A stretch of 64,000 bases of DNA from a virus (Duplodnaviria; Caudoviricetes), in IMG/VR virus record IMGVR_UViG_3300009161_000021; one strand, 5' to 3'. The notes under the pieces were generated by a model. The model was not told the origin of the DNA. It saw only the letters and a list, made by a program, of their open reading frames with translations, and made no database searches. Below, in pieces: positions 1-64,000 of the stretch. The translations under genes and the position numbers were made by a program. Position 1 is the first letter of the stretch. The number at the start of each line of letters is the position of its first letter.

Positions 1-1827
1 CTGCAGCCTAGAGCTTACTCCGTAAGTCCGCGGATTCAGCGCGGTAGATTCTGGAAACGCCGCATCTGTTGAATTTTTTGATCTTTGAACTTGAGCGTTC
101 GATACCTCTATCGATATCTTTTCCAGTAAGAATGGGCTTCTTATCAAATCAGACATCTTCAGCAGCTGGGACGATGTAGCGTAATACTTGTTGTCTGCTG
201 GTGCGAACGCGGAGATGGTCGGCAATCCTACGTAAGAATTGTTTACCGCGTCATCGTAAAAAGGAGTATCATACTGATTTTCAGGCTTCACGAACATTTG
301 AACCATGCTCTGAGACCCTGTCGATCTGTAGAACTTTTTTAATCCGTTAACCACCTGTATTAAATCTGCGCAGATGTCAAAACTAATAGAACTCGCACGA
401 GATGATGGATCATTTAAGCCCTTGTATTCAAACTTTGATTCATCAAAATTAAAATATGCGACGCCGGTTCGATCAGCTGAATTTCCTCTGGACGTGAGAC
501 CAATTCCTAGTTGAAATTCACTAGAATTGACGATAGACTTTTGCAAAATAATTTTAGATCTTGCAGGAGCGCTGAACCCTGGCACAATATCGGGATCAGT
601 CCCGTTCAGGAAGAAATCCGTCGCAGGAATCGAGCGATTCTCATTGAACGGCCCGACGTTCTCAGTCGGTGAGTAATGCAAGTGATTCGGCTGTTGGAAT
701 GATCTGATCGGCAGCGAAGCGCTGATATCCGATTCCTGTCCGATGATGTCGACGGCCTGCGATGCGAACGAGCTGCCCTTCGGAAGCATCGTCGGGAAGA
801 CAATGTTCCCGGATTGGGAAAATACGATTGATGTGGCATCATTAAAATTTGATGATAGGGCACCTGTTCGGGTAGGATCGCCGGTGCGACGGACGGTCGA
901 GTATGATCCAGGAAGGTCATCGAGCTCACGGAGCATGAGGCGAGGAGAACGTGAGATGAAACCTGAGCTGCTGTTGAGTTCAAGACCACCTGATCTTGAT
1001 CCTGAATAGATCGCCGATACCTCTGCCGATGAGAGCTGCCGTCTCCAAATTCCAACTGCGTAGATATTTCCATCAACATCGGAGGTTGCATCGATGTTTC
1101 CAGAGCTGTTAATGTGAGCTCCAAGACGTGTTAATCCACTTGAGCCCGAGACTCCTGGGTAAGCCCCCACAGAAGCGTTATTCTCTGCTACCGATACACC
1201 ATCAACGTACATGGCAAAGCTATCAGTTGAAGAGTTTGCTATCACTCCATCGTAAGTTACAACAACATGATGCCATGCGCCATCTACGATAATGCCGCTA
1301 TTAGATCTGATGGACTTAAAAACACCTTCATTTGTTCCGTTCCCAAGACGAAAGTTGACCTGATTGCTCGAGTTAACGAAAAAATCAAGTTCTCTTTTCC
1401 CGGCTGCGTATTTTTCAAATATGACACTTACTGCCGAGGTGCTGTTCAGCTTAAACCACACAGAAATGCTAAATGGGACATCTCCAGTGCCATCGTTTCG
1501 ACGCATGACGTGATCTGGTAATTCTTTCGAAGACTCGACATAGTCAACCAAGTTGTTTGTCGTGTCAGACTTGAAAACTAAGCTAGTAGCAACTCTGCTT
1601 GCGATTATATTCGATTCCGGATTGTCGGATGAAATACCCGGACTCAGTCTCCCTGGTTTTAGGTAAAGATCATTGCCTCTTCCAGTTTCGTCTCGTAGTA
1701 TCCCGTTTGTCGCGTATGTCGGTCGGTAATAAGAGACTAAATCTTTGCTGACATCCCAGGTAGTCCCATTCAGAAGTGTGAACGGTCTCGAAAGGTTGAT
1801 CGGGATCTCTTGGTTTATTCTTGGCAT
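1..1827 (-). CDS. Virion structural protein with LamG/concanavalin-A-like domain (partial, runs off window start)
   Basis: ATG at 1827 directly after the stop of the upstream gene. Manual translation is open to position 1 (MPRINQEIPINLSRPF...). Contains LamG-type motifs FSISVWFK, GAWHHVVVTYDG, MYVDG, VGIWRRQLS. Missed by the ORF track because there is no stop in the window. Confidence 0.8.
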   Translation of the reverse strand, partial: MPRINQEIPINLSRPFTLLNGTTWDVSKDLVSYYRPTYATNGILRDETGRGNDLYLKPGRLSPGISSDNPESNIIASRVATSLVFKSDTTNNLVDYVESSKELPDHVMRRNDGTGDVPFSISVWFKLNSTSAVSVIFEKYAAGKRELDFFVNSSNQVNFRLGNGTNEGVFKSIRSNSGIIVDGAWHHVVVTYDGVIANSSTDSFAMYVDGVSVAENNASVGAYPGVSGSSGLTRLGAHINSSGNIDATSDVDGNIYAVGIWRRQLSSAEVSAIYSGSRSGGLELNSSSGFISRSPRLMLRELDDLPGSYSTVRRTGDPTRTGALSSNFNDATSIVFSQSGNIVFPTMLPKGSSFASQAVDIIGQESDISASLPIRSFQQPNHLHYSPTENVGPFNENRSIPATDFFLNGTDPDIVPGFSAPARSKIILQKSIVNSSEFQLGIGLTSRGNSADRTGVAYFNFDESKFEYKGLNDPSSRASSISFDICADLIQVVNGLKKFYRSTGSQSMVQMFVKPENQYDTPFYDDAVNNSYVGLPTISAFAPADNKYYATSSQLLKMSDLIRSPFLLEKISIEVSNAQVQRSKNSTDAAFPESTALNPRTYGVSSRLQ

Positions 1828-1828
1828 C

Positions 1829-2674
1829 TTACCTCTTCATCCCTGCGTATGCGATTGAATCTGTACCCGGAGAATCCTCCAAGTTAACCAGCTGCCCACT
1901 GCGAGCTGATATTGAACCTCGAGGGAAAAACTGTTCCGACGACTCTCTGCTCTGGTACAGTGCGCTTCTGATATCTCCCTGAAGCTCGAGAGCTGCGTCC
2001 TCCCGATCGGTTCCATCTTCGAATGGTGGCGCAAGATCCGAGGGATCGGAGAGATATGCGGGCTGCGGCAATCCGAGTGTGTCCTGTTCAAAGCACTCAT
2101 CAAGGTAAGGTTCGACCGGTCGATCGATCGGGAAAACGTAATCTACAATCATGTTCACACGACGTCTGACGTCCTCAGCGGCATTCGAGACTGCTCCACG
2201 TACGTCGTGTGGATCATAAGGCCAATCGATGGAGTTTCTGGATGCACGAGCTCGAATTGTGAGGGGCTCGATCACTCCGTCGTAGGAATCCGTATCTTTT
2301 GCGGAAAGATTCCAAAGCACCTGCGGATAGATGAGGGTTGATCCCTCATCCTGAATGAAGGTGACCGGGTTGAAGTTCGCCATATCTTCAAGTGTCGTGT
2401 CGTCCCTAAAGTCTTTCGGCATTCCAAATGAGAGAACTTCAAGCTCAAAATTTGGGAATTGCTCAACTTTTTTTGTTCCAACCTGGGTTGACAGATTCTC
2501 GTCAAACAGTTTGAGATTATCGATCCTCTGTCCGTCAACAATCATGACAGGAGAATTCAAGGGTCTTATCTTGGGCATCATGCCCTGATAGACCTGCCCG
2601 AAGGTTCTTAGCTCAACTCCCTGCAGGCTACCCGAGATTGACTCTGCGCCGATTGTTATCGCCTGTGATGCCAC
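1829..2674 (-). CDS. Hypothetical virion/tail-associated protein
   Basis: 281 aa ORF tightly coupled (1-nt gaps) within the baseplate operon; no recognisable motif. Confidence 0.6.
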   Translation of the reverse strand: MASQAITIGAESISGSLQGVELRTFGQVYQGMMPKIRPLNSPVMIVDGQRIDNLKLFDENLSTQVGTKKVEQFPNFELEVLSFGMPKDFRDDTTLEDMANFNPVTFIQDEGSTLIYPQVLWNLSAKDTDSYDGVIEPLTIRARASRNSIDWPYDPHDVRGAVSNAAEDVRRRVNMIVDYVFPIDRPVEPYLDECFEQDTLGLPQPAYLSDPSDLAPPFEDGTDREDAALELQGDIRSALYQSRESSEQFFPRGSISARSGQLVNLEDSPGTDSIAYAGMKR

Positions 2675-2675
2675 C

Positions 2676-5600
2676 TCAGATTCTCCTAACTGTTGCCGTC
2701 ACCTGACCGAGCTTGATAGTTCCGCGAAGACCGCGACGATCATTCTCACCGATGTATATTCCGCTCTGTAAGTAGTTAAATTTCGACCTTTCGAGCGAGT
2801 GGGGCTCAACAACGTAGTTTGATCCTAGAAATCTAGTGTTGCTGGGAATAAACTTCTCTATCATCGCGCCCATTGAAGCATCGAACCACTTGAAAAACTC
2901 GTAGAGCTGCTTCATCTTTATCTTCTCTGTCAGACGATTGAAGTAAACATCTCTCAGGGCGTCAAGACGAGGATAGTCAGGTGAGAATTGAAGCTCGGGC
3001 GACCCGATCGCATCGTCTATCTCATCCAGGGTCGCAAATATCTTGGAGATATCCTCGTCTAGAACTCTGGTCGCTGAGACCTCTATCGAGAATCTAAGGT
3101 CATCAACTGGAACCTCGGACCTTACGGTTTCATAAACAGGAGAGATCTCCGCATTGTCACGAATCGCCTGATCGTAATCCTGGAATCCTCGTATTCTTAT
3201 CTTGTTCGTGGTCTGCGCCTCGTCAAATTGCATCGAGATCACTGACGATGCGACCCTTTCATTAACGATCACCTGCTGTTGATTTCCGAAACCCGAACCG
3301 ATGAGATGAAGGTTGTTTTGCGAGAAGTCGATCAACCTAAGCGATCCACCAGCAGCCGATGATGTCAGCTCTTGGGTGCATGCAGCGTCAAATCTCAGCC
3401 TCTCCCATGATCCAGACATCGTGCGAACGAAGTTGTAGTTTGTGGCTGGATTTTCCACGCCGACGGATTCGACGTTTCTAGCATGCTCGAGAAGCTCATC
3501 GTTGGTGAGAGCTTTTGACCAGAACTTGATCCTTGAAATCTTTCCGCTGAACATCGACTCTTTCGCGTCTGCGGGAATCGACGTTGCGTTAAGGAGCTTC
3601 GAGCCTGCCTCGTACAAGGCCTGCGGACCAACGCAGAAGAACGCTCCTGATGTGTTGTATGACGAGATGGTGTCAACTACAGTACCAGCATCGAAGTAGG
3701 ATCCAGTGACACGCAGGTAGTCGGAAACACTTGGACCCTGGCGAGCAGCCCAGACGTAGTAGGATGAGCTCGGTTCATTCTCAGTCATGTCGCGACCGAA
3801 TGAGACATGCCACGTAGAACCGTCGAAAAGATCGCTTCCAGTCAAAGTAAGACGAAGGTATGGGTTTGATGATCCGTTCGAAGTTGCGACATAGAGATCG
3901 AGAGATGATGTCGCTATTCCGGACGTGGCGACAAGATTTGCGAAAACTCCGTGATGGTTGCTTGGAGATGAGGTTCCGGTGACATGAAACCGGGCCAAGC
4001 TCTGAACGGGCGCGTGATTTACTCCTGGCTCGAATTTGTAGAAAGCTTCGTATGACCATGAACCTGAGGTCATCAAGCCGTCTGAAACCGTGTTTGATTT
4101 TGTCGGAAGACCCGGTTCAACTCGTGAGGCGCTCAAGTATGAGCTTGAAACGAACGGAAGATAGTTCGGGATTCCAGTGATAGAATTGTAGCTGACTGCA
4201 CCTTCGAAGAGAGAACCGCTGAAATTCAGCATTCCCTGAACAACGGATTTGTTGGACCTGTTTGGAAGTATGTACCCGCTCTTTGTTCCGCCGTACTCTT
4301 TAAACTTTAGTATGCTGTCGGGTTCGATTCCAGCAGAACGAATCAGGCTCTTAACAGCGTGCAGGGTTCCTTTCGATTTCATGATGAAAGGAAACTCTTT
4401 GAGAACTCGCCTCCAAATCGTATTTTGAACAGCTTGATACGAAGCTTCTAGATCCATAACTTCGGAGGCCATTGATTCTCCAAGAACAAACCTTGAAGTT
4501 TCAACGTTCCTAAACATGTTCGGTAAGTTAAGACCGTAATGTTGAGCTAGAAATGGAAGCATCTGATCGGATATCGTTCCTGCATCAGAGTAATCCGTTG
4601 TTCTTAGCTTCGAGAAGTGATCAATGAAGCATTTTACCTCATCGAATTGCTTCGCCCAAACATAGAGCAACGAGCTTATGAGCTGAACAGACCCCAGCCT
4701 CGTGTCACGAGGGAGTGTGTTTCCAGAATCGATGCTGTCTCCGACACCTCCGTCTATCGAATCTAGAACGTAGAAGTCCTGCTCCCTGGTAAGATAGTGC
4801 TGCGGGATTAGCTTTGTGATAAGATTCGGGTTATTGGCATCGTATTGGGACGCTGAGGTCAGCAACGACGTGTTAAGAGAGACCACGTCCGGATGATCTG
4901 GGAAAAGAACCGGTGAGTGCTCTATCTTCTCAAAAGTTAAGGGTGATGCAGCGTGCGCCACTCGTTGCGAAGTCGAGTAATTGCTAATAGTGGCATGAAG
5001 TCCATTACCCGAGCTGTCGATAACCGTTGAGTTGTTCGTATACGATCCTGTAGGCTCGTTGAACCTATACAGCAATTTAAGAGATTGCTCAGAGTACACA
5101 GTCGATCGCATGCTGGAGCTTATCTCAAGAGCAGTTCTATTCCTGTGGAAGATACGAAGATCATCAATAGATCCTGAAAGCTTTGAGGCTGGTATGAACG
5201 TGTACGAGCTCCCAACACTGTGATTGGTGCCAGAACCTATCAAAAGAGGGCTCGACTTAAAATCTATCTGACCAATGTACGTTGAGTTGCTAGACGATGA
5301 AACTAGCTCTCCGTTCTTGAAGAGGTAAAGTCGATCGACGCCCGGGCTTCTGTTGAACTGTGCAGCAACAGATTGAAATGTGCCTTTGCTGACCTGCACC
5401 GATGAGGTCATGAAAGCCGATCCGGATGAGACGAAAAAATTTAGATTGCAGGTGCTTCTTGAAGAGCTCTGCGAAAGAGCTAGTGTGAACCCTTTATCAG
5501 AACCGCTTAGCTTTTGCAGAATTATTTGGTTTCCGTTGATCGCCGATGGGACGAACAGCTGCATCTCGACTGTCATCGATGATAAGCCCGGATCAAGTTT

Positions 5601-6062
5601 CGGAGCACCAGATTTGTCTCTCGACATCACGGGTATTTCAGAACCAGCACTGTCGACAACTTTAACGTAATTACTTGTGTCAAAGTTTAGATAACCGACG
5701 CTCTTCGGTGATGAGTCGAAAACGTATTTCTCGAAACCAGTTAAGTTATCAAAGAAAGTCTCAATCTCTAAGCGAGGACCATCGAAAGGAAACGAATTGA
5801 AGATAGTCTCAAAAGCTACGTTCGTTTTTGCCTGAGCTGAGTTAAAGAACGTGTGATTCTCAAAAAGAGACCAGTCAAGTGGCAGCTGCTGTGTGGACTT
5901 AAAACCGGAGCCCGGGGGATCAAAACGAAAAGATGAAGAAGTTGAGAGGTTCAGCTCTTCAACATCAGCAGCGGTGACATCGCGAATAACAGAGCTGTTA
6001 CCCTCCAGCTCTTTCGTAAGCTGCTCTTTGGCGAATCCGCCTGCGTAGAAGCTGTTAGGCAC
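2676..6062 (-). CDS. Large baseplate wedge/tail protein with two LamG-like domains
   Basis: 1128 aa. LamG-like segments (SMTVEMQLF...SGSIDDLRIFHR; WSYEAFYKF...WHVSFGRD...SGKISRIKFW) and a wedge-like LPFLAQHYGLNLP motif; adjacent to the gp6/gp25-like genes. Confidence 0.65.
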   Translation of the reverse strand: MPNSFYAGGFAKEQLTKELEGNSSVIRDVTAADVEELNLSTSSSFRFDPPGSGFKSTQQLPLDWSLFENHTFFNSAQAKTNVAFETIFNSFPFDGPRLEIETFFDNLTGFEKYVFDSSPKSVGYLNFDTSNYVKVVDSAGSEIPVMSRDKSGAPKLDPGLSSMTVEMQLFVPSAINGNQIILQKLSGSDKGFTLALSQSSSRSTCNLNFFVSSGSAFMTSSVQVSKGTFQSVAAQFNRSPGVDRLYLFKNGELVSSSSNSTYIGQIDFKSSPLLIGSGTNHSVGSSYTFIPASKLSGSIDDLRIFHRNRTALEISSSMRSTVYSEQSLKLLYRFNEPTGSYTNNSTVIDSSGNGLHATISNYSTSQRVAHAASPLTFEKIEHSPVLFPDHPDVVSLNTSLLTSASQYDANNPNLITKLIPQHYLTREQDFYVLDSIDGGVGDSIDSGNTLPRDTRLGSVQLISSLLYVWAKQFDEVKCFIDHFSKLRTTDYSDAGTISDQMLPFLAQHYGLNLPNMFRNVETSRFVLGESMASEVMDLEASYQAVQNTIWRRVLKEFPFIMKSKGTLHAVKSLIRSAGIEPDSILKFKEYGGTKSGYILPNRSNKSVVQGMLNFSGSLFEGAVSYNSITGIPNYLPFVSSSYLSASRVEPGLPTKSNTVSDGLMTSGSWSYEAFYKFEPGVNHAPVQSLARFHVTGTSSPSNHHGVFANLVATSGIATSSLDLYVATSNGSSNPYLRLTLTGSDLFDGSTWHVSFGRDMTENEPSSSYYVWAARQGPSVSDYLRVTGSYFDAGTVVDTISSYNTSGAFFCVGPQALYEAGSKLLNATSIPADAKESMFSGKISRIKFWSKALTNDELLEHARNVESVGVENPATNYNFVRTMSGSWERLRFDAACTQELTSSAAGGSLRLIDFSQNNLHLIGSGFGNQQQVIVNERVASSVISMQFDEAQTTNKIRIRGFQDYDQAIRDNAEISPVYETVRSEVPVDDLRFSIEVSATRVLDEDISKIFATLDEIDDAIGSPELQFSPDYPRLDALRDVYFNRLTEKIKMKQLYEFFKWFDASMGAMIEKFIPSNTRFLGSNYVVEPHSLERSKFNYLQSGIYIGENDRRGLRGTIKLGQVTATVRRI

Positions 6063-7574
6063 TTAGGACCCCACCGTGAATCTTACGTTTTTATCTTCGA
6101 CAATGTACTCCGATCCTTGATCGATTACCAGATAATCTACTGTCATTAGCTTACCAGCTGGTAAGCCGTCGGTGTAAAGATCAAAGAACAAACCTGAAGC
6201 ATCATTTGAAAGTCTTGTTCCACCTCGATCTCTCTCAAAAGGAACATAGACATTACTCTCTATGTCTCTTATCCTGTAGTACATCTCTGGAAGCGCGCTC
6301 TTAACGGGCTTGGGAACACGAACAGCAGACGGTTCGTAGTTCGAATCATACGCGAAGACTCGTAAGCGATGGGACGAATTAGCATCGTACTTCGACCTGA
6401 AGTTTGTTGTCTTAATCGAAAGTTGCCGCGGAACTGCACTCAGAGCTGTTCTCTCTGGCATCGAGCATGTTAGAAAAGTTGAGAGATAGACCACGCTTCC
6501 ATCTATCGATTGCCATTTTTCGCTGAAAGTGATGGACCCTGAGGCTCGCGCGTAATCAGAAATTTTGAGAGTCCCTGTTACGACCGAGCTGTCTTGCGCC
6601 GAGATGAAGAAGGATCCAACGTAAGAACCTGGTTTTTGGAACGAACTGACTGTCTGCTGTGAAGCAGAAATGATCTTTGTGAAAGATCCAGTGGAAAGAA
6701 CGATGCGCAAGCAGTTCGATCCCGTGATACTCTGGGAAGATGAAAGCAAGTTGCTCGCCACAGACCCGACCACGTTGTTGAGATATAAAGATCCAGAAGC
6801 ATCAAAGAAAGAAGATATATGCGCATCGAAGATTGCACTATTCGAGCTGACTTCTAAGTGAGGGACCAGCTCTTTGTTAGTCACATGCCTTGAAGCAAAC
6901 CTCTTGACGAACCTCGTCGTCTGATCAGTCTCCTGGCTGGATGTGAAAGCTACGACAAAACCATAGTTCGGTATCAAGTTTGAGATTGTTGCGGATACCA
7001 CGTCGGTTACGTCAACGAAAAGATCCTCATTACCAACAACAAACTGCTGCTTTGACTCAAGGCTTCTAAGTCCTAGACCGTCTTGAAGATTACCTGATGA
7101 GAAATAATCTACCCCGGTGTCTCCTACAGCTCCAGATCCGTAAGCTCCGGAGATCGACCATAGAACTCCAGATGAAGAGCTAAGATAGTTGCAAGAGTCG
7201 ATATCCGTGAATGAAGCTACATCACGACCGAAACCTTCACTAAAGTCTCTCGCGAGCGGAAAAACTGAGACGGTGAAATTTTGCGGAACAGGCAAGTTCG
7301 TTGCAACTGATCTCAATCTAAGACGTGCCGTGAAAGTGCTAGAATTCACGTCAAGAGACCCAGAAGAGAGAGAAACCAAACGAGAGATGTCAAACTTTAG
7401 GAGCAGTCGAGAGAGTTCTGTGTGTCCGCCTGTTGATCCAGAGAGAGTCTCGTCATAGAGCTTAAAAAGATCAAGAGTTCCCGCTCGTCCGACGTTAGCG
7501 TCTTTAACGCGAGATCCATCGACTATCTTATTCGTGATGTAAGTGTCAGCTGAAGCTGTTGCGATTATGTACAT
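6063..7574 (-). CDS. Virion structural protein, DNRLRE-like N-terminal domain
   Basis: 503 aa. ADTYI...ANVG...SRLLLKFD...ARLRL pattern resembles DNRLRE/CBM96-type beta-sandwiches; baseplate operon context. Confidence 0.5.
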   Translation of the reverse strand: MYIIATASADTYITNKIVDGSRVKDANVGRAGTLDLFKLYDETLSGSTGGHTELSRLLLKFDISRLVSLSSGSLDVNSSTFTARLRLRSVATNLPVPQNFTVSVFPLARDFSEGFGRDVASFTDIDSCNYLSSSSGVLWSISGAYGSGAVGDTGVDYFSSGNLQDGLGLRSLESKQQFVVGNEDLFVDVTDVVSATISNLIPNYGFVVAFTSSQETDQTTRFVKRFASRHVTNKELVPHLEVSSNSAIFDAHISSFFDASGSLYLNNVVGSVASNLLSSSQSITGSNCLRIVLSTGSFTKIISASQQTVSSFQKPGSYVGSFFISAQDSSVVTGTLKISDYARASGSITFSEKWQSIDGSVVYLSTFLTCSMPERTALSAVPRQLSIKTTNFRSKYDANSSHRLRVFAYDSNYEPSAVRVPKPVKSALPEMYYRIRDIESNVYVPFERDRGGTRLSNDASGLFFDLYTDGLPAGKLMTVDYLVIDQGSEYIVEDKNVRFTVGS

Positions 7575-9412
7575 CAGAGTGCCGTCCCGATAATGTCATT
7601 CTGGGGATATCTAAGCTCAAAAATACTTCCGGGTGGTCCAAAGACCACACCTCGCTTCGTGTACTGCTTGACGTTATGAGTCACGTTCGAGTACGTTCTT
7701 TCCTGAATCACCCCACTAAGACTTTCGACCTTAAGGTCGACTAGGGTCAATACCCCGGGGGTGTTGATTATGACGTTCTGCATGTCTGATAGCATGATCG
7801 GCTGATCGATCTGGAAGTTATTTACGGTCAGAATTCCAGTAAGTCTCGAAATAACGGACTGCAGTGTGGTTGATTTGTTGGCGTTAGGTGAAATGAAAAC
7901 AGTGAACTTAACGCGGAAGTTGATCACTTTAGCGTCAAGAACGTCTATCGCATCGCTGATCAGTCTATACTCATTAAGATAGACTCGTAGGTTCTTCTTA
8001 AGAGTATCAGGAGAGACCGTTAAGAATCCCGAGCTGTCCTTCGAACAGATGAAGAGTTGGCTTGCCAGAGGATTGTCTGGATTCGGCCTAACGGCAGCTC
8101 GATAGGCTCTCCCGAGCTTTGTTGGAAGCGTGTACACTCTAGAGATCAGGTCCTCTTTTGTAACGATTCTCTCTTGCTGATTTCTAGCGGCAGGAATCTG
8201 AGAACGAATTTCTTCGAGAGTCGGCGCATTGCTGCCTCCTGAAGCAGGCGAATCGTTTCTAACATCGAACGTGGTTCTGATGGAGGAAGCGACCGACGCA
8301 GGACATGCATCCGGAAATTCCATCTTAAGCGTCTGTATTCCACGAATTGTTCGCGCGGCAACGTTATGAGATGCTCCGCCTCCGTATCGATAAGTCACTG
8401 TTATTGTAGTATTCTCGGGTTTGACGCCCAAAGTTTTCGTGTTTAGAAGCGAGCTTGGGTCGATGCTAAAACGACTTAAAGTTGAAGTTCCGTAGAGCGG
8501 CAGAGCCAAAGTTTCAGGATCTGGAATCGCATCATCAGCCGTGGTAAGAGCAGTTCCACCCCCGAACTGTATCTTGGACTTTCTAGATGTCACATCGAAG
8601 TTATGAACAAATCTTCTTGGAGCCGGAATAACCTCGATGGATCTGGAAACTTCTTCGGAATCGACAGAAAGATTTGGGAAAGTTCTAAAAACGGTGTCCT
8701 GACTTAAAGTTTGAACTTCGTAGTAAACATTCCCTTCTGAGTCAACGACCTCCACAATTTCGCTCGGGTCAGAATTTCCAAGTGAAATTGTGAAAAATGG
8801 ATCTGGATTTGCTGCTATCTCGAAAGATTCGATCGCAATCTTTCCGGATACGCATGAGACGTCACGCTTCATTACGAAGCTTGAGGGATTTCCGGATGCG
8901 TCAACGTTTCCAACCACGTATTTCGACGCAAGCCCACCAAGTCGATTTTTCTCAGCAAAATCGACGTCCTCGGCAGTCGAGAATATGATTCCAGCTGATG
9001 ACGCCAAAAGCGTGCTCTGGAGAACTTTAGGAAGAGTGTCCTCATCTGGGACGTATTCCCCATCGATAAATCTTGAAGGAACTTCTACGAACATCGATAC
9101 TGTAGCGACCGAAGGAGAAGCTCCTTTCGGTTTGATTCCAGCTTCAGTTATCATCCTTGAAACGTTCGCGTTCTCGACAGCTGTCGACCATGACATTTCT
9201 CTGAACTGGTGATCGAGATAAAATGACATCGAGTCTGCCACGGAAGCAGCCATATCGAGCATCAAACCACCGACGCTTGCTTCCGAGAAGTCTTGTATTT
9301 TGTCTCCGAAATACGTTCTAGCGTATCTCAGGAGATCGCCTCTGAAAGAATCGAAATCTTTGTTAAGATACGTTCGATTTCTCAAGTTCTTAAGCTGCTG
9401 GTCACCCGCCAT
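7574..9412 (-). CDS. Baseplate wedge subunit (T4 gp6 / baseplate J-like)
   Basis: 612 aa. YLNKDFDSFRGDLLRYARTYF...DFSEASVGGLMLDMAA, VTYRYGGG, GGSNAPTLEEIRSQIP...RIVTKEDL motifs typical of gp6/J. Confidence 0.85.
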   Translation of the reverse strand: MAGDQQLKNLRNRTYLNKDFDSFRGDLLRYARTYFGDKIQDFSEASVGGLMLDMAASVADSMSFYLDHQFREMSWSTAVENANVSRMITEAGIKPKGASPSVATVSMFVEVPSRFIDGEYVPDEDTLPKVLQSTLLASSAGIIFSTAEDVDFAEKNRLGGLASKYVVGNVDASGNPSSFVMKRDVSCVSGKIAIESFEIAANPDPFFTISLGNSDPSEIVEVVDSEGNVYYEVQTLSQDTVFRTFPNLSVDSEEVSRSIEVIPAPRRFVHNFDVTSRKSKIQFGGGTALTTADDAIPDPETLALPLYGTSTLSRFSIDPSSLLNTKTLGVKPENTTITVTYRYGGGASHNVAARTIRGIQTLKMEFPDACPASVASSIRTTFDVRNDSPASGGSNAPTLEEIRSQIPAARNQQERIVTKEDLISRVYTLPTKLGRAYRAAVRPNPDNPLASQLFICSKDSSGFLTVSPDTLKKNLRVYLNEYRLISDAIDVLDAKVINFRVKFTVFISPNANKSTTLQSVISRLTGILTVNNFQIDQPIMLSDMQNVIINTPGVLTLVDLKVESLSGVIQERTYSNVTHNVKQYTKRGVVFGPPGSIFELRYPQNDIIGTAL

Positions 9413-9415
9413 TTA

Positions 9416-9916
9416 TCATCCCGTAAAGTTGAATGTGATTGATAGTGTCTGCTGCGTCAAGTTTGCGCGTGGCACAGAGTAAGTAATTGCTAATTTTATC
9501 TTTGAAAGAGCTGTTAGCCCAGCATCCTGGGGAGTTGCGATAAAATTTTCAAGAATTACGAACGGCATATACTTCGAGACAGCAGCGCTGATCCTTCTCA
9601 TTGCTTCCTGGTCACCGTCTTCTGAAGCAAGCTCATGTAGAATGGGCTTTAGATTAGCTCCGAAATCCACAAATCCGAGCCTCTCATTACGATTAGTGAG
9701 GATCAAGTTCGCTAGATTGTCTCTTATCTGGTCCCCAAGAGAACGATGCATCCTGAAGATTCCATCCTCGGTACTTCCAAGCTCTAGCGGAGTCTTAATT
9801 CCGATCGGAGGGGCGGTGACAACCGCTTTGCTGCGCTCATCAAAGTCAGATTTTTTTGTTCCGACACTGTTGAAGCTGTAAGATCTTGCTTGTGCCACCG
9901 GAGTTCCTCTCAACAT
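9416..9916 (-). CDS. Baseplate gp25/GPW-like sheath initiator (likely true start GTG near 9898)
   Basis: QIRDNLANLILTNRNERLGFVDFGANL...ISAAVSKYMPFV is the gp25 signature; GAGAGGA RBS precedes an internal GTG. Confidence 0.85.
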   Translation of the reverse strand: MLRGTPVAQARSYSFNSVGTKKSDFDERSKAVVTAPPIGIKTPLELGSTEDGIFRMHRSLGDQIRDNLANLILTNRNERLGFVDFGANLKPILHELASEDGDQEAMRRISAAVSKYMPFVILENFIATPQDAGLTALSKIKLAITYSVPRANLTQQTLSITFNFTG

Positions 9917-9954
9917 AAATAGAGCGATCCTCTATTTTCGTGAATCGCTTAGCG

Positions 9955-11427
9955 TCACTCTCCGTAGATGATCGTTGAACCAAGACCTATAGCTGCAGTC
10001 TTAAGCTGTACTTGTTTCGTCAGAATTGAAGCTTGCAAGCTCGTTGCTGCTACAGTCAATGTTGTTCCAGCGATAACTGCTCCAGGGACGGGACCTCCTG
10101 CATTCGCTGACGTCGTAAGAGAGCTTGCGACAGTTGTGAGCTGCGTGCAGAAATTGTTGATATCAGCCAGTATGCTATTAAGGAAATCGACGAGAACGCT
10201 GTACTTGACGTACGGTTCTTTTGCTCCTTTCGAAGCGTATGACATCAATCTAATTTGCTTTCCAGACAGATGTAGAACTCCAGTTTCATGAAGGATAACT
10301 GAAGCGCCGTCGAGCTTTGCCGCTCCAGACTCGTTCGTACTCGGTTCCTTCATGATTATGATTGAACCAGGATCTTTTTTCTCTCTGTTAAAAAGACCCT
10401 CGAACCCCTTCGCTTCAGGTAACGTTCTACTTCCCCTTGAAATTAAGCGAAGATTGTCAGCTTTTAAGACGGCGAACGATCCGTTGCTCTTCTTACTCGC
10501 AGGAAAACCTAGAAATCCAGCATCCGACGGAAGCTTAAGAGAAAGAAGATTGTCTGGATGATTCTTTTTGTCTTGTGAGGTTCCAGCAACTAGATAAAGT
10601 CGGGCTGCGTCCTCTTTGAAATCTGCATCGCCTTCGGTCGGTCTATTGGTTCGCTTATCGTTCTCTGGAGTATTCAAAAATGAATCTTTTATCTCAGTTG
10701 CAGCTGTAACTGGTCGACCGCCTCTACCGACAACGATGTCAATGGCTCCCATATTGGGATCAACGTCGTCGTCGTTTGCGCTAAACTTGATCGAATCAGA
10801 GTTAGCTGCAAAATGACCTCGAGCCTCTCCTAGCATTATCAACGTGTTGTTGGAACCTTGAAGGATCAAGTCACCAGCTCTCTTGTTGTAACGAGGAACT
10901 GCCTCAAATCTATGAGTTTCTTTCGCGTACTCAAGAACTTTGACCATTTCTTCAGGATCGGTCGTTGGGCTTTCTATCGTTGATTGATCATCAGACTCAT
11001 CTTCTTCATTAGAAAATTTTGCAGAGAGAGATTTTGGCTCTTTGACAGCGGGTTGTCCGTACGTTCTCTTAAAGAAAGTGAAGTTTGTGTCTTCAACGTG
11101 ATTAGGAGCACTGACTCTTGACATCCAATAGCCGACACCTCCACCCTTGTTGTCTGCATTCTCATACACGAACCAGACTTCTTCTCCGGGTTTAAGAGGA
11201 AGGCAAAAGTGAGAAGAGAAGAAAGGATAGCAAACAATCTCTCTATCACTCTGCTTTGACTCTCCCATCGAGATCGGCTTCACAACTGCTGAATTTCTTG
11301 GAATCTCTGCGTAAGCAGGTGTGAAGACAAGCGATTTATAGTCGCTAAGAGATCTTCTGCGATCAGTAAGTCCTGAAACTGTGTTAACAACATCAACGAC
11401 AAGACCGCGAAAGAAAACTGTCGACAT
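9955..11427 (-). CDS. Baseplate hub/spike protein (gp5/VgrG-like, no lysozyme domain)
   Basis: 490 aa. OB-fold-like YPFF...LPLKPGEEVWFV...YWMSR, GDLILQGSNNTLIMLG, C-terminal ANAGGPVPG; immediately precedes gp25. Confidence 0.6.
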   Translation of the reverse strand: MSTVFFRGLVVDVVNTVSGLTDRRRSLSDYKSLVFTPAYAEIPRNSAVVKPISMGESKQSDREIVCYPFFSSHFCLPLKPGEEVWFVYENADNKGGGVGYWMSRVSAPNHVEDTNFTFFKRTYGQPAVKEPKSLSAKFSNEEDESDDQSTIESPTTDPEEMVKVLEYAKETHRFEAVPRYNKRAGDLILQGSNNTLIMLGEARGHFAANSDSIKFSANDDDVDPNMGAIDIVVGRGGRPVTAATEIKDSFLNTPENDKRTNRPTEGDADFKEDAARLYLVAGTSQDKKNHPDNLLSLKLPSDAGFLGFPASKKSNGSFAVLKADNLRLISRGSRTLPEAKGFEGLFNREKKDPGSIIIMKEPSTNESGAAKLDGASVILHETGVLHLSGKQIRLMSYASKGAKEPYVKYSVLVDFLNSILADINNFCTQLTTVASSLTTSANAGGPVPGAVIAGTTLTVAATSLQASILTKQVQLKTAAIGLGSTIIYGE

Positions 11428-11789
11428 TACTTCTTGATCCTTTCAAAGATTTCTTCTTCTGAGATCTCAACGCTTGAGCTCTCTGATTCAGAGATTTGCT
11501 TTGATAAGTTAAGTAACTGCTCGTTGCTTTTTGACATACGCTCAAGGTACTTGGTTAAAGTTTGTCCAAGCGTTGCGTGATCAGCAGCCGACCCACCCAT
11601 CTGTGAATAAAGATCAGTGAAAAGAATGTGAGCGTTAGTTCGATCTACTACAGCATTCTCGTAGATTTCTTTCCAAAGCATCTTTTTCTTTTCTGAAGCA
11701 TTCTCGATTCCGTCCAAAATATCAGAAAACTGCTCGACTTTCTTGTCGTTTTCCTTCAGCTTCTCGAGCATCTTGTCTATCGTTCCCAT
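11427..11789 (-). CDS. Hypothetical helical/coiled-coil protein (possibly terminase small subunit-like)
   Basis: 120 aa helical, acidic C-terminus, translationally coupled to neighbours; function is a guess. Confidence 0.4.
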   Translation of the reverse strand: MGTIDKMLEKLKENDKKVEQFSDILDGIENASEKKKMLWKEIYENAVVDRTNAHILFTDLYSQMGGSAADHATLGQTLTKYLERMSKSNEQLLNLSKQISESESSSVEISEEEIFERIKK

Positions 11790-12508
11790 CAGAGAAACCC
11801 TCCAGTACCTTTAGTTATTGTCCTGTAGTGTTTCCTGATGACTGACATCGCAGATCCTAACTGCTTTTGATTCAAATTCGAGATGTTCTTGACGTAGACA
11901 AAGACAGCTCTCTTATTCAGGAAATCAAGATCGTCGATCTGCTCAAACACAGTTATGATAGCATCGATGCAAGCCTGCTCATGTGGTTGATTAAGAGACT
12001 TCTTGATCTTTCGAAGCATCTCAAGTATAGCATCTCGTTGTCCAGCACTTACTATCTGATCCTCTGGCGTTGATCCGATGAGAGTATTGTGGTACATCTC
12101 AGCTTCAGCTGATTTGCTTTCCTTCAGATCTTCTATCGATACGAATCTCTTAATCTTCTTCTGACGGTTCTTTGATGATATTACGAGCCAATTTCTAGCC
12201 ACAACGTTGAAGTACGAAAAAGCTTTTGTCCCGCGAGTCGCGTCAAATTTATGCAAAGACTCGTAGAGAAAAGTGACGCAGTCATTCTTCATGTGCTCAA
12301 TTGGCTCATTGGGACTAGCGAAACCGTAGATGAAGATCAAACTTTCAACCAGCTTATCAAAAGCTGGCATAATCTTCCTGAGATAAAGCTCGTGTCGAAT
12401 CTCATTCTCTGTAGCTAGCTGAAACAGCTCGATCGCTTTCTGAGTGTTAGCATCAAAGTATAGGGTTCCCGTTCCGTTACCCCTCTTTATTATTCTCTTC
12501 GTTCCCAC
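11789..12508 (-). CDS. Phage RNA polymerase sigma-70-like factor (region 2)
   Basis: DCVTFLYESLHKFDATRGTKAFSYFNVVARNWL resembles sigma region 2.2-2.4. Start refined to GTG 12508 after AGGAAG (track start 12610). Confidence 0.7.
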   Translation of the reverse strand: MGTKRIIKRGNGTGTLYFDANTQKAIELFQLATENEIRHELYLRKIMPAFDKLVESLIFIYGFASPNEPIEHMKNDCVTFLYESLHKFDATRGTKAFSYFNVVARNWLVISSKNRQKKIKRFVSIEDLKESKSAEAEMYHNTLIGSTPEDQIVSAGQRDAILEMLRKIKKSLNQPHEQACIDAIITVFEQIDDLDFLNKRAVFVYVKNISNLNQKQLGSAMSVIRKHYRTITKGTGGFL

Positions 12509-12791
12509 TGTCTTCTTCCTGTATTGAGGTAAGTTGATTTGCGACATACAGCACGGCTTCACGTGATTTTCTGATGTCTTCGACTGCCCTCTTGATCTCG
12601 GGAGAATCATAGAAGAGGGGAATTTTCAGTATCTTAGATATTGATTCGTAGCGTTTATCGAGAACATCAAGTGATTCCTCAATCGCATCTTGAACCCTAA
12701 AGATTGCTGACGCAGCTCGAAATGCAAAAATCGAGACAAACGCAAGCAAAACAGTTTCTAAGAAGATTATCGTACCAAGAGCCCAGATCAT
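12477..12791 (-). CDS. Small membrane protein with N-terminal transmembrane helix and coiled coil
   Basis: Hydrophobic MIWALGTIIFLETVLLAFVSIFAF followed by a heptad-rich segment. Confidence 0.6.
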   Translation of the reverse strand: MIWALGTIIFLETVLLAFVSIFAFRAASAIFRVQDAIEESLDVLDKRYESISKILKIPLFYDSPEIKRAVEDIRKSREAVLYVANQLTSIQEEDSGNEENNKEG

Positions 12792-13948
12792 GCTAAAAAT
12801 TGACCCAGCGCTCTTTCGTATTCTTCGTTGATAGCTTGAGGGCTGTGGCTTACCTTTAACTTCTCAGCAAGCTCTTGTGCCCACTGACGAGGAACATCCG
12901 GCGAAGACTTCAGCTTTCTTAGCTTTTTCTTAAAATCTTGCTCTCTAACATTTGCCCACTTTGATCCACGCATCCAGATGTGCTCATCGCATCTAGACTC
13001 ATGGACTTCTTCCAGGTCGTACTCAAATTTGACGAACTTTCCTAACTTCATGAAGTCCATGTGTCCAGTACCGTCAGTTGCCGCGACTGGGAGACCTGAT
13101 GCTGATGCCTCAAGAAGTGGTAGCCCGAAACCCTCTCCACGAGTTGGAGAAACAAGAGCTTTGATCTTTGGATGCTTGTAAAGACCAACAATCTCATCGT
13201 TAGACATCATTCCGTGAATAATATGAACTTTCGGGAACGGTCCTCGTCTGACCTCTGAGACAGCTTTCGAGATCATATTCTGAACTCCGTCCCAATCGAC
13301 ACGCGTTCCACGACCCACGTTGGTCTTAAGGACTATTCCAACGTCAGGATCATTCGCAAATTCCTCACAGAGCCACTTCAACGCAAAAAAGATATTCTTT
13401 CTGTCGTTGAAAGGGTTGTTCCCTGTCATAGTTCCTAAAATCAAGAAATTGAAATTTGTTTCAAGCTGCAAATCAAGCTTGTGATTTGATGTGATAACTT
13501 CGTTGGTGAAGCTTTCAGGAATCACAAGAACAGGTGTCCTCACGTTGCCTGAATTTCTTAAGGTCTTTTCACAAAACGTTGACGGCATAACGACGACATT
13601 CATTCTGTTGCAAGCATCGACCCAGCCAGAATAGCACTTGTCAGCTTCCACAAGTGCAGTGATTCCTACGTTAAAATTAGCTAGATTGGTGTCCCACTCG
13701 TTTGGGAGTTGAATCTGAAATGAAACATCAAATTTTTGGTCAACAGCTCCAGTTCTCTTCATGATCTCGCTGACAAGACCACCCTCGGCATCAGGATTCA
13801 CGTACCAGCTCGTGCTGCCCCAAGGAAGCACCTGAACCACTATCTGGTCCTCAGAGTGCTTGCTAAGTAACCAACGGAAAACTTGACGCGCATGATTTCC
13901 GTAACCAGACTCGCTAAGAAGCGGACCACGTACTAGAATCTTCTTCAT
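12788..13948 (-). CDS. Glycosyltransferase family 4 (GT-B)
   Basis: SGYGNHARQ N-terminal motif; SPTRGEGFGLPLLEASASGLPV donor-binding EX7E motif. Confidence 0.9.
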   Translation of the reverse strand: MKKILVRGPLLSESGYGNHARQVFRWLLSKHSEDQIVVQVLPWGSTSWYVNPDAEGGLVSEIMKRTGAVDQKFDVSFQIQLPNEWDTNLANFNVGITALVEADKCYSGWVDACNRMNVVVMPSTFCEKTLRNSGNVRTPVLVIPESFTNEVITSNHKLDLQLETNFNFLILGTMTGNNPFNDRKNIFFALKWLCEEFANDPDVGIVLKTNVGRGTRVDWDGVQNMISKAVSEVRRGPFPKVHIIHGMMSNDEIVGLYKHPKIKALVSPTRGEGFGLPLLEASASGLPVAATDGTGHMDFMKLGKFVKFEYDLEEVHESRCDEHIWMRGSKWANVREQDFKKKLRKLKSSPDVPRQWAQELAEKLKVSHSPQAINEEYERALGQFLA

Positions 13949-15186
13949 ATCGTGACTTTCTCCCAGGACTTGTAACGACTTTTCCAGTTTTCTATTGTCT
14001 CGTTCAGAGTTTCATGCCATCTATCAATCACATTTTGGTAAGAGAACTCGCTCTGAACGTATGCTCTTGCCTTTTGACCAAGCTTCTTTCTTTCGTCTGG
14101 ATCCATTCTGTACATCTTCTCTATCGCATCAGCCACAGTTTCATTTGAAACGTAGTCTTCGTAAATGTACGGAACAATTTGCGAGCCGACGCAAGTCTTG
14201 AATTCAACTGGAAGAGCTATTCCATTCTCAGTTCCATCTCGATGATCGACAACCTGCCTAGTCAGGCCTCCAGTTTTAACAGCGATAATCGGATTTCCAC
14301 ATTGCATAGCCTCAAGAGTCGGGAGACCGAATCCCTCTGCGTATGAGATGTTCATGCAAGCATCTGAGATGTTGTGCAGGACATTCATCTTTTCAAAGTC
14401 TATTCTGTCAGTTGAAAAGATAACGCTATCTTGAACTCCGAACATCTTGACAACTTCGTGAAGATTCGGGCCCTCTTGGTCGAAAGGATCTGTGTGCATG
14501 ATAAGAACTGCGTCTTTCTTACCTTGAGCGATCATTCTCTTAATGAAGATAGACCAAGCTTCGATCACATCAGAGGGTCTCTTACGACGGGCATTTCTGT
14601 TGACCCAAAAAAGAGTGAAGAAGTCCTTCTTGCTCTCTCCTAAAATTTCACGCTTGTTTATCTTGATCTGAGATTCTGGAAGCGGGTAAAAAAGCTGATC
14701 TGGAAGAGCGTGCGGAACGAAGTTTGTCTTCTCTGGAAAGTCTTGCTTACAGATTTCGTATGTAAGGTACGAGTGACAGTTGATTAGATCTGTCGATTTA
14801 TAGAAGGGAGCATTGAACGAAGGCTTCGGCCAGTTGTCCCAAACGTGCCACCATGCTATTGGACAGACCTGGTGTATCTCGTCTTCCATCTCAAAAAGCC
14901 ACGTAAAGAAACGCGGGTCCGTGAATATTAGGATAAGATCGGGCTTCTCTGTTGCTAGAGTGATCCTGAGCATCTCCTTCGTACCGAATCCGTCAATGGG
15001 TTTGATGATGAAATCTTCATTAACGACAATGGTTCGATAATCAGCGTGCTTCATCGCTGCTCCGAACTGCCTAAATGTCCATTCTCCCTTCTGGAGAAGT
15101 CCATTTATGAGATGCCTTGTTTGAGTTCCAACGCCAGACGTTGAAAGAGCATGATCTGATAGGACTAAAATCTTCTTCTTACGCAA
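13945..15186 (-). CDS. Glycosyltransferase family 4 (GT-B)
   Basis: SDHALSTSGVG, NRNARRKRP, SYAEGFGLPTLEAMQCGNPII. Start refined to TTG 15186 after AAGGAGG. Confidence 0.9.
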   Translation of the reverse strand: MRKKKILVLSDHALSTSGVGTQTRHLINGLLQKGEWTFRQFGAAMKHADYRTIVVNEDFIIKPIDGFGTKEMLRITLATEKPDLILIFTDPRFFTWLFEMEDEIHQVCPIAWWHVWDNWPKPSFNAPFYKSTDLINCHSYLTYEICKQDFPEKTNFVPHALPDQLFYPLPESQIKINKREILGESKKDFFTLFWVNRNARRKRPSDVIEAWSIFIKRMIAQGKKDAVLIMHTDPFDQEGPNLHEVVKMFGVQDSVIFSTDRIDFEKMNVLHNISDACMNISYAEGFGLPTLEAMQCGNPIIAVKTGGLTRQVVDHRDGTENGIALPVEFKTCVGSQIVPYIYEDYVSNETVADAIEKMYRMDPDERKKLGQKARAYVQSEFSYQNVIDRWHETLNETIENWKSRYKSWEKVTI

Positions 15187-15233
15187 GAAATTGCCTCCTT
15201 GAAGAAAACTATGATTTCTGCGCAATAAGTAAA

Positions 15234-16028
15234 TTAGGTGCAGTGTTCTGTGTTCACGTAAGGGCAGTACAAGCATGACTGTCGATTCTTGACTTTCACG
15301 CCCTTACGCATCCCAGCGATAGTGTTCGAGACAAGTTTGTTCGCTTTCTGCATCGCCACAGGTCCGACAGATACAGTGAAGAGTTCAACGCACTTTCCGG
15401 GTTTCGCTCCCTTCTTCAGAAGGATGTATCCACACTTAACATAGCGAGCGCCGTCAAAAAGATCCCTATGCTTGTTCATCAGGTAGGACTTGTAGAGAGC
15501 AACCTGCGCTAGGGTGAGTGGGTTCTGCTTCTTGTCTGCTGACCAGCCCCCTGCGCCCGCCGTCTTCCAGTCTAGAACCCAGAGATCGTAACCACCCTTC
15601 TCACGAGGAACCTTGATGATGCAGTCAACGAATCCCTTGAAGTAAGCATCTCGATCCTCAATCGACTCGTAGAGCGCTTCCTCGGCAGACACCGTCTCCC
15701 ACCCTGGGAAAGTCTCATCAAGCCATGCAGGAACTTCCTCGAGCGCATTCTTTGCCCATGTCGCCCACTTCTCAACCTCAGGGAATCCCTTGGAATCCCA
15801 AGCTGAAACGATGTCCATCAGGCAACGATCGACGTCCATGACTCGTGTCTTCAGGTAACCTTCACAGGCTGAGTGAACAGACGTTCCAAAATCAAGATGC
15901 TCACTCGGCTTATCGAGGTTGATCTTCTTGATCTGCTGGAGATAGTGCCTGAATGGACACTCATTCCAATTTCGGACTTCCGAGTACGAGACGTGAGCTT
16001 TACCAGTAGGTAGAAGAGTATCAGACAA
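15234..16028 (-). CDS. PD-(D/E)XK nuclease, RecB/AddB/Cas4-like with 4-Cys Fe-S staple
   Basis: SYSEVRNWNECP, FGTSVH, FKGFVDCI, VLDWKT, QVALY and C-terminal CLYCPYVNTEHC. Start refined to TTG 16028 after GGAGG. Confidence 0.85.
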   Translation of the reverse strand: MSDTLLPTGKAHVSYSEVRNWNECPFRHYLQQIKKINLDKPSEHLDFGTSVHSACEGYLKTRVMDVDRCLMDIVSAWDSKGFPEVEKWATWAKNALEEVPAWLDETFPGWETVSAEEALYESIEDRDAYFKGFVDCIIKVPREKGGYDLWVLDWKTAGAGGWSADKKQNPLTLAQVALYKSYLMNKHRDLFDGARYVKCGYILLKKGAKPGKCVELFTVSVGPVAMQKANKLVSNTIAGMRKGVKVKNRQSCLYCPYVNTEHCT

Positions 16029-17118
16029 GCTCCCTCCGCGACTTCTGCAGGGCGGATCCAACAACCTGATGCATGTCGTAGTACTTGTACTCGGCAAGAC
16101 GACCACCGAATATCACGTTTGACTCACTCTCAGCTGCTTCCTTGTACATTCGATAAACCTCATTGTTTTTTTCATCGCCGATTGGATAGTAGGGAGTCGC
16201 GTCTCGACTCCACGCGATCGGGTACTCTCTAGTATAGATCGTGCTTGTCAGCTTATCAAGACGTTCTGGGGTGAAATGCTTGTGCTCAGTGATCCGTGTG
16301 TATGGGATCCCAGCTTCACCGTAGTTGATGATAGCGTTGCCTTGGAAATCACCATCACGGCGTTCCTCCTCAAACCGAAGCGAACGATACTCGAGATCGC
16401 CGAACTTGTAATTGAAGAACTCGTCAATCTTTCCAGTGTATACGATACGCTTCGCCATCGAGTTCCAACGATCTCTATCCTTAAAGTAATCCTCGTTAAG
16501 AGCGAGATCGCATCCCTGCAGCATCGACTTGAAGATACTGGTGTATCCCTCCTTTGGAATTCCCTGGTACGTATCGTTGAAGTAGTTGTCATCAAAAGTC
16601 ATCCTAATCGGAAGACGCTTGATGATCGATGCAGGTAGATCTTTAGGATCGCGCATCCACTGCTTCATCGTGTAGCCTCGAATGAAGATCTCGTAAATTT
16701 CAGGACCAACTTGGGAGAGGATCCACTCCTCAAGATTACGAGGGTTCTCGCATGGAACACGAACCTCATTCAGCTTTTTGACTGCCTCATCCGGGCTGGT
16801 CACTCCCCACACCTGATGCAGGGTCATCAGGTTGATCGGGAACGAGTACAGCTTGTCCCCGTGCTTGACCTTCGGTCGCAACGTGAAATTGTTGAACTCA
16901 GTGAATTGATTCATGAACTTCCAGATCCGGTCATCGGATGTATGGAAGATGTGTGGGCCGTACTTGTGAACGTCAATTCCTTCACGACGCTCGCTGTAGC
17001 AGTTTCCGCCGATGTGCTCGCGTTTGTCTATCAGAAGAACCTGCTTGCCCTTACGACGAGCTTCATGAGCAAAAACACTTCCGAAAAGACCGGCGCCAAT
17101 AATGAGATAGTCGTACAT
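16021..17118 (-). CDS. glf: UDP-galactopyranose mutase
   Basis: IIGAGLFG, HIGGNCY, HKYGPHIFHT, YQGIPKEGY, YTGKIDEFF, RITEHKHF, PYYP, GRLAEYKYYDM. Confidence 0.95.
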   Translation of the reverse strand: MYDYLIIGAGLFGSVFAHEARRKGKQVLLIDKREHIGGNCYSERREGIDVHKYGPHIFHTSDDRIWKFMNQFTEFNNFTLRPKVKHGDKLYSFPINLMTLHQVWGVTSPDEAVKKLNEVRVPCENPRNLEEWILSQVGPEIYEIFIRGYTMKQWMRDPKDLPASIIKRLPIRMTFDDNYFNDTYQGIPKEGYTSIFKSMLQGCDLALNEDYFKDRDRWNSMAKRIVYTGKIDEFFNYKFGDLEYRSLRFEEERRDGDFQGNAIINYGEAGIPYTRITEHKHFTPERLDKLTSTIYTREYPIAWSRDATPYYPIGDEKNNEVYRMYKEAAESESNVIFGGRLAEYKYYDMHQVVGSALQKSRRELV

Positions 17119-17123
17119 GGCTT

Positions 17124-17152
17124 ATATTAAACCACGTACGACCACTTTTTAA
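17124..17152 (-). promoter_or_regulatory. Possible host sigma-70-type promoter upstream of glf
   Basis: TTAAAA-17 nt-TAATAT ending 5 nt before the ATG (would give a leaderless or near-leaderless mRNA). Confidence 0.35.
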
Positions 17153-17164
17153 GCTCCAGATCAG

Positions 17165-18043
17165 CTACTGCTTAAGATAGTCCTCTAGCACAACCTTCGG
17201 AGTCCAGCCGAGCTCCTCACGAGCTCGCATGTTGTTTGCTAGGGTCTCACGAGTCTCTCCGACTCTCTCAGCAACGTAGATACGGTCTCCTCCGATCATA
17301 ACGGCGAGATCATTGATAGAGTAGTTTCGACCCGTTCCGATGTTCACTGGACCAGTTACATTCAGCTTCTCTGCTGCTAACAAGTTCGCCTCAACAGCAT
17401 CGCTGATGTGTGTGAAATCCCGACGCTGCTTCCCGTCACCCACGATCGTCATCGGTTGTCCAGCTTCCTTCTGTCGTTTGAACAGGCCCATAACTGGTGC
17501 GTACTCACCCTTCAGAGGTTCACGAGGACCGTAGACATTGAAGTATCGCAGAGACACAGTCGAAAGACCGTACAACTTGGTGTAAAGATCGCAGACTTCT
17601 TCACCCTGCCATTTGGAAAGAGAATACGGGGTAGCGCAACCCTTTGGAGCATACTCAAGAAACGGTGGCAGCGATGCATGACCGTAGTAGGAAGATGAAG
17701 CTGAGTAAACAACTCTCTTCACGCCTGCTAACCTGCTGAGCTCCAGCACGCGCTGTGTTCCAAGAACATTGACAGAGAAACATTCCGAAGGATTGTTAAC
17801 GGTCGGTTGGATCCTGGATCGAGCAGCAAGATGAAACACAACGTCAACGCCATGATAAACGCTCTCGTCAAGATTGCGAATATCAGCGTTGATATTTGTC
17901 GCTGCATCATTCCAGTAGAATATCTGATTCTGAGGAGCAGACTTATCGTCAACGCAAATGACCTCATCACCGCGTGCGATTAGAGCATCAACCACATGGG
18001 AGCCGATGAATCCAGCTCCACCCGTTACAAGCGCTTTCATCAC
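17165..18043 (-). CDS. NAD-dependent epimerase/dehydratase (UDP-hexose 4-epimerase-like)
   Basis: TGGAGFIGSH, VFHLAA, SASSSYYG, YSLSK (YxxxK), LRYFNVYGP, RRDFTHI. Confidence 0.9.
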   Translation of the reverse strand: MMKALVTGGAGFIGSHVVDALIARGDEVICVDDKSAPQNQIFYWNDAATNINADIRNLDESVYHGVDVVFHLAARSRIQPTVNNPSECFSVNVLGTQRVLELSRLAGVKRVVYSASSSYYGHASLPPFLEYAPKGCATPYSLSKWQGEEVCDLYTKLYGLSTVSLRYFNVYGPREPLKGEYAPVMGLFKRQKEAGQPMTIVGDGKQRRDFTHISDAVEANLLAAEKLNVTGPVNIGTGRNYSINDLAVMIGGDRIYVAERVGETRETLANNMRAREELGWTPKVVLEDYLKQ

Positions 18044-19011
18044 TGCCTCCGCTTGCTGACTGCGCGACCGACCTGCTTCTCCCAGTCGCGATCATCAGGA
18101 CCACGAACCTCGAGATTCTTATCCCATGCAGCCTGCATAACAGTCGGATCAATGTCGTACTTACGAGCAACGCTCATGAGCGCGTTGATGTCTTTCGGGA
18201 AGCAGTGACCACCAAAACCTCGGACGTAACGACCATCATGCGTCGGGACGGGACCAGGAACGGACCAGTGCGTCTCACCGAGACGACGATCAACCTTGGC
18301 ATACTCGACCACCTTGTCGTAATCGATGTTGAGACCATCAGCATCAAGAGCCTCGCAAACCTGCGCGATCTCATTCGCAAACGAGACCTTCACTGCAAGC
18401 ATGCAGTTTGTCACGTACTTCACCATCTCCGCAGTGGTGGAGCTCGTCTTGATGATGGGAATCTTCGGAAACGCACGCTGGAATACGTTTCGGACGGTAT
18501 TGATATGCGGACGAGGTCCACCGAGAACAATTCGATTCTGCTCGCGCATGTCATTCACAGCGTTTGCCTCAGTCAGAAACTCGGGATTGAACACGACGTG
18601 GAGACCACGATCGTTGAACATCTTGTTCCAACACTCAGTCGAACCCGGTGGAACAGTTGACTTGATAACTGCAATTCGCTGAGGAGAGTCAGAGGAGTAC
18701 GGAGCCTCGCAAACAAGCTCAAGAACGTCCTCTACAATTGAGACGTCGGGAGAACCGTCCTCATACATAGGAGTTGGGACGCATAAGAAAAACACCCCCG
18801 AGAATCCAGACTTTCCTTCACACTGCTGAACAAACTCAGCGATAGATCCAGGGTAAAGAACTTTGGTCGAGTTGCTCTGCTTAAATCCGTTGATTCCGCC
18901 GGTTGCAAGCTTCCCAGCCTTGTCATACACGAAAACTGTCTCACCACGTTCGGAAAAAACGGTCGTAAGACTTCCACCGACAAATCCTTGACCAATTACG
19001 CCAATGCTCAT
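18040..19011 (-). CDS. UDP-glucose/GDP-mannose 6-dehydrogenase family protein (lacks the C-terminal domain)
   Basis: GQGFVG, LCVPTP, IKSTVPPG, FNPEFL, AEMVKYVTNCMLAVKVSFANE, GFGGHCFPKD. Confidence 0.88.
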   Translation of the reverse strand: MSIGVIGQGFVGGSLTTVFSERGETVFVYDKAGKLATGGINGFKQSNSTKVLYPGSIAEFVQQCEGKSGFSGVFFLCVPTPMYEDGSPDVSIVEDVLELVCEAPYSSDSPQRIAVIKSTVPPGSTECWNKMFNDRGLHVVFNPEFLTEANAVNDMREQNRIVLGGPRPHINTVRNVFQRAFPKIPIIKTSSTTAEMVKYVTNCMLAVKVSFANEIAQVCEALDADGLNIDYDKVVEYAKVDRRLGETHWSVPGPVPTHDGRYVRGFGGHCFPKDINALMSVARKYDIDPTVMQAAWDKNLEVRGPDDRDWEKQVGRAVSKRRQ

Positions 19012-19028
19012 TTTGACTCCATGCTCAA

Positions 19029-19057
19029 ATACTAGATCAGAAAATGAGCTTTTTCAA
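19029..19057 (-). promoter_or_regulatory. Possible sigma-70-type promoter upstream of the dehydrogenase gene
   Basis: TTGAAA-17 nt-TAGTAT followed by a GGAG RBS and ATG 19011. Confidence 0.45.
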
Positions 19058-19419
19058 TCTCCCTTTTTCAGACGAATAGAATCTTCTTCAAAGTGCTGAG
19101 TTGAAACCTCTAGCAGCTCTGAGTCTTCAATTGCTATCATCTGGTGTCTCATTCCAGTTGTGACATGAAAAACGTCACCCTTCTCAAGCATTAGAGTTTG
19201 AGCTTCCTGAAGGTCATCGCCATGAGAAACTTTAAGCTCTAACTTTCCGCTAAGAAGATAGAAAACTTCATCTTTGATGTTGTGATAGTGCCAGCTGCAC
19301 CTCTTACCAGCCTCAAAGCGAAGAATTTTCCCGCAGTACTTTTCAGAGTTAGCGACCCACTCTTCGTGTCCCCAGCCCTTCTTGTGAAATTCGCCCTTAC
19401 TCTTTGAAAAAGTTAACAT
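19054..19419 (-). CDS. Cupin protein (mannose-6-phosphate isomerase / lyxose isomerase-like)
   Basis: KKGWGHEEW, CSWHYHNIKDEVFY, GMRHQM. Start refined to ATG 19419 after AAAGGAG. Confidence 0.8.
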   Translation of the reverse strand: MLTFSKSKGEFHKKGWGHEEWVANSEKYCGKILRFEAGKRCSWHYHNIKDEVFYLLSGKLELKVSHGDDLQEAQTLMLEKGDVFHVTTGMRHQMIAIEDSELLEVSTQHFEEDSIRLKKGD

Positions 19420-19720
19420 CTGATTCTCCTTTGTCGTCAATGTAAATGTCAGCGGAAGGCTTGCCAAGAATTAGATCATGAAATTTCACGCCCCAGTCGC
19501 TCAATTGCTTTCTTGTCAAATCTTCAAACATGCTTTTAACTTTCGAAACGTCGCCGCCAGTTCTTCCCATACCTCTAGCAGTGAATATTGTAATGTGATT
19601 TCCGGATTCGAAAAGCTCATTCACTTTTGATATTCTCTTAAGATTTGGAACTGCCAGAGCGTAGTTACCCTCAGTGTTGTTACAAAGAGTTCCATCTAAA
19701 TCAAAGACAATTCTCATCAA
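19397..19720 (-). CDS. HAD-superfamily phosphatase (capsule-biosynthesis type)
   Basis: FDLDGTLC, IFTARG, GKPSADIYIDDK. Confidence 0.85.
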   Translation of the reverse strand: MMRIVFDLDGTLCNNTEGNYALAVPNLKRISKVNELFESGNHITIFTARGMGRTGGDVSKVKSMFEDLTRKQLSDWGVKFHDLILGKPSADIYIDDKGESDVNFFKE

Positions 19721-20090
19721 TTATCCTCGTACTTGAAAGATCTTTGATCCTATCAAAGAATTTTACGTCAACAATTTCGCTTCCGATCACTCTCTTATTT
19801 TGATAGTCCGAACCCACCACTATCAATTTAGCTCCTGACTCTTTGATCCTCTGGATCAACTCTTCATCGCTTGAGAAGCGAACGACCTCATCAACAAACT
19901 TCAACGAGGAGATAACTTTCATCCTCTGCTGCAAGCAATGAATGGGTCTGTTTTCTCCTTTTGACTTTTTCACACGTTCGTCAGTGTCAAGACCTACAAC
20001 AAGTCTGTCGCCCAGGCTGCGAGCGTATTGCAGCATTTCAACATGACCAGCGTGTATGAAATCAAAGCATCCGTTAGTCCAGACGGTCAT
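19701..20090 (-). CDS. RfaE/HldE domain II nucleotidyltransferase (heptose-1-phosphate adenylyltransferase-like)
   Basis: WTNGCFDFIHAGHVEML, LVVGLDTD...KG..RPI, VVGSDY, SSTRII. Start refined to 20090. Confidence 0.88.
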   Translation of the reverse strand: MTVWTNGCFDFIHAGHVEMLQYARSLGDRLVVGLDTDERVKKSKGENRPIHCLQQRMKVISSLKFVDEVVRFSSDEELIQRIKESGAKLIVVGSDYQNKRVIGSEIVDVKFFDRIKDLSSTRIIDENCL

Positions 20091-20838
20091 TTGGCGTTGA
20101 GACTCCTCGCTTCTGAACGACTTTTGTTGCGCAATCATTAGCAAACTTTAAGCATTCTGGAAGATCTTTTCCTGCCAAAATTTGAACTGCAAGAGCTGAG
20201 ATAAACGTGTCACCCGCGCCCGCAACGTCCTTAACGCTTACGCTATCAACGCTGAATTTCTGACATTGAAAAATGCATCCGTCTTTCCCAAGGGTGACAA
20301 TAAGCTTTTTCGAAAGTCTTTCGCTGATAACTGACTTTGTCTTAGAGTACTCGTCTCCGTTTATCTTAACGTATTTGACGTACTCGCACCAGTCACCAAG
20401 AATCTTTTTGCTATCGAGGAGCACGACATTATTCCTGGACGATATCTTGATGATATCGCTTTCCAATAAAAAGCCCTTATTGTAATCTGACAGAATTACA
20501 ACGTCATATTCTGAGACTTTCTCTAGCATCTCATCCGTGATTGCAATCCGACTGAATGCTTTATCATTGCAATCGACTCTAAGAAACATATGATTGGTTC
20601 TATCATCAATGTATCTGGTCTTTGTGATGCTTTCCCAATTTTCATTGGTCCAGATATCGCAATCCACTCCAAGAGAGTTCACATTGCGCTTAACATTCAT
20701 AGCCATCCCTGGATTCTCCGTCCTTGAAACTTCAAGGAACACAGGAGCAGGCGCTTCAGGTGCTAACCTGTTCGAGACTCCATAGACAAAAATGTCCTGG
20801 CAAGATTCACCGACAACCAGAACTTTACGATTAGACAT
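20074..20838 (-). CDS. RfaE/HldE domain I PfkB-family sugar kinase (heptose-7-phosphate kinase-like)
   Basis: VVGESCQD...RLAPEAPAPV, GMAMNV, LSDYNKG, VTLGKDG, DVAGAGDTF. Confidence 0.88.
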   Translation of the reverse strand: MSNRKVLVVGESCQDIFVYGVSNRLAPEAPAPVFLEVSRTENPGMAMNVKRNVNSLGVDCDIWTNENWESITKTRYIDDRTNHMFLRVDCNDKAFSRIAITDEMLEKVSEYDVVILSDYNKGFLLESDIIKISSRNNVVLLDSKKILGDWCEYVKYVKINGDEYSKTKSVISERLSKKLIVTLGKDGCIFQCQKFSVDSVSVKDVAGAGDTFISALAVQILAGKDLPECLKFANDCATKVVQKRGVSTPNDRLD

Positions 20839-20841
20839 CAG

Positions 20842-21858
20842 TTACCTCACAATGAAATTTTCTTCGGAGGATACTCTATCTCTCCAATAGTTGAGCAGAT
20901 CATTCATAGTTTTCTCAAAACTGATCTGCGGCTCCCATCCAGTATGGCTCTTGAACTTACGTGTGTCAGGTATCTGGAGATCGGCGTCAATGGGTCGTAG
21001 CCTCTCAGGATCAACTTCAACTTTGATATCCTTTCGCGTTGAGATGCTAAGAAGATAATCAAGCGTCTGCCTTACCGTGCAAGTGTAAGAACCACCAATA
21101 TTATAGTACTCACCAGCGATCGGATCCTTAGTCACAAGAGTATGATAAGCCCTAACAGCGTCTCTTACGTCTGACCATGTTCTAAGAGAATCAAGGTTAC
21201 CAACTTTTAGAACAGGTGGAATCTTACCTGCCTCAATAAGAGCGATCTGCTTCGCAAATGATGACTCTGCAAAAACGTCACCACGACGAGGACCAGTATG
21301 AGTGAACATCCTTGTTGTCATAACCTTCATACCGTAGGCTTCAGCGTAGAATCTACCGATAAGATCAGTCCCAACTTTGGATATCGCGTAGGGAGAAGCA
21401 GGATGAAAATTAACATCCTCGTGAATCGGTAGCTTCTCAGCAGGAACTCTTCCAAACACCTCGGAGCTTGCGCAAACATGAATCACGGTATTTTCGAGAT
21501 TTGTCTTTGAAACTCTCACAGCTTCAAGCAACGCGCAAGTTCCCATGATGTTAGTCTGAAGCGTCTCCAGCGGAGAATCGAAACTCGTCTTCGGATAACT
21601 CTGGGCTGCCAGGTGAAAGATAAAGTCAGGTTGAACCTTATTCACAAGCGAGATCAAGCTTGCGAAATCATTCAGGTCGGCGTTATGAAGAAAGACACGA
21701 TCTCTCTCGTTGATCCTACTTGCAAGATGATCGATGTTTTTCGTGCTATCAGCCCATCTCGTCATTCCATGAACATCCCAGTCGGTGTTCTCGAGAAGAT
21801 GATCTGCCAGATGAGAACCGACCATGCCCGTTATTCCTGTAATCAATGCTCTTTTCAC
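20842..21858 (-). CDS. gmd: GDP-mannose 4,6-dehydratase
   Basis: ITGITGMVGSHL, FHLAAQSY, ASSEVFG, PASPYAISK, RMFTHTGPRR, VGNLDSLRTWSDVRD, RLRPID. Confidence 0.85.
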   Translation of the reverse strand: MKRALITGITGMVGSHLADHLLENTDWDVHGMTRWADSTKNIDHLASRINERDRVFLHNADLNDFASLISLVNKVQPDFIFHLAAQSYPKTSFDSPLETLQTNIMGTCALLEAVRVSKTNLENTVIHVCASSEVFGRVPAEKLPIHEDVNFHPASPYAISKVGTDLIGRFYAEAYGMKVMTTRMFTHTGPRRGDVFAESSFAKQIALIEAGKIPPVLKVGNLDSLRTWSDVRDAVRAYHTLVTKDPIAGEYYNIGGSYTCTVRQTLDYLLSISTRKDIKVEVDPERLRPIDADLQIPDTRKFKSHTGWEPQISFEKTMNDLLNYWRDRVSSEENFIVR

Positions 21859-21870
21859 GTTGTCTCCAGT

Positions 21871-22602
21871 TCAGACAATTTTAGATGAATTTGGTGAATC
21901 GTAACGATCGAGCAACTCTCTCTTGGCAGTCCATCCAGGCCAGAATGGATCTCCTTCGTTGATATAAACGAAATACATCGTTCGACGCCAGCGGGTCGGA
22001 TGCTGATTCTTATTCGCTTTGTGGATAAGATGACCGTGCACGCAGAGAACGTCTCCTTTCTCGTATTTTAGCTGAAGAACGGGGAGATCCTTTGGAATTT
22101 CACAGTTGTTTCCGATCGGAGCTGAATTATACAGCCTTCCTGATTCGTCAACAGAAAAGTTGGCTTTCGGATTACACGGCAGATCGCCCAGCTTGTGACT
22201 TCCAGGTATGATCATAAGAGAACCGTTCTCTTCGTCAGCGTCGTCAAGAGAAAGCGTTAAATTAAGGTAAGATCCGAACGGAGCTTTACCGGCGTAATTG
22301 TCCTGATGCCAGGTTGAACCGTTTTCCAAAGAGTTGTTAGGCTTGCAGAAGAAAAAGATGCTTCCTATTGGAATCGCTCGATTCTTTAAGATGCTATCTC
22401 CGATATCACACATCTTCTTACCGGTATGAATCTTGCTAAAGACTTCATTCTTGTGCATATCAAGATAGTTCGTGTAGAAACCATTTGCGTGTTTTTCTGA
22501 CGCATCGATGGCTTCCTGACACTCTTCATCTGAAAAGACCTTCTTCAAATGAAGGTAACCGTTTTCTTTAAAGAAGCTGATCTGTGAATCAGTGAGCTGC
22601 AT
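21871..22602 (-). CDS. PhyH-family Fe(II)/2-oxoglutarate dioxygenase
   Basis: FFKENGYL, TWHQDN (HxD), ENGSLMIIPGSH, GDVLCVHGHLIHKA..N...WRR. Confidence 0.88.
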   Translation of the reverse strand: MQLTDSQISFFKENGYLHLKKVFSDEECQEAIDASEKHANGFYTNYLDMHKNEVFSKIHTGKKMCDIGDSILKNRAIPIGSIFFFCKPNNSLENGSTWHQDNYAGKAPFGSYLNLTLSLDDADEENGSLMIIPGSHKLGDLPCNPKANFSVDESGRLYNSAPIGNNCEIPKDLPVLQLKYEKGDVLCVHGHLIHKANKNQHPTRWRRTMYFVYINEGDPFWPGWTAKRELLDRYDSPNSSKIV

Positions 22603-23567
22603 CAGCGTGCCACATTCTTCCTATACCACAGCAACGTTTTGATGATACCCTCATCAAGAGAATGAGACGGAGACCAGCCAAGTACTCTCTTAGCTTTAGA
22701 GCAATCGAGGAAAAGAGAGGTAGGTATCGTGGGCTGTGACAGATCGTGAACAATCTGAAGGTCTCGGCCTGAGTGATCGACAATCTTTCGAACGAGATCC
22801 TTTATCTTGATCCCTTCTCCCAAGCCAACGTTAAACAGCTCGAACTTGCTCTCCTGCTTGTCAATTGCATCATTGACAAATCCAACAAGATCTTCAACAA
22901 AAAGAAGATCCCGAGCTTCCTCGCCAGTCCCCCAAACGTTAATCTTGCCATCCGCAGACGTCATGACCTTGGTCACCGTTGCTCCAAACACATGTGACTT
23001 CTCAAGATCATACTTGTCATGAGGACCGTACATGTTGGAGTGACGAATGACGGTGTGCTTTGTCGACCCAATTCGTGAGTAAAACTCGCACATCTTCTCA
23101 AGATAAACTTTCGTGTTTCCTGCTCCGAAATAGAACGGAAGAATTTCGTCGGAAGGATTGAAGTCATCTTCCTTTATCGCAGTTTCAGACTTCTGATACA
23201 TGATAGTGCAGCTAGGGAACACAAAATGCTCGATCTTCTTCTCGAATGCTTCCCTAAGAAGAAGAGAGTTCATAACAGCGTTGTCTGTTACGTGTATGTA
23301 GGGCTTTGAGACGATGTCCCTCGCTCCCGTTGTGGTAGCTGCAAACTGCAGAACAATATCAACTCCAGACAGAGCGCTTGAAACGTGTTCAGGATTTCTT
23401 AGATCGCAGTTGATCCACTCGACCCCATCGTAACCTTCAACTGCAGGTCTGCGAAAGTGAGTGGCTCTTATGTTGTACTTTCCCTGCTTATAATAGAAAT
23501 CAAGCAGATTTCTTCCAATAAACCCAGTCGCGCCGCAAATCAGTATCTTCTTCTTATTTTCTACCAT
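22602..23567 (-). CDS. NAD(P)-dependent epimerase/reductase (GDP-L-fucose synthase / ColC-like)
   Basis: GATGFIG, RHSNMYGPHDKY...SHV, VWGTGEEARDLLFVED; YxxxK-type YFGAGNTK. Confidence 0.8.
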   Translation of the reverse strand: MVENKKKILICGATGFIGRNLLDFYYKQGKYNIRATHFRRPAVEGYDGVEWINCDLRNPEHVSSALSGVDIVLQFAATTTGARDIVSKPYIHVTDNAVMNSLLLREAFEKKIEHFVFPSCTIMYQKSETAIKEDDFNPSDEILPFYFGAGNTKVYLEKMCEFYSRIGSTKHTVIRHSNMYGPHDKYDLEKSHVFGATVTKVMTSADGKINVWGTGEEARDLLFVEDLVGFVNDAIDKQESKFELFNVGLGEGIKIKDLVRKIVDHSGRDLQIVHDLSQPTIPTSLFLDCSKAKRVLGWSPSHSLDEGIIKTLLWYRKNVAR

Positions 23568-24132
23568 CTAGAATGAGCTCCCGATCTCTTTTTACGAATG
23601 AATCATACACTCTGTCTATCACGAAGTTTATGTCCATTGCGTTTTGTCTGTCGGGAGTAGTTTTTATGTTTGTAGGGTAGACATCGAGAACGTTCAAATT
23701 GTTGTTCTCTGACTTTAAGCTTTGCGAAAATCCTCTTAAACCCCACTTGGTAGCTGAGTACAGGGTCCTATTAGCTTTGATCTCAAGCCCGACCATAGAG
23801 TTGATGTTAATCACGTCCGATAGGTTTGGAAGAAGCTCATATGTCAAGACTACCGGAGCCGTAAGATTAACGGCAATCATGCTCTGAATCTCTGAGAGAT
23901 TGTAATCTTCTAATTTCTTTCCTGGGCATGTGATTGCAGCGTTGTTTACAAGAATTTTGACTCCCTGCGAACGAGCTTCACGTGCTAAAGACTCGACCTC
24001 TTCTATTTTGGAGAGATCGAAATGCTTCCGTCCTTCATGACGAAAAACTTCATGACCCTCTCTTTCGAATTTTGAAGAAAGGTAAACTCCAAGACCTGAG
24101 CTAGCTCCGGTTATAAAAACTTTTGATTTCAT
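23554..24132 (-). CDS. Short-chain dehydrogenase/reductase
   Basis: ITGASSGLG, LVNNAA, ININSMVG, YSATKWGLRGF. Confidence 0.88.
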   Translation of the reverse strand: MKSKVFITGASSGLGVYLSSKFEREGHEVFRHEGRKHFDLSKIEEVESLAREARSQGVKILVNNAAITCPGKKLEDYNLSEIQSMIAVNLTAPVVLTYELLPNLSDVININSMVGLEIKANRTLYSATKWGLRGFSQSLKSENNNLNVLDVYPTNIKTTPDRQNAMDINFVIDRVYDSFVKRDRELILDGRK

Positions 24133-25034
24133 CTCATCAACTCTCTTATTGTTTTTTCGTGATATCCAAAATCTGAACCCGGTCTAAATTCAGCTTTTCT
24201 GATTCCATCACCCCGAAAAACTGGAACCCCATCGATCAACTTCCACTCAAAATCTCTAACAAGAATTAACCTGACATCTATCGATATCTTAGTTGTTAGA
24301 TCTCGTTGTGATCTGTGAGCTGCAGCGTGTATGCATCTCGAATCGAACATCAGAATCGAGTTGTAGATATCGGAAGCTTCGGATGCGTTCTTGTATCCAA
24401 GAGACATGAAGTTCTTATCTCCACTAAAGCAGATCGACTTCCAGATCTCTCTGTCAAACTCAAGCTCCGAAAACCATCTTTTTGATGACTCAAAATTCTG
24501 AACCCAGAAATCTGAACGATCATTGTCAGTAATGCCGAACCAGATATTATACTCTCTGGGGTTGTGACCCAGGAAGCAATCTGAGTGCCAGGCTGGTAAA
24601 CTAAGATTACCTTCCGCACCGGGAGCGTGAAATCTGACCGTTGGTATCTTCTGAAAGAAGAAATCTTCTTTTATCACTTCATCATGAATCCACTTCATGA
24701 ACTGATGATATAGGTTCTCTTGCTCTGCAATAAAATCGAACACGATGTCGGCGATTATAGGACGTGAGTTGTTGTTTTGCCCCACGGTCTGATATTCAAG
24801 ATACTTTTGTTCAATCGTAGAATGTAATTGCCTGAGATCAGAATCAGATGACTCGCAGATTCCTTTGCTAACAAGAAATTTAGCAAGTTCATCGTGGAAT
24901 ATCTTGTTCCAGTGCTTGCTTTTAGAAGTTTGAACGTAAGCTATGTCACTTCCGAAAGTCTTTTGAAAGCTGCTTGTCTTGTCGTACTCGCTCTCTAAAA
25001 ACTCTCTTAGCTTAAGACTTGTTGAGCTTTCCAT
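24129..25034 (-). CDS. StrG-like putative Fe(II)/2OG oxygenase
   Basis: FFFQKIPTVRFHAP, WHSDCFLGH, YNIWFGIT, FDSRCIHAA, ISIDVRL: HxD...H...R double-stranded beta-helix pattern. Confidence 0.6.
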   Translation of the reverse strand: MESSTSLKLREFLESEYDKTSSFQKTFGSDIAYVQTSKSKHWNKIFHDELAKFLVSKGICESSDSDLRQLHSTIEQKYLEYQTVGQNNNSRPIIADIVFDFIAEQENLYHQFMKWIHDEVIKEDFFFQKIPTVRFHAPGAEGNLSLPAWHSDCFLGHNPREYNIWFGITDNDRSDFWVQNFESSKRWFSELEFDREIWKSICFSGDKNFMSLGYKNASEASDIYNSILMFDSRCIHAAAHRSQRDLTTKISIDVRLILVRDFEWKLIDGVPVFRGDGIRKAEFRPGSDFGYHEKTIRELMR

Positions 25035-25898
25035 TTACTCATTCTTCCATCGAACTTTTTCGATTTCTCTAACTTCGCACATGATGTCAGAGTAATGATA
25101 GAAAATATCGTCAGCTACTTTCTTCGCGACAGGTTCAATCATAGAAAAGTTCTCATCAACTGCCCATTTCTTAAAGAACTGGTCACGATTGAGACCGTTG
25201 ACAGTAACTTTCAGAGCGTTCTTGTTGTCAATTAGGTCTTCGTATCTAACTTTTGCTTGAAGAAGTCTAGAGTACCCAAATCTCACGCTAAGGATATGGG
25301 CAAGAGCAGCGCAAAGGAAAACAATATCTGCGCCCTTGTAATCATCATCAAAAAAATCTCGGATTGCCATCCACCATTTCTTAGTGCAGATGGGCAGCAT
25401 TTCATGATAATGATAAATGAGACGAGCTGGATCTCTCAAAATTGGCTTGTTTGCGCCGTTGAACGGGTCCCAAGCGGTCCTGAACTGTGATGTCAAAGCA
25501 TTAAGATTTCTTCCGAGCGGGTTTGTGGTGTGCAACATGAAGATTGCATCGTCAAACGCATCTTTCTTTTTTAGAATTTCAGAGTCCCAATTTCTTGAAA
25601 GTCCCCAAAAATCGTCAGTGACCGCCCAGACAAAGTAGTAATCATTTGACTCGATGAAGTCAAAGAAAGCTCTCATCATGAACGGAGAGTTCGGTCCTGC
25701 GTGTGGTGGATTCACGCAGACCACGTTCGAATATCTTGAGACTACCGATGAATAGAGATCTATCTGATCATCATCAATTAAAGCGAAAATGTCAAAGTTG
25801 TTGATAGAGCTGCAAGTCTCTATCAACATATCAACTGTTTTACCGAAAGATTCAGGGTTGCTCCTGGTCGGAATATAAACAGCTATATCCTTTGACAT
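25035..25898 (-). CDS. GT-A fold (GT2-like) glycosyltransferase
   Basis: AVYIPTRS, FALIDDD, VWAVTDDF; similar to the ORF at 32203-32937. Confidence 0.6.
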   Translation of the reverse strand: MSKDIAVYIPTRSNPESFGKTVDMLIETCSSINNFDIFALIDDDQIDLYSSVVSRYSNVVCVNPPHAGPNSPFMMRAFFDFIESNDYYFVWAVTDDFWGLSRNWDSEILKKKDAFDDAIFMLHTTNPLGRNLNALTSQFRTAWDPFNGANKPILRDPARLIYHYHEMLPICTKKWWMAIRDFFDDDYKGADIVFLCAALAHILSVRFGYSRLLQAKVRYEDLIDNKNALKVTVNGLNRDQFFKKWAVDENFSMIEPVAKKVADDIFYHYSDIMCEVREIEKVRWKNE

Positions 25899-25902
25899 AA
25901 AG

Positions 25903-26871
25903 TCACTTTCTCATTGACTTGAAAGCGTCAACGCTGCTATTGGCAACATTCTGATTCTTGACGTACCATTCGACCGTTTCTTTAATTCCATCTTCGATTG
26001 AGATCTTTGGAAAGAATCCAAGAGAATGAGCTCTAGTCATGTCAAAAACTCGACGAGCATCACCGGTCGGCTTTGTTGTGTCCCAGACAACTTCAACGCC
26101 AGCGATATTAGCGACAGCATCAGCAACCTGCTTTATTGTCACTCCGTCGCCAGACCCAAGGTTGACAGGCTGAGTTATCTTATTCTCGACAACAAAAAGC
26201 ATTCCCTCTGCAACGTCTCGAGCGTGAATGAAGTCTCTAACGGCCGAACCGTCTCCCCACACTTCCATCTTGTCACCCGAAAATGCCTTCCTGATCAGCG
26301 AAGGAACAACCATCGAGCTGTCAGGGTCAAAGTTGTCGTAAGGACCGTAGACGTTAGCAGGACGAACGATGCTGCACTTTCCTGCTCCGTACTGCTTCTC
26401 GTAAGCCTGACACTGAAGCTCTCCCATCCTCTTTGCCCAACCGCCGAACCAATCATTTCTAGACGGTTGAGTCTGCCAAACGTCGTCCTCACGAAGTACC
26501 TCTGCGGGCTGATACACGCCGACGGTGCTAGTGTACAGGTACCAGTCAACTCCTTCATTCATCGCAGCTTCAAGCATATTCGTGTTGAACTGCATCATAG
26601 GGCCCATGATATCAGCAGGTCTCTCTAAACAAACTTTTGGAGAGCACTTGATACCAACAAGATTGAAGACGTAGTTCATGCCCTTAACGATTTTCTTGCA
26701 ATCAGAAAAATCTCGAAGATCCGCTCTAACAAACTCGATGTTGCTCATATCGACCGGGTCCTTGATATCAGCAACCCTTACTTTCGCACCACGCTTCTGA
26801 AGGAGTGAGACAAGCTCTCTCCCAATCATGCCGCTACCACCAGTCACCAGTACATTCTTGTTCTCAAACAT
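25903..26871 (-). CDS. NAD-dependent epimerase (GDP-sugar epimerase/reductase-like)
   Basis: TGGSGMIG, FGGWAKRMGE, VRPANVYGPYDNFD, VWGDGSAVRDFIH, NLGSG. Confidence 0.85.
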   Translation of the reverse strand: MFENKNVLVTGGSGMIGRELVSLLQKRGAKVRVADIKDPVDMSNIEFVRADLRDFSDCKKIVKGMNYVFNLVGIKCSPKVCLERPADIMGPMMQFNTNMLEAAMNEGVDWYLYTSTVGVYQPAEVLREDDVWQTQPSRNDWFGGWAKRMGELQCQAYEKQYGAGKCSIVRPANVYGPYDNFDPDSSMVVPSLIRKAFSGDKMEVWGDGSAVRDFIHARDVAEGMLFVVENKITQPVNLGSGDGVTIKQVADAVANIAGVEVVWDTTKPTGDARRVFDMTRAHSLGFFPKISIEDGIKETVEWYVKNQNVANSSVDAFKSMRK

Positions 26872-28042
26872 TAGAGATCCTCTTGTTTAAAGCTTCACAA
26901 AGCGTCTTGACCCTGCTTGGGTTGACTTCACAGTGATTTCCGATGTATAAACCGAAATCATGGATGTGATCAACATTTTCCATGGGTCCTTCGATCCTAT
27001 GAGAATAATTCTCAAGATACGGTTGACGAGCTTGATTACCGCCGCCTGCCGTTCCTTTTCGATATTCTACTCCAAGAGACTCTAGAGTTCTGCAGATAGC
27101 GTGGAATTTTTCGCTGCTTTTTTCTCTAAGAATCAAAGGAAGAGAAAAATTGCTGCTGCCGGATCTATCAAAATCTGTGAAGAAATGATCCGAATCCAGA
27201 TTGTCAAGCCAAGCATTTAAGTTCTCTGTCCTTGCTTGAATCGCATCATCCAGTCTCTCCAGCTGCTCGAGACCGATTACTGCATTGATCTCAGTTCCTC
27301 TCATGTTGAATCCTGGAACTGCAAAGGTGAAGAGTGGATTTAAGCTGGGGTACTTCTGGGAAAAATGAGACTTTATCTCCTCACTAGAATCTCTTATCAT
27401 CCCGTGGGATCGATAAAGCTTGGCCAGATGATAGAGCTCAGTGTTGTCCGTGCAAATCATCCCCCCCTCTATCGTAGTCATGTGATGACCAAAATAGAAA
27501 GAGAAGTTTGACATATCACCAATTGTTCCGACCTTTCTTTCATTAAAAGTCGCGCCGTGTGACTCACAGCAATCCTCGATAAGCATCAAGTTATGCTCTT
27601 TAGCAATTTCTACGATCTTTTCATTGATGCCGTTGAAACCAAGGGTGTGAACGAGAACAATCGCGCGCGTCTTGTCAGTTATTGCAGCTCTTATTCCATC
27701 CTCAGTAATTGCCATATTCTCCATAGAGACATCGACAAAAACAGGAGTCATTCCGAAATTAACAACCGGCGCAATGTCAGAGACCCATCCAAGAGGCGGA
27801 ACGATAATTTCTCCGTTACCGCACTTATCTCGAATGATGGCAGTCATGATGTAGTTGGCAGAAGCTCCTGAGTTAACAAAAACGCTATGCTTCACGCCGA
27901 GCCACTTCGACCACTTGATCTCGAACTCTTCTACTTTTGCTCCCTGGGTAAGGCGAACATTTGGCTCTGAAAGAAACTTGATCAATGCGAGCTTGTCAGC
28001 TTCAGTCACGTTATCGTTGATCAACGGCCAAGAGTAATTCAT
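26864..28042 (-). CDS. PLP-dependent DegT/DnrJ-family enzyme, ColD-type GDP-4-keto-6-deoxymannose 3-dehydratase
   Basis: VFVNSGASAN, EDCCESHGA, SFYFGHHMTTIEGG (His in place of the Schiff-base Lys), RSHG, GFNMRGTEINAVIG; 392 aa without the RfbH Fe-S Cys insert. Confidence 0.78.
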   Translation of the reverse strand: MNYSWPLINDNVTEADKLALIKFLSEPNVRLTQGAKVEEFEIKWSKWLGVKHSVFVNSGASANYIMTAIIRDKCGNGEIIVPPLGWVSDIAPVVNFGMTPVFVDVSMENMAITEDGIRAAITDKTRAIVLVHTLGFNGINEKIVEIAKEHNLMLIEDCCESHGATFNERKVGTIGDMSNFSFYFGHHMTTIEGGMICTDNTELYHLAKLYRSHGMIRDSSEEIKSHFSQKYPSLNPLFTFAVPGFNMRGTEINAVIGLEQLERLDDAIQARTENLNAWLDNLDSDHFFTDFDRSGSSNFSLPLILREKSSEKFHAICRTLESLGVEYRKGTAGGGNQARQPYLENYSHRIEGPMENVDHIHDFGLYIGNHCEVNPSRVKTLCEALNKRISNV

Positions 28043-28524
28043 TATTTGTCCCTCAACTGTAGTATTGGATTTTCGCTAGGCCAATCTATCGCTATTCTAC
28101 TGTCGTTCCATCTTAAAGTGAATTGATCTGCAACGTCAGGGTACTTTCCTTCATATGACCACTTGTAATAGAAAACAGATTGCTCGCTTAGAGTGTAGAA
28201 GCCGTTTCCGAATCTGGGAGGAACGAGAACCATTCTCTTGTTGTGCTCAGAAAGTATTGTCCAATCCCATTGCAAATATGTTTCTGATTCGGGTCGATTG
28301 TCAACAACCACAAAATAGACTTCTCCGTGAAGACAAGTTATCAGCTTCGTTGATTTATTGTCTCCATGAATTCCACGAAGAACATTCTTTCTAGAAGAAG
28401 AGACTTTGTCATGATTGAAGTTAACCCCAGGACAAGTCTCTCCTTGCTTCCACAGTGTCCACAAATCGCCTCTGTAATCAGAATGAAAATCAGGATTTAT
28501 TACCTTGACTTCTTTGAACTTCAT
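28042..28524 (-). CDS. rmlC: dTDP-4-dehydrorhamnose 3,5-epimerase family protein
   Basis: SDYRG, SRKNVLRGIHGD, KLITCLHGEVYFVVVDNRPES, LVPPRFGNGF, YKWS. Confidence 0.88.
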   Translation of the reverse strand: MKFKEVKVINPDFHSDYRGDLWTLWKQGETCPGVNFNHDKVSSSRKNVLRGIHGDNKSTKLITCLHGEVYFVVVDNRPESETYLQWDWTILSEHNKRMVLVPPRFGNGFYTLSEQSVFYYKWSYEGKYPDVADQFTLRWNDSRIAIDWPSENPILQLRDK

Positions 28525-29426
28525 GATCTCAGAACCGAAAGAGACTTCTCAACAATTCTTTCACAATTCGGAGGAAATACGTCAACGTCCGGGTGGAAAC
28601 CTGCTGTTCTGTTCTCAATGCAAAGAGTGTGAACATCTTTCTTTGAGCTTAACATTAGCTGATGCGCGAGGCTTGAAGCCACCCCCTGCTCATAGTCATC
28701 ATCAAGAACTATCCCACCATACTTTGATCGTAGCAAAGCTTCAATTGACTTTTCCTTTGAGGAAAAGGGCTTAATCCACATCTGGTGGACAATATTCACT
28801 TTGTAGCCCAATTTCTCAAGAGCAGCTCTAGCTTCTTCAGCTGCGAATCGAGTGACTGAAATTGGGAGAAGCGTAATGTCTGCATCCTCATGAATGAAAT
28901 CTTCCAGCTCTCGAGTGTTGTCATAACTCTTTCTATGCTCGGAAACGTAATAAGGAACATCATCATTCATGAAGCTCTCATACACGCTCTCGTACTCATT
29001 CGGAGTCATAGGAGCAGCGATCTTAAGACCAGGCATCCTATCATACAGAGAATGATGGGAAGAACCAGCTACGGGTCCGACTCCACCTTCCATGGCGATG
29101 CTTCTTACGAAGATTGGGCAAGGAATTCCCCAAATATCGTTTGACTTTGCAGCGTAGTTGATAATAGACGGAGCGTTGTACCACTGAAAGCCTTGATATC
29201 GAACAACGTAGATCGGTCTTTCTCCAGCTAATGCGATTCCTGTGGCTATCGCTCCGCCAGCAACATCGGCCATAGAAAACTCGACCATTCCGTCTTCTTC
29301 ATAAAGCTCAGGCAAAGTTCCACCCACCCAACCAACTGCAGTGAGGCACTGCCCGAAGCATCTACCACCCTTCTCAAGGTGTGAACGAGTCAAGCTCTTT
29401 ATCGTCTCTCTAACCGTTCTTGCCAT
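28521..29426 (-). CDS. ThDP-dependent enzyme, E1-beta/transketolase C-terminal-like subunit
   Basis: EFSMADVA..IATGIALAGERP, AGSSH, PGLKIAAPMTP, YVSEHR. Confidence 0.8.
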   Translation of the reverse strand: MARTVRETIKSLTRSHLEKGGRCFGQCLTAVGWVGGTLPELYEEDGMVEFSMADVAGGAIATGIALAGERPIYVVRYQGFQWYNAPSIINYAAKSNDIWGIPCPIFVRSIAMEGGVGPVAGSSHHSLYDRMPGLKIAAPMTPNEYESVYESFMNDDVPYYVSEHRKSYDNTRELEDFIHEDADITLLPISVTRFAAEEARAALEKLGYKVNIVHQMWIKPFSSKEKSIEALLRSKYGGIVLDDDYEQGVASSLAHQLMLSSKKDVHTLCIENRTAGFHPDVDVFPPNCERIVEKSLSVLRS

Positions 29427-30232
29427 ATTTTTTCAACCCTTTGCTTGGTCTGTTGATCAATCTCTCTTGCAGAGTCACCGATAATTGACATTTCATTTTC
29501 GTATCTATCGAAAATGCTATCATCGTCAATTCCAGCGCCAGCATGCCAGAACTTTCTGTGAGTATTCACGTTTAAAAGCATTGGACCATCAAACGCTCCT
29601 TCCAATGCATCTTTAATTGTCATCGGATCATCGTCAATGTTCATGCCTTTCATGCCAAAAGACATGGCAACATCGTGCATTTCCCATGACCTTCTAATCT
29701 TTTTCTCAGTGAGAATTGAGAGATTGTTGTCTTCAACGATGAAAAGAATTGGAAGCTTCTTAGTTGCAGCCCAGCCAAGAGCTCCAAGAGCGTAGTCTTC
29801 CTCGGCAGATGCATCTCCCATGAAAACAACGGTGGGGTTCTTCGTTGAATAGCAGTGACCCACCGCTATTGGAACCTGGCTTCCCATCAGACCGTCATGT
29901 CCGAATATCTTCTTTTCTCTGGATTGTATGGAGGCTGAGCCTCCCATCCCATTAGAACAACCAGTCTTAAGACCCAAGAGCTCATCCGCCAGTTGCTCAA
30001 TTGGAGCGTCAAAAGACAGATACGTTGAATGACCACGGTGCTGTATGAATATGTTGGGTTCGATTCTCTTTTGAGAGAGAACCTCGGACAATGTTGAAGC
30101 AGTGTATTCCTGCCCAGCTGACAGATAAATTGGAAATTTGAAAGTCCCTGCTCGGATTAAGTCAAAAACTTTCTTCTCAAAATTTCTGCAGAGAGAAGCT
30201 CTTCTAAATACGTTCAGTCTAAAATCACTCAT
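29399..30232 (-). CDS. ThDP-dependent enzyme, E1-alpha-like subunit
   Basis: YLSAGQE, HRGH, GCSNGMGGS, FMGDASAEE...LFIVEDN (GDG..N ThDP motif), HAG. Confidence 0.85.
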   Translation of the reverse strand: MSDFRLNVFRRASLCRNFEKKVFDLIRAGTFKFPIYLSAGQEYTASTLSEVLSQKRIEPNIFIQHRGHSTYLSFDAPIEQLADELLGLKTGCSNGMGGSASIQSREKKIFGHDGLMGSQVPIAVGHCYSTKNPTVVFMGDASAEEDYALGALGWAATKKLPILFIVEDNNLSILTEKKIRRSWEMHDVAMSFGMKGMNIDDDPMTIKDALEGAFDGPMLLNVNTHRKFWHAGAGIDDDSIFDRYENEMSIIGDSAREIDQQTKQRVEKIWQERLERR

Positions 30233-30617
30233 GATTTTCCTCGATGTATCTCATTGTGCTCTCCCAGCTTTCAAATCTATAACCTTTATCGTCAATGTAC
30301 AGCTGGGCACGTGGCTTCTCGCTCGTTATCTCACGAATGCAAGACAGGACACCATGCTTGTCAAGCCACTCTGAAACAAGCTGATGTCCTGTCTTTCCGT
30401 CGACAAGCGGTCTATTCGGCTTCGCTTTTGCGGTGAAGATTACGATATTGAATCTCTTTGAGAGACTTCTCAAAGCGTCAAGAGAACCTGGTAAAGGATC
30501 TCCGTAGCATGTTCCATCATGCCACCCTTTACTAAAATCGTGAATCACACCATCAAAATCAATAGCGATGTTATCTACTTCACTCTCAAACCCAGGAGGA
30601 ACTTCCTTCTCTTTCAT
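30225..30617 (-). CDS. HAD-superfamily hydrolase
   Basis: IAIDFDGVIH, IFTA, EKPRAQLYIDDK. Confidence 0.8.
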   Translation of the reverse strand: MKEKEVPPGFESEVDNIAIDFDGVIHDFSKGWHDGTCYGDPLPGSLDALRSLSKRFNIVIFTAKAKPNRPLVDGKTGHQLVSEWLDKHGVLSCIREITSEKPRAQLYIDDKGYRFESWESTMRYIEENHE

Positions 30618-31282
30618 TACTCACCTTCGTGAGTCAATACTATTGTTCCTTCTTCGATTTTATCAAACACTTCAAGCAAACGATGAAGCACATTGCTCGA
30701 GACAATGTCACCAGGACTGGCCACTGCGACTCCGTACTCGGTCAAAAGACCACCCTTCAAGAACATTACATTTGACGAACTTGAGGCTTCTTTAAGATCA
30801 TCAATTGTTTTTATTCCAAGAACTTTGATCACTTGCCCATCAAAGTTATAGATTTCGCTTTTTCCTGGTTCTGGCTCTTTTATCCAAAGACACTCTGACT
30901 CTTTGGGGTACTCGTATGACTCGTCCTCGTAAGGCTGGCCGGTTCTGCCGTAACTGTCACGGAGCCTTACGAGATCATGCTTGTCAACAGGTGTCTCAAT
31001 CTCAAAGAGAGATAGATGTCCATGATGAGCTCTTGTCGAGTGGAAAAGACCCTTGCGAATCATGATCTTTTCAGAATTTGAGAGTTTAACGGAGTCAGCT
31101 AAAAATGATACTTCGGCTTGACCAGCGACGACCATCAGCCCCGTCGTCTTGTTCGGATGACAGTGCATGGAAGTTTGCTGGTCACGAAGAATCTTTAAAA
31201 ACCATAGAGCTACTTTATCGTTCTCATATGCGAGATACTCGTAGCCCCATGGCTTCTTAACTACGTTACTCTTGTAATTCAT
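30617..31282 (-). CDS. Cupin-domain protein (sugar isomerase-like)
   Basis: VKKPWGYEY, TSMHCHPNK, GLFHST, EIETP...DLVRLRDSYGR. Confidence 0.75.
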   Translation of the reverse strand: MNYKSNVVKKPWGYEYLAYENDKVALWFLKILRDQQTSMHCHPNKTTGLMVVAGQAEVSFLADSVKLSNSEKIMIRKGLFHSTRAHHGHLSLFEIETPVDKHDLVRLRDSYGRTGQPYEDESYEYPKESECLWIKEPEPGKSEIYNFDGQVIKVLGIKTIDDLKEASSSSNVMFLKGGLLTEYGVAVASPGDIVSSNVLHRLLEVFDKIEEGTIVLTHEGE

Positions 31283-31809
31283 TTGACTAGATCAATCGCT
31301 CGCTTCATCCAAGGTCCCATGTGCTTGTAATGAGGCGAAGTTACGATGTTATCGGAAACTACGGCTGCAGCATCGACATAACGAGCGCCAGCATTCTCAA
31401 TATCATCCTTGATGCTGTAGTAACCAGAGATGTCGCGGCCCTTAACGATCTTTGCAGAAATCAACAGCTGAGCACCGTGACAAATGCAGGCAATGACCTT
31501 GCCACGACGATTCCACTCAGCAATGAAATCGAGGACATTCTTCTCCTGACGAAGATACTCAAGTGCCTTGACACCGCCTGGAATAACGAGCATATCGTAC
31601 TCGAGCAACCGATCATGGATCTCTGGATTATCGAGATCCGTCGTTAGATGAGTTCCGTTCATGTAGGTCCCGAGGATTCCGTAGAAACGACCCCTCTTGT
31701 TTGACATAATCTCAACCTCATAATCGTCCTCAGTCAAACGATAATAAGGGTAGATGACCTCATGGTCCTGATAACCTTCGTGAGTTAGAAGAATAGCTTT
31801 CTTTGACAT
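31279..31809 (-). CDS. DJ-1/PfpI (type 1 glutamine amidotransferase-like) protein
   Basis: YQDHEVIYP, LVIPGG, ACICHGAQLL, VVSDNIVTS. Start refined to ATG 31809 (TAATG coupling). Confidence 0.88.
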   Translation of the reverse strand: MSKKAILLTHEGYQDHEVIYPYYRLTEDDYEVEIMSNKRGRFYGILGTYMNGTHLTTDLDNPEIHDRLLEYDMLVIPGGVKALEYLRQEKNVLDFIAEWNRRGKVIACICHGAQLLISAKIVKGRDISGYYSIKDDIENAGARYVDAAAVVSDNIVTSPHYKHMGPWMKRAIDLVK

Positions 31810-32210
31810 TACCAACTTACCTCCCAATCTTTGAAATCTGCAGCAAGACAATCAATCTTGTAATCCTTTCGACCACCCACAGCTTCCTGTATCTTGTTCT
31901 TCGCTGTGTTTCTGATCCCATTCAGTCCATGGGTCAGCTCAAGGTTATTGCCATCCTTGATGCCCTTTCGATAGTTAGACTCGTTATGCCAGATGTGAAG
32001 ATTCATCTGAGAAAGAACCACAATGGCTCTTACCGTGTCGGCGGTGATCTTACCATCGTTGCTGTCAAGGCACTCTTGGATATCATGACAGATGTCTCTG
32101 ATCTCCTGAGAGTATTCGTCCTTATGATCCGTGATGAAAACCTCTTTCAGCTGTGTGATAGAAAGACGATCTATCAGCTCAGCGAAAGTTGGCAAATACT
32201 TTCTACTCAT
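31809..32210 (-). CDS. Hypothetical helical protein (DUF4254-like)
   Basis: AELIDRLSITQLK, NLHIWHNE, NGIRN pattern recalled from DUF4254-type proteins of glycan loci. Confidence 0.45.
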   Translation of the reverse strand: MSRKYLPTFAELIDRLSITQLKEVFITDHKDEYSQEIRDICHDIQECLDSNDGKITADTVRAIVVLSQMNLHIWHNESNYRKGIKDGNNLELTHGLNGIRNTAKNKIQEAVGGRKDYKIDCLAADFKDWEVSW

Positions 32211-32937
32211 TGTTTTCCTCTATGAATTTGATCAATTTTAGACGATCTTCATTGCGTTTTGCAACAAGCTCAGGAGTATTGTAAAGAAAGTGCCCATTTT
32301 GTTTATCAGCCAAAGCTCTAGTCTTCAAATGAGTCTCATCCTTCTCCATTTTACCAGCTTCAACGTGCATGTGCTCTAGGAAAAGATGCTCTCTATTAGG
32401 TACGAAAATTCCTCGTCCTATCGAAACAGCGATTTCCTGATTCCACTTGTCGGTCCAGTCGGCAACAAAGTAGGGAGGATTAACGTACCCAAGAGCTTTG
32501 ACCCAGTTTCTGTGGACAAAAGTGTGAGAAGCAAGCTCTCCGTTCCACAGACCATCATCTGACCAAAGAAGAATTATCTTATCTTTGAAAAGACCAAAAG
32601 CTTCACGAGCGACAACATCCCAGTTCTGGGATCTGAAAACAACGTCATCGGCAACGTTCGCAACGATATCACCCTTTGCGATGGAGAAGCAAAGATTTGC
32701 AAAATTGCTCATCTTCTCGCCGGGCTCAAATAGCTTCACTGCTATTCTTTCGTCTCCAAATCGAAGCTTGAGTTCGTCAGCAACTTCAAGCGCAGCTGTG
32801 TCGTTGTTGTCGATTCCAAAAACAATTTCCATCATTGACGGATCAGAGCAATTCTTGAAAACAAACTCTGCAAAACGTCTCTGCAGCTCTGGTCTCTTGT
32901 GGGTCGGACAAAGAACACTAATAAACTCTTTACTCAT
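32203..32937 (-). CDS. GT2-like glycosyltransferase
   Basis: ISVLCPTHKRP, VFGIDNND, NVADDVVF, FVHRNWV..LG, FLEHMH. Confidence 0.75.
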   Translation of the reverse strand: MSKEFISVLCPTHKRPELQRRFAEFVFKNCSDPSMMEIVFGIDNNDTAALEVADELKLRFGDERIAVKLFEPGEKMSNFANLCFSIAKGDIVANVADDVVFRSQNWDVVAREAFGLFKDKIILLWSDDGLWNGELASHTFVHRNWVKALGYVNPPYFVADWTDKWNQEIAVSIGRGIFVPNREHLFLEHMHVEAGKMEKDETHLKTRALADKQNGHFLYNTPELVAKRNEDRLKLIKFIEENNE

Positions 32938-34699
32938 TCATCACGCTCTTGATTGTGTTATAGATCTGTTCGTCAGTGTTCCAGAAGCTCTTCTTGACAA
33001 TCTCAAAATTTTCTTTGATGTAATCCATACGAGAATAGTAATCATCTTCCGTCAGATTTTCGAGGATACTGTCAAGTTCTTCTAAAGAATTAAAGTGAAT
33101 GATTCCTCTTTCATTGAAATGTTCATTCACTTTCTGGCTGCCCCAGAAAATTGGAACTGTCCCAGTTATCATAGAATCCGCTATTTTTGCGAACCAAGTA
33201 TCCATCTTTACGTTCTCAATCACAATGGAGAACATGTAATCTTTTAGAGCATTAACAGCACCATGAACTGGGAATGGGTTATAACCGCTTCCCCAAAGAT
33301 CTATCCCGTGCTTTTCAGATAGCTTTTTTGCGATCTCATGACGAAGAGCGTGACCCTCCGTTATGATCTTGTTGCTTGCTATCATAGAAACTCTCTTGCT
33401 CTTATTATGAATTTTCCACTCTTCTTCTTTAATTCTAACGTGAGAGAGGGGCATGAGACGGCAATTTTTGTACTTGTCGATCAACCTCTGATCGAACGTG
33501 AAGACATAATCAAAGTCTTCAATCATTCCGATCAGATTCTGGTAAGCGAAACCATGAATTTCAGGAGGCTCCATGATCCAGGCTATCTTGGTCTTACAAT
33601 CGATAGAATTTACAAATTCTTTGTTAATGAAGTGATCTGTGAAAATTGTAATTCCAGAATAGTCTCTAAAGCTTTGATGATACGGTTGATATATGATCTT
33701 CTTTGTACGAGGGATAGGTTCTCCATTCGCAGAGACAAACCCGTAGTCCGGCAAGTTTACCGTATGGATAAAATGCTTGTCAAAAAGATTGACAATCATC
33801 GGTTGCTCTACCCCCGCGTAAGCAGGATCAGGCTTCTCGTACATCCTATAAAACTCTCGCCAGTTTGAGGGAGAAGCCTCATGCGGCGGCATGTATTTCG
33901 GATGAAAGCTGAATCCACCTAAATCATAGAAATGAGGAACAGGTTGAGGCCCTCCCCACATTCCCCACTGAAGCTGACTTTCTGTGTAAAATCCCTTCAT
34001 TAGCAGGTCAATTATTGCCTCAAATGACAGTCCAAGAACGTTCACTCTGCCTGGGCACTGCCTCGAGACCGAACCCTTATTGACCCATCTCGAGGGAACT
34101 TTTTCGAAAGTCGGGTCAGCGGTTCCATAAACTTCTTCTTTGAAAGTTGACGAAAGGTAGCTGCCGTCAATCTCAAAGTTCCATGGAGACCAATCATGCT
34201 CAAGGAACTTGAGCAGGTAATCTTTTCTCCACAGAGCTGGTTGAGTGCTGATTCTGTAGAGAGCTCCCTTGTCTATTGAGATTATACCGTATCCGTCCCT
34301 CATCTCAACGAGCTTATGGGAGCAGTAATTAAATGCATCGTAGCTAAGGCAAAATCTTCCGATGTTACTGTTATCTTTCATCTTTTCTACGATAACAGAG
34401 AACATCTGCTCATCAAGCGAGCAGCATGGGAAAAAATCATCCAGCGAGAAGATCAAAAATTCGTCAGTCACACTATTGACGTACTCAGCGATATATCTCG
34501 TCCACTTCTTAGATCCTCCCTCTTGCTTCGGAGCAATCGAGATGAACCTGTGATTTTCTGGAAGAGTGTAGCTTGGATGAGAGAACCCGATAAAATCGAT
34601 CTCATGACCAGGCCAGTACTTCTCGAACAGATAAGAGGTGACCCTTACGGCGTCTAGAGTTTCATCGCATAGCGGTATAATGTGCCTGATTTTTGTCAT
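32930..34699 (-). CDS. Two-domain glycosyltransferase: N-terminal GT-A-like plus C-terminal GT10 (fucosyltransferase-like)
   Basis: N-terminal LDDFF, YRISTQPALW, SPWNFEIDG; C-terminal WIMEPP, SMIASNK, YMFSIVIEN, GTVPIFWG. Confidence 0.7.
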   Translation of the reverse strand: MTKIRHIIPLCDETLDAVRVTSYLFEKYWPGHEIDFIGFSHPSYTLPENHRFISIAPKQEGGSKKWTRYIAEYVNSVTDEFLIFSLDDFFPCCSLDEQMFSVIVEKMKDNSNIGRFCLSYDAFNYCSHKLVEMRDGYGIISIDKGALYRISTQPALWRKDYLLKFLEHDWSPWNFEIDGSYLSSTFKEEVYGTADPTFEKVPSRWVNKGSVSRQCPGRVNVLGLSFEAIIDLLMKGFYTESQLQWGMWGGPQPVPHFYDLGGFSFHPKYMPPHEASPSNWREFYRMYEKPDPAYAGVEQPMIVNLFDKHFIHTVNLPDYGFVSANGEPIPRTKKIIYQPYHQSFRDYSGITIFTDHFINKEFVNSIDCKTKIAWIMEPPEIHGFAYQNLIGMIEDFDYVFTFDQRLIDKYKNCRLMPLSHVRIKEEEWKIHNKSKRVSMIASNKIITEGHALRHEIAKKLSEKHGIDLWGSGYNPFPVHGAVNALKDYMFSIVIENVKMDTWFAKIADSMITGTVPIFWGSQKVNEHFNERGIIHFNSLEELDSILENLTEDDYYSRMDYIKENFEIVKKSFWNTDEQIYNTIKSVMNE

Positions 34700-35553
34700 T
34701 AGATCAGTTCCATGATTTCTTGCAAAGTGAATCTCTCAACATCGTTTGAGCTTGGACCCTGCTCGAGTATCTTCTCGTGAAGATTCTCTCCTTGCTGGAG
34801 ACCGATCGTCTTGACGTCTATCGTAGTACCAGCTTTAGCGTACTTCTTGATCATCGCATCAAGAAGATCTCCAACACTCATCGCTTTCATCTCAGGAACC
34901 CAAGGACTGGAATTCTTGGCCTCTCTTAAGCACTGAAAGATCAGATCGATGGCTTGCTCTCGAGTCCAGAAAAAACGAGTTGCAGTGGGCTCCGTTACTA
35001 TTACCTGTTCACCATTCTGGATCTTATCCTTCCACTTACAAAGCACCGAACCAGTAGAGTAGAGGACGTTTCCATACCGGACGATTCGGTACTTAGTGTC
35101 AGGATTTAGCTCTTCAAACTGAAGGAAAAGTCTTTCCATGAGAAGCTTTGTAGCTCCGTAGGTTCCAGAGACTTGGGCCGCCTTATCAGTGCTAATTCCA
35201 ATCACAAAATCAAACTTATTCCGCAAAGACTCATTGAGAATGTTGATAGTTCCGACAACATTGCTTCTAGTGCACTCAAGACCGTGCTTCTCAGCCATCC
35301 CAACATGCTTGTAAGCAGCTAAATGGTAAACCGCGTTGACTCCCTTGCACGCTTGATGCGAGTCAAATTCATTCGCGATATCACCGGTAAAAATTTCGAT
35401 GCTTGGGAATCGCTCCTTGAGCATAATGAGCTTTCCCTCGTTTCTTGAGATAATTCTCACTCTATCTCCTTGAGAAAGGAGCTTCTCAACTAACTTTTCG
35501 CCAAGAAAACCGGTTCCGCCAGTGACTAAAATAAGCTTCTGGTCTTTTTGCAT
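34699..35553 (-). CDS. UDP-GlcNAc 4,6-dehydratase-like (PseB/CapD, Polysacc_synt_2 family)
   Basis: TGGTGFLG, HLAAYKHV, ISTDKA, YGATKLLME, VRYGNVLYSTGSV, TRFF, GENLHE. Start refined to ATG 35553 after AAGGAG. Confidence 0.85.
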   Translation of the reverse strand: MQKDQKLILVTGGTGFLGEKLVEKLLSQGDRVRIISRNEGKLIMLKERFPSIEIFTGDIANEFDSHQACKGVNAVYHLAAYKHVGMAEKHGLECTRSNVVGTINILNESLRNKFDFVIGISTDKAAQVSGTYGATKLLMERLFLQFEELNPDTKYRIVRYGNVLYSTGSVLCKWKDKIQNGEQVIVTEPTATRFFWTREQAIDLIFQCLREAKNSSPWVPEMKAMSVGDLLDAMIKKYAKAGTTIDVKTIGLQQGENLHEKILEQGPSSNDVERFTLQEIMELI

Positions 35554-35631
35554 GCTTCTCCTTTGTTTGGATATTTTCATTCAACTCTACAACGACAAAG
35601 CTGGTTGTTCCGTTGTTTTGCTGATTATCTC

Positions 35632-36378
35632 TCAGATCTTATCGTACGGCTTCCTTGATCTGATCAGAGCCTCATTCGAGAGCTGCTCATTTCTTGAGCT
35701 CAGATGCTCGGCTGCGGGATTCATGCGATTGTAGCAAAGAAGAATGTTCGGTATGAAGCAAGATCTCTCCCTTGCCATCTCGATCAGAGGAAACATGATC
35801 GCTAGATCGCAGCTTGCCATAAAGTAATTGCCGTTGTTGTCTTTGAAATCCTCATCTCTAATCTTTGACCACAGATGGGACTTGTACGTCCTTAGATGCG
35901 ACGTGCTCCACTGAGCCTTTCTGTAATTGCCGCTGAGATGAAGGCTAGGGTCGATTGGTGTGCTAAACTTTCCAACCTCTCCAAAGGGCCACTCAACGTA
36001 ACTTCCCCACGTAACCAGACATCCAGTTGATCTGTAAGCATAATCTAAGATGTGAAGGACTGCGGGGCTATAGAGCCAGTCATCTCCGTCCAGGTTGATG
36101 AGAACAGCTTCAGGAAAGCTTTCACAAGATTGCATCTTGTATCCTTCGATAAAGTTTCTCATTATTCCAAGACGTGAGCTGTTTCTTTTCATAAGAAACT
36201 TTTTCGAGAGATCAGGTCCAAGAAGATTGATGTAGGAAACTATTTTTTCCCATGTGTCATCGGTCGATGCATCATCGATCACAGCGCAGGTCCAGTCTCC
36301 TTCATACTGCTGACTTGCAACCGAGTCAAGGCATCTCTGTATCCAGGGACCTGCATTTCTCACCGGGACAGTTATCAT
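35632..36378 (-). CDS. GT2 family glycosyltransferase
   Basis: ITVPVRNA..WIQRCLDSV, IDDASTD, NLDGDDWL, SHLRTYK, CDLAIMFP. Start refined to 36378. Confidence 0.88.
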   Translation of the reverse strand: MITVPVRNAGPWIQRCLDSVASQQYEGDWTCAVIDDASTDDTWEKIVSYINLLGPDLSKKFLMKRNSSRLGIMRNFIEGYKMQSCESFPEAVLINLDGDDWLYSPAVLHILDYAYRSTGCLVTWGSYVEWPFGEVGKFSTPIDPSLHLSGNYRKAQWSTSHLRTYKSHLWSKIRDEDFKDNNGNYFMASCDLAIMFPLIEMARERSCFIPNILLCYNRMNPAAEHLSSRNEQLSNEALIRSRKPYDKI

Positions 36379-36386
36379 GAACCGAG

Positions 36387-37298
36387 TCAAGATACAAACT
36401 CCAAAGTTCTCTTCCAAAAAACTTCTCTTCTATTATAGAGCCACTGAAGAGTGAAGTTCACATCAGGATTCTCAAGCCACTCCTCTCCGACATGTTGGAC
36501 GTTCTCGTTAGTAACGATCTGACATCCAAGAAGACGCGCTTCGGTTACCATTCGATTTGAAACGTCAGCACCACGAGGAAGGCAAACAAAACCTTCAGAG
36601 TTTGCCATCAGCTCAAGGACTTGATCAGGTGATAGGTTCTTGATCAGAGTGTGTTCTTTATTGTTTTCTACCAGCCACTTCTTAGCATCATCAGTTCCCT
36701 TGATCCAAGAATCAGAGTCGAGAGTCAACCACCCAGCTTTCTTTCTGGAAGGTATCGACTCGATAAGAGGAACAATCTTGAGAAAAAAGTCCTCTCCAAA
36801 TACTGCAGATAGAACTTCACAGTTAGCTGTTTTTAGACTTGGAAATCTGTCAAAATACCGCTGCATATGACGCTGGGAACAGAACCAGACTTGCTTCGCG
36901 TTAATGTAGAATCTCTCAATGAGCTTGCCCCAGATCTCAGACTCACAGTGACATTCCTCTCCTCCCTCGGTCAGATGCCTCTCTACCGATCTCCATCTAC
37001 AAAACTTATAGTCATGCTCGAATACGGAGTAGCTAATTTTAGACACTGAAAAGTACTGGATAAGTGCTGGATTCAGTTGAGCAAAATTCCCAAAAACCCA
37101 GTGACAGTCCCGGTGAGTCTCTATCATCTCCAGGGTGACCTGACCTGACCTGATCCCAGCAAATGGGACTGGAGCTGATCTATGAAGAGCGTCCATCGAC
37201 AACTCAGCTCCTCCGACAAGATCAGAGAGAAAAAAGTCTTGGACAAATACTATCTTAAACTCAGGCTTCTTCGGCTCTGTAAATGGGCTGCTGAACAT
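36387..37298 (-). CDS. GT-B fold glycosyltransferase-like protein
   Basis: GGAELS N-terminal motif; FVCLPRGADVSNRMVTEARLLGC resembles the GT4 donor-binding motif. Start refined to ATG 37298. Confidence 0.7.
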   Translation of the reverse strand: MFSSPFTEPKKPEFKIVFVQDFFLSDLVGGAELSMDALHRSAPVPFAGIRSGQVTLEMIETHRDCHWVFGNFAQLNPALIQYFSVSKISYSVFEHDYKFCRWRSVERHLTEGGEECHCESEIWGKLIERFYINAKQVWFCSQRHMQRYFDRFPSLKTANCEVLSAVFGEDFFLKIVPLIESIPSRKKAGWLTLDSDSWIKGTDDAKKWLVENNKEHTLIKNLSPDQVLELMANSEGFVCLPRGADVSNRMVTEARLLGCQIVTNENVQHVGEEWLENPDVNFTLQWLYNRREVFWKRTLEFVS

Positions 37299-37303
37299 GA
37301 ACA

Positions 37304-37312
37304 ATTATAGCA
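37304..37312 (-). promoter_or_regulatory. Extended -10 promoter heading the glycosylation island (leaderless mRNA)
   Basis: Perfect TGcTATAAT, 5 nt upstream of ATG 37298, no SD; lies just downstream of a terminator. Confidence 0.6.
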
Positions 37313-37323
37313 AGCCTCTTCAC

Positions 37324-37353
37324 AAATGAAAACGGCCGGTGGTTAGCCGGCCG
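37324..37353 (-). terminator. Rho-independent terminator after the tail-fibre operon
   Basis: CGGCCGG-ctaacca-CCGGCCG followed by TTTTCATTT. Confidence 0.75.
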
Positions 37354-37372
37354 AGATCATATCAGGTTTCGA

Positions 37373-39481
37373 TCACCTGCTCTCATCAAGCTCCGGAACT
37401 CTCTCAAGGAGGAACTTGTATCTCTTACCGTTCTTGTTGAAGCGGATGGAGAGGAAGTCAGGTTCCTCGATTAGGGTGTAGTCACCACGCTCATTGCGAA
37501 GGTGCAAGTCTCCGGTGTATATGTGAGCCCAGCGGAAGTCTGAAGAACCCAGTGTGTGGGTGACATCAGCCGCAGGGAGGATATTGGAGTTAACAGTTGC
37601 GTTGAAAGTAACTCGATCGCTTGCAGAACGTCCCAGAGTCGTCGATCCAGAGACCGTAAGAGTTCCGGAAACGTGAGCTCCTGAGTCCTCGTAAACTCTG
37701 AACTGGCTGACGTTGTTCCAGTTCGCGATATCAAAGTAATGACCTGTACCATCATTGTTGATGTCAAGCTTCGAAACAATGTTTCCGCTTGAGATGAGAG
37801 TGATCGGAGTGCCATTTCCTTGAACTGCGAGGTTACCAGTTCCCAGGAAAAGATCATTGTTGATCGTTGTTCTTCCGGTAAGAGCTCCGATGCTGACCGT
37901 GGTTGCGCTTCCAGTACCGATGTTGATCGTGGTCGGAATCGTGGGCCCAAGGTTTAACGTTGTGTTTGAACCCTGCGAGTCAAGCGAGACAACGTTCGAT
38001 GACGGAGACCACGTCTTGAACAAATCGGACCCGGCACTCTGAACAACGAAGCCGTTGGATCCGACAGTATTGGCGTAGACGGTCGAGCCGCTGACGATCG
38101 TATTCTTTGCACTTGCCGCTTCAAGAACCAAGGAGGTTGCGCTGAGACCACGTAGGATTGCGGTGTTTCCTTCACCAGCCGCCGAACCGCCGGTTCCTGC
38201 AGTGATAGAACCCGAGAGCAGTCGAACGTAGTTTCCACCCTGTATTGTCTTGATGGTGAAGTTGTTTCCAGCATCGTGCTGAACGACCGCGGTGCTACCG
38301 CTGAGGTTGACGTTGCCTGCCGCTCTCAGGGTGAGATCGTATGTGCTCTGTCCAGTTATATTGACATTGCTTCCTGCAAGACCGACATTGAGGAAGTTGG
38401 TGCCATTGCTGTAGTGGTTCGTACCCGCAACATCCGCAAAGAGTTCAACCTGCGAGCCGCTTAGCTGGATCGAAGTGCCGTTACCCTTCAGCTCTGCAGT
38501 CGAACCGCTGACCTGGAACCTAGAAGCCCTGATCGGCTGGAGGTCGGCTACGTTAAACGTGGTTGACGTAGAGTCAGAATTTGTCTTAGTAGCTACGAAC
38601 GCCGTGTTCGAAAGAGAGTATCCGAAAGCAACGTTGCTGTTACCAGATCCGGTGTACCCGCCGATGAACCCGCGGTCTCCAGTGCTGCTTGCCGGAAAAG
38701 CTCCGGAAGCAAATCCAAATCCAACGAGAGGGTCTTTGATGATTAGGTTACTGGAAGATACGGTTGTTGTCACTCCCTGGACTTCGAGATCACCAGGGAT
38801 TACAACCCTACCGGTGCTTGAACCGAGGTTAACTGTTGTAGCGGAAGAAGCTACGTTGAACGTTCCAGCGGTGGTTGTTATGTCTCCACCGTTGACGGCA
38901 ACGTCTCCCGTGACTGTGACATTTCCAATCAGAGCGCTTGTTCCCTGGACGGACAGGTTTCCGGCGGACTGAAGGCCAGAGCCGCTGATGACACCCAAAC
39001 CGTCGATACTAGCTACAGGAAGACCCGAAAAAATATCTTTGAGAGTGAACGACCCAGAGCCTACGATCGGACCGGAGAACACGGACGTGTTGACGGCTGG
39101 GTTGCTGCTTGAAACTGCAAAGAATACGTCTGATCCTTTGGAGTTAGCCGCAGAGCTGAAACCGATCGCGATGGACGACGTCGTGTAAGCTGCAGCTGCG
39201 CTAGCTTCGCTGAAGACTGTAGGTGCACCGCCGCCACCGCCGCCTGTCGATGCGATGGTGACCGAGCCGTCCGAGCCCGTTGTGAGCGTGATGTTGCTGC
39301 CCGGCTTGAGGTACTCTCCCCCACCCGCAAGTCTTGTAAGCGAGCCCGTTATATTCGTTGCGTAAACGGTTTGCCACTTATTCGCCGAAGAGCCGATGTC
39401 ATTCGTTGCAGACACAGGAATCAGTGAACCAGTTACTGCGATGGTTCCCAGCGAACCAGATAAACTACCTACGAAAGCCAT
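37373..39481 (-). CDS. Tail fibre protein A (Ser/Gly/Thr-rich) with conserved C-terminal module
   Basis: 702 aa, beta-strand-rich; ends RWAHIYTGDLHLRNERGDYTLIEE...NKNGKRYKF, a module typical of aquatic phage fibres. Confidence 0.75.
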   Translation of the reverse strand: MAFVGSLSGSLGTIAVTGSLIPVSATNDIGSSANKWQTVYATNITGSLTRLAGGGEYLKPGSNITLTTGSDGSVTIASTGGGGGGAPTVFSEASAAAAYTTSSIAIGFSSAANSKGSDVFFAVSSSNPAVNTSVFSGPIVGSGSFTLKDIFSGLPVASIDGLGVISGSGLQSAGNLSVQGTSALIGNVTVTGDVAVNGGDITTTAGTFNVASSATTVNLGSSTGRVVIPGDLEVQGVTTTVSSSNLIIKDPLVGFGFASGAFPASSTGDRGFIGGYTGSGNSNVAFGYSLSNTAFVATKTNSDSTSTTFNVADLQPIRASRFQVSGSTAELKGNGTSIQLSGSQVELFADVAGTNHYSNGTNFLNVGLAGSNVNITGQSTYDLTLRAAGNVNLSGSTAVVQHDAGNNFTIKTIQGGNYVRLLSGSITAGTGGSAAGEGNTAILRGLSATSLVLEAASAKNTIVSGSTVYANTVGSNGFVVQSAGSDLFKTWSPSSNVVSLDSQGSNTTLNLGPTIPTTINIGTGSATTVSIGALTGRTTINNDLFLGTGNLAVQGNGTPITLISSGNIVSKLDINNDGTGHYFDIANWNNVSQFRVYEDSGAHVSGTLTVSGSTTLGRSASDRVTFNATVNSNILPAADVTHTLGSSDFRWAHIYTGDLHLRNERGDYTLIEEPDFLSIRFNKNGKRYKFLLERVPELDESR

Positions 39482-39527
39482 GATATCACTCCAATTTCAG
39501 TTCATCTCTAACTATCAACGAATACGG

Positions 39528-40439
39528 TTATTCGTCGATTAATTGCATCAACATCTTGTAGTTTTTTCCAGTCTTGTTGTTTACAATTCTGAGGAAGTCG
39601 TTTTCCTCGATCACAGTCCAGTCGCCGCGCTCGTTTCGAAGGTGAAGGTCGCCTGTGTATATGTGAGCCCAACGTATCGCATCAGTTCCAAGAGTGTATG
39701 TGTTGTGAGCGTCAGGAACGATGGATCCTTTCATTCCGACTGAACCGGTGATGTACAAGGAACCCGACATATAAATGTTGGAAGTCCCAGCTGTGTCAGT
39801 CGTCCCGATCCTGATATTTGTTGTCGACCCTTGATCTCCGCCCTGACCGATGTTAATGTTCTTTATGAGACCTGAGACCGTCGCCCCAGTAGCCAGATTA
39901 ATACCAATCGAGCCAGTCCTGCTTGCTGCAACGTTGAGCGTGAATCCGTTAGCGTTGCTGGAATTTCCGAACGATATTGTTGAAGCAGCCCCACCGATCG
40001 CAACCGAGCTCACTCCTGTCGCAAATATTGTGGTTGATGATGCTGAGCTCGTGATGTCGCCGCCGTCAACTGCAAGATCTCCCGAGATTGTTAATGAGTT
40101 TGATCCCGTTGCGAATACAAGACCAGAAGAAGCTCCAAGAACTCCATTGTCATTAAACTGTATCTGTGTGTTTGATCCCGTTGGAGGGGAAACAAACTCG
40201 ATTAAGTTGGCGTCAGCTACACCATCACGATACCAGTACTTTTTTGAGGATCCGCTGACGATGAGTCGAACTTCCATCGACTTAAATCTAAGAGCGGATG
40301 GAATGCCAGCGTTTGCTGCGGTGAGAGCAGATGGAACGGTGTCGGCGGAACCAGTGAATGGTCCCGAGTACGAGTCAACTGGAACAGCATTGACTGGCTG
40401 GATTCCATATGGTAGCTGAAGTCCGGGAGTTACTGGCAT
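39528..40439 (-). CDS. Short tail fibre protein B
   Basis: 303 aa; GSNTQIQFND and GDLAVDGGDIT motifs; same C-terminal module as fibre A. Confidence 0.7.
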   Translation of the reverse strand: MPVTPGLQLPYGIQPVNAVPVDSYSGPFTGSADTVPSALTAANAGIPSALRFKSMEVRLIVSGSSKKYWYRDGVADANLIEFVSPPTGSNTQIQFNDNGVLGASSGLVFATGSNSLTISGDLAVDGGDITSSASSTTIFATGVSSVAIGGAASTISFGNSSNANGFTLNVAASRTGSIGINLATGATVSGLIKNINIGQGGDQGSTTNIRIGTTDTAGTSNIYMSGSLYITGSVGMKGSIVPDAHNTYTLGTDAIRWAHIYTGDLHLRNERGDWTVIEENDFLRIVNNKTGKNYKMLMQLIDE

Positions 40440-40451
40440 GCTGCTCTCTAA

Positions 40452-43400
40452 TTATGCCCTTACGATCGAGTGACGGTGACTCGAGGCGTACGGGGAAGCG
40501 ATTGTCATAGTGTAGACCTTGTACGAAACAGCAGTACCACCACCATCATTCACGTTGAACGTGGAGAGCACGTAGCTCGATGTGATGTCAGCGTTCAAGG
40601 CGTCCAGATCGGTTACGGAAGAGATGGTGTCTGATGCCGCAACCGTGGTTGGCAGCGCCATGGTGAAGTTGACTTGGGTATTTCCAGTATCAAGCTGCGT
40701 GGTGCCACCGGCGCTCACCAGCGTCTTTGTTCCAAGTGCTCTGACGTTTGCAGAGTTCACTGGGGCGGAAGCGGAAGGACCGTAGAAGATTCCGTACTGG
40801 AACGTGATTGTTGTGCTTCCTGATGTTGAAGTCTGGTAAGCATCAACAACTTGGACTCTGTAGAGCAACGACGTGGACGTGTTGAGAGAAGAGTCGTTGT
40901 GGCTTGTCGAAGGAATTGAGATTGAGGATGGGTTACCCGAGACAGGAACTGCGCTCAAACCTGGAACGTCTGTCCAACCTCCCGTTCCATTGACCTGATA
41001 CTGAACAGAGTAACTTGAAATTGGCGCGTTCGACCTGTTCCTGGTAATGGTGCCGGTGATTGTTGAACCGACATTTCCACGCTCTCGAAGCGTGTTTGTC
41101 TCGTTTGAGAACCCACCACCTGTCGTGGTCGTGACAGTGAGCGCCATTGTCGGAGCGGCATAAGCTTGTGGAGTCAAGTTCACGGCAGTTGTGAGCGTAG
41201 CTCCCGCGCTGTCAGTTATGATGTACTGGTAGTTGAGAATTGTGGTGAAGAAAGAACCAACCGTGAAAGTGTGATCGTAGTACAGAGGATTTGTCGTTGC
41301 GCTTGTCAGAGTCGTCCAAGCCCCTGTTGAGCCGCTTCTGAACTGAAGCGCTGCTGTCGAGACTGTTGCGCCGAGAGTGTTGATCGTATAACTTCCAGTG
41401 ATGGATGTTGTGATTGACCCGGAGATACCGAATGTGGAAGTGATCGGGTTTGTTGGAGTAAGATTCACGGTCGGATTGATAGGCTCTGCAATTGCAAGGA
41501 GGATGACTTCCGCAGGTGTCTTTCCAGTTGCTGGGATCGTGGTACCGGTTGCGTATCTTCCAAAAGTTCTTCCACCAGTCAAAGAAACTGAAAGATCACT
41601 CGGGAAAACGTAAGAGTTAACAGTGACCTGACCGTTGGCGGATCCCGAAGTAATCGAGATGCTTCCTGTCTGTGCCATGGCGCTGGATGAGCTTGCAACA
41701 AGGTAAGGTGTACCGTCCGTTAAGCTTCTGAGTGATCCGCTCAATCCACCAGTTGCTTTGATCGTGACACCAGTCAGAGTATCAGTCGTCTTATTGTAAG
41801 TTAGACCGCTGTCACCACCGAATGTTGTTCCACCATCATTAAATTGAACGTAAGTGTCGGATCCACCCGGAGACCCACCGCCACCGCCTGAAGCAGTGAG
41901 TTCCCACTGTCCGGAAGAATTGTAGTTGACGGTTACACCGCTTCCGGTGATGAAATCAAGACCGCCAGTAGTCTTTCTAAGAGACCCAGTTATATTCTGC
42001 GCAATAAGTGAGCCTGTTACCTGAACGCTTGAACCGCTGATCGTTACAGCAGAGTCGCTATTGATAGAGAGGCTCTTACCAGTGTAAGCGCTGATGGTAG
42101 CGTTCTGTCCTGAGCCGCTAACAACACTCAAAAACTGAGAGTTGTCTTTCTCAAATCCAATTCCCTGAGAGCCTGCAGTGATTGATAGCAAGCTACCGGT
42201 TAGCTTGGTTAAACCCGTTCCGCCGATCTGAAACGTCTTACCGGCTGCAGCTGCGAGTGATGTAAGATCTCCCGATCCGCTGCTAATTGTTGCGAAATTA
42301 GTTCCATGACGCTGGAAGTTGATAACACCAGCGCCGTGATTAATAGAGACTGTTGAACCGCTTAGCTGAGTCGAAGCTGTTCCGCCAACGCTTAAGTTTA
42401 GGGATTGAGCTGAGATGACAGAGTCACTTGCGCCGTCGTAGGTCGCTCGAAGAAACTCTGAAGCTCCGCGATAAAGTAAGATTTGACCGTCGTTAGATCC
42501 AAGCGTTAGGGTAGATCCACTAATCGTGAGATTTACCGGTGTTCCTGACTGTAATCTTCCAAGTATCTTTGGGCTGAATAAGTTGGAGCTATCAACCGCA
42601 AGTCCGCCGTTGGAATTCGAATCAAACCATGTAAGACCAGAGTACGAATCAATGTGGACTGAGCTGCCAGAGAGATACAACGACGGAAAAGCAGCTTCTG
42701 TCGATCGAATGAGAGCTGATGAACCACCAGATCTTGAAAAAGAGATGTACTCAGACTCAGCTTCAAAGAATTTAACCGTATTTCCAGAAGCAGCTTTCAG
42801 CTGGACTGCAGTTCCGCTGGCAACTAGCGTCGAACCGTCTGAAGACGTAATAAAAGCTGTTGTTCCGTTGACTTGAAGAGATGAAGCTCTGATCGGCTGC
42901 AAGCTGCTAACAGCAATTGCAGTTGCGCCGGGAGTGGATGTTGTCTTTGTGGCGACAAATGACCCGCTGTTGTTCGACCATGCAAAAGCGACATTGTTAC
43001 CAGCTCCCGTGATACCACCGATGAATCCACGATCTCCAGCTGATCCAGCCACCGATCCGGTGGTGAAACCAAGACCTATGAGCGGATCTTCAACCGTGAT
43101 ATTGGAAGCGTCAACAGTTACAGTCGTTCCCTGGACTTCAAGATCGCCCGGAACTACGACCCTGCTTGTGCTTGATCCGAGGTTGAGAGTTGTTGCTGAA
43201 GTTGCAAGGTTAAACGTTGACGCAGTTGTGGTAATATCTCCACCGTCGACCGCAACGTCACCCGAAAATTGAGCGTTTGTTCCCGTTACGTTACCAATTA
43301 CGTAATGTGATCCAGAGATGACGACATCGCCACCGAACACAGACTTTCTAGCAGTAGCATCAGTAATGCCAGATGTTCCGCTGACAAAGAAGAATACATC

Positions 43401-43805
43401 GGAACCGGCGTTCTGGGCTGCGTAACTTGACCCCAGAGCTCCCGCAATGGATACTGAAGCGGTTGAGTTGAGACGTGGGGATGGGGAAAGCTCATTCCAG
43501 TTGCTTGTGCCTCCGCCCCCTCCTCCGACAGAATATGACGCGCCCGCTGAGTTGTAGATTGTACCTGAAATGACGACGTCACCCTTGAAAGTGACAACTC
43601 CACGAGATGATGAATTTTTAGAACCTGCAGTTCCTGAAATGAAAAGCCAGGTATCAGATCCGGTCGTGAAATGTGATGCGAAGAACCCACCTGACTGATC
43701 CGTTGCAGAACCAAGCCCATAGATCAGAAGCGGTGAAGATGCAGTGCTTCCAGAGTTGATGATCTGGTTAACGCGTATCTGTCTTGCGCGAAAATCTGCT
43801 GACAT
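40452..43805 (-). CDS. Long tail fibre/adhesin protein C
   Basis: 1117 aa, Ser/Thr/Gly-rich; shares an approximately 120-aa module with fibre A; GGSDTYVQFND motif; Ig/FN3-like C-terminal half. Confidence 0.7.
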   Translation of the reverse strand: MSADFRARQIRVNQIINSGSTASSPLLIYGLGSATDQSGGFFASHFTTGSDTWLFISGTAGSKNSSSRGVVTFKGDVVISGTIYNSAGASYSVGGGGGGTSNWNELSPSPRLNSTASVSIAGALGSSYAAQNAGSDVFFFVSGTSGITDATARKSVFGGDVVISGSHYVIGNVTGTNAQFSGDVAVDGGDITTTASTFNLATSATTLNLGSSTSRVVVPGDLEVQGTTVTVDASNITVEDPLIGLGFTTGSVAGSAGDRGFIGGITGAGNNVAFAWSNNSGSFVATKTTSTPGATAIAVSSLQPIRASSLQVNGTTAFITSSDGSTLVASGTAVQLKAASGNTVKFFEAESEYISFSRSGGSSALIRSTEAAFPSLYLSGSSVHIDSYSGLTWFDSNSNGGLAVDSSNLFSPKILGRLQSGTPVNLTISGSTLTLGSNDGQILLYRGASEFLRATYDGASDSVISAQSLNLSVGGTASTQLSGSTVSINHGAGVINFQRHGTNFATISSGSGDLTSLAAAAGKTFQIGGTGLTKLTGSLLSITAGSQGIGFEKDNSQFLSVVSGSGQNATISAYTGKSLSINSDSAVTISGSSVQVTGSLIAQNITGSLRKTTGGLDFITGSGVTVNYNSSGQWELTASGGGGGSPGGSDTYVQFNDGGTTFGGDSGLTYNKTTDTLTGVTIKATGGLSGSLRSLTDGTPYLVASSSSAMAQTGSISITSGSANGQVTVNSYVFPSDLSVSLTGGRTFGRYATGTTIPATGKTPAEVILLAIAEPINPTVNLTPTNPITSTFGISGSITTSITGSYTINTLGATVSTAALQFRSGSTGAWTTLTSATTNPLYYDHTFTVGSFFTTILNYQYIITDSAGATLTTAVNLTPQAYAAPTMALTVTTTTGGGFSNETNTLRERGNVGSTITGTITRNRSNAPISSYSVQYQVNGTGGWTDVPGLSAVPVSGNPSSISIPSTSHNDSSLNTSTSLLYRVQVVDAYQTSTSGSTTITFQYGIFYGPSASAPVNSANVRALGTKTLVSAGGTTQLDTGNTQVNFTMALPTTVAASDTISSVTDLDALNADITSSYVLSTFNVNDGGGTAVSYKVYTMTIASPYASSHRHSIVRA

Positions 43806-44131
43806 TAACTTAGAACCTCAATCGCATGGATATGGACAGAATCGCTAGTCGGAGTGGAAGCTTTTAAAGTGACGCTTGAAGCCGAAATACTTACGATATA
43901 CACGCTGAAGTTCGCAGTTGCTCCTTTTGGAGTAACAGTAACTTTCGGTGGAAGAGAAAACTTGCCAGTAGGAAAGCTATACGTAAGCTCATCGCTACCG
44001 CCAAAAGTAGCGATTGCAGCGTCTATATTCACATTAGCCAAGTCAGACTCCGTCAGGAAGTAATTTCTGGGTTCACGACGCAGGAATGGATACGTCTTTT
44101 TGTAGCGTTGTAGATCGATCCTCGTCGGCAC
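43805..44131 (-). CDS. Hypothetical small beta-rich virion protein
   Basis: 108 aa, GTG start after GGAGG; heads the fibre operon. Confidence 0.55.
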   Translation of the reverse strand: MPTRIDLQRYKKTYPFLRREPRNYFLTESDLANVNIDAAIATFGGSDELTYSFPTGKFSLPPKVTVTPKGATANFSVYIVSISASSVTLKASTPTSDSVHIHAIEVLS

Positions 44132-44160
44132 AGCCCGCCTCCAGCACTAAGTATTCTGAG

Positions 44161-45468
44161 CTAGAGCATCTGACCTGCGAGAGTCGCGAGTTCCGACCGT
44201 TCTCCTCTCTCAAGAGTAATATGACTTGTGAGATGAGAAGTCTTTAGCTTTTCAACAGAAATAGTCAAACCGTTAGAGTAGCTGTCAATGTAAGGAGTGT
44301 CAATCTGATCAGTGTCTCCAAGGAGAACGATCTTGCTGTTCTTACCAGTTCTCGTGATGATCGTCTTCAACTCATGAATTGTCGTGTTCTGAGCCTCATC
44401 AACAATGATGAAAGCATCAGCGAATGTTCGACCACGAATGAAAGAGAGCGGAGCAACGTCAATATCACCTCGGGCTCTCATCATCTCAAAGAATGTTGAT
44501 TCTCCAAACGCTTGCCTGAAGTTGTCGACAATCGGAGATAGCCACGGAGCCATCTTGTCGTTGATATCACCGGGTAGGAAGCCAAGCTCCTTACCGACGG
44601 GCTCAATTGATCTTGTGATGATGATACGCTTGTACGTCTTCTCACTGAAACCCTGCATTCCAGCTGCGAGAGTAAGGAAAGTCTTACCGGATCCAGCAAG
44701 ACCTGAAAGAGAGACGAGGGGAATCTCTGGATCAAGCAGAGCGTGAAGAGCAAACTTTTGCTCTTTGCTCCTAGCATTGATGCTGTTGCACTTGTAGTTT
44801 AAGGGCAGAAGCTTTCCGTTCTTATGGATTGCAAGAAAAGACTTCTTTGGATCAAGATCGGAGACAGCGTACACAAACTGATTCGGAAAGAGCTCAGGCA
44901 TCCATTCCTCGACCTCAAGCTCCTTCCTGGAGTAGAAGGTATCAATGTCACGATCAGCGAGCTCAATCGTCTCCTGACCTGAGTACATCTGGCGACCTTC
45001 CTTCACACTCCTGATGTGATCGCGGAAGTAATCCTCCGCGATAAGACCCAGCGCGTCGCACTTCACTCTAAGGTTAATGTCCTTCGTTACGACCTTCACA
45101 GGCACCCCTGGGTGTCTCTGCTTTAGGCCCAGGGCCACGATAACAAGTTGGTTATCACCTTTGGATGAATCGAGGCCAGAGGGCATCTGGATGCCCATAG
45201 GGCTCATCTCATTCTCAACCCGAATGGTCTGGTCCCCCGGCACCTGGACACCATCGTGAAGGTGACCTCCCTGCTGACGGAGCTGATCGAGGTACCTGTT
45301 CACGTATCGAGCTGACGATCCGAGTAGGTCTTGACGCTCCTTGAATCGATCCAACTCCTCAAGCACCACTAACGGAAGAATCACATCATTTCCGGGAAAT
45401 GAGTGAATGCTCTGCATGTCATGAAGGAGAACCGACGTATCAACTACAAGAATCTTTCTGGTACTCAA
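44161..45468 (-). CDS. phoH: PIN-PhoH fusion protein (PhoH2/YlaK-like)
   Basis: VVDTSVLL, VVLEELD, DNQL, VTKDINLRVK (PIN); GLAGSGKT, IRGRTF, IVDEAQN, VLLGDTDQID (PhoH). Confidence 0.92.
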   Translation of the reverse strand: MSTRKILVVDTSVLLHDMQSIHSFPGNDVILPLVVLEELDRFKERQDLLGSSARYVNRYLDQLRQQGGHLHDGVQVPGDQTIRVENEMSPMGIQMPSGLDSSKGDNQLVIVALGLKQRHPGVPVKVVTKDINLRVKCDALGLIAEDYFRDHIRSVKEGRQMYSGQETIELADRDIDTFYSRKELEVEEWMPELFPNQFVYAVSDLDPKKSFLAIHKNGKLLPLNYKCNSINARSKEQKFALHALLDPEIPLVSLSGLAGSGKTFLTLAAGMQGFSEKTYKRIIITRSIEPVGKELGFLPGDINDKMAPWLSPIVDNFRQAFGESTFFEMMRARGDIDVAPLSFIRGRTFADAFIIVDEAQNTTIHELKTIITRTGKNSKIVLLGDTDQIDTPYIDSYSNGLTISVEKLKTSHLTSHITLERGERSELATLAGQML

Positions 45469-45540
45469 CTTTTCCTATCGAGGTTGAAAATACTCGCCTC
45501 TCAAGTAAAGATATCATCTAAGAGACAAAGGTAACATCAA

Positions 45541-45795
45541 ATGGAGAACAAATTGACAGATACCGTGATTGGCACCACTTGCTTTGCTGAGCATGAAAAG
45601 CGTGGAGCGCAATGTCAGAAGAAGGGATGCAGGCAGTGGATGAATTCATCCTGTCACATGAACTGCGCGATCATCGCTGCATCCCAGAATGATGAAGGTA
45701 TGACTCTTCAGCAGATTGGAGATATATTCAACATCACGAGAATGAGAGTCTGTCAACTAGAAAAGGCCTCACTCCAGAAGATATCTGTGGAGTGA
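45541..45795 (+). CDS. Stand-alone sigma-70 region 4 HTH protein with Cys-rich N-terminus
   Basis: MTLQQIGDIFNITRMRVCQLEKASLQKI matches sigma region 4.2; preceded by C..C...C..C..C. Confidence 0.75.
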   Translation: MENKLTDTVIGTTCFAEHEKRGAQCQKKGCRQWMNSSCHMNCAIIAASQNDEGMTLQQIGDIFNITRMRVCQLEKASLQKISVE

Positions 45796-45817
45796 GGCCT
45801 CGCCTATAATTTCGCGA

Positions 45818-46165
45818 TTAAGACTTGCTTGCAGCTGTCAAAAGAGCGATGATATCAGCCTTTGTGCTTGTGGGAGAGACGGTAAGACCCATCGAAACTG
45901 CCGCTTCGGTCAACTGCGCTTTGGTCCAAGTCGGATCCCAAGACACAACAGGAGCAGTCTCAACAACGTTTGCGTCGATCGGCTCAGGTGCGGGGGTCGT
46001 ATCGGTCTGAACCGGAACGCTTTCTACCACCTCGGTTACAAGCTCTTTGATCTCTATAGGAGCTTGCTCCACGGGGGCTTCAACAATTTCTTGAGTTGCC
46101 TGGTCGTCGGTCGAAACCTCAGCAAAATGCGGCTTTCCAGCAAGTCGATAGAGAGATGCTGGCAT
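45818..46165 (-). CDS. Acidic Pro-rich protein with C-terminal HeH/LEM/Rho-N-like helical domain
   Basis: WTKAQLTEAAVSMGLTVSPTSTKADIIALL. Start refined to ATG 46165. Confidence 0.5.
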   Translation of the reverse strand: MPASLYRLAGKPHFAEVSTDDQATQEIVEAPVEQAPIEIKELVTEVVESVPVQTDTTPAPEPIDANVVETAPVVSWDPTWTKAQLTEAAVSMGLTVSPTSTKADIIALLTAASKS

Positions 46166-46166
46166 G

Positions 46167-46370
46167 TTACTCTGCAGCCTTCCTGCTCTTCTCAACCTCG
46201 ACCATGGACTTGATAAGAGTCGCAGCTTCTTTCTTCAGAAGTCTGAGTCCACGACGAGCACGAACACCAGCAGACGCGTTTCCGCCTGCATTCTTCTGGA
46301 TGTCAAGATCCATCGACTCGATTAGGGTCTTAACACGATTCCAAGTCTCAGCGATTGCTTCATTTGCCAT
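46167..46370 (-). CDS. Histone H1-like nucleoid protein (Hc1 family)
   Basis: GNASAGVRARRGL...L.K matches the Hc1 core GNK(A/S)AG.R.RK..L of Chlamydiae/Bacteroidetes proteins; 67 aa. Confidence 0.72.
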   Translation of the reverse strand: MANEAIAETWNRVKTLIESMDLDIQKNAGGNASAGVRARRGLRLLKKEAATLIKSMVEVEKSRKAAE

Positions 46371-46373
46371 TTT

Positions 46374-46610
46374 TTACTCCGTTGTTATGATGTTTGAAGA
46401 AACTTGCGCTCCTTCGAGCGCTTCTTTGGCAACTGTAGAGATGACCATTAGGGCTTCTCTGTCTTCCAGCTCCATTGCCAAAAGCTTAATGATATTTAGA
46501 ATTTGACGCTGATTTACGCCAAACTTCAATATTTCAGAGACAATTTGTCTTGATTTTAGAGTTTCCTGCGCCCACTTCTCAGTCTCTGTTTGTCCAACTT
46601 TCTCAGTCAT
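46374..46610 (-). CDS. Hypothetical protein
   Basis: 78 aa ORF coupled within the operon. Confidence 0.55.
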   Translation of the reverse strand: MTEKVGQTETEKWAQETLKSRQIVSEILKFGVNQRQILNIIKLLAMELEDREALMVISTVAKEALEGAQVSSNIITTE

Positions 46611-47053
46611 TAGAACGCCTCTATCCTGAACTTTCCGTCATCTACAAAAATTAATCTCTTACCGTGCAGGTCACCCACCTCGTCTTCCTCTTTAGCTAGT
46701 GTTATCCACTGATCCCAAGATTTAGTGAGATAAATCCACTCGGCCTGCTCCCATGTAGCAATGTCACATTGGTAAGATTCTAAGACTCTGATAAGATCTT
46801 GAGATATTGAAAATTTTATGTCTTCAATATTCGGAAGAGATTTTGCATCTTCTTTTGAGGTCAACTCTGATTTACAGATATCTGTGATTTTATGAATGAC
46901 ACCACAGTTATTGCATTGAGCAAATTTCGGTTGGACAGTGTCAGAATCATCAATCACAGAAAAAACTGCAAACTTATGAAATACGGGATCAGCAGCATTC
47001 TTAAACTGTGGAAGAATGCAATGACATTGAATTAAGTGCTTGATCCCTTGCAA
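46610..47053 (-). CDS. Hypothetical protein with putative Zn-binding Cys motifs
   Basis: QCHC and CNNCG...C motifs. Confidence 0.55.
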   Translation of the reverse strand: MQGIKHLIQCHCILPQFKNAADPVFHKFAVFSVIDDSDTVQPKFAQCNNCGVIHKITDICKSELTSKEDAKSLPNIEDIKFSISQDLIRVLESYQCDIATWEQAEWIYLTKSWDQWITLAKEEDEVGDLHGKRLIFVDDGKFRIEAF

Positions 47054-47056
47054 GTT

Positions 47057-47311
47057 TCACCCGAAGAGCTTGTTCTTCTTGGGAGCATCAGACTCTTTCT
47101 GAATTTCTTTGAAAAGCGAGATGTACTGATTAACGCCGTTGTACCCCACACTCTCAATCGTTGACTTTACGATGCTTGTCGCACGAACAACCTGATCGTC
47201 CGAAAGCTTCATCTCGTTCTTTAGGACCAAGGTCAAGTTAGCCGTTACGTTATCAGAAATTGCACCGAGAACGTCATGCGTTACTCTACCGACATCAGAT
47301 TCAAGACTCAT
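47057..47311 (-). CDS. Hypothetical protein
   Basis: Start refined to ATG 47311 after GGAGAGG. Confidence 0.5.
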   Translation of the reverse strand: MSLESDVGRVTHDVLGAISDNVTANLTLVLKNEMKLSDDQVVRATSIVKSTIESVGYNGVNQYISLFKEIQKESDAPKKNKLFG

Positions 47312-47358
47312 TTTTTCCTCTCCATTAAAATTCACAATAAAGCTCAAAAAAGTAAAGG

Positions 47359-47802
47359 TTATTTTGTGAGTCTGTCAGCTATTGTTGCAGCAGCCCAAGC
47401 GTCTGGCTTGATTGTCGGAGAGAATCCCATACCAGAAATGTAATTCTGAGCTATTTTTGCGACCCGATTAGACTTGTTCTTGGGATTCGACGCGATATCA
47501 GCGTGAACGTGTATTTGAAGATTAGGATTCATCTTTCTTATCTGATCGGCTACAGTAACTGAGCTGTGAACTTCAGACAGGAGCCTGTCCTCAAGACACG
47601 CGTAAGTTGATCTAACTCTTTTGTCTCTTTTGAAGAAATACTTACCGCCCCGTCCGGGCCAGTAGAGACAAATGACCGAGGCAAAGACCCAAGAACCTGA
47701 CGAAAGCTGGGAATCCGATCCCACAAACACCTGGCACTCGTTGTCAATTTGAGAAATTATCTGTGAGAAATCGTTTTGATTTCCGCTCGGGTCTAACCAC
47801 AT
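47359..47802 (-). CDS. YkuK/DUF458 RNase H-like protein
   Basis: VFVGSDSQ, GRGGKYFF, RLLSEVHSS, VHADI, IKPDAWAAATIAD. Confidence 0.8.
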   Translation of the reverse strand: MWLDPSGNQNDFSQIISQIDNECQVFVGSDSQLSSGSWVFASVICLYWPGRGGKYFFKRDKRVRSTYACLEDRLLSEVHSSVTVADQIRKMNPNLQIHVHADIASNPKNKSNRVAKIAQNYISGMGFSPTIKPDAWAAATIADRLTK

Positions 47803-49025
47803 TTGTCAACCTCCAAAATGGTGCTACACTTGGTCAGAATAGAAATGAAAGATTTAGAGCTCGATGTTCCAGCTTTTAAAGCTGAGAATGGAAGAAGCGT
47901 GCCGGAGTAATTAACTACGCCGGAAGACATGCACGATTTTGCGTATCGAAGTCCAAAATCAACACGATCTCTTTGAATACCGGAAAGTGACTTCTTGTCA
48001 GCACCGATCTTTATTGTTACGAGACCAGAACCAAGTGCGCCAAGACGACGCCGGATGAGATCTGACTGATCTTGATCGCAGCTTGATAATTTTGATGCTA
48101 ATCTAGAAACAACGTTAGAAACTCTATTCTCTTTAAACTCAATCTCAGTAGATGACAAGTTACAGACAATTTGATCAGCAGCAACGCAGGAATCTAGATC
48201 AACCGATGAGATAAGCTGTCCTTTGTCCGCCGATACAGGTTCCGCGCCAAAGCAATTCGCAAGATCTGCCATCCCATTCACTCCAACTTCATCGAATGGA
48301 ATCACCACAGGAACCACTCGTGCCGTCTGTCTCTTGATGTTGACGGCTGAGGTCGCGATGACCTCTTCGTTAAATCCTCTTGCGAAGATAACAACGGGAA
48401 TTTTTTTGTCGTAAGAGTCTTGAAATATCCTATGACACTCTGAGACGCTTTCAATGATTCCATCGATAAAGACTATTTTGCAATTCTGGACTGCAATTTT
48501 AGATTGACCCGCAGCTGCAAAAAAATCTGACGGTGGATGCCATCGACATGATTGCGTTCCGTAGGTGATCTCTGTCTTTTGAACGTCACTAGAGTCTAAG
48601 ACGATCTTTCCGTTTCTCCCAGCTATCGAAATTGAATCAACCACAATGTCAGAGACTATTTGGTCAGATAGAGACAGCAGACTCTTCCTAAGATCATCCA
48701 CACTGAACCTATGACCAAAGTCCAGATCTAAGTTTTTTGATCTAGCGATCTCAGAAAGAGCAACAAAAGAACCACCAGCGCTTTGCTGCTCAGCGTCAAG
48801 CAAGCATTTTAGAAGGAGGTTCCTGGTGGGAGACTCAGGAACAGTTTCTGAAATAGCTCTAATACTCTCACATTCGCAAAGAGAGATTGAAGAATCTCCA
48901 AGATTTACGAAAATACTTCTTTCTTTTAACTTTCTAAGAAGATCAGAAGCAAAAGATCTCCAGAGCTTTTGGCTGTTTTCGGGATTTTTTGTGAGTCTGC
49001 GCTTCATCGTTTGAATTGTACTCAT
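47793..49025 (-). CDS. Degenerate GroEL/Cpn60-like chaperonin
   Basis: Apical-domain-like IVFIDGIIES...PVVIFARGFNEEV, DLANCFGAE, RLGALGSGLVTIKIGA, DRVDFGL. The GDGTTT ATP motif is replaced by GGSFVA. Confidence 0.7.
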   Translation of the reverse strand: MSTIQTMKRRLTKNPENSQKLWRSFASDLLRKLKERSIFVNLGDSSISLCECESIRAISETVPESPTRNLLLKCLLDAEQQSAGGSFVALSEIARSKNLDLDFGHRFSVDDLRKSLLSLSDQIVSDIVVDSISIAGRNGKIVLDSSDVQKTEITYGTQSCRWHPPSDFFAAAGQSKIAVQNCKIVFIDGIIESVSECHRIFQDSYDKKIPVVIFARGFNEEVIATSAVNIKRQTARVVPVVIPFDEVGVNGMADLANCFGAEPVSADKGQLISSVDLDSCVAADQIVCNLSSTEIEFKENRVSNVVSRLASKLSSCDQDQSDLIRRRLGALGSGLVTIKIGADKKSLSGIQRDRVDFGLRYAKSCMSSGVVNYSGTLLPFSALKAGTSSSKSFISILTKCSTILEVDKCG

Positions 49026-49056
49026 TCGATGGTTAAGAGATAAACGATGGTGAACG

Positions 49057-49488
49057 TTATGTTGATCTATTCTTAACGGTCGACTCTGCCCAGTCGATAG
49101 CTCCCAGAAGATAAGGATAGCATCTTCTTCTCATTTCGTCCCAAGTGAGCCAATGATAGCCATCGTGCTCGTACTGCTTTGTTTCGGGATTCATGAGTAT
49201 CTCCGGCTCCTGATCCGTAGATGCGATGTAGACGATAACATCTTTGTGAGGGCGTTCGGAAACGAAATAATGGTTCCCCCACAGCATGTCAGATGAAGAA
49301 ACATTGATACCAGCTTCTTCTCTGCACTCTCTCACTGCAGCATCAATATCACTTTCTCCAACCTCAACGTGTCCTTTTGGGATATCAATCTTTCCCCACA
49401 CTCTGAGACCGAGTACTTCCCACGTTGTACCGTTTCTTCGAACAATTACGAAACCAGCTGATCTTTCTTTTTGTTTTTTCGCTTTCAT
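49057..49488 (-). CDS. Nudix hydrolase (Ap4A hydrolase-like)
   Basis: Nudix box DIPKGHVEVGESDIDAAVRECREEAGI; EHDGYHW. Confidence 0.92.
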   Translation of the reverse strand: MKAKKQKERSAGFVIVRRNGTTWEVLGLRVWGKIDIPKGHVEVGESDIDAAVRECREEAGINVSSSDMLWGNHYFVSERPHKDVIVYIASTDQEPEILMNPETKQYEHDGYHWLTWDEMRRRCYPYLLGAIDWAESTVKNRST

Positions 49489-49549
49489 AATGACCTAAAG
49501 TTAAATAGATCTTATAAACAACTTCCGAACAAGTTCAGATGCAGGGAAC

Positions 49550-50023
49550 TTAACGGTAAATTTTATCCTTACCAACTTTCTGCGCAAAGTAGCTGAGCAA
49601 TGAACCACCGGCAATGTTAGCTTGCCATTCTATCGGACTAAGGTGGTGAGGTTTCGTTATTTTTTCAGGGACAAGACCTAATTCGTGCTGTCTGAGATGA
49701 AAAACCTCATGAGCGATAGATCTTAGCATATCAGCCAAAGATCTCCCATGACAGTAGATCTTGATTCTATTTTCGCTGAATGAGCAAATTGCAGTTGTTA
49801 CGATGTGCGATCTCTTCCTATTTGCGCTGAGAAAGCATTTATACTCTCCCTCAAGTTCTAAAGAGTCGACGCAAAGAGACAGAAAATCTCTAATGATTTT
49901 CTGGTCCTTCTTTTCAATCTTAAGGCCCTTGTCAATAAAAATAGAAAAATTCGAGGTCTTATTGATCTCAACCCCGTCTTCCAGTTTGGACATTAGGCTT
50001 TTGACAAGCTGCGATGTTTTCAT
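49550..50023 (-). CDS. Putative zincin-like metalloprotein
   Basis: LRSIAHEVFH (HExxH) with a downstream E (IEWQAN). Confidence 0.55.
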   Translation of the reverse strand: MKTSQLVKSLMSKLEDGVEINKTSNFSIFIDKGLKIEKKDQKIIRDFLSLCVDSLELEGEYKCFLSANRKRSHIVTTAICSFSENRIKIYCHGRSLADMLRSIAHEVFHLRQHELGLVPEKITKPHHLSPIEWQANIAGGSLLSYFAQKVGKDKIYR

Positions 50024-50035
50024 GCATCTTAAATA

Positions 50036-50527
50036 TCACGACTTGGACTTAAGCGCATCAACGAGTGTGGAAGACGATTGAACTTTTCCTCCTCCAACAT
50101 TGAAAATCACTTGAGTTCCCATTTGCTCGCAAAGGTCAAACTCGGGAACGTTCGAGGCTGCGTCCCTGTCTCCCCCTTTTGTGAATGCGAAGGGTTTCAA
50201 AATAGCCAGGGCACCCGTGACAGTCTGACTTCCATCGTCCCATGGAACAACGTAATCGACCCCCTTCACACCTGCGATGATCTCCATCCTTTCGGATGCT
50301 GGCATGAATGCGTATCCTTTCTTGCGCAGAAGAAAGCCGTCACCATTGACGATGACGGCTAGTTTGGTCCTTCCACCGATCTTCTGCGCAAGACTAGCAG
50401 ACTCTATTAAGCAACGTAAATGACCGACGTGCATCGGATCAAATCCACCTGATGTGACGATGAGTCGCTCGCTCTTTATGTCTGCAAGAATGCGAAGATC
50501 ATCGACTGAATCAAGAATCTCTGACAA
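50036..50527 (-). CDS. Cytidylyltransferase-like (HIGH) nucleotidyltransferase
   Basis: SGGFDPMHVGH, VIVNGD..L.RKKG, ERMEI, FTKGGDR, GGKVQSSS. Confidence 0.85.
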   Translation of the reverse strand: MSEILDSVDDLRILADIKSERLIVTSGGFDPMHVGHLRCLIESASLAQKIGGRTKLAVIVNGDGFLLRKKGYAFMPASERMEIIAGVKGVDYVVPWDDGSQTVTGALAILKPFAFTKGGDRDAASNVPEFDLCEQMGTQVIFNVGGGKVQSSSTLVDALKSKS

Positions 50528-50535
50528 AGTATCTC

Positions 50536-52164
50536 CTAAGTTTTGTGAATAGACTCGCGGAACGACTCAGGAAACATGTCCCGCTGCTGTCCGTAAAATC
50601 TATCCCAATCAGAGTCCAAGATATAGGAGATTGCATGATCATCTGCAGAGCGGATTGAACGACCGAGTGATTGGATGATGGTCTTTGCAGTCTGAAGAGG
50701 GTACCACCAGCTCCACTTTCGCATGCGCTTCTGGACCAGCTTGTCACCAAGGTAAGGATACGGCACCTTACAGATGATCTGGAATCGACTTAGGTCTCCC
50801 TTGAGGTCAACTCCTTCAGTCATCGATGGGGTTACGAGAACCGTCGGCTCCTTGCTGCTGATGTGCTGGTTGAGAACATCCTCACGATCCTCGGACTTGT
50901 GAGTCAAGAGACGCTTACTCCTGATGTTCTTCATGATGTAGCTGGACACCTTGTAAGAATGGCAGTGGATGATGCCCTTCTCGTTCGGGTGAGCGGCGAG
51001 GATCTGCCGGACCGCCTCGGCAAGCTTCGGAAGAGTGTTGTCAATCTCCGCAGCACTCATCTTACCGATCGAGCTCACGAGAACGGGTCGATTCTCAACC
51101 GGGAAGGGAGACGGAAGGCTGATGAAAGCCGTCTGCTCGAGTGGAATGCCGAGACTTTCACAGAATGCACGCTGATTGAGGATCGTGGCGGAGAGCATGA
51201 GAACCTTTCGACCGAACTTGAACAGCGACTGCTCCGAGTACGGAGAGATATCGATGGGCTTGAACTCGAGCCGACGGGTCTTTCGATCTTCAGTCTCGGT
51301 GATGTTAAAGACCCAGTTGTCCTCATCGAAAAGATCGATGAATCGATTCACCTTGCACATGTGCTTGTCAAGCATCTCAATCTGACGCGATAGAGCGTCG
51401 AACTCCTTCACCTTCTCACGAAGACCAGCATGCTGCTCGAACATCGCCTCGATATGCTTTAGATGAGAGGTGAGCTTCGTGATGTAGACGTTTTTGATCC
51501 AGTCGAATGCAGCTCGCTCGCTGTTGAGAGTCTTCGGCATCTGGAGGTTCAGAACAGTCTGGGCAAACTTCTCAGAAACTGAGACCTCGATAAACTTGCT
51601 GAGCTCGGAATCTGAGTTGTGAGCCTCATCGATAACAAGAACATCACGGGGAAGAAGCTTGCCCGCGTAGGTCGTTTCAGCCATGAAGTAGGAGAAGTTA
51701 GTGATGGACTCCGGAGATTCCATGAACTTTCCCTTTGCTTCCTTGTAATTGCAGCTGAACGAGCAGGTACGGAAAAACTTGGAGGTCTTGTCCTGCTCGA
51801 GCTTGAGAAGCCGCTGCGACTCACCACAAGACTGCTTCTTGTGGTACTTGCACTGGTAGTTCGAACTCGACTTAATCGAGGTCATCGGGCCCTTGCAACC
51901 GCCGAAGTCATCAAGGTACTGCTCCTGCAGGATCTTCTGGGTCGTGAGGAAGTAAGACCCTCGCTTGTAGTCCTCCTGATGGGGAAGCCAGTTCGAAAGA
52001 GCTCGAGAGATGCAGACACCGATGGCGGATTTGCCGACACCGGTCCCTGCCTCGACAATAACGAACCTCTTTCCGCTCTCAAACTCGCTGAGAGCGAACT
52101 CGATCGCCTCACGCTGCTGGTCACGGATTGCGCCAAACGGGAAGAAGCTCTCGTACGAAATCAT
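50536..52164 (-). CDS. DinG/XPD-family SF2 helicase with Fe-S cluster
   Basis: EAGTGVGKS, Cys cluster (C..C..C..C), DEAH, LSAT, SPFP, GVDL, QSLGRSIRSADD. Confidence 0.92.
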   Translation of the reverse strand: MISYESFFPFGAIRDQQREAIEFALSEFESGKRFVIVEAGTGVGKSAIGVCISRALSNWLPHQEDYKRGSYFLTTQKILQEQYLDDFGGCKGPMTSIKSSSNYQCKYHKKQSCGESQRLLKLEQDKTSKFFRTCSFSCNYKEAKGKFMESPESITNFSYFMAETTYAGKLLPRDVLVIDEAHNSDSELSKFIEVSVSEKFAQTVLNLQMPKTLNSERAAFDWIKNVYITKLTSHLKHIEAMFEQHAGLREKVKEFDALSRQIEMLDKHMCKVNRFIDLFDEDNWVFNITETEDRKTRRLEFKPIDISPYSEQSLFKFGRKVLMLSATILNQRAFCESLGIPLEQTAFISLPSPFPVENRPVLVSSIGKMSAAEIDNTLPKLAEAVRQILAAHPNEKGIIHCHSYKVSSYIMKNIRSKRLLTHKSEDREDVLNQHISSKEPTVLVTPSMTEGVDLKGDLSRFQIICKVPYPYLGDKLVQKRMRKWSWWYPLQTAKTIIQSLGRSIRSADDHAISYILDSDWDRFYGQQRDMFPESFRESIHKT

Positions 52165-52226
52165 TCTGATGTCCTCATGGGTGTGTAGTCAATTGTAAAC
52201 TGCACAGCAGGTATGAACAGAAAGAT

Positions 52227-52529
52227 TTACTTGAATTTTGGCTTGTTCGGATCGAAACCCGGAGAGTTTAGCAGACTCTTGTAGGCTCGATCAGCTTTGT
52301 CACGTGCCCAAAACATCGCATCATTCTCCGACTTGAAACGACGCGATGGTGTCGAGAGCGAATCATCATCATCAACTTTAACCTGGGCGATGTAGACCCC
52401 GCCGACCGGATCAGCAGTGATCATAACGTGGACACCAGGGTAATCTTTCCATGTGAGCGGGTCGGGTCGAGGAGACTTCAGGTCACGCCCAAGCTCCTCA
52501 CGTATCAATTTTCTGAGAAGCTCAATCAT
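52227..52529 (-). CDS. Hypothetical protein with N-terminal LRKLIREE motif
   Basis: 100 aa; starts MIELLRKLIREELG. Confidence 0.6.
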   Translation of the reverse strand: MIELLRKLIREELGRDLKSPRPDPLTWKDYPGVHVMITADPVGGVYIAQVKVDDDDSLSTPSRRFKSENDAMFWARDKADRAYKSLLNSPGFDPNKPKFK

Positions 52530-52690
52530 CGCAGCTGGGACTCCGCAATCTTAACCTCACGGGATGCACTCCGGAGCCTCTGGAGCACCGCGGCATCCTG
52601 TAGGTCCAGTAACCTGGCTGCCTGCTCCAGATCCTTTAGCGCCCTCCGGAGTAGCTGTTGCGCCCTTATTTTTTGGTCATCCGTTGCCAA
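52526..52690 (-). CDS. Small hypothetical protein
   Basis: Start refined to TTG 52690 after GGAG; preceded by an ATACTTAA motif. Confidence 0.45.
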   Translation of the reverse strand: MATDDQKIRAQQLLRRALKDLEQAARLLDLQDAAVLQRLRSASREVKIAESQLR

Positions 52691-52761
52691 GGTTTCGTCT
52701 CCATCCTTAAGTATGCCCCAGAAACAGTTTGGGCTCGCCGAAGCGAGCCCAAACACTATCA

Positions 52762-53280
52762 TCAATCGATCATAATTTTTTCCATGAGCTTGACACGCTC
52801 ACGTGCTTTTCGCTCCTTGTGTTTCGGGCGTTCGATCTCCTTGCAGAAAGCGAGAGCGTGCTGAGTAGCAGTTCCTTCACTTTCTTCGAGAGCCATCACA
52901 CGCTCGTTCTTTCGAACAGCTTTTGCGATACGATCTACCGATGTGACCACATCTCTCATCTCTTCCTTCGTCATGTTGTGGCCAAGACCTTTCGGGTTGA
53001 GCTGAAAGATGCCACGCTCACCAGCTTTGCCAACAACAGAAACATCAAGACCACTCTCGGCATAAGCGTTGACAAGTGCTCCGATAATGAGCTCATTTGA
53101 GAATCCATGCTCTCTCAAACGCTCCTCAACTTGATGAGCTACAGCTTCTTGATCTGAGTCAAGAATGAACAATGAAGTTACAGGGAATGGATTAGGAGCA
53201 GGCTGCGGTGGGACCGCAACCTTAGATGGCCAAAGAAAAACTCCTAAACAACAGGCCAGCAGAAGGGCCCTACTCATCAT
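52762..53280 (-). CDS. Lysozyme/lytic-transglycosylase-like muramidase with N-terminal hydrophobic anchor
   Basis: NAYAESGLD (catalytic Glu) and ERGIFQL (GxFQ) motifs; LLLACCLGVFLW N-terminus. Confidence 0.6.
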   Translation of the reverse strand: MMSRALLLACCLGVFLWPSKVAVPPQPAPNPFPVTSLFILDSDQEAVAHQVEERLREHGFSNELIIGALVNAYAESGLDVSVVGKAGERGIFQLNPKGLGHNMTKEEMRDVVTSVDRIAKAVRKNERVMALEESEGTATQHALAFCKEIERPKHKERKARERVKLMEKIMID

Positions 53281-53581
53281 TATCCGTGAGCTGATTCCCC
53301 GTGGCCTGAGCGATAGACCACGCGCGGGCTCGAATGTCGAGCATCACCTCGCTGCGACGCCGACGCGGATTCCACCGATTACGAAACTTGGGATTGCTGC
53401 GCTGACGAAGGAGCTTGCGAAACTTGCGCTTGCAGACGCGTGCTTCTCTCTCTGACATGGAGGCGAGTGCCTCGTCGATGCTCTTCGGACGATCGTCCTT
53501 CGATGCGCATGCGACTGTCGGGTGGACAATCCCAAGCTGCAGGGCGACCAGATCGCTGAAAATTTCGATTTGCCTGTACAT
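53270..53581 (-). CDS. Hypothetical basic protein
   Basis: Strong RBS AGGAGG; Arg/Lys-rich. Confidence 0.6.
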   Translation of the reverse strand: MYRQIEIFSDLVALQLGIVHPTVACASKDDRPKSIDEALASMSEREARVCKRKFRKLLRQRSNPKFRNRWNPRRRRSEVMLDIRARAWSIAQATGNQLTDNDE

Positions 53582-53594
53582 GTTTACCTCCTAG

Positions 53595-53636
53595 AAAAAA
53601 CCGCCGGGCCCCGATAAATATTCGGCGACCCGGCGG
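53595..53636 (-). terminator. Rho-independent terminator ending the tRNA-array transcript
   Basis: CCGCCGGG...CCCGGCGG stem followed by TTTTTT. Confidence 0.7.
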
Positions 53637-53851
53637 ATGTTTACTGACCCCCAGTACCGTGAGGACGTTCAACTGGTCAAACAACGGTCTGGTCACTGAA
53701 GCTGATCGGTACGACCTGCGTGTTATAAGACCGGAGAGACCTCGGTCCCAATCTCGAGCGCTCAGACCCGTGGATTGCAATAAGTTTGTGCCTCTCGAGC
53801 GCGCAACCCCATGATTTTGCACGCTACTGCAGTTGACGAATCAACAGCATC

Positions 53852-53926
53852 TGGTGATCCCACTGGGAGTTGAATCCAGCTTACGAGATTGAAAGTCTCG
53901 AGTCCTAACCGATAGACGATGGGATC
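53852..53926 (-). tRNA. tRNA-Glu(UUC)
   Basis: Cloverleaf GATCCCA...TGGGATC-ACCA; anticodon arm CGAGA-CTTTCAA-TCTCG. Confidence 0.9.
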
Positions 53927-53930
53927 GATG

Positions 53931-54004
53931 TGGTTGGGGCGCAAGGATTCGAACCTTAATTCGCGGGGTCAAAGCCCGCTGTCCTACCGTTGAACGACGC
54001 CCCA
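53931..54004 (-). tRNA. tRNA-Gln(UUG)
   Basis: TGGGGCG/CGCCCCA acceptor; GCGGG-CTTTGAC-CCCGC; GGTTCGAATCC; CCA encoded. Confidence 0.93.
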
Positions 54005-54046
54005 ACATGGTTCCGTTTTTTGGAAGGGTTTCCTGAAACCTTCAGA

Positions 54047-54325
54047 TGGTGGGCCCTGTGGGAATCGAACCCACAACCTTGGGATTACATACCACTTCGA
54101 CTTTCGTCGCCTTTGCAGTTCGTGGTCTGGACTATACCATCACCCTCGTCTTTCTCGTTAGGGTGCAGCCCCTCTAGTCTCTACACGTTCCCTTTCGGGC
54201 TTCGCTCGGGATTGTCATCAGCATTACCTGTTAAGAGTTCCCCGAATTTGGGCTGTGTTCGACAGAGATTTCTCCCTGAAGCTTCCATTGAAAGTCCCTT
54301 GCTCTGCCAGTTGAGCTAAAGGCCC
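54047..54325 (-). tRNA. tRNA-Lys(UUU) interrupted by a group I intron (exon 1 at 54291-54325, exon 2 at 54047-54087)
   Basis: Joined exons give a 76-nt cloverleaf with loop CTTT|TAA and encoded CCA. Confidence 0.9.
54088..54290 (-). ncRNA. Group I self-splicing intron (203 nt, no internal ORF)
   Basis: P1 CUUU|c-aau-g-GAAG with U.G at the splice site; P3 CAGCCC/GGGCTG; P4 TTCGGG/CCCGAG; P7 GACTA/TAGTC; P8 CACCCT/AGGGTG; P9 ACCAC/GTGGT; terminal G. Confidence 0.92.
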
Positions 54326-54996
54326 GTTAAATTTTCTTTTAACTTTTTCGCTCTGAAGTAGTTTGCACCTTTAGGAGCTAAACCAACTTTAATCAGCGCC
54401 TGACGAATTGACAAGCTGCTTTTTAGTGCTTCTGAAAGATCTTCATCACTCACTCTTTTTCTAGAGTTACTTTTGCTTTTATTTCTGCCTCTCCACGTGT
54501 GAGTTAGAGAATGGCAATTTGGGCAAAGAAGCTCTAGGTTCGATCTGTCATTATTATTTGTGTTTCCATCGCGATGTTCAAGCTCTAGAGTTATTTTTTG
54601 TCCGAGCCAGTTTTCTAATCCGCAATGGTTACATTTACCAGATTGTTCACGGAAAATTTTTTCTCTTTTCAAGATGATTGAAAGTTCTTCAAATGAAGCA
54701 TTTAGCTTGACTTCCAATCTGTTTTGATTATATCTTTCGCGTTCAAGCTTTGCATCATTTTTATCGCAATTTGACTTGTGCCCTATCAGAGCCATCTTCG
54801 AACCGAATTTTTTACCGCACCCATCACACTCAAAATCTTTGGGACATTCTCTACCAGACAAAGACTTTGAGACTTTTTCATTTATCTCTTTTCTCTTCGA
54901 TCTAGTCGAAAATGACCTCGAACATTTTGCGCTGCAGAATCTTCCGCTTCCATACGAGGCATCATGAGAGATTGAGCAATTTTCGCATTCGAACAT
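54316..54996 (-). mobile_element. Free-standing HNH homing endonuclease gene 1 (stop inside tRNA-Lys)
   Basis: CNHCG...ELEHRDGNTNNNDRSNLELLCPNCH; N-terminal YGSGRFCS..C zinc modules; visibly AT-rich. Confidence 0.85.
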
Positions 54997-55046
54997 AAGT
55001 TAATCCTCTTGTTTTAGATATTAACCTGAGTTCGAATTTGTGATCT

Positions 55047-55643
55047 TTATTTCGGCTTCACGCCACTTTTTAGCACAATCTCGCAGATGTGATCGAGACG
55101 CTCAACGTGCTCAAAAGCTGACCACGGATCACCAGCGACTGCGCAGACCCCGTGATTCGCTTGCCCTACGATATCATACTGGAGCGACCCGTCCGGTAGG
55201 CACCCCAGATGCACCCCAGTCATATCGCCCAGTTCACGTGATGTTGCCGGCAGGGCAGGTACGTTAGGCCCTACTCGGGTGTACCGGTTCACTTCTGGAA
55301 ACTGTCTGGCGAGCTCCTGAAGGTCCCAACCTGCAAACATTGCTGCAACCACATGGGTCGCGTGAACATGAACGACGGCGCGGGTTTTTGTGAAATCCTT
55401 CTGAATGAGCCAGTGCATATGAAGCTCACCGCTTGCGGTTTGTCCGGAAGGAGCGATTACGCCGTCATCGACAAGCTTGCACTTCACGATATGCTCTGGG
55501 TGGATGATAGTCTTCCTCCAGCCTGAAGGCGTGATGTACAGAGTCTTCGAGTTATTACGACACAGTGAGATATTTCCGTCACGATTTGTGATCCATCCAC
55601 GATCGTAGCACTTCCTCATCACGTCGCCAATTGCAGTTAGCAT
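55047..55643 (-). CDS. Class II aldolase/adducin family protein
   Basis: RDGNISL, YITPSG, SGELHMH, VVHVHATH, ANHG. Start refined to ATG 55643. Confidence 0.88.
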   Translation of the reverse strand: MLTAIGDVMRKCYDRGWITNRDGNISLCRNNSKTLYITPSGWRKTIIHPEHIVKCKLVDDGVIAPSGQTASGELHMHWLIQKDFTKTRAVVHVHATHVVAAMFAGWDLQELARQFPEVNRYTRVGPNVPALPATSRELGDMTGVHLGCLPDGSLQYDIVGQANHGVCAVAGDPWSAFEHVERLDHICEIVLKSGVKPK

Positions 55644-55719
55644 GCTAATTTTCTCCGCTCGTAAATATGAAAACGGCTGGCAACCAGTGCCAGCCGTCGC
55701 TCTATTTTGAGCTTTAGGA

Positions 55720-55827
55720 TCACTCGGCCGTAGTGGCAGAGCTCGTATCAGTGCCGGTATCGTCCTTACCACCGGTGCAACCACCGAGGAAGAGAGAACC
55801 GAGAACTGCAAGAATGACGAACTTCAT
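55720..55827 (-). CDS. 35-aa lipoprotein (not in ORF track)
   Basis: AAGGAG RBS; MKFVILAVLGSLFLGG-C-TGGKDDTGTDTSSATTAE with a lipobox. Confidence 0.7.
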   Translation of the reverse strand: MKFVILAVLGSLFLGGCTGGKDDTGTDTSSATTAE

Positions 55828-55883
55828 TGTGCTTCTCCTTTGAGACGTTAATTTTAACTCTTTTACTGAGACTATAAACAGAG

Positions 55884-55959
55884 TGGTGCCCCGGGCGGGA
55901 TTCGAACCCGCCCTACAGAGATTTTAAGTCTCCTGACTCTGCCGCTGGTCTACCGGGGC
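55884..55959 (-). tRNA. tRNA-Leu(UAA) with short variable loop
   Basis: 76 nt; GGAGA-CTTAAAA-TCTCT; discriminator A; CCA encoded. Confidence 0.85.
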
Positions 55960-56013
55960 CAACAGAAAGACTATACTGGTGACGAGTTCAATTTGCAACG
56001 AATATTTAACAAG

Positions 56014-57048
56014 ATGAACGGAAACCTAAGAAAGCTGATACGCTTGATGCTGGAATCGGACGCCACCGCGCCACTACCAGCCCACCATGTCCCAGCAGAT
56101 CCGTTTGTGCAGAGACGAGCGAAGATGGAAAGTGTGGCCAAAGATGTCGCAGAAGAGATGGGATTGGCCGACGTTCGATACCTGTCAAGATCCAAGAGGC
56201 TGTACGGAGCTTACACATTCTCAGCCGTCGACGAGAGAAATGAAAACGTAATTCTTAAGATTCAGCCCCTGAATGAGATCGAGAGCTACAAACGCGCCCA
56301 GCAAGCGATTGTCAGACTACCAGACCGGGTTGCTCGCCATATGCCAGTGATCTATAAGATCAGAACGCTAGAGGACCTGGGAGTTCCGCTTCCAACTGAT
56401 GACTTTGGAAGTCCAGAGAATCTGGGTGTCATTGTCATGGAGAGACTCGAGGAGCTACCGGGAAATATGTTCGATCTCATTACCCAGCCAGCGACTCGAT
56501 CCATCCACTCTTTAGGCTCTCTTGTTAGCGATCGTGAAGCTTTCTCAGCAGTCGTTGATGAGGCAATGAGCAGATCGAAGCGCGCGGTCGACGCAGCGAT
56601 TGCCGGTGCTCCAAGAAAATCAGACCCAGCCGAAGAATTCAGCAGACTTAAGAAAATGCTGGTCTCCGCATCTTATGACCCTGAGGTAACAGATCAAGGT
56701 AGTGGAATAATGCTCTCGGCCATTGACGGACTAAGATCGGCGATTGGAAAGAAAGTTGAGCTCTGGTGCCGCGCGCTTGGAATCACCAGACCTGGTTCAA
56801 TACAGTCGTTGAATCAGATGATAATGAGCTCAATAACGAGCTTGCTCGGACGTCGAGCGGTTCCGAAAGAGCCGACGAAAGAAGTCCCTGGACCGCTTGG
56901 AAGAATCAAGGGAGTCCGGGAACTCGTGAGCGCACTTGAGGATCTAAAGTCAATGAACATCAATCCGTCTGACGTTCACGGAAACAACATCATGCTAAGG
57001 CCGGAGACAGGTGAGCTTGTTCTGGCTGATCTAGGTCACTTCACCTAA
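56014..57048 (+). CDS. Protein kinase-like (APH/RIO-like) protein
   Basis: VILKI, VIYKI, IVMERLE, SDVHGNNIM (catalytic loop), LADLG. Start refined to ATG 56014. Confidence 0.7.
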   Translation: MNGNLRKLIRLMLESDATAPLPAHHVPADPFVQRRAKMESVAKDVAEEMGLADVRYLSRSKRLYGAYTFSAVDERNENVILKIQPLNEIESYKRAQQAIVRLPDRVARHMPVIYKIRTLEDLGVPLPTDDFGSPENLGVIVMERLEELPGNMFDLITQPATRSIHSLGSLVSDREAFSAVVDEAMSRSKRAVDAAIAGAPRKSDPAEEFSRLKKMLVSASYDPEVTDQGSGIMLSAIDGLRSAIGKKVELWCRALGITRPGSIQSLNQMIMSSITSLLGRRAVPKEPTKEVPGPLGRIKGVRELVSALEDLKSMNINPSDVHGNNIMLRPETGELVLADLGHFT

Positions 57049-57268
57049 TCATCTCATCGATAATTTCCTCTATCATCTCGCGAAGCCTCATCTGCTTGAA
57101 GTATTTTGCGATCTTACGACGAACGTCAGGTTCCACCATGAGACCCGGCGCGTCAAGCATGTCAGGCTCGTGACCATAAGTCGGGTCATGTGGTGCCTTT
57201 GTCTTCGCGCGCGGCTCCGAGAGTTTATGCCTCCCGGCTGGTGACTCACCTGACGTTCTCCATCTCAT
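57041..57268 (-). CDS. Hypothetical protein
   Basis: 75 aa, ATGA-coupled; ends LREMIEEIIDEMIR. Confidence 0.55.
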   Translation of the reverse strand: MRWRTSGESPAGRHKLSEPRAKTKAPHDPTYGHEPDMLDAPGLMVEPDVRRKIAKYFKQMRLREMIEEIIDEMIR

Positions 57269-57414
57269 TTCTTTTCATCCTTTGTGTACCACAGAAATGA
57301 TGCGCACGCAATTAGCAACGTGACATCTGAGATCCAGAAAAATGTTCGACCCATCGGATCAAGCAGCATCCACATGAAGAGCCTGAACCAGTAGTCGACA
57401 ATCTTAAAAATCAT
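57265..57414 (-). CDS. 49-aa membrane protein (not in ORF track)
   Basis: MIFKIVDYWFRLFMWMLLDPMGRTFFWISDVTLLIACASFLWYTKDEKK; ATGA overlaps at both ends. Confidence 0.55.
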   Translation of the reverse strand: MIFKIVDYWFRLFMWMLLDPMGRTFFWISDVTLLIACASFLWYTKDEKK

Positions 57415-58592
57415 CTACAGCTGCCGTAAAGATCGGTCGTAGCCCCTCCAGGAACGTTGACTTCAACAAACGGCTCATAGCAACCTTCCGAGTTGACGTT
57501 TCTAGTGTCAGTCCAGATGAGAGAGCCTCCAAGATACACACTCACCGTAACGTCGTTCTGACCCATGTAGACGGAACCTGGGTAGTCGTGCACGTAGACC
57601 GTGTAGGTCCCTCGTGCCGGTGAGTCGATGTTGATGTTCTCGGGACCAGTTCCCATGATGTCATCGAGATCGAGAACGGGGTTGTCAGCAGTGCCTGCGG
57701 CGCCCCAGTTAAGTCCGCCCCAGGTGCAGTTCGCGTAATAGCAGTCGGATGTTCCCGTCAGGACCCCACCGTCATCCAGGAGGTGAAGGTCCATGTCATC
57801 TCCCGAGTAGGTCCAGAACATCTCGATCCAGAGACCGCTACCAGCGGTGGCGTTCAAGGTCGCCTGACACGGCTCCGACTCTAGGCCATCGTTGTCGACC
57901 ACTACAAGCTCTCCGATGTATTCTCCAGCGACATCAGGAACAAAGTTACGACGATTCGCAGTTCCAGCTGGCGTTGTTGCTGTTGCACCCGCTGGTGACG
58001 AGATCAACGTCCAGCGATAATCAACGATTGAACCATCTGAATCGTATGAAGAATTTCCGACCCAATCGGCTGATCCGTGAATCGCCTCCACCTCAATCGG
58101 ATCAACGGAGCAGACTGCAACGGGTTGCGAAAGTGGCGGTGCAGTATCGCCTGTCTCTCCCGTATCGACATTGATCTCTGCGTGAGCTAGCAGAGGCACA
58201 CTAGTATTAGGATGGCTAGGATCGTTAGAAAGGATTTGAAGGACACCGCTTGTTTCACTCCCATCTGAATTGTAAGTGATCGTTAGCTCAACAGAATCAT
58301 CAGGCTCATATGTTCCCGTCAATGGCTCAAGGAGCGTGAACGTCTCTCGTCCCTCTCCTATCTGCATCGCTGTCACATTGAGAGCGACAGAACCCACCGA
58401 TGACATCGTTATGATGCTAGCTGAGCTCTCACCCGCTGGAACGATCCCAAAGTCAATTGACTCCGGGTCGACCTGGATCGCAGGCGTCCCATCCGGAGGC
58501 GGATCTTTAACCGGATGAAGCTCAGAATCCATGCAGCCGTTCTCGAGTGGCAGCAGAAGGGCGAAAAGTAGTAAACGTGGGATTCTGTTCAT
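57411..58592 (-). CDS. Exported probable lipoprotein with Ig-like (ASH/choice-of-anchor D), PKD-like and YfaP/DUF2135-like domains
   Basis: Signal peptide ending NGC; DPESIDFG..., YRWTLISSP, FVPDVAGEYIGELVV, DMDLHL...DCYYANC...LDLDD...GPENINI. Confidence 0.65.
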   Translation of the reverse strand: MNRIPRLLLFALLLPLENGCMDSELHPVKDPPPDGTPAIQVDPESIDFGIVPAGESSASIITMSSVGSVALNVTAMQIGEGRETFTLLEPLTGTYEPDDSVELTITYNSDGSETSGVLQILSNDPSHPNTSVPLLAHAEINVDTGETGDTAPPLSQPVAVCSVDPIEVEAIHGSADWVGNSSYDSDGSIVDYRWTLISSPAGATATTPAGTANRRNFVPDVAGEYIGELVVVDNDGLESEPCQATLNATAGSGLWIEMFWTYSGDDMDLHLLDDGGVLTGTSDCYYANCTWGGLNWGAAGTADNPVLDLDDIMGTGPENINIDSPARGTYTVYVHDYPGSVYMGQNDVTVSVYLGGSLIWTDTRNVNSEGCYEPFVEVNVPGGATTDLYGSCR

Positions 58593-58621
58593 TGTCGCTC
58601 CTCTTCTAACTATAGGAGGAG

Positions 58622-59194
58622 CTAGGGACGATTTAATGTCTCTGACGGGTCAACGACAATAATATCATCGAAACCCTCTTCTCGTGTCGGTAGTTCCAGA
58701 CGATTAAACATGCTTTGCATGATTGCAGGGCTCAAGTTTTTGTCCTGGAGCTCTGCAGCACGGAGATCGACCGATCGTTGCACTTTGCTCTCCATCCCGC
58801 GATAGTCAAAGAAGACAGCAATCTTCTCATATTCTCTCTCACGTCCCGCGATGGCTTTCAGAGCGCTCTTTCTGGAACCGACCCCCATATTTGTCATGTC
58901 AACGACTATATCCTGACCCGACTGGGCTGCTCCCGCGACACGATTACGAAATTCTCTATCAACTTCCTTTGAGATGTGACGACCCGCTGGGCCAAACGTG
59001 TCATTGTATTTGATTCCGTGAGGAGCTCGAACTGCATCAACAATGTCATCCCTGCTGATGATATAAGCGTCACGCACGTTCTGTCGAACCCAGTGCGACT
59101 TTCCGACTCCGGGAGGTCCGACAAGAACGTAAATTTTGGGTCGAGAGATGCTCTCACGAATAAGCTGGCGAAGGAGAGTCGGTGTAGAGCTCAT
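58622..59194 (-). CDS. P-loop kinase (AAA_33 / polynucleotide kinase-like)
   Basis: VLVGPPGVGKS, ISRDDIV, IVVDMTN, R motif, EEGFD. Confidence 0.8.
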   Translation of the reverse strand: MSSTPTLLRQLIRESISRPKIYVLVGPPGVGKSHWVRQNVRDAYIISRDDIVDAVRAPHGIKYNDTFGPAGRHISKEVDREFRNRVAGAAQSGQDIVVDMTNMGVGSRKSALKAIAGREREYEKIAVFFDYRGMESKVQRSVDLRAAELQDKNLSPAIMQSMFNRLELPTREEGFDDIIVVDPSETLNRP

Positions 59195-59206
59195 AATTTT
59201 CTCCTG

Positions 59207-59506
59207 CTACCTCTTGATATGGGACAAGTAGACCTTGTATCGAATTTTTCCGCCCTTTGTCTTCCCAAGTTTCTTATATCCATCACCGTGATCATCGCTT
59301 ATATCATATCTCGCGCTGTGATCGTCGATAGCTTTCGTCTGAGCTTTCTGGATAGCATCAGCGATCTCCTCATCATGATCATGCGGCCGGTGCGGGACCT
59401 CAACTTCGTAAGAAATTTCAGCCGGAGGGTCGTTATCCTTCGACTCACGAAACAATTCTTCTTTGATGATCTGGCGGAGCTTGATTTCTGATATGTGAAT
59501 TGCCAT
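59207..59506 (-). CDS. Hypothetical protein with N-terminal LRQIIKEE motif
   Basis: 99 aa; MAIHISEIKLRQIIKEEL. Confidence 0.6.
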   Translation of the reverse strand: MAIHISEIKLRQIIKEELFRESKDNDPPAEISYEVEVPHRPHDHDEEIADAIQKAQTKAIDDHSARYDISDDHGDGYKKLGKTKGGKIRYKVYLSHIKR

Positions 59507-59666
59507 TTGTTCTTGTCCTGATGCCGTTAAGTATGTATCAGATAAAAGAAAAGCGGCTTTTGGAATACCTCCAGAGCCGCGAACTGTGCCAACCTACGAT
59601 TTGGACGGGATTTCGCCATGCGAGCATGGTCCCGTGTATACGATCTCTGATCAGGAGCCGTTAGTA

Positions 59667-59753
59667 CGGAGACGGCAGGATTCGAACCTGCGACCAACTT
59701 TCGCCGGTGGTCCCTTAGCAAGGGACTGGTTTGAGCCACTCACCCACGTCTCC
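59667..59753 (-). tRNA. tRNA-Ser(GCU), CCA not encoded
   Basis: GGAGACG/CGTCTCC-G; GTCCC-TTGCTAA-GGGAC; long variable arm. Confidence 0.92.
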
Positions 59754-59758
59754 AAAGT

Positions 59759-60748
59759 TCAGAAGGAAGCTGGATTTCCCTTTGTGGACCCGAGAAAGCT
59801 CACAATATCAGTCACCTGCTCAGGGGTGAGAGACTTACCAAGCTGGTGCTTTCCCATCATGTAGACGGCTGCGCCCAGGCTCTCGGAAGATGCATCGTGG
59901 AAGTAGGGTGCCGTCTCAGTGGAATTGCGAAGGGAAGACACCTTGAAGACCATCCGATCGGTTTCCTGTCCCGTCACTCCGAATCGCCCCTGGTCTGCCT
60001 GGTTGGGCCAAGGCTCCACAGCACCGAGCTTCATGAAAGACGCACCACCGAGAAGAGTGCCGTTATGACATGCCGTGCAACCGACCTCCATGAAGGTATT
60101 GAGGCCCCGCTTCTCGTCGTTGGTGAGAGCGGCATCGTCACCCTGGAGGAAAGCGTCCCACCTGGAGGGTGTGACCAGCGTTCGCTCGTAGGCACCGATG
60201 GCGACACCGACGTTCTCAAAAGTGAGGGGATCCTTCTCACCCGGGAATGCCTTCGCGAACTCAACAACGTAGGTGGGATCCTCCTTGAGGACGCGGGCAA
60301 CGGTCTCGGCATCCGGCATCGCCATCTCACCCGCAGCGAGGATAGGACCGAGTGCCTGCTCCTCGACCGTCTTTGCTCGACCGTCCCAAAACTGGGAAGC
60401 CTGTCCTGCTGCGTTGAAGACCGTCGGAGAGTTACGACCTGCCGGCGTCATCTTGTGACCCGGGGAGAGCTTATGCTCATCAGCGCCGTCCTTCGCAACA
60501 TTATGACAGGTGGAGCATGACATGTTGGCGTCGGCCGAGAGCTGGGTCTCAAAGAAGAGACGGCGACCGAGAAAGATCAGATCAGGAGAAGGCTCCGCTC
60601 CCGCAATGAAGAAGTTTTCCGGGAGCGGCTGGAACGCTCCAAGCTTAGTACGATCAACCGTGACAGCATCCGTGATCTGCGGATTTACGGGCTCCGCAAC
60701 GTTGCTGGCATCGGAGCATGCGATGAGCAGGGAAAGAATCGCGATCAT
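59759..60748 (-). CDS. Di-heme cytochrome c peroxidase (CcpA/MauG family), lipoprotein
   Basis: Two CxxCH motifs (CSTCH, CTACH); LGRRLFFE, RNSPTVFNA, QFWDGRA, FKVSSLRN, APYFHD; signal MIAILSLLIA-C. Start refined to 60748. Confidence 0.92.
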   Translation of the reverse strand: MIAILSLLIACSDASNVAEPVNPQITDAVTVDRTKLGAFQPLPENFFIAGAEPSPDLIFLGRRLFFETQLSADANMSCSTCHNVAKDGADEHKLSPGHKMTPAGRNSPTVFNAAGQASQFWDGRAKTVEEQALGPILAAGEMAMPDAETVARVLKEDPTYVVEFAKAFPGEKDPLTFENVGVAIGAYERTLVTPSRWDAFLQGDDAALTNDEKRGLNTFMEVGCTACHNGTLLGGASFMKLGAVEPWPNQADQGRFGVTGQETDRMVFKVSSLRNSTETAPYFHDASSESLGAAVYMMGKHQLGKSLTPEQVTDIVSFLGSTKGNPASF

Positions 60749-60752
60749 TTTA

Positions 60753-61100
60753 TCAACCCTCGGTGGAGGTGTCGGTAGAGGAACCCGTATCAGAGGAGCC
60801 AGTGTCAGGGGGAACCTCACCGCCCGTGTCACCGGTATCAGGGCACGCCATCTCGGTCTGAGCGACCGTTCCATCCTCCTGGCAAGAGCAGGAGTTGCAG
60901 CCATCCTCGCAGGTCCACGTGGCGCCGACGTCGTAGGTGCCCGTGGCGTCGGTGCAGGTGACAGTCACAGCAGTATCGACCGAGCTGGTATCACCCTCAC
61001 CGCAAGCTGCGGTATCAACGGTGCTGGTCTTGTCATCATCTCCGCCGCATGCTGCAAGGGTGAGGAGAGGAAGAAGAAGTAGGACATTAGCGAGCTTCAT
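60753..61100 (-). CDS. Lipoprotein with pacifastin-like Cys-rich domain and DT-rich tail
   Basis: MKLANVLLLLPLLTLAA-C; C...YDVGATWTCEDGCNSCSCQEDG...TEMAC. Start refined to 61100. Confidence 0.7.
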   Translation of the reverse strand: MKLANVLLLLPLLTLAACGGDDDKTSTVDTAACGEGDTSSVDTAVTVTCTDATGTYDVGATWTCEDGCNSCSCQEDGTVAQTEMACPDTGDTGGEVPPDTGSSDTGSSTDTSTEG

Positions 61101-61134
61101 GTTGATTGTTCCTTTGTTGTTGATTGCTATCATC

Positions 61135-61166
61135 AAAAAAGCCGGCATCTATTATTAGATGCCGGC
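61135..61166 (-). terminator. Rho-independent terminator
   Basis: Perfect 10-bp stem GCCGGCATCT/AGATGCCGGC plus TTTTTT, downstream of tRNA-Thr. Confidence 0.85.
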
Positions 61167-61170
61167 CGTG

Positions 61171-61244
61171 TGGTGCCCCCTGTCGGAATCGAACCAACAA
61201 AGCCTGATTACAAAACAGGTATTTTACCATTAAATTAAGGGGGC
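61171..61244 (-). tRNA. tRNA-Thr(UGU)
   Basis: GCCCCCT/AGGGGGC-ACCA; CCTGT-TTTGTAA-TCAGG. Confidence 0.88.
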
Positions 61245-61248
61245 AAGA

Positions 61249-61337
61249 TGGCGGAGAGCGTGGGACTCGCACCCACAACGGGCTCTTAACCCGCGACAGT
61301 TTTCAAGGCTGTTTCCTCATCTGGCCGGATGCTCTCC
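61249..61337 (-). tRNA. tRNA-Ser(UGA)
   Basis: GGAGAGC/GCTCTCC-GCCA; loop CTTGAAA; long variable arm; atypical T-loop TGCGAGT. Confidence 0.85.
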
Positions 61338-62068
61338 ATATTCTTGATGTAATGATTATATCTTCTGCTGAAGCAATGTTCAAGATAAAAATCAGGCATT
61401 AGTGAGCGAACTCTACGACCGACGACTTGTGGATGTTCATTACAACGTTCAGCTAATAACTGAACCCATCCATACTTTGAAAAGTCAATCTCTTTAGATT
61501 GATGAAGCTCATTCACTTTTTGAATAAACCTTTCCTGAAAGTTAATCTTAGTTTTTTCAAACTCTCGAAAAACTTTCTTCTTATCACGTTTTATCTCAGT
61601 CGTCTGAGCTTTCTTCGTTTCAATTTTGAGTTGTCGTTCAAATCTCTTCGCTTCTTGGGTCTTGTGCCTTTCATTATAACCAGCATTACCCGGTCTTAGT
61701 GATGAAGCATGCTTTTCGTTTCCTTTGTTCGACCAATTTCGATATTTTGGAGTTAGAGCGTGACAGTTTGGGCAAAGAATGCGAAGGTTACTTAAAGAGT
61801 TATTATCATGATTTCCATCGATGTGATCAACTTCAAGTATCGAAGCACCGCACTCTCGTGTTTTTTCGTATCCACATGACGTGCATTTGTAATTTGACTT
61901 CCAAAGTAAGAACGAGCGAATCGCTCTTTGTGGGAAATCTTCCCAATTGGAAGTGATTACGTCATCGAACTTTTCAAAGAAAGAGATTCCGCTGCCGTGA
62001 TTTGCTGCGTAATGACTCCTTAAAGTTCTAAGAGAATCTGTCAAAAACTCACAGTCGCATGAAAACAT
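61286..62068 (-). mobile_element. Free-standing HNH homing endonuclease gene 2 (stop inside tRNA-Ser)
   Basis: CTSCG...LEVDHIDGNHDNNSLSNLRILCPNCH; AT-rich. Confidence 0.85.
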
Positions 62069-62135
62069 TCGAACTCTCGGTTCTAAATATACTCATACGA
62101 TTGATTCAGGTTAATCAACTTTCTAATTTTATAGG

Positions 62136-62219
62136 TGGTGCGCGAAGAGGGACTTGAACCCTCAAGCCGTCAGGCACAGGCTTCTAAGACCTGCGTGTAT
62201 ACCATTCCACCATCCGCGC
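62136..62219 (-). tRNA. tRNA-Leu(UAG)
   Basis: CAGGT-CTTAGAA-GCCTG; long variable arm; CCA encoded. Confidence 0.92.
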
Positions 62220-62225
62220 GTCATG

Positions 62226-62302
<77 letters not shown>

Positions 62303-62306
62303 AATG

Positions 62307-62381
<75 letters not shown>

Positions 62382-62382
62382 A

Positions 62383-62458
62383 TGGTGGCACTAACTTGAT
62401 TCGAACAAGTGACCGAGTGTGTATGAAACGCTAGCTCTACCGACTGAGCTATAGTCCT
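62383..62458 (-). tRNA. tRNA with CAU anticodon (Met or Ile2), degenerate acceptor stem
   Basis: Good D and T arms; loop TTCATAC; acceptor GG-ACTA vs TAGTGCC (1-nt deficit) and a C.A mismatch in the anticodon stem. Confidence 0.6.
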
Positions 62459-62462
62459 TCGA

Positions 62463-62554
62463 TGGTGGGAGAGGTCAGATTCGAACTGACAGTGTTTGCC
62501 CTGAGGGAACGGGTTTACAGCTCGTCGCTAGACCACCGCCCTAGCAGCTCTCCC
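62463..62554 (-). tRNA. tRNA-Tyr(GUA)
   Basis: GGGAGAG/CTCTCCC-ACCA; loop CTGTAAA; long variable arm. Confidence 0.88.
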
Positions 62555-62562
62555 AAAATCTG

Positions 62563-62871
62563 TTAGGGAGCCGAGGTGTCGGTGCCGCCGGAACCAGTGT
62601 CGCTGGAAGCGCCAGTATCAGTTGCGCCGGTGTCGCTACCAGCACCAGTGTCAGCCCCGGTATCCTGGGACGCCGTATCCTGCGGAGTCGAAGTATCGGC
62701 AGTATCGCCACCGCTGGTGTCCGCGGTGTCAACCGGATCGGTCACGGCAGTGTCCTGACCAGCAGTATCCTGAGGGCAGGTAACAGTGTCGTCGTCCTTG
62801 TCATCGTCATGATGGCAGCCAGCAAGGGCCAGAGCTGCGACTGCAAAAGCAGAGATCGTGAAGTTACGCAT
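62563..62871 (-). CDS. Lipoprotein composed of acidic DT(A/S/G) low-complexity repeats
   Basis: MRNFTISAFAVAALALAG-C lipobox; about a dozen DT dipeptides in the 84-residue mature part. Confidence 0.8.
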   Translation of the reverse strand: MRNFTISAFAVAALALAGCHHDDDKDDDTVTCPQDTAGQDTAVTDPVDTADTSGGDTADTSTPQDTASQDTGADTGAGSDTGATDTGASSDTGSGGTDTSAP

Positions 62872-62909
62872 TTTTCTCCTTGATTGTGCACTCTCGTGCG
62901 ATTGTTGAA

Positions 62910-62984
62910 TGGTGGACCGTACCGGAATCGAACCGGTCCTTCAGGCTTGCAAAGCCCGTGTGCCCCCGACAACACTTACAGCCC
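62910..62984 (-). tRNA. tRNA-Ala(UGC) with non-canonical D arm
   Basis: GGGCTGT/ACGGTCC with the G3.U70 identity pair; CGGGC-TTTGCAA-GCCTG; CCA encoded. Confidence 0.85.
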
Positions 62985-63516
62985 ATTTATCATTGATGTA
63001 TTTCTGAACTTTATCTTGTATTTCGATTTTGTATCTGCTATGCATGTACTGATGATGAGTTGGACAAAGAGGAACTAGATTTTTTGGATCATTATTGTCG
63101 TGATTCTCATCACAATGATGAACAGCTACAATCTTATTTTCGTCGCAAACGCAGCAAACTTTATCATGGTATTTCCACGCAATAGCTACGTAATGCTTCG
63201 GTTCATTGATCCTGTATTTTTCTGATTTTGCTTTTCCGCCTAAAGAATTTGCGCAGCTTCTTGAGCAAAAGTATTTTTCTTTAGACGGAAATTTCTTTGC
63301 TCTCTCTTTAATCATAAAGAGTTTGGAGCAAGTCTCGCAAAAGACTTCAAATTCTTGAATCGGCCCAAGTCTTTTTTCTACTGAAAGTGACTGCGCGAGT
63401 TTTAAGCTCTCAGTGTTTTCTTTTTTTGGATTTTTTTCGCACCATCTAGAGTGATTAGCTTTATCAGACAAAGAATCAAACTCAAAATTATTCTTGCAAT
63501 GTTTGCATGTCCACAT
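62941..63516 (-). mobile_element. Free-standing HNH homing endonuclease gene 3 (stop inside tRNA-Ala)
   Basis: CCVC...VAVHHCDENHDNNDPKNLVPLCPTHH; N-terminal CKHC and KYFCSRSC modules. Start refined to ATG 63516. Confidence 0.8.
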
Positions 63517-63567
63517 AAACCTAATTATTCTGGGAGAGCAAATAAATTGCAATCAAATTTGAAGTTT

Positions 63568-63588
63568 TCCCAGCTGAGCTACGCCCCC
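63568..63588 (-). pseudogene. Orphan 5-prime fragment of a canonical tRNA (Ala-like)
   Basis: GGGGGCGTAGCTCAGCTGGGA, followed by an abrupt switch to AT-rich HNH leader sequence. Confidence 0.6.
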
Positions 63589-63685
63589 TCTACTTTGACT
63601 TTCCGAAGCACCTCAGAGCGCGGTGAATCGCTCTCACAAGCTGGTAAATTACTGATAGAAGTTTCATCGTAAACCTTCAACGAAA

Positions 63686-63762
63686 TGGCCTCACCAATTG
63701 GATTCGAACCAATGACCCGCAGCTTAGAAGGCTGCTGCTCTATCCAGCTGAGCTATGGTGAG
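63686..63762 (-). tRNA. tRNA-Arg(UCU)
   Basis: CTCACCA/TGGTGAG-GCCA; GCAGC-CTTCTAA-GCTGC. Confidence 0.95.
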
Positions 63763-63879
63763 ATGAAGTTCCCTGTCTTTCCAGAGTGTCAGATCGGATT
63801 CCATTAGCTGGATCATAGTATTGCCCTGTTAATTCAGGAGAACCCATCTAATGGAATCAGGCCTTACGATCATTGGCAT

Positions 63880-63955
63880 TGGTAGGCGGGGTGGGGATTG
63901 AACCCACGACCGGGTGGATATAAGCCACCTGCTCTGACCGCTGAGCTACCCGCCT
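63880..63955 (-). tRNA. tRNA-Ile(UAU)
   Basis: AGGCGGG/CCCGCCT-ACCA; GGTGG-CTTATAT-CCACC; canonical D and T arms. Confidence 0.88.
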
Positions 63956-64000
63956 ATAATGGTAGTGGTCATCTAATGAGCAGATTCTTAGTGGCGTCCG

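Follow-up and report, generated by a model that had tools for sequence, protein, structure and literature searches.

The sequence analysed here, hereafter the window, is a stretch of 64,000 nt from a freshwater giant phage. Its long ORFs all run in one direction, and a baseplate wedge protein, a helicase and PhoH are encoded. ARAGORN reports 13 tRNA genes in the window and misses a tRNA-Ser(UGA). Within the tRNA array, and entirely on the minus strand, tRNA-Arg(UCU) (63762..63686) is followed by a 25-codon ORF, MKLLSVIYQLVRAIHRALRCFGKSK (63667..63590, read from the sequence), which belongs to the resident context. Next to it lies a 21-nt fragment, GGGGGCGTAGCTCAGCTGGGA (63588..63568), that corresponds to positions 1-21 of a canonical tRNA-Ala and ends in the D loop. 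Behind this stump come an AT-rich leader of 51 nt (63567..63517), the gene for HNH3, a free-standing HNH (His-Me finger) endonuclease of 191 aa (63516..62941), and a complete tRNA-Ala(UGC) cloverleaf with an unusual D arm (62984..62910). A 38-nt resident spacer (62909..62872) marks the right edge of the insert and leads into a lipoprotein gene.

Leader, nuclease gene and tRNA form one fused unit, in which the leader carries promoter-like signals and the last HNH3 codons share the first bases of the tRNA. The overlap amounts to 44 nt, so that the last 14 codons of HNH3 are read from the tRNA: a tryptophan codon, TGG, supplies G1 and G2, and the stop codon TGA lies at 62943..62941. This cassette is AT-rich and foreign in composition to its neighbourhood, with a GC content of 35-41% against 50-60% in the surroundings.

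The stump is a genuine remnant of a tRNA gene. An orphan 5' piece of tRNA-Ala, broken in the D loop 52 nt ahead of HNH3, had been predicted from the sequence, and both the coordinates and the break point are borne out (51 nt separate the stump from the HNH3 start codon, whose A, at 63516, lies 52 nt from the end of the stump). The fragment shares 20 of its 21 positions with the intact tRNA-Ala of metagenome locus L023 and 19 of 21 with that of L015; a match of this length has a chance expectation of about 3e-8. Its 14-mer TAGCTCAGCTGGGA occurs exactly only once in the window, and the other matches, at up to two mismatches, fall solely in real tRNA genes (expected 0.38). Homologous stumps are found at the same place in the related loci L025, L038, L124 and L012. 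A 3' counterpart was sought in the window as an additional T-arm motif between positions 62860 and 63700, and none was present.

The possibility of a split or intron-containing tRNA, assembled from the stump and the 3' half of the downstream gene, was considered and rejected. The acceptor strand of the stump, GGGGGCG, pairs with the downstream 3' strand ACGGTCC at only 3/7 positions, as opposed to 7/7, including G3:U70, for the cassette tRNA's own 5' strand GGGCTGT, so the predicted inability of the orphan acceptor to pair with the downstream tRNA holds; Rfam likewise places no intron there. No group I ribozyme was found around HNH3 either: an Rfam scan of 52000-64000 at E<=1 returned Intron_gpI at 54106..54302 only.

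The leader contains a promoter-like arrangement, TTGCAA-17 nt-AATAAT (63552..63524). Between its hexamers, 29 nt 3' of the stump, lies the 10-nt sequence GCTCTCCCAG (63539..63530). Reverse-complemented, it is exactly the canonical D arm CTGGGAGAGC, and it might act as an operator or as the partner strand of a hairpin. Homologous leaders occur in L025, L038, L012 and L124, and the inverted D-arm copy is kept in the first three of these, as CTCTCCCA, GCTCTCC and ATCTCCCA, respectively. This conservation, together with the position of the copy between promoter-like hexamers and the persistence of a (T)GGGAGAG remnant ahead of the leader in many diverged cassettes, would fit a stump that is retained because it is useful, either by providing a homology arm during homing or by forming a regulatory hairpin or operator together with GCTCTCCCAG. 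The 5' side has nevertheless shrunk in L012, L125 and L040, the window itself has lost GAG and is left with a stem of 6 bp, and many cassettes have no recognisable stump at all. A retained function is therefore regarded as unlikely.

HNH3 begins at the ATG that opens MWTCKHC..., the start that is conserved among its homologues, in place of the upstream TTG given in a mechanical ORF list. Residues 129-165 match PHROG 7545, 'HNH endonuclease' (E 1.2e-7), and the Pfam HNH_2 score of 18.9 bits is under the 21-bit cut-off. Neither Pfam nor the PHROGs detect a GIY-YIG family in HNH3, and the nuclease-domain matches are to HNH. In 28 aligned homologues, H133/H134, N142, N146, H154/H155 and H159 are invariant, as are the zinc-site residues C121, C124 and C151 together with H154/H155. 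Two further invariant Cys/His clusters are located in the N-terminal half (C4, C7, H22 and C26; C60, C63, C84 and C88). By its catalytic motif and its zinc site, HNH3 is classed as an HNH / His-Me finger endonuclease, with predicted N-terminal zinc-finger modules of the Cys/His kind.

In line with this assignment, the AlphaFold2 model (pLDDT 86.8, with the tail at 181-191 below 50) shows a pair of strands and then a helix within 131-158. Foldseek comparison with the PDB gave weak matches (best E 4.5e-3), of which the top ones are mostly HNH nucleases, including IscB, McrA, Cap5, Gme HNH, PacI and the Cas9 HNH domain. Family-profile sequence searches for a PDB relative yielded no match at E<=0.01. 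More than 500 homologues of 105-335 aa are found in metagenomes. The C-terminal K-W that overlaps G1 and G2 of the tRNA is widely kept among them, and the tails beyond it are translated tRNA. Among GenBank phages, a BLAST search with the region recovered only the HNH core, at 74-76%, in Serratia and Erwinia jumbo phages, and synteny was absent.

The tRNA at the end of the cassette was foreseen as a complete tRNA-Ala(UGC) with a very different 5' half, and the calls agree: ARAGORN detects it, and Rfam does so at 46.9 bits, compared with 64-70 bits for most of its canonical neighbours. It departs from the universal features of the D arm (U8, A14 and a 4-bp D stem, GCUC/GAGC) in having A8, a 3-bp stem, GUG/CAC, and the loop UUGUCGGGGG. 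An exact 25-mer from this odd 5' half is found again in other viral contigs, and the same or a near-identical tRNA is present in L038, where it is identical to that of the window, as well as in L003, L004, L125 and L025. Across the window, L003, L004, L125 and L025, the T and anticodon stems co-vary through compensatory changes. A tRNA that is kept across contexts with such changes is a maintained gene, and the cloverleaf, the anticodon UGC and G3:U70 give it the look of a functional one. In L003 the odd tRNA-Ala has no adjacent HNH3 and in L004 it sits behind an unrelated nuclease ORF; the pairing of nuclease and tRNA is therefore not obligatory.

What the cassette does to a tRNA gene can be seen in two related alleles. 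A total of 27 metagenome loci with related arrays were collected, using the 3' half of tRNA-Arg(UCU) as the anchor, and L015 and L025 are among them. L015 is without HNH3 and carries an intact canonical tRNA-Ala, GGGGGCATAGCTCAGTTGGGAGAGC..., written out as GGGGGCATAGCTCAGTTGGGAGAGCGCC...CCTCCACCA. Its sister L025 keeps the first 24 nt of this gene; the cassette comes next, with its leader, a homologue of HNH3 at 79% aa identity and the odd tRNA-Ala, and then AATCA. The two alleles agree at 99.05% of 948 nt in the left flank and at 100% of 101 nt in the right one, and the 50 nt of the L015 gene after its first 24 nt correspond to 658 nt in L025. The canonical allele is the older state, as a truncated gene can only stem from a full one.

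An HNH-less relative with an intact canonical tRNA-Ala, which the original prediction had called for, is thus available in L015, with stump and cassette occupying exactly that place in L025. Presence and absence at a single site between near-identical genomes, as would be expected of a free-standing homing gene, is observed here in a related phage, not in the window's own block.

In other loci both ends of the displaced gene survive. The 5' stump of L067, GGGGATA, pairs at 7/7 positions with TATCTCC of its 3' stump, ...TATCTCCACCA, and the two stumps of L062 pair at 6/7. In L038, a chimeric tRNA-Ser(GCU) lies behind the cassette. Over its final 28 nt it reads exactly like L015's canonical tRNA-Ala at the 3' end, save for a single lacking G; this match implies a crossover in the conserved T arm. 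Shorter 3' remnants of 7-10 nt, TCCACCA or TCCTCCACCA, lie behind the cassette tRNA in L125, L058 and L066. The 5' stumps likewise differ in length, from 24 nt in L025 to 21 nt in the window and about 9 nt in L012, with only (T)GGGAGAG remaining in L050, L051, L125 and L040. Separately, L003 holds a parallel case for tRNA-Asn.

We therefore read the stretch as what is left of a canonical tRNA-Ala(UGC) gene, with a free-standing homing-endonuclease cassette lodged inside it; the probability given to this reading is roughly 0.78. The central claim of the original prediction, that an HNH-plus-tRNA cassette displaced a canonical tRNA-Ala, is upheld by the L015/L025 pair and by the paired stumps of L062, L067 and L038; for the exact position in the window, replacement is a possibility and not a finding.

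The association with tRNA-Ala is a property of the family. Among 18 IMG/VR loci encoding an HNH3 homologue of at least 47% identity, 16 have a same-strand tRNA-Ala(UGC) that abuts or overlaps the end of the ORF; ARAGORN missed four of these 16 tRNA genes because of their D arms. A more distant clade, which has the nuclease domain alone in common, is linked in the same manner to tRNA-Pro(UGG). A canonical D arm (score of at least 15/16) is found in 0/19 distinct HNH-adjacent tRNA-Ala genes and in 6/22 non-adjacent ones (Fisher p = 0.023), in a sample that is biased because the loci were fetched through HNH. Non-canonical D arms are also common with no HNH alongside, as 14 of the 22 phage tRNA-Ala genes in that group score below 13.

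These observations suggest how the cassette may spread. HNH3 would recognise and break the DNA of the conserved D-arm region in ordinary tRNA-Ala genes, and a co-infecting genome bearing the cassette would provide the template for repair of the break. On the left, crossing over would take place within the initial 21-25 nt of the tRNA gene or in its upstream flank; on the right, it would involve the T arm, the 3' end or the flank downstream. What lay between these points in the old gene would be lost, and the leader, the HNH gene and the new tRNA would take over, with the new tRNA maintaining alanine decoding. The recoded D arm of the new tRNA may spare the carrier itself, as may a stump that is cut short at the break point.

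D-arm DNA is the probable target because the stumps break at positions 21-25 and the D arms of the cassette tRNAs are consistently recoded (none of 19 is canonical). The cut site, the immunity of the carrier and homing through repair of a double-strand break are what we infer from such comparisons. The predicted 'resistant' tRNA, and cutting of the canonical gene by HNH3, would both be consistent with the D-arm statistics.

Could HNH3 instead be a nuclease that serves the phage, cutting host tRNA-Ala or rRNA-operon DNA or acting as a packaging-associated HNH enzyme, and merely residing in an insertion-tolerant tRNA array? Bacterial tRNA-Ala(UGC) genes are commonly located in the spacers of rRNA operons and have a canonical D arm, so an enzyme aimed at that arm would strike the host too. 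The cassette is, however, present or absent between near-identical contigs exactly within a tRNA-Ala gene, paired stumps exist, its composition is AT-rich and foreign, and the nuclease is linked to one tRNA isotype across hundreds of unrelated contigs. Such hallmarks argue against a non-selfish HNH3, and a phage-serving role is considered very improbable.

A broader proposal, more doubtful than the displacement itself, is that the cassette homes to a gene and not to a locus. The stumps would act as homology arms, so that any canonical tRNA-Ala(UGC) could be entered whatever its flanks, with the recoded, nuclease-proof tRNA as the payment and the HNH clades specialised by isotype (Ala here and Pro in the sister clade). 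If true, this would represent an intron-free route into essential RNA genes, and the enzyme would cut host tRNA-Ala genes in rRNA operons as well.

The history of the window's own copy is a separate matter. The original prediction also took the locus for a snapshot of how such cassettes spread, but it is not a fresh one: the block of 25-codon ORF, stump, leader, HNH3 and odd tRNA-Ala is common to diverged relatives, and the stump is decaying. Homologues of the small ORF lie directly 5' of the tRNA-Ala stump in L038/L039 and in L012, and the small ORF of L033 differs from that of the window mostly at synonymous sites. L038 differs from the window substantially (69% identity for the HNH protein and 40% for the small ORF), and the contig of L012 runs through the small ORF, a shorter stump and the leader and then stops. 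These blocks occupy other positions in the array, after a 752-aa ORF in L038 and after tRNA-Leu(UAA) in L012. Since diverged relatives have the same block, the scar in the window is to be read as inherited and eroding, with an invasion that would predate the split from L012- and L038-type relatives and a 3' stump that would since have been lost.

A recent invasion in place, in which the immediate ancestor carried a canonical tRNA-Ala at this array position, might account for a stump that starts one base past the stop codon of the small ORF and for a right edge flush with the resident spacer, and the L015/L025 pair is a documented case of such a recent event. It is hard to reconcile with the presence of the block at other array positions in L038 and L012 and with the fall in identity to 69% for the HNH protein and to 40% for the small ORF. 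The stump is, moreover, 3 nt shorter than that of L025, the 3' stump is gone, and every contig of the window's own population (L124, L130-L132) contains the cassette, L124, the contig of P0001, having the same structure. A fresh event is thus improbable.

A stronger competitor is that the block arrived with its stump already in place, recombined between tRNA arrays into the spacer between tRNA-Arg and the lipoprotein gene, so that a canonical tRNA-Ala never stood here; this differs from the preferred reading solely in the place of invasion. In about ten cassette-free relatives (L005, L021, L027, L029-L031, L034-L036, and L008, which is also without the lipoprotein gene), the interval from tRNA-Arg(UCU) to the lipoprotein gene is empty of tRNAs. 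They have an unbroken spacer of 25-50 nt homologous to the 38 nt of the window, and in relatives such as L034, L027 and L005 the homology of the spacer right behind tRNA-Arg(UCU) to 62909..62872 is full-length. Behind the CCA of tRNA-Arg and that of the cassette tRNA alike stands a comparable short trailer, (C)TTCA..., and the order of the array varies in nearly every relative. Set against this, the small ORF begins right after tRNA-Arg(UCU) in L033 (JACCDO011393763.1; the contig stops 62 nt past tRNA-Arg), so that its position is common to at least one other lineage. The data are explained equally well if the other relatives have lost the block. Import of a ready-made scar is accordingly given somewhat less than an even chance.

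HNH-less relatives with no tRNA at this position had been named in advance as the outcome that would refute displacement. Taken literally, the ten or so relatives above are of this type. The small ORF is missing from them too, however, and with it the whole block, which makes them uninformative on what the cassette displaced.

A cassette-free allele, in which tRNA-Arg(UCU) and the 25-codon ORF would precede an intact GGGGGCGTAGCTCAGCTGGGAGAGC... tRNA-Ala and then the lipoprotein gene, was not found among the loci compared. A 17-mer from the small ORF gave four chance matches only in IMG/VR, and an exact look-up of the lipoprotein recovered only the same cassette-bearing population, L130-L132, at 98.6-99.9%. 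Parts of the stretch are contained in 24 metagenome runs, freshwater or other, and no HNH-less join was present in the fragmentary Logan contigs of four of these partial-holder runs. Several of those contigs end at the first or last base of the stump, which could mark branch points in the assembly graph. As a further observation, the small ORF bears a faint N-terminal likeness, by eye only, to a longer ORF 5' of the tRNA-Ala in L015 and L023.

The locus would illustrate a way for a homing endonuclease to settle in an essential RNA gene with neither an intron nor an intein, by bringing a spare gene that is presumably uncuttable by its own enzyme. Such cassettes could help to explain mosaic phage tRNA arrays, tRNA fragments, chimeric tRNAs and aberrant D arms that gene finders miss. 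For annotation, the 21-nt stump and the overlap of ORF and tRNA ought to be labelled as one mobile element. If isotype-specific targeting is real, enzymes of about 190 aa would recognise conserved tRNA-gene sequences of 15-25 bp and could be mined as natural rare cutters.

No description of a stump / nuclease / replacement tRNA / stump arrangement was found in the literature searched, nor a paper that brings together a homing endonuclease, a truncated tRNA and a phage; HNH genes in phage tRNA clusters are mentioned in general terms only (PMC6409571).

The closest parallel is SegB, a free-standing endonuclease of the T4 tRNA cluster that recognises the T-psi-C motif of tRNA genes and drives replacement of a neighbour's tRNA region (PMC2330249). 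Both are free-standing nuclease genes amid phage tRNA genes, absent from close relatives, with an ORF that abuts a tRNA such that tRNA processing touches its mRNA. The site of SegB includes a conserved motif of tRNA genes, and a tRNA-gene target is likewise probable for HNH3. SegB homing takes neighbouring tRNA genes along and erases markers of the recipient, to which the HNH3 cassette may be likened. SegB is, however, a GIY-YIG enzyme; its T-psi-C motif is common to all tRNAs, and it has no isotype preference (PMC13096335), whereas HNH3 is of the His-Me/HNH type and its clade is tied to tRNA-Ala, with a sister clade tied to tRNA-Pro. A replacement tRNA flanked by stumps and nested in the target gene is also not described for SegB.

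Other free-standing genes of this kind, as cited in PMC2330249, include the intron-less homing genes SegF/SegG of T4 and the HNH genes F-TflI/II/IV in the tRNA region of phage T5. According to that citation, they spread by double-strand-break repair with co-conversion of the flanks, a route proposed here for HNH3, and the T5 enzymes, like HNH3, are encoded within a tRNA gene cluster; the targets of SegF/SegG, in contrast, are given there as regions of protein genes. A replacement tRNA or stump architecture for the F-Tfl enzymes was not found in the literature searched.

Outside phages, the mORFs of fungal mitochondria create gene hybrids, for example in atp6 of Allomyces macrogynus and in atp6, atp9, cox2 and nad3 of Glomus; they bring a substitute for the displaced end of a gene, and the native end persists as a duplicate that is dead (PMC3630166). 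As in the cassette, an intron-less endonuclease ORF lies within an essential gene and is accompanied by a foreign copy of the displaced part. The dead native end downstream of a fungal mORF still matches close relatives, and the stumps described here are comparable. However, mORFs strike protein genes and replace the C-terminal part in frame, and their enzymes are of the LAGLIDADG or GIY-YIG type, while the present cassette supplies an RNA gene in full, and it is the two ends of a tRNA gene that are left dead.

The window itself offers a last comparison, in the group I intron (54302..54106) within its tRNA-Lys, next to HNH1. Like a group I intron with its homing endonuclease, the cassette places a selfish nuclease in a tRNA gene while tRNA function is preserved. 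Unlike such an intron, it has no ribozyme, and it is a second, complete gene, not RNA splicing, that restores function.

The arrangement of the tRNA-Ala cassette (a leader, the free-standing HNH nuclease gene HNH3 or a homologue, and its own tRNA-Ala(UGC)) has counterparts at other tRNA isotypes in related contig loci. For example, in L003 (2340-1640, minus strand) a 5' stump (TCCCCGATAGCTCAGCGGTAA), the leftover end of a broken tRNA gene, is followed by an HNH ORF, a complete tRNA-Asn(GUU) and a 3' tRNA-Asn stump, which terminates in TTGGGGAGCCA and pairs with the 5' stump. The HNH ORF differs from HNH3; the architecture of the locus is that of the tRNA-Ala cassette. Within L044-L123, a clade having only the HNH domain in common with HNH3 shows as tight a link to tRNA-Pro(UGG) as HNH3 does to tRNA-Ala; 5' stumps of tRNA-Pro lie upstream in L098, where the break falls in the anticodon loop, and in L114. 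In L002 (5848-5983) the 5' stump is that of a canonical tRNA-Arg (GGCCCCGTAGCTCAACTGGATAGAG); 35 nt further on comes a complete tRNA-Arg(UCU) whose D arm is odd, and the stretch separating the two holds no nuclease gene. The similarity of the next gene to HNH3 is confined to the N-terminal zinc-finger part; its C-terminal domain is a different one.

Two other HNH genes of the window also end inside tRNA genes. The final 52 nt of HNH2 (62068..61286, minus strand), coding sequence plus stop, are shared with a type-II tRNA-Ser(UGA)-like gene (61338..61252, minus strand) that has a GGAGAGC/GCUCUCC acceptor, a long variable arm and an odd D loop. This tRNA gene was not called by ARAGORN, and its sole Rfam match was 'tRNA-Sec' (35 bits). 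The ORF/tRNA fusion is of the same design as in HNH3. HNH1 and its split tRNA occupy 54996..54047 (minus strand); the HNH1 stop, TAG, lies ten bases into the tRNA gene, and a group I intron (54302..54106; Rfam, 56.6 bits) interrupts that gene in its anticodon loop. Together with the ORF/tRNA fusions, this indicates two distinct modes of non-destructive tRNA-gene occupancy within 10 kb.

In L004 (12080-11520, minus strand), a nuclease-like ORF unrelated to HNH3 (...RDHAVSVRYGF...HPANCVLMRHGDN...) has its TAA stop at positions 7-9 of the odd tRNA-Ala also found behind HNH3, indicating that different endonuclease families dock at the 5' end of that tRNA gene.

The cassette tRNA-Ala(UGC) genes of L053 (2017-2093) and L049 (2040-2115), both with G3:U70, a UGC anticodon and an aberrant D arm, receive no ARAGORN call because their D arms are too aberrant. 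For phages carrying such genes, tRNA counts will be too low. L038 (3113-3203) and L039 hold a chimeric tRNA: its body is that of a tRNA-Ser(GCU), and its T arm and 3' acceptor strand are those of the canonical tRNA-Ala that was displaced. This tRNA shows an A5/C68 mismatch and discriminator A; it is probably a repair by-product at the conserved GGTTCGAA.

Many cassette leaders (L040, L046, L048, L050-L052, L056) contain TATAAATA(CTCC), a sequence similar to a T4-type late promoter, and after it a palindrome, for instance ACTCCTATAGGAGT, which would sequester the GGAG ribosome-binding site. These features suggest that expression of the nuclease is both tight and timed.
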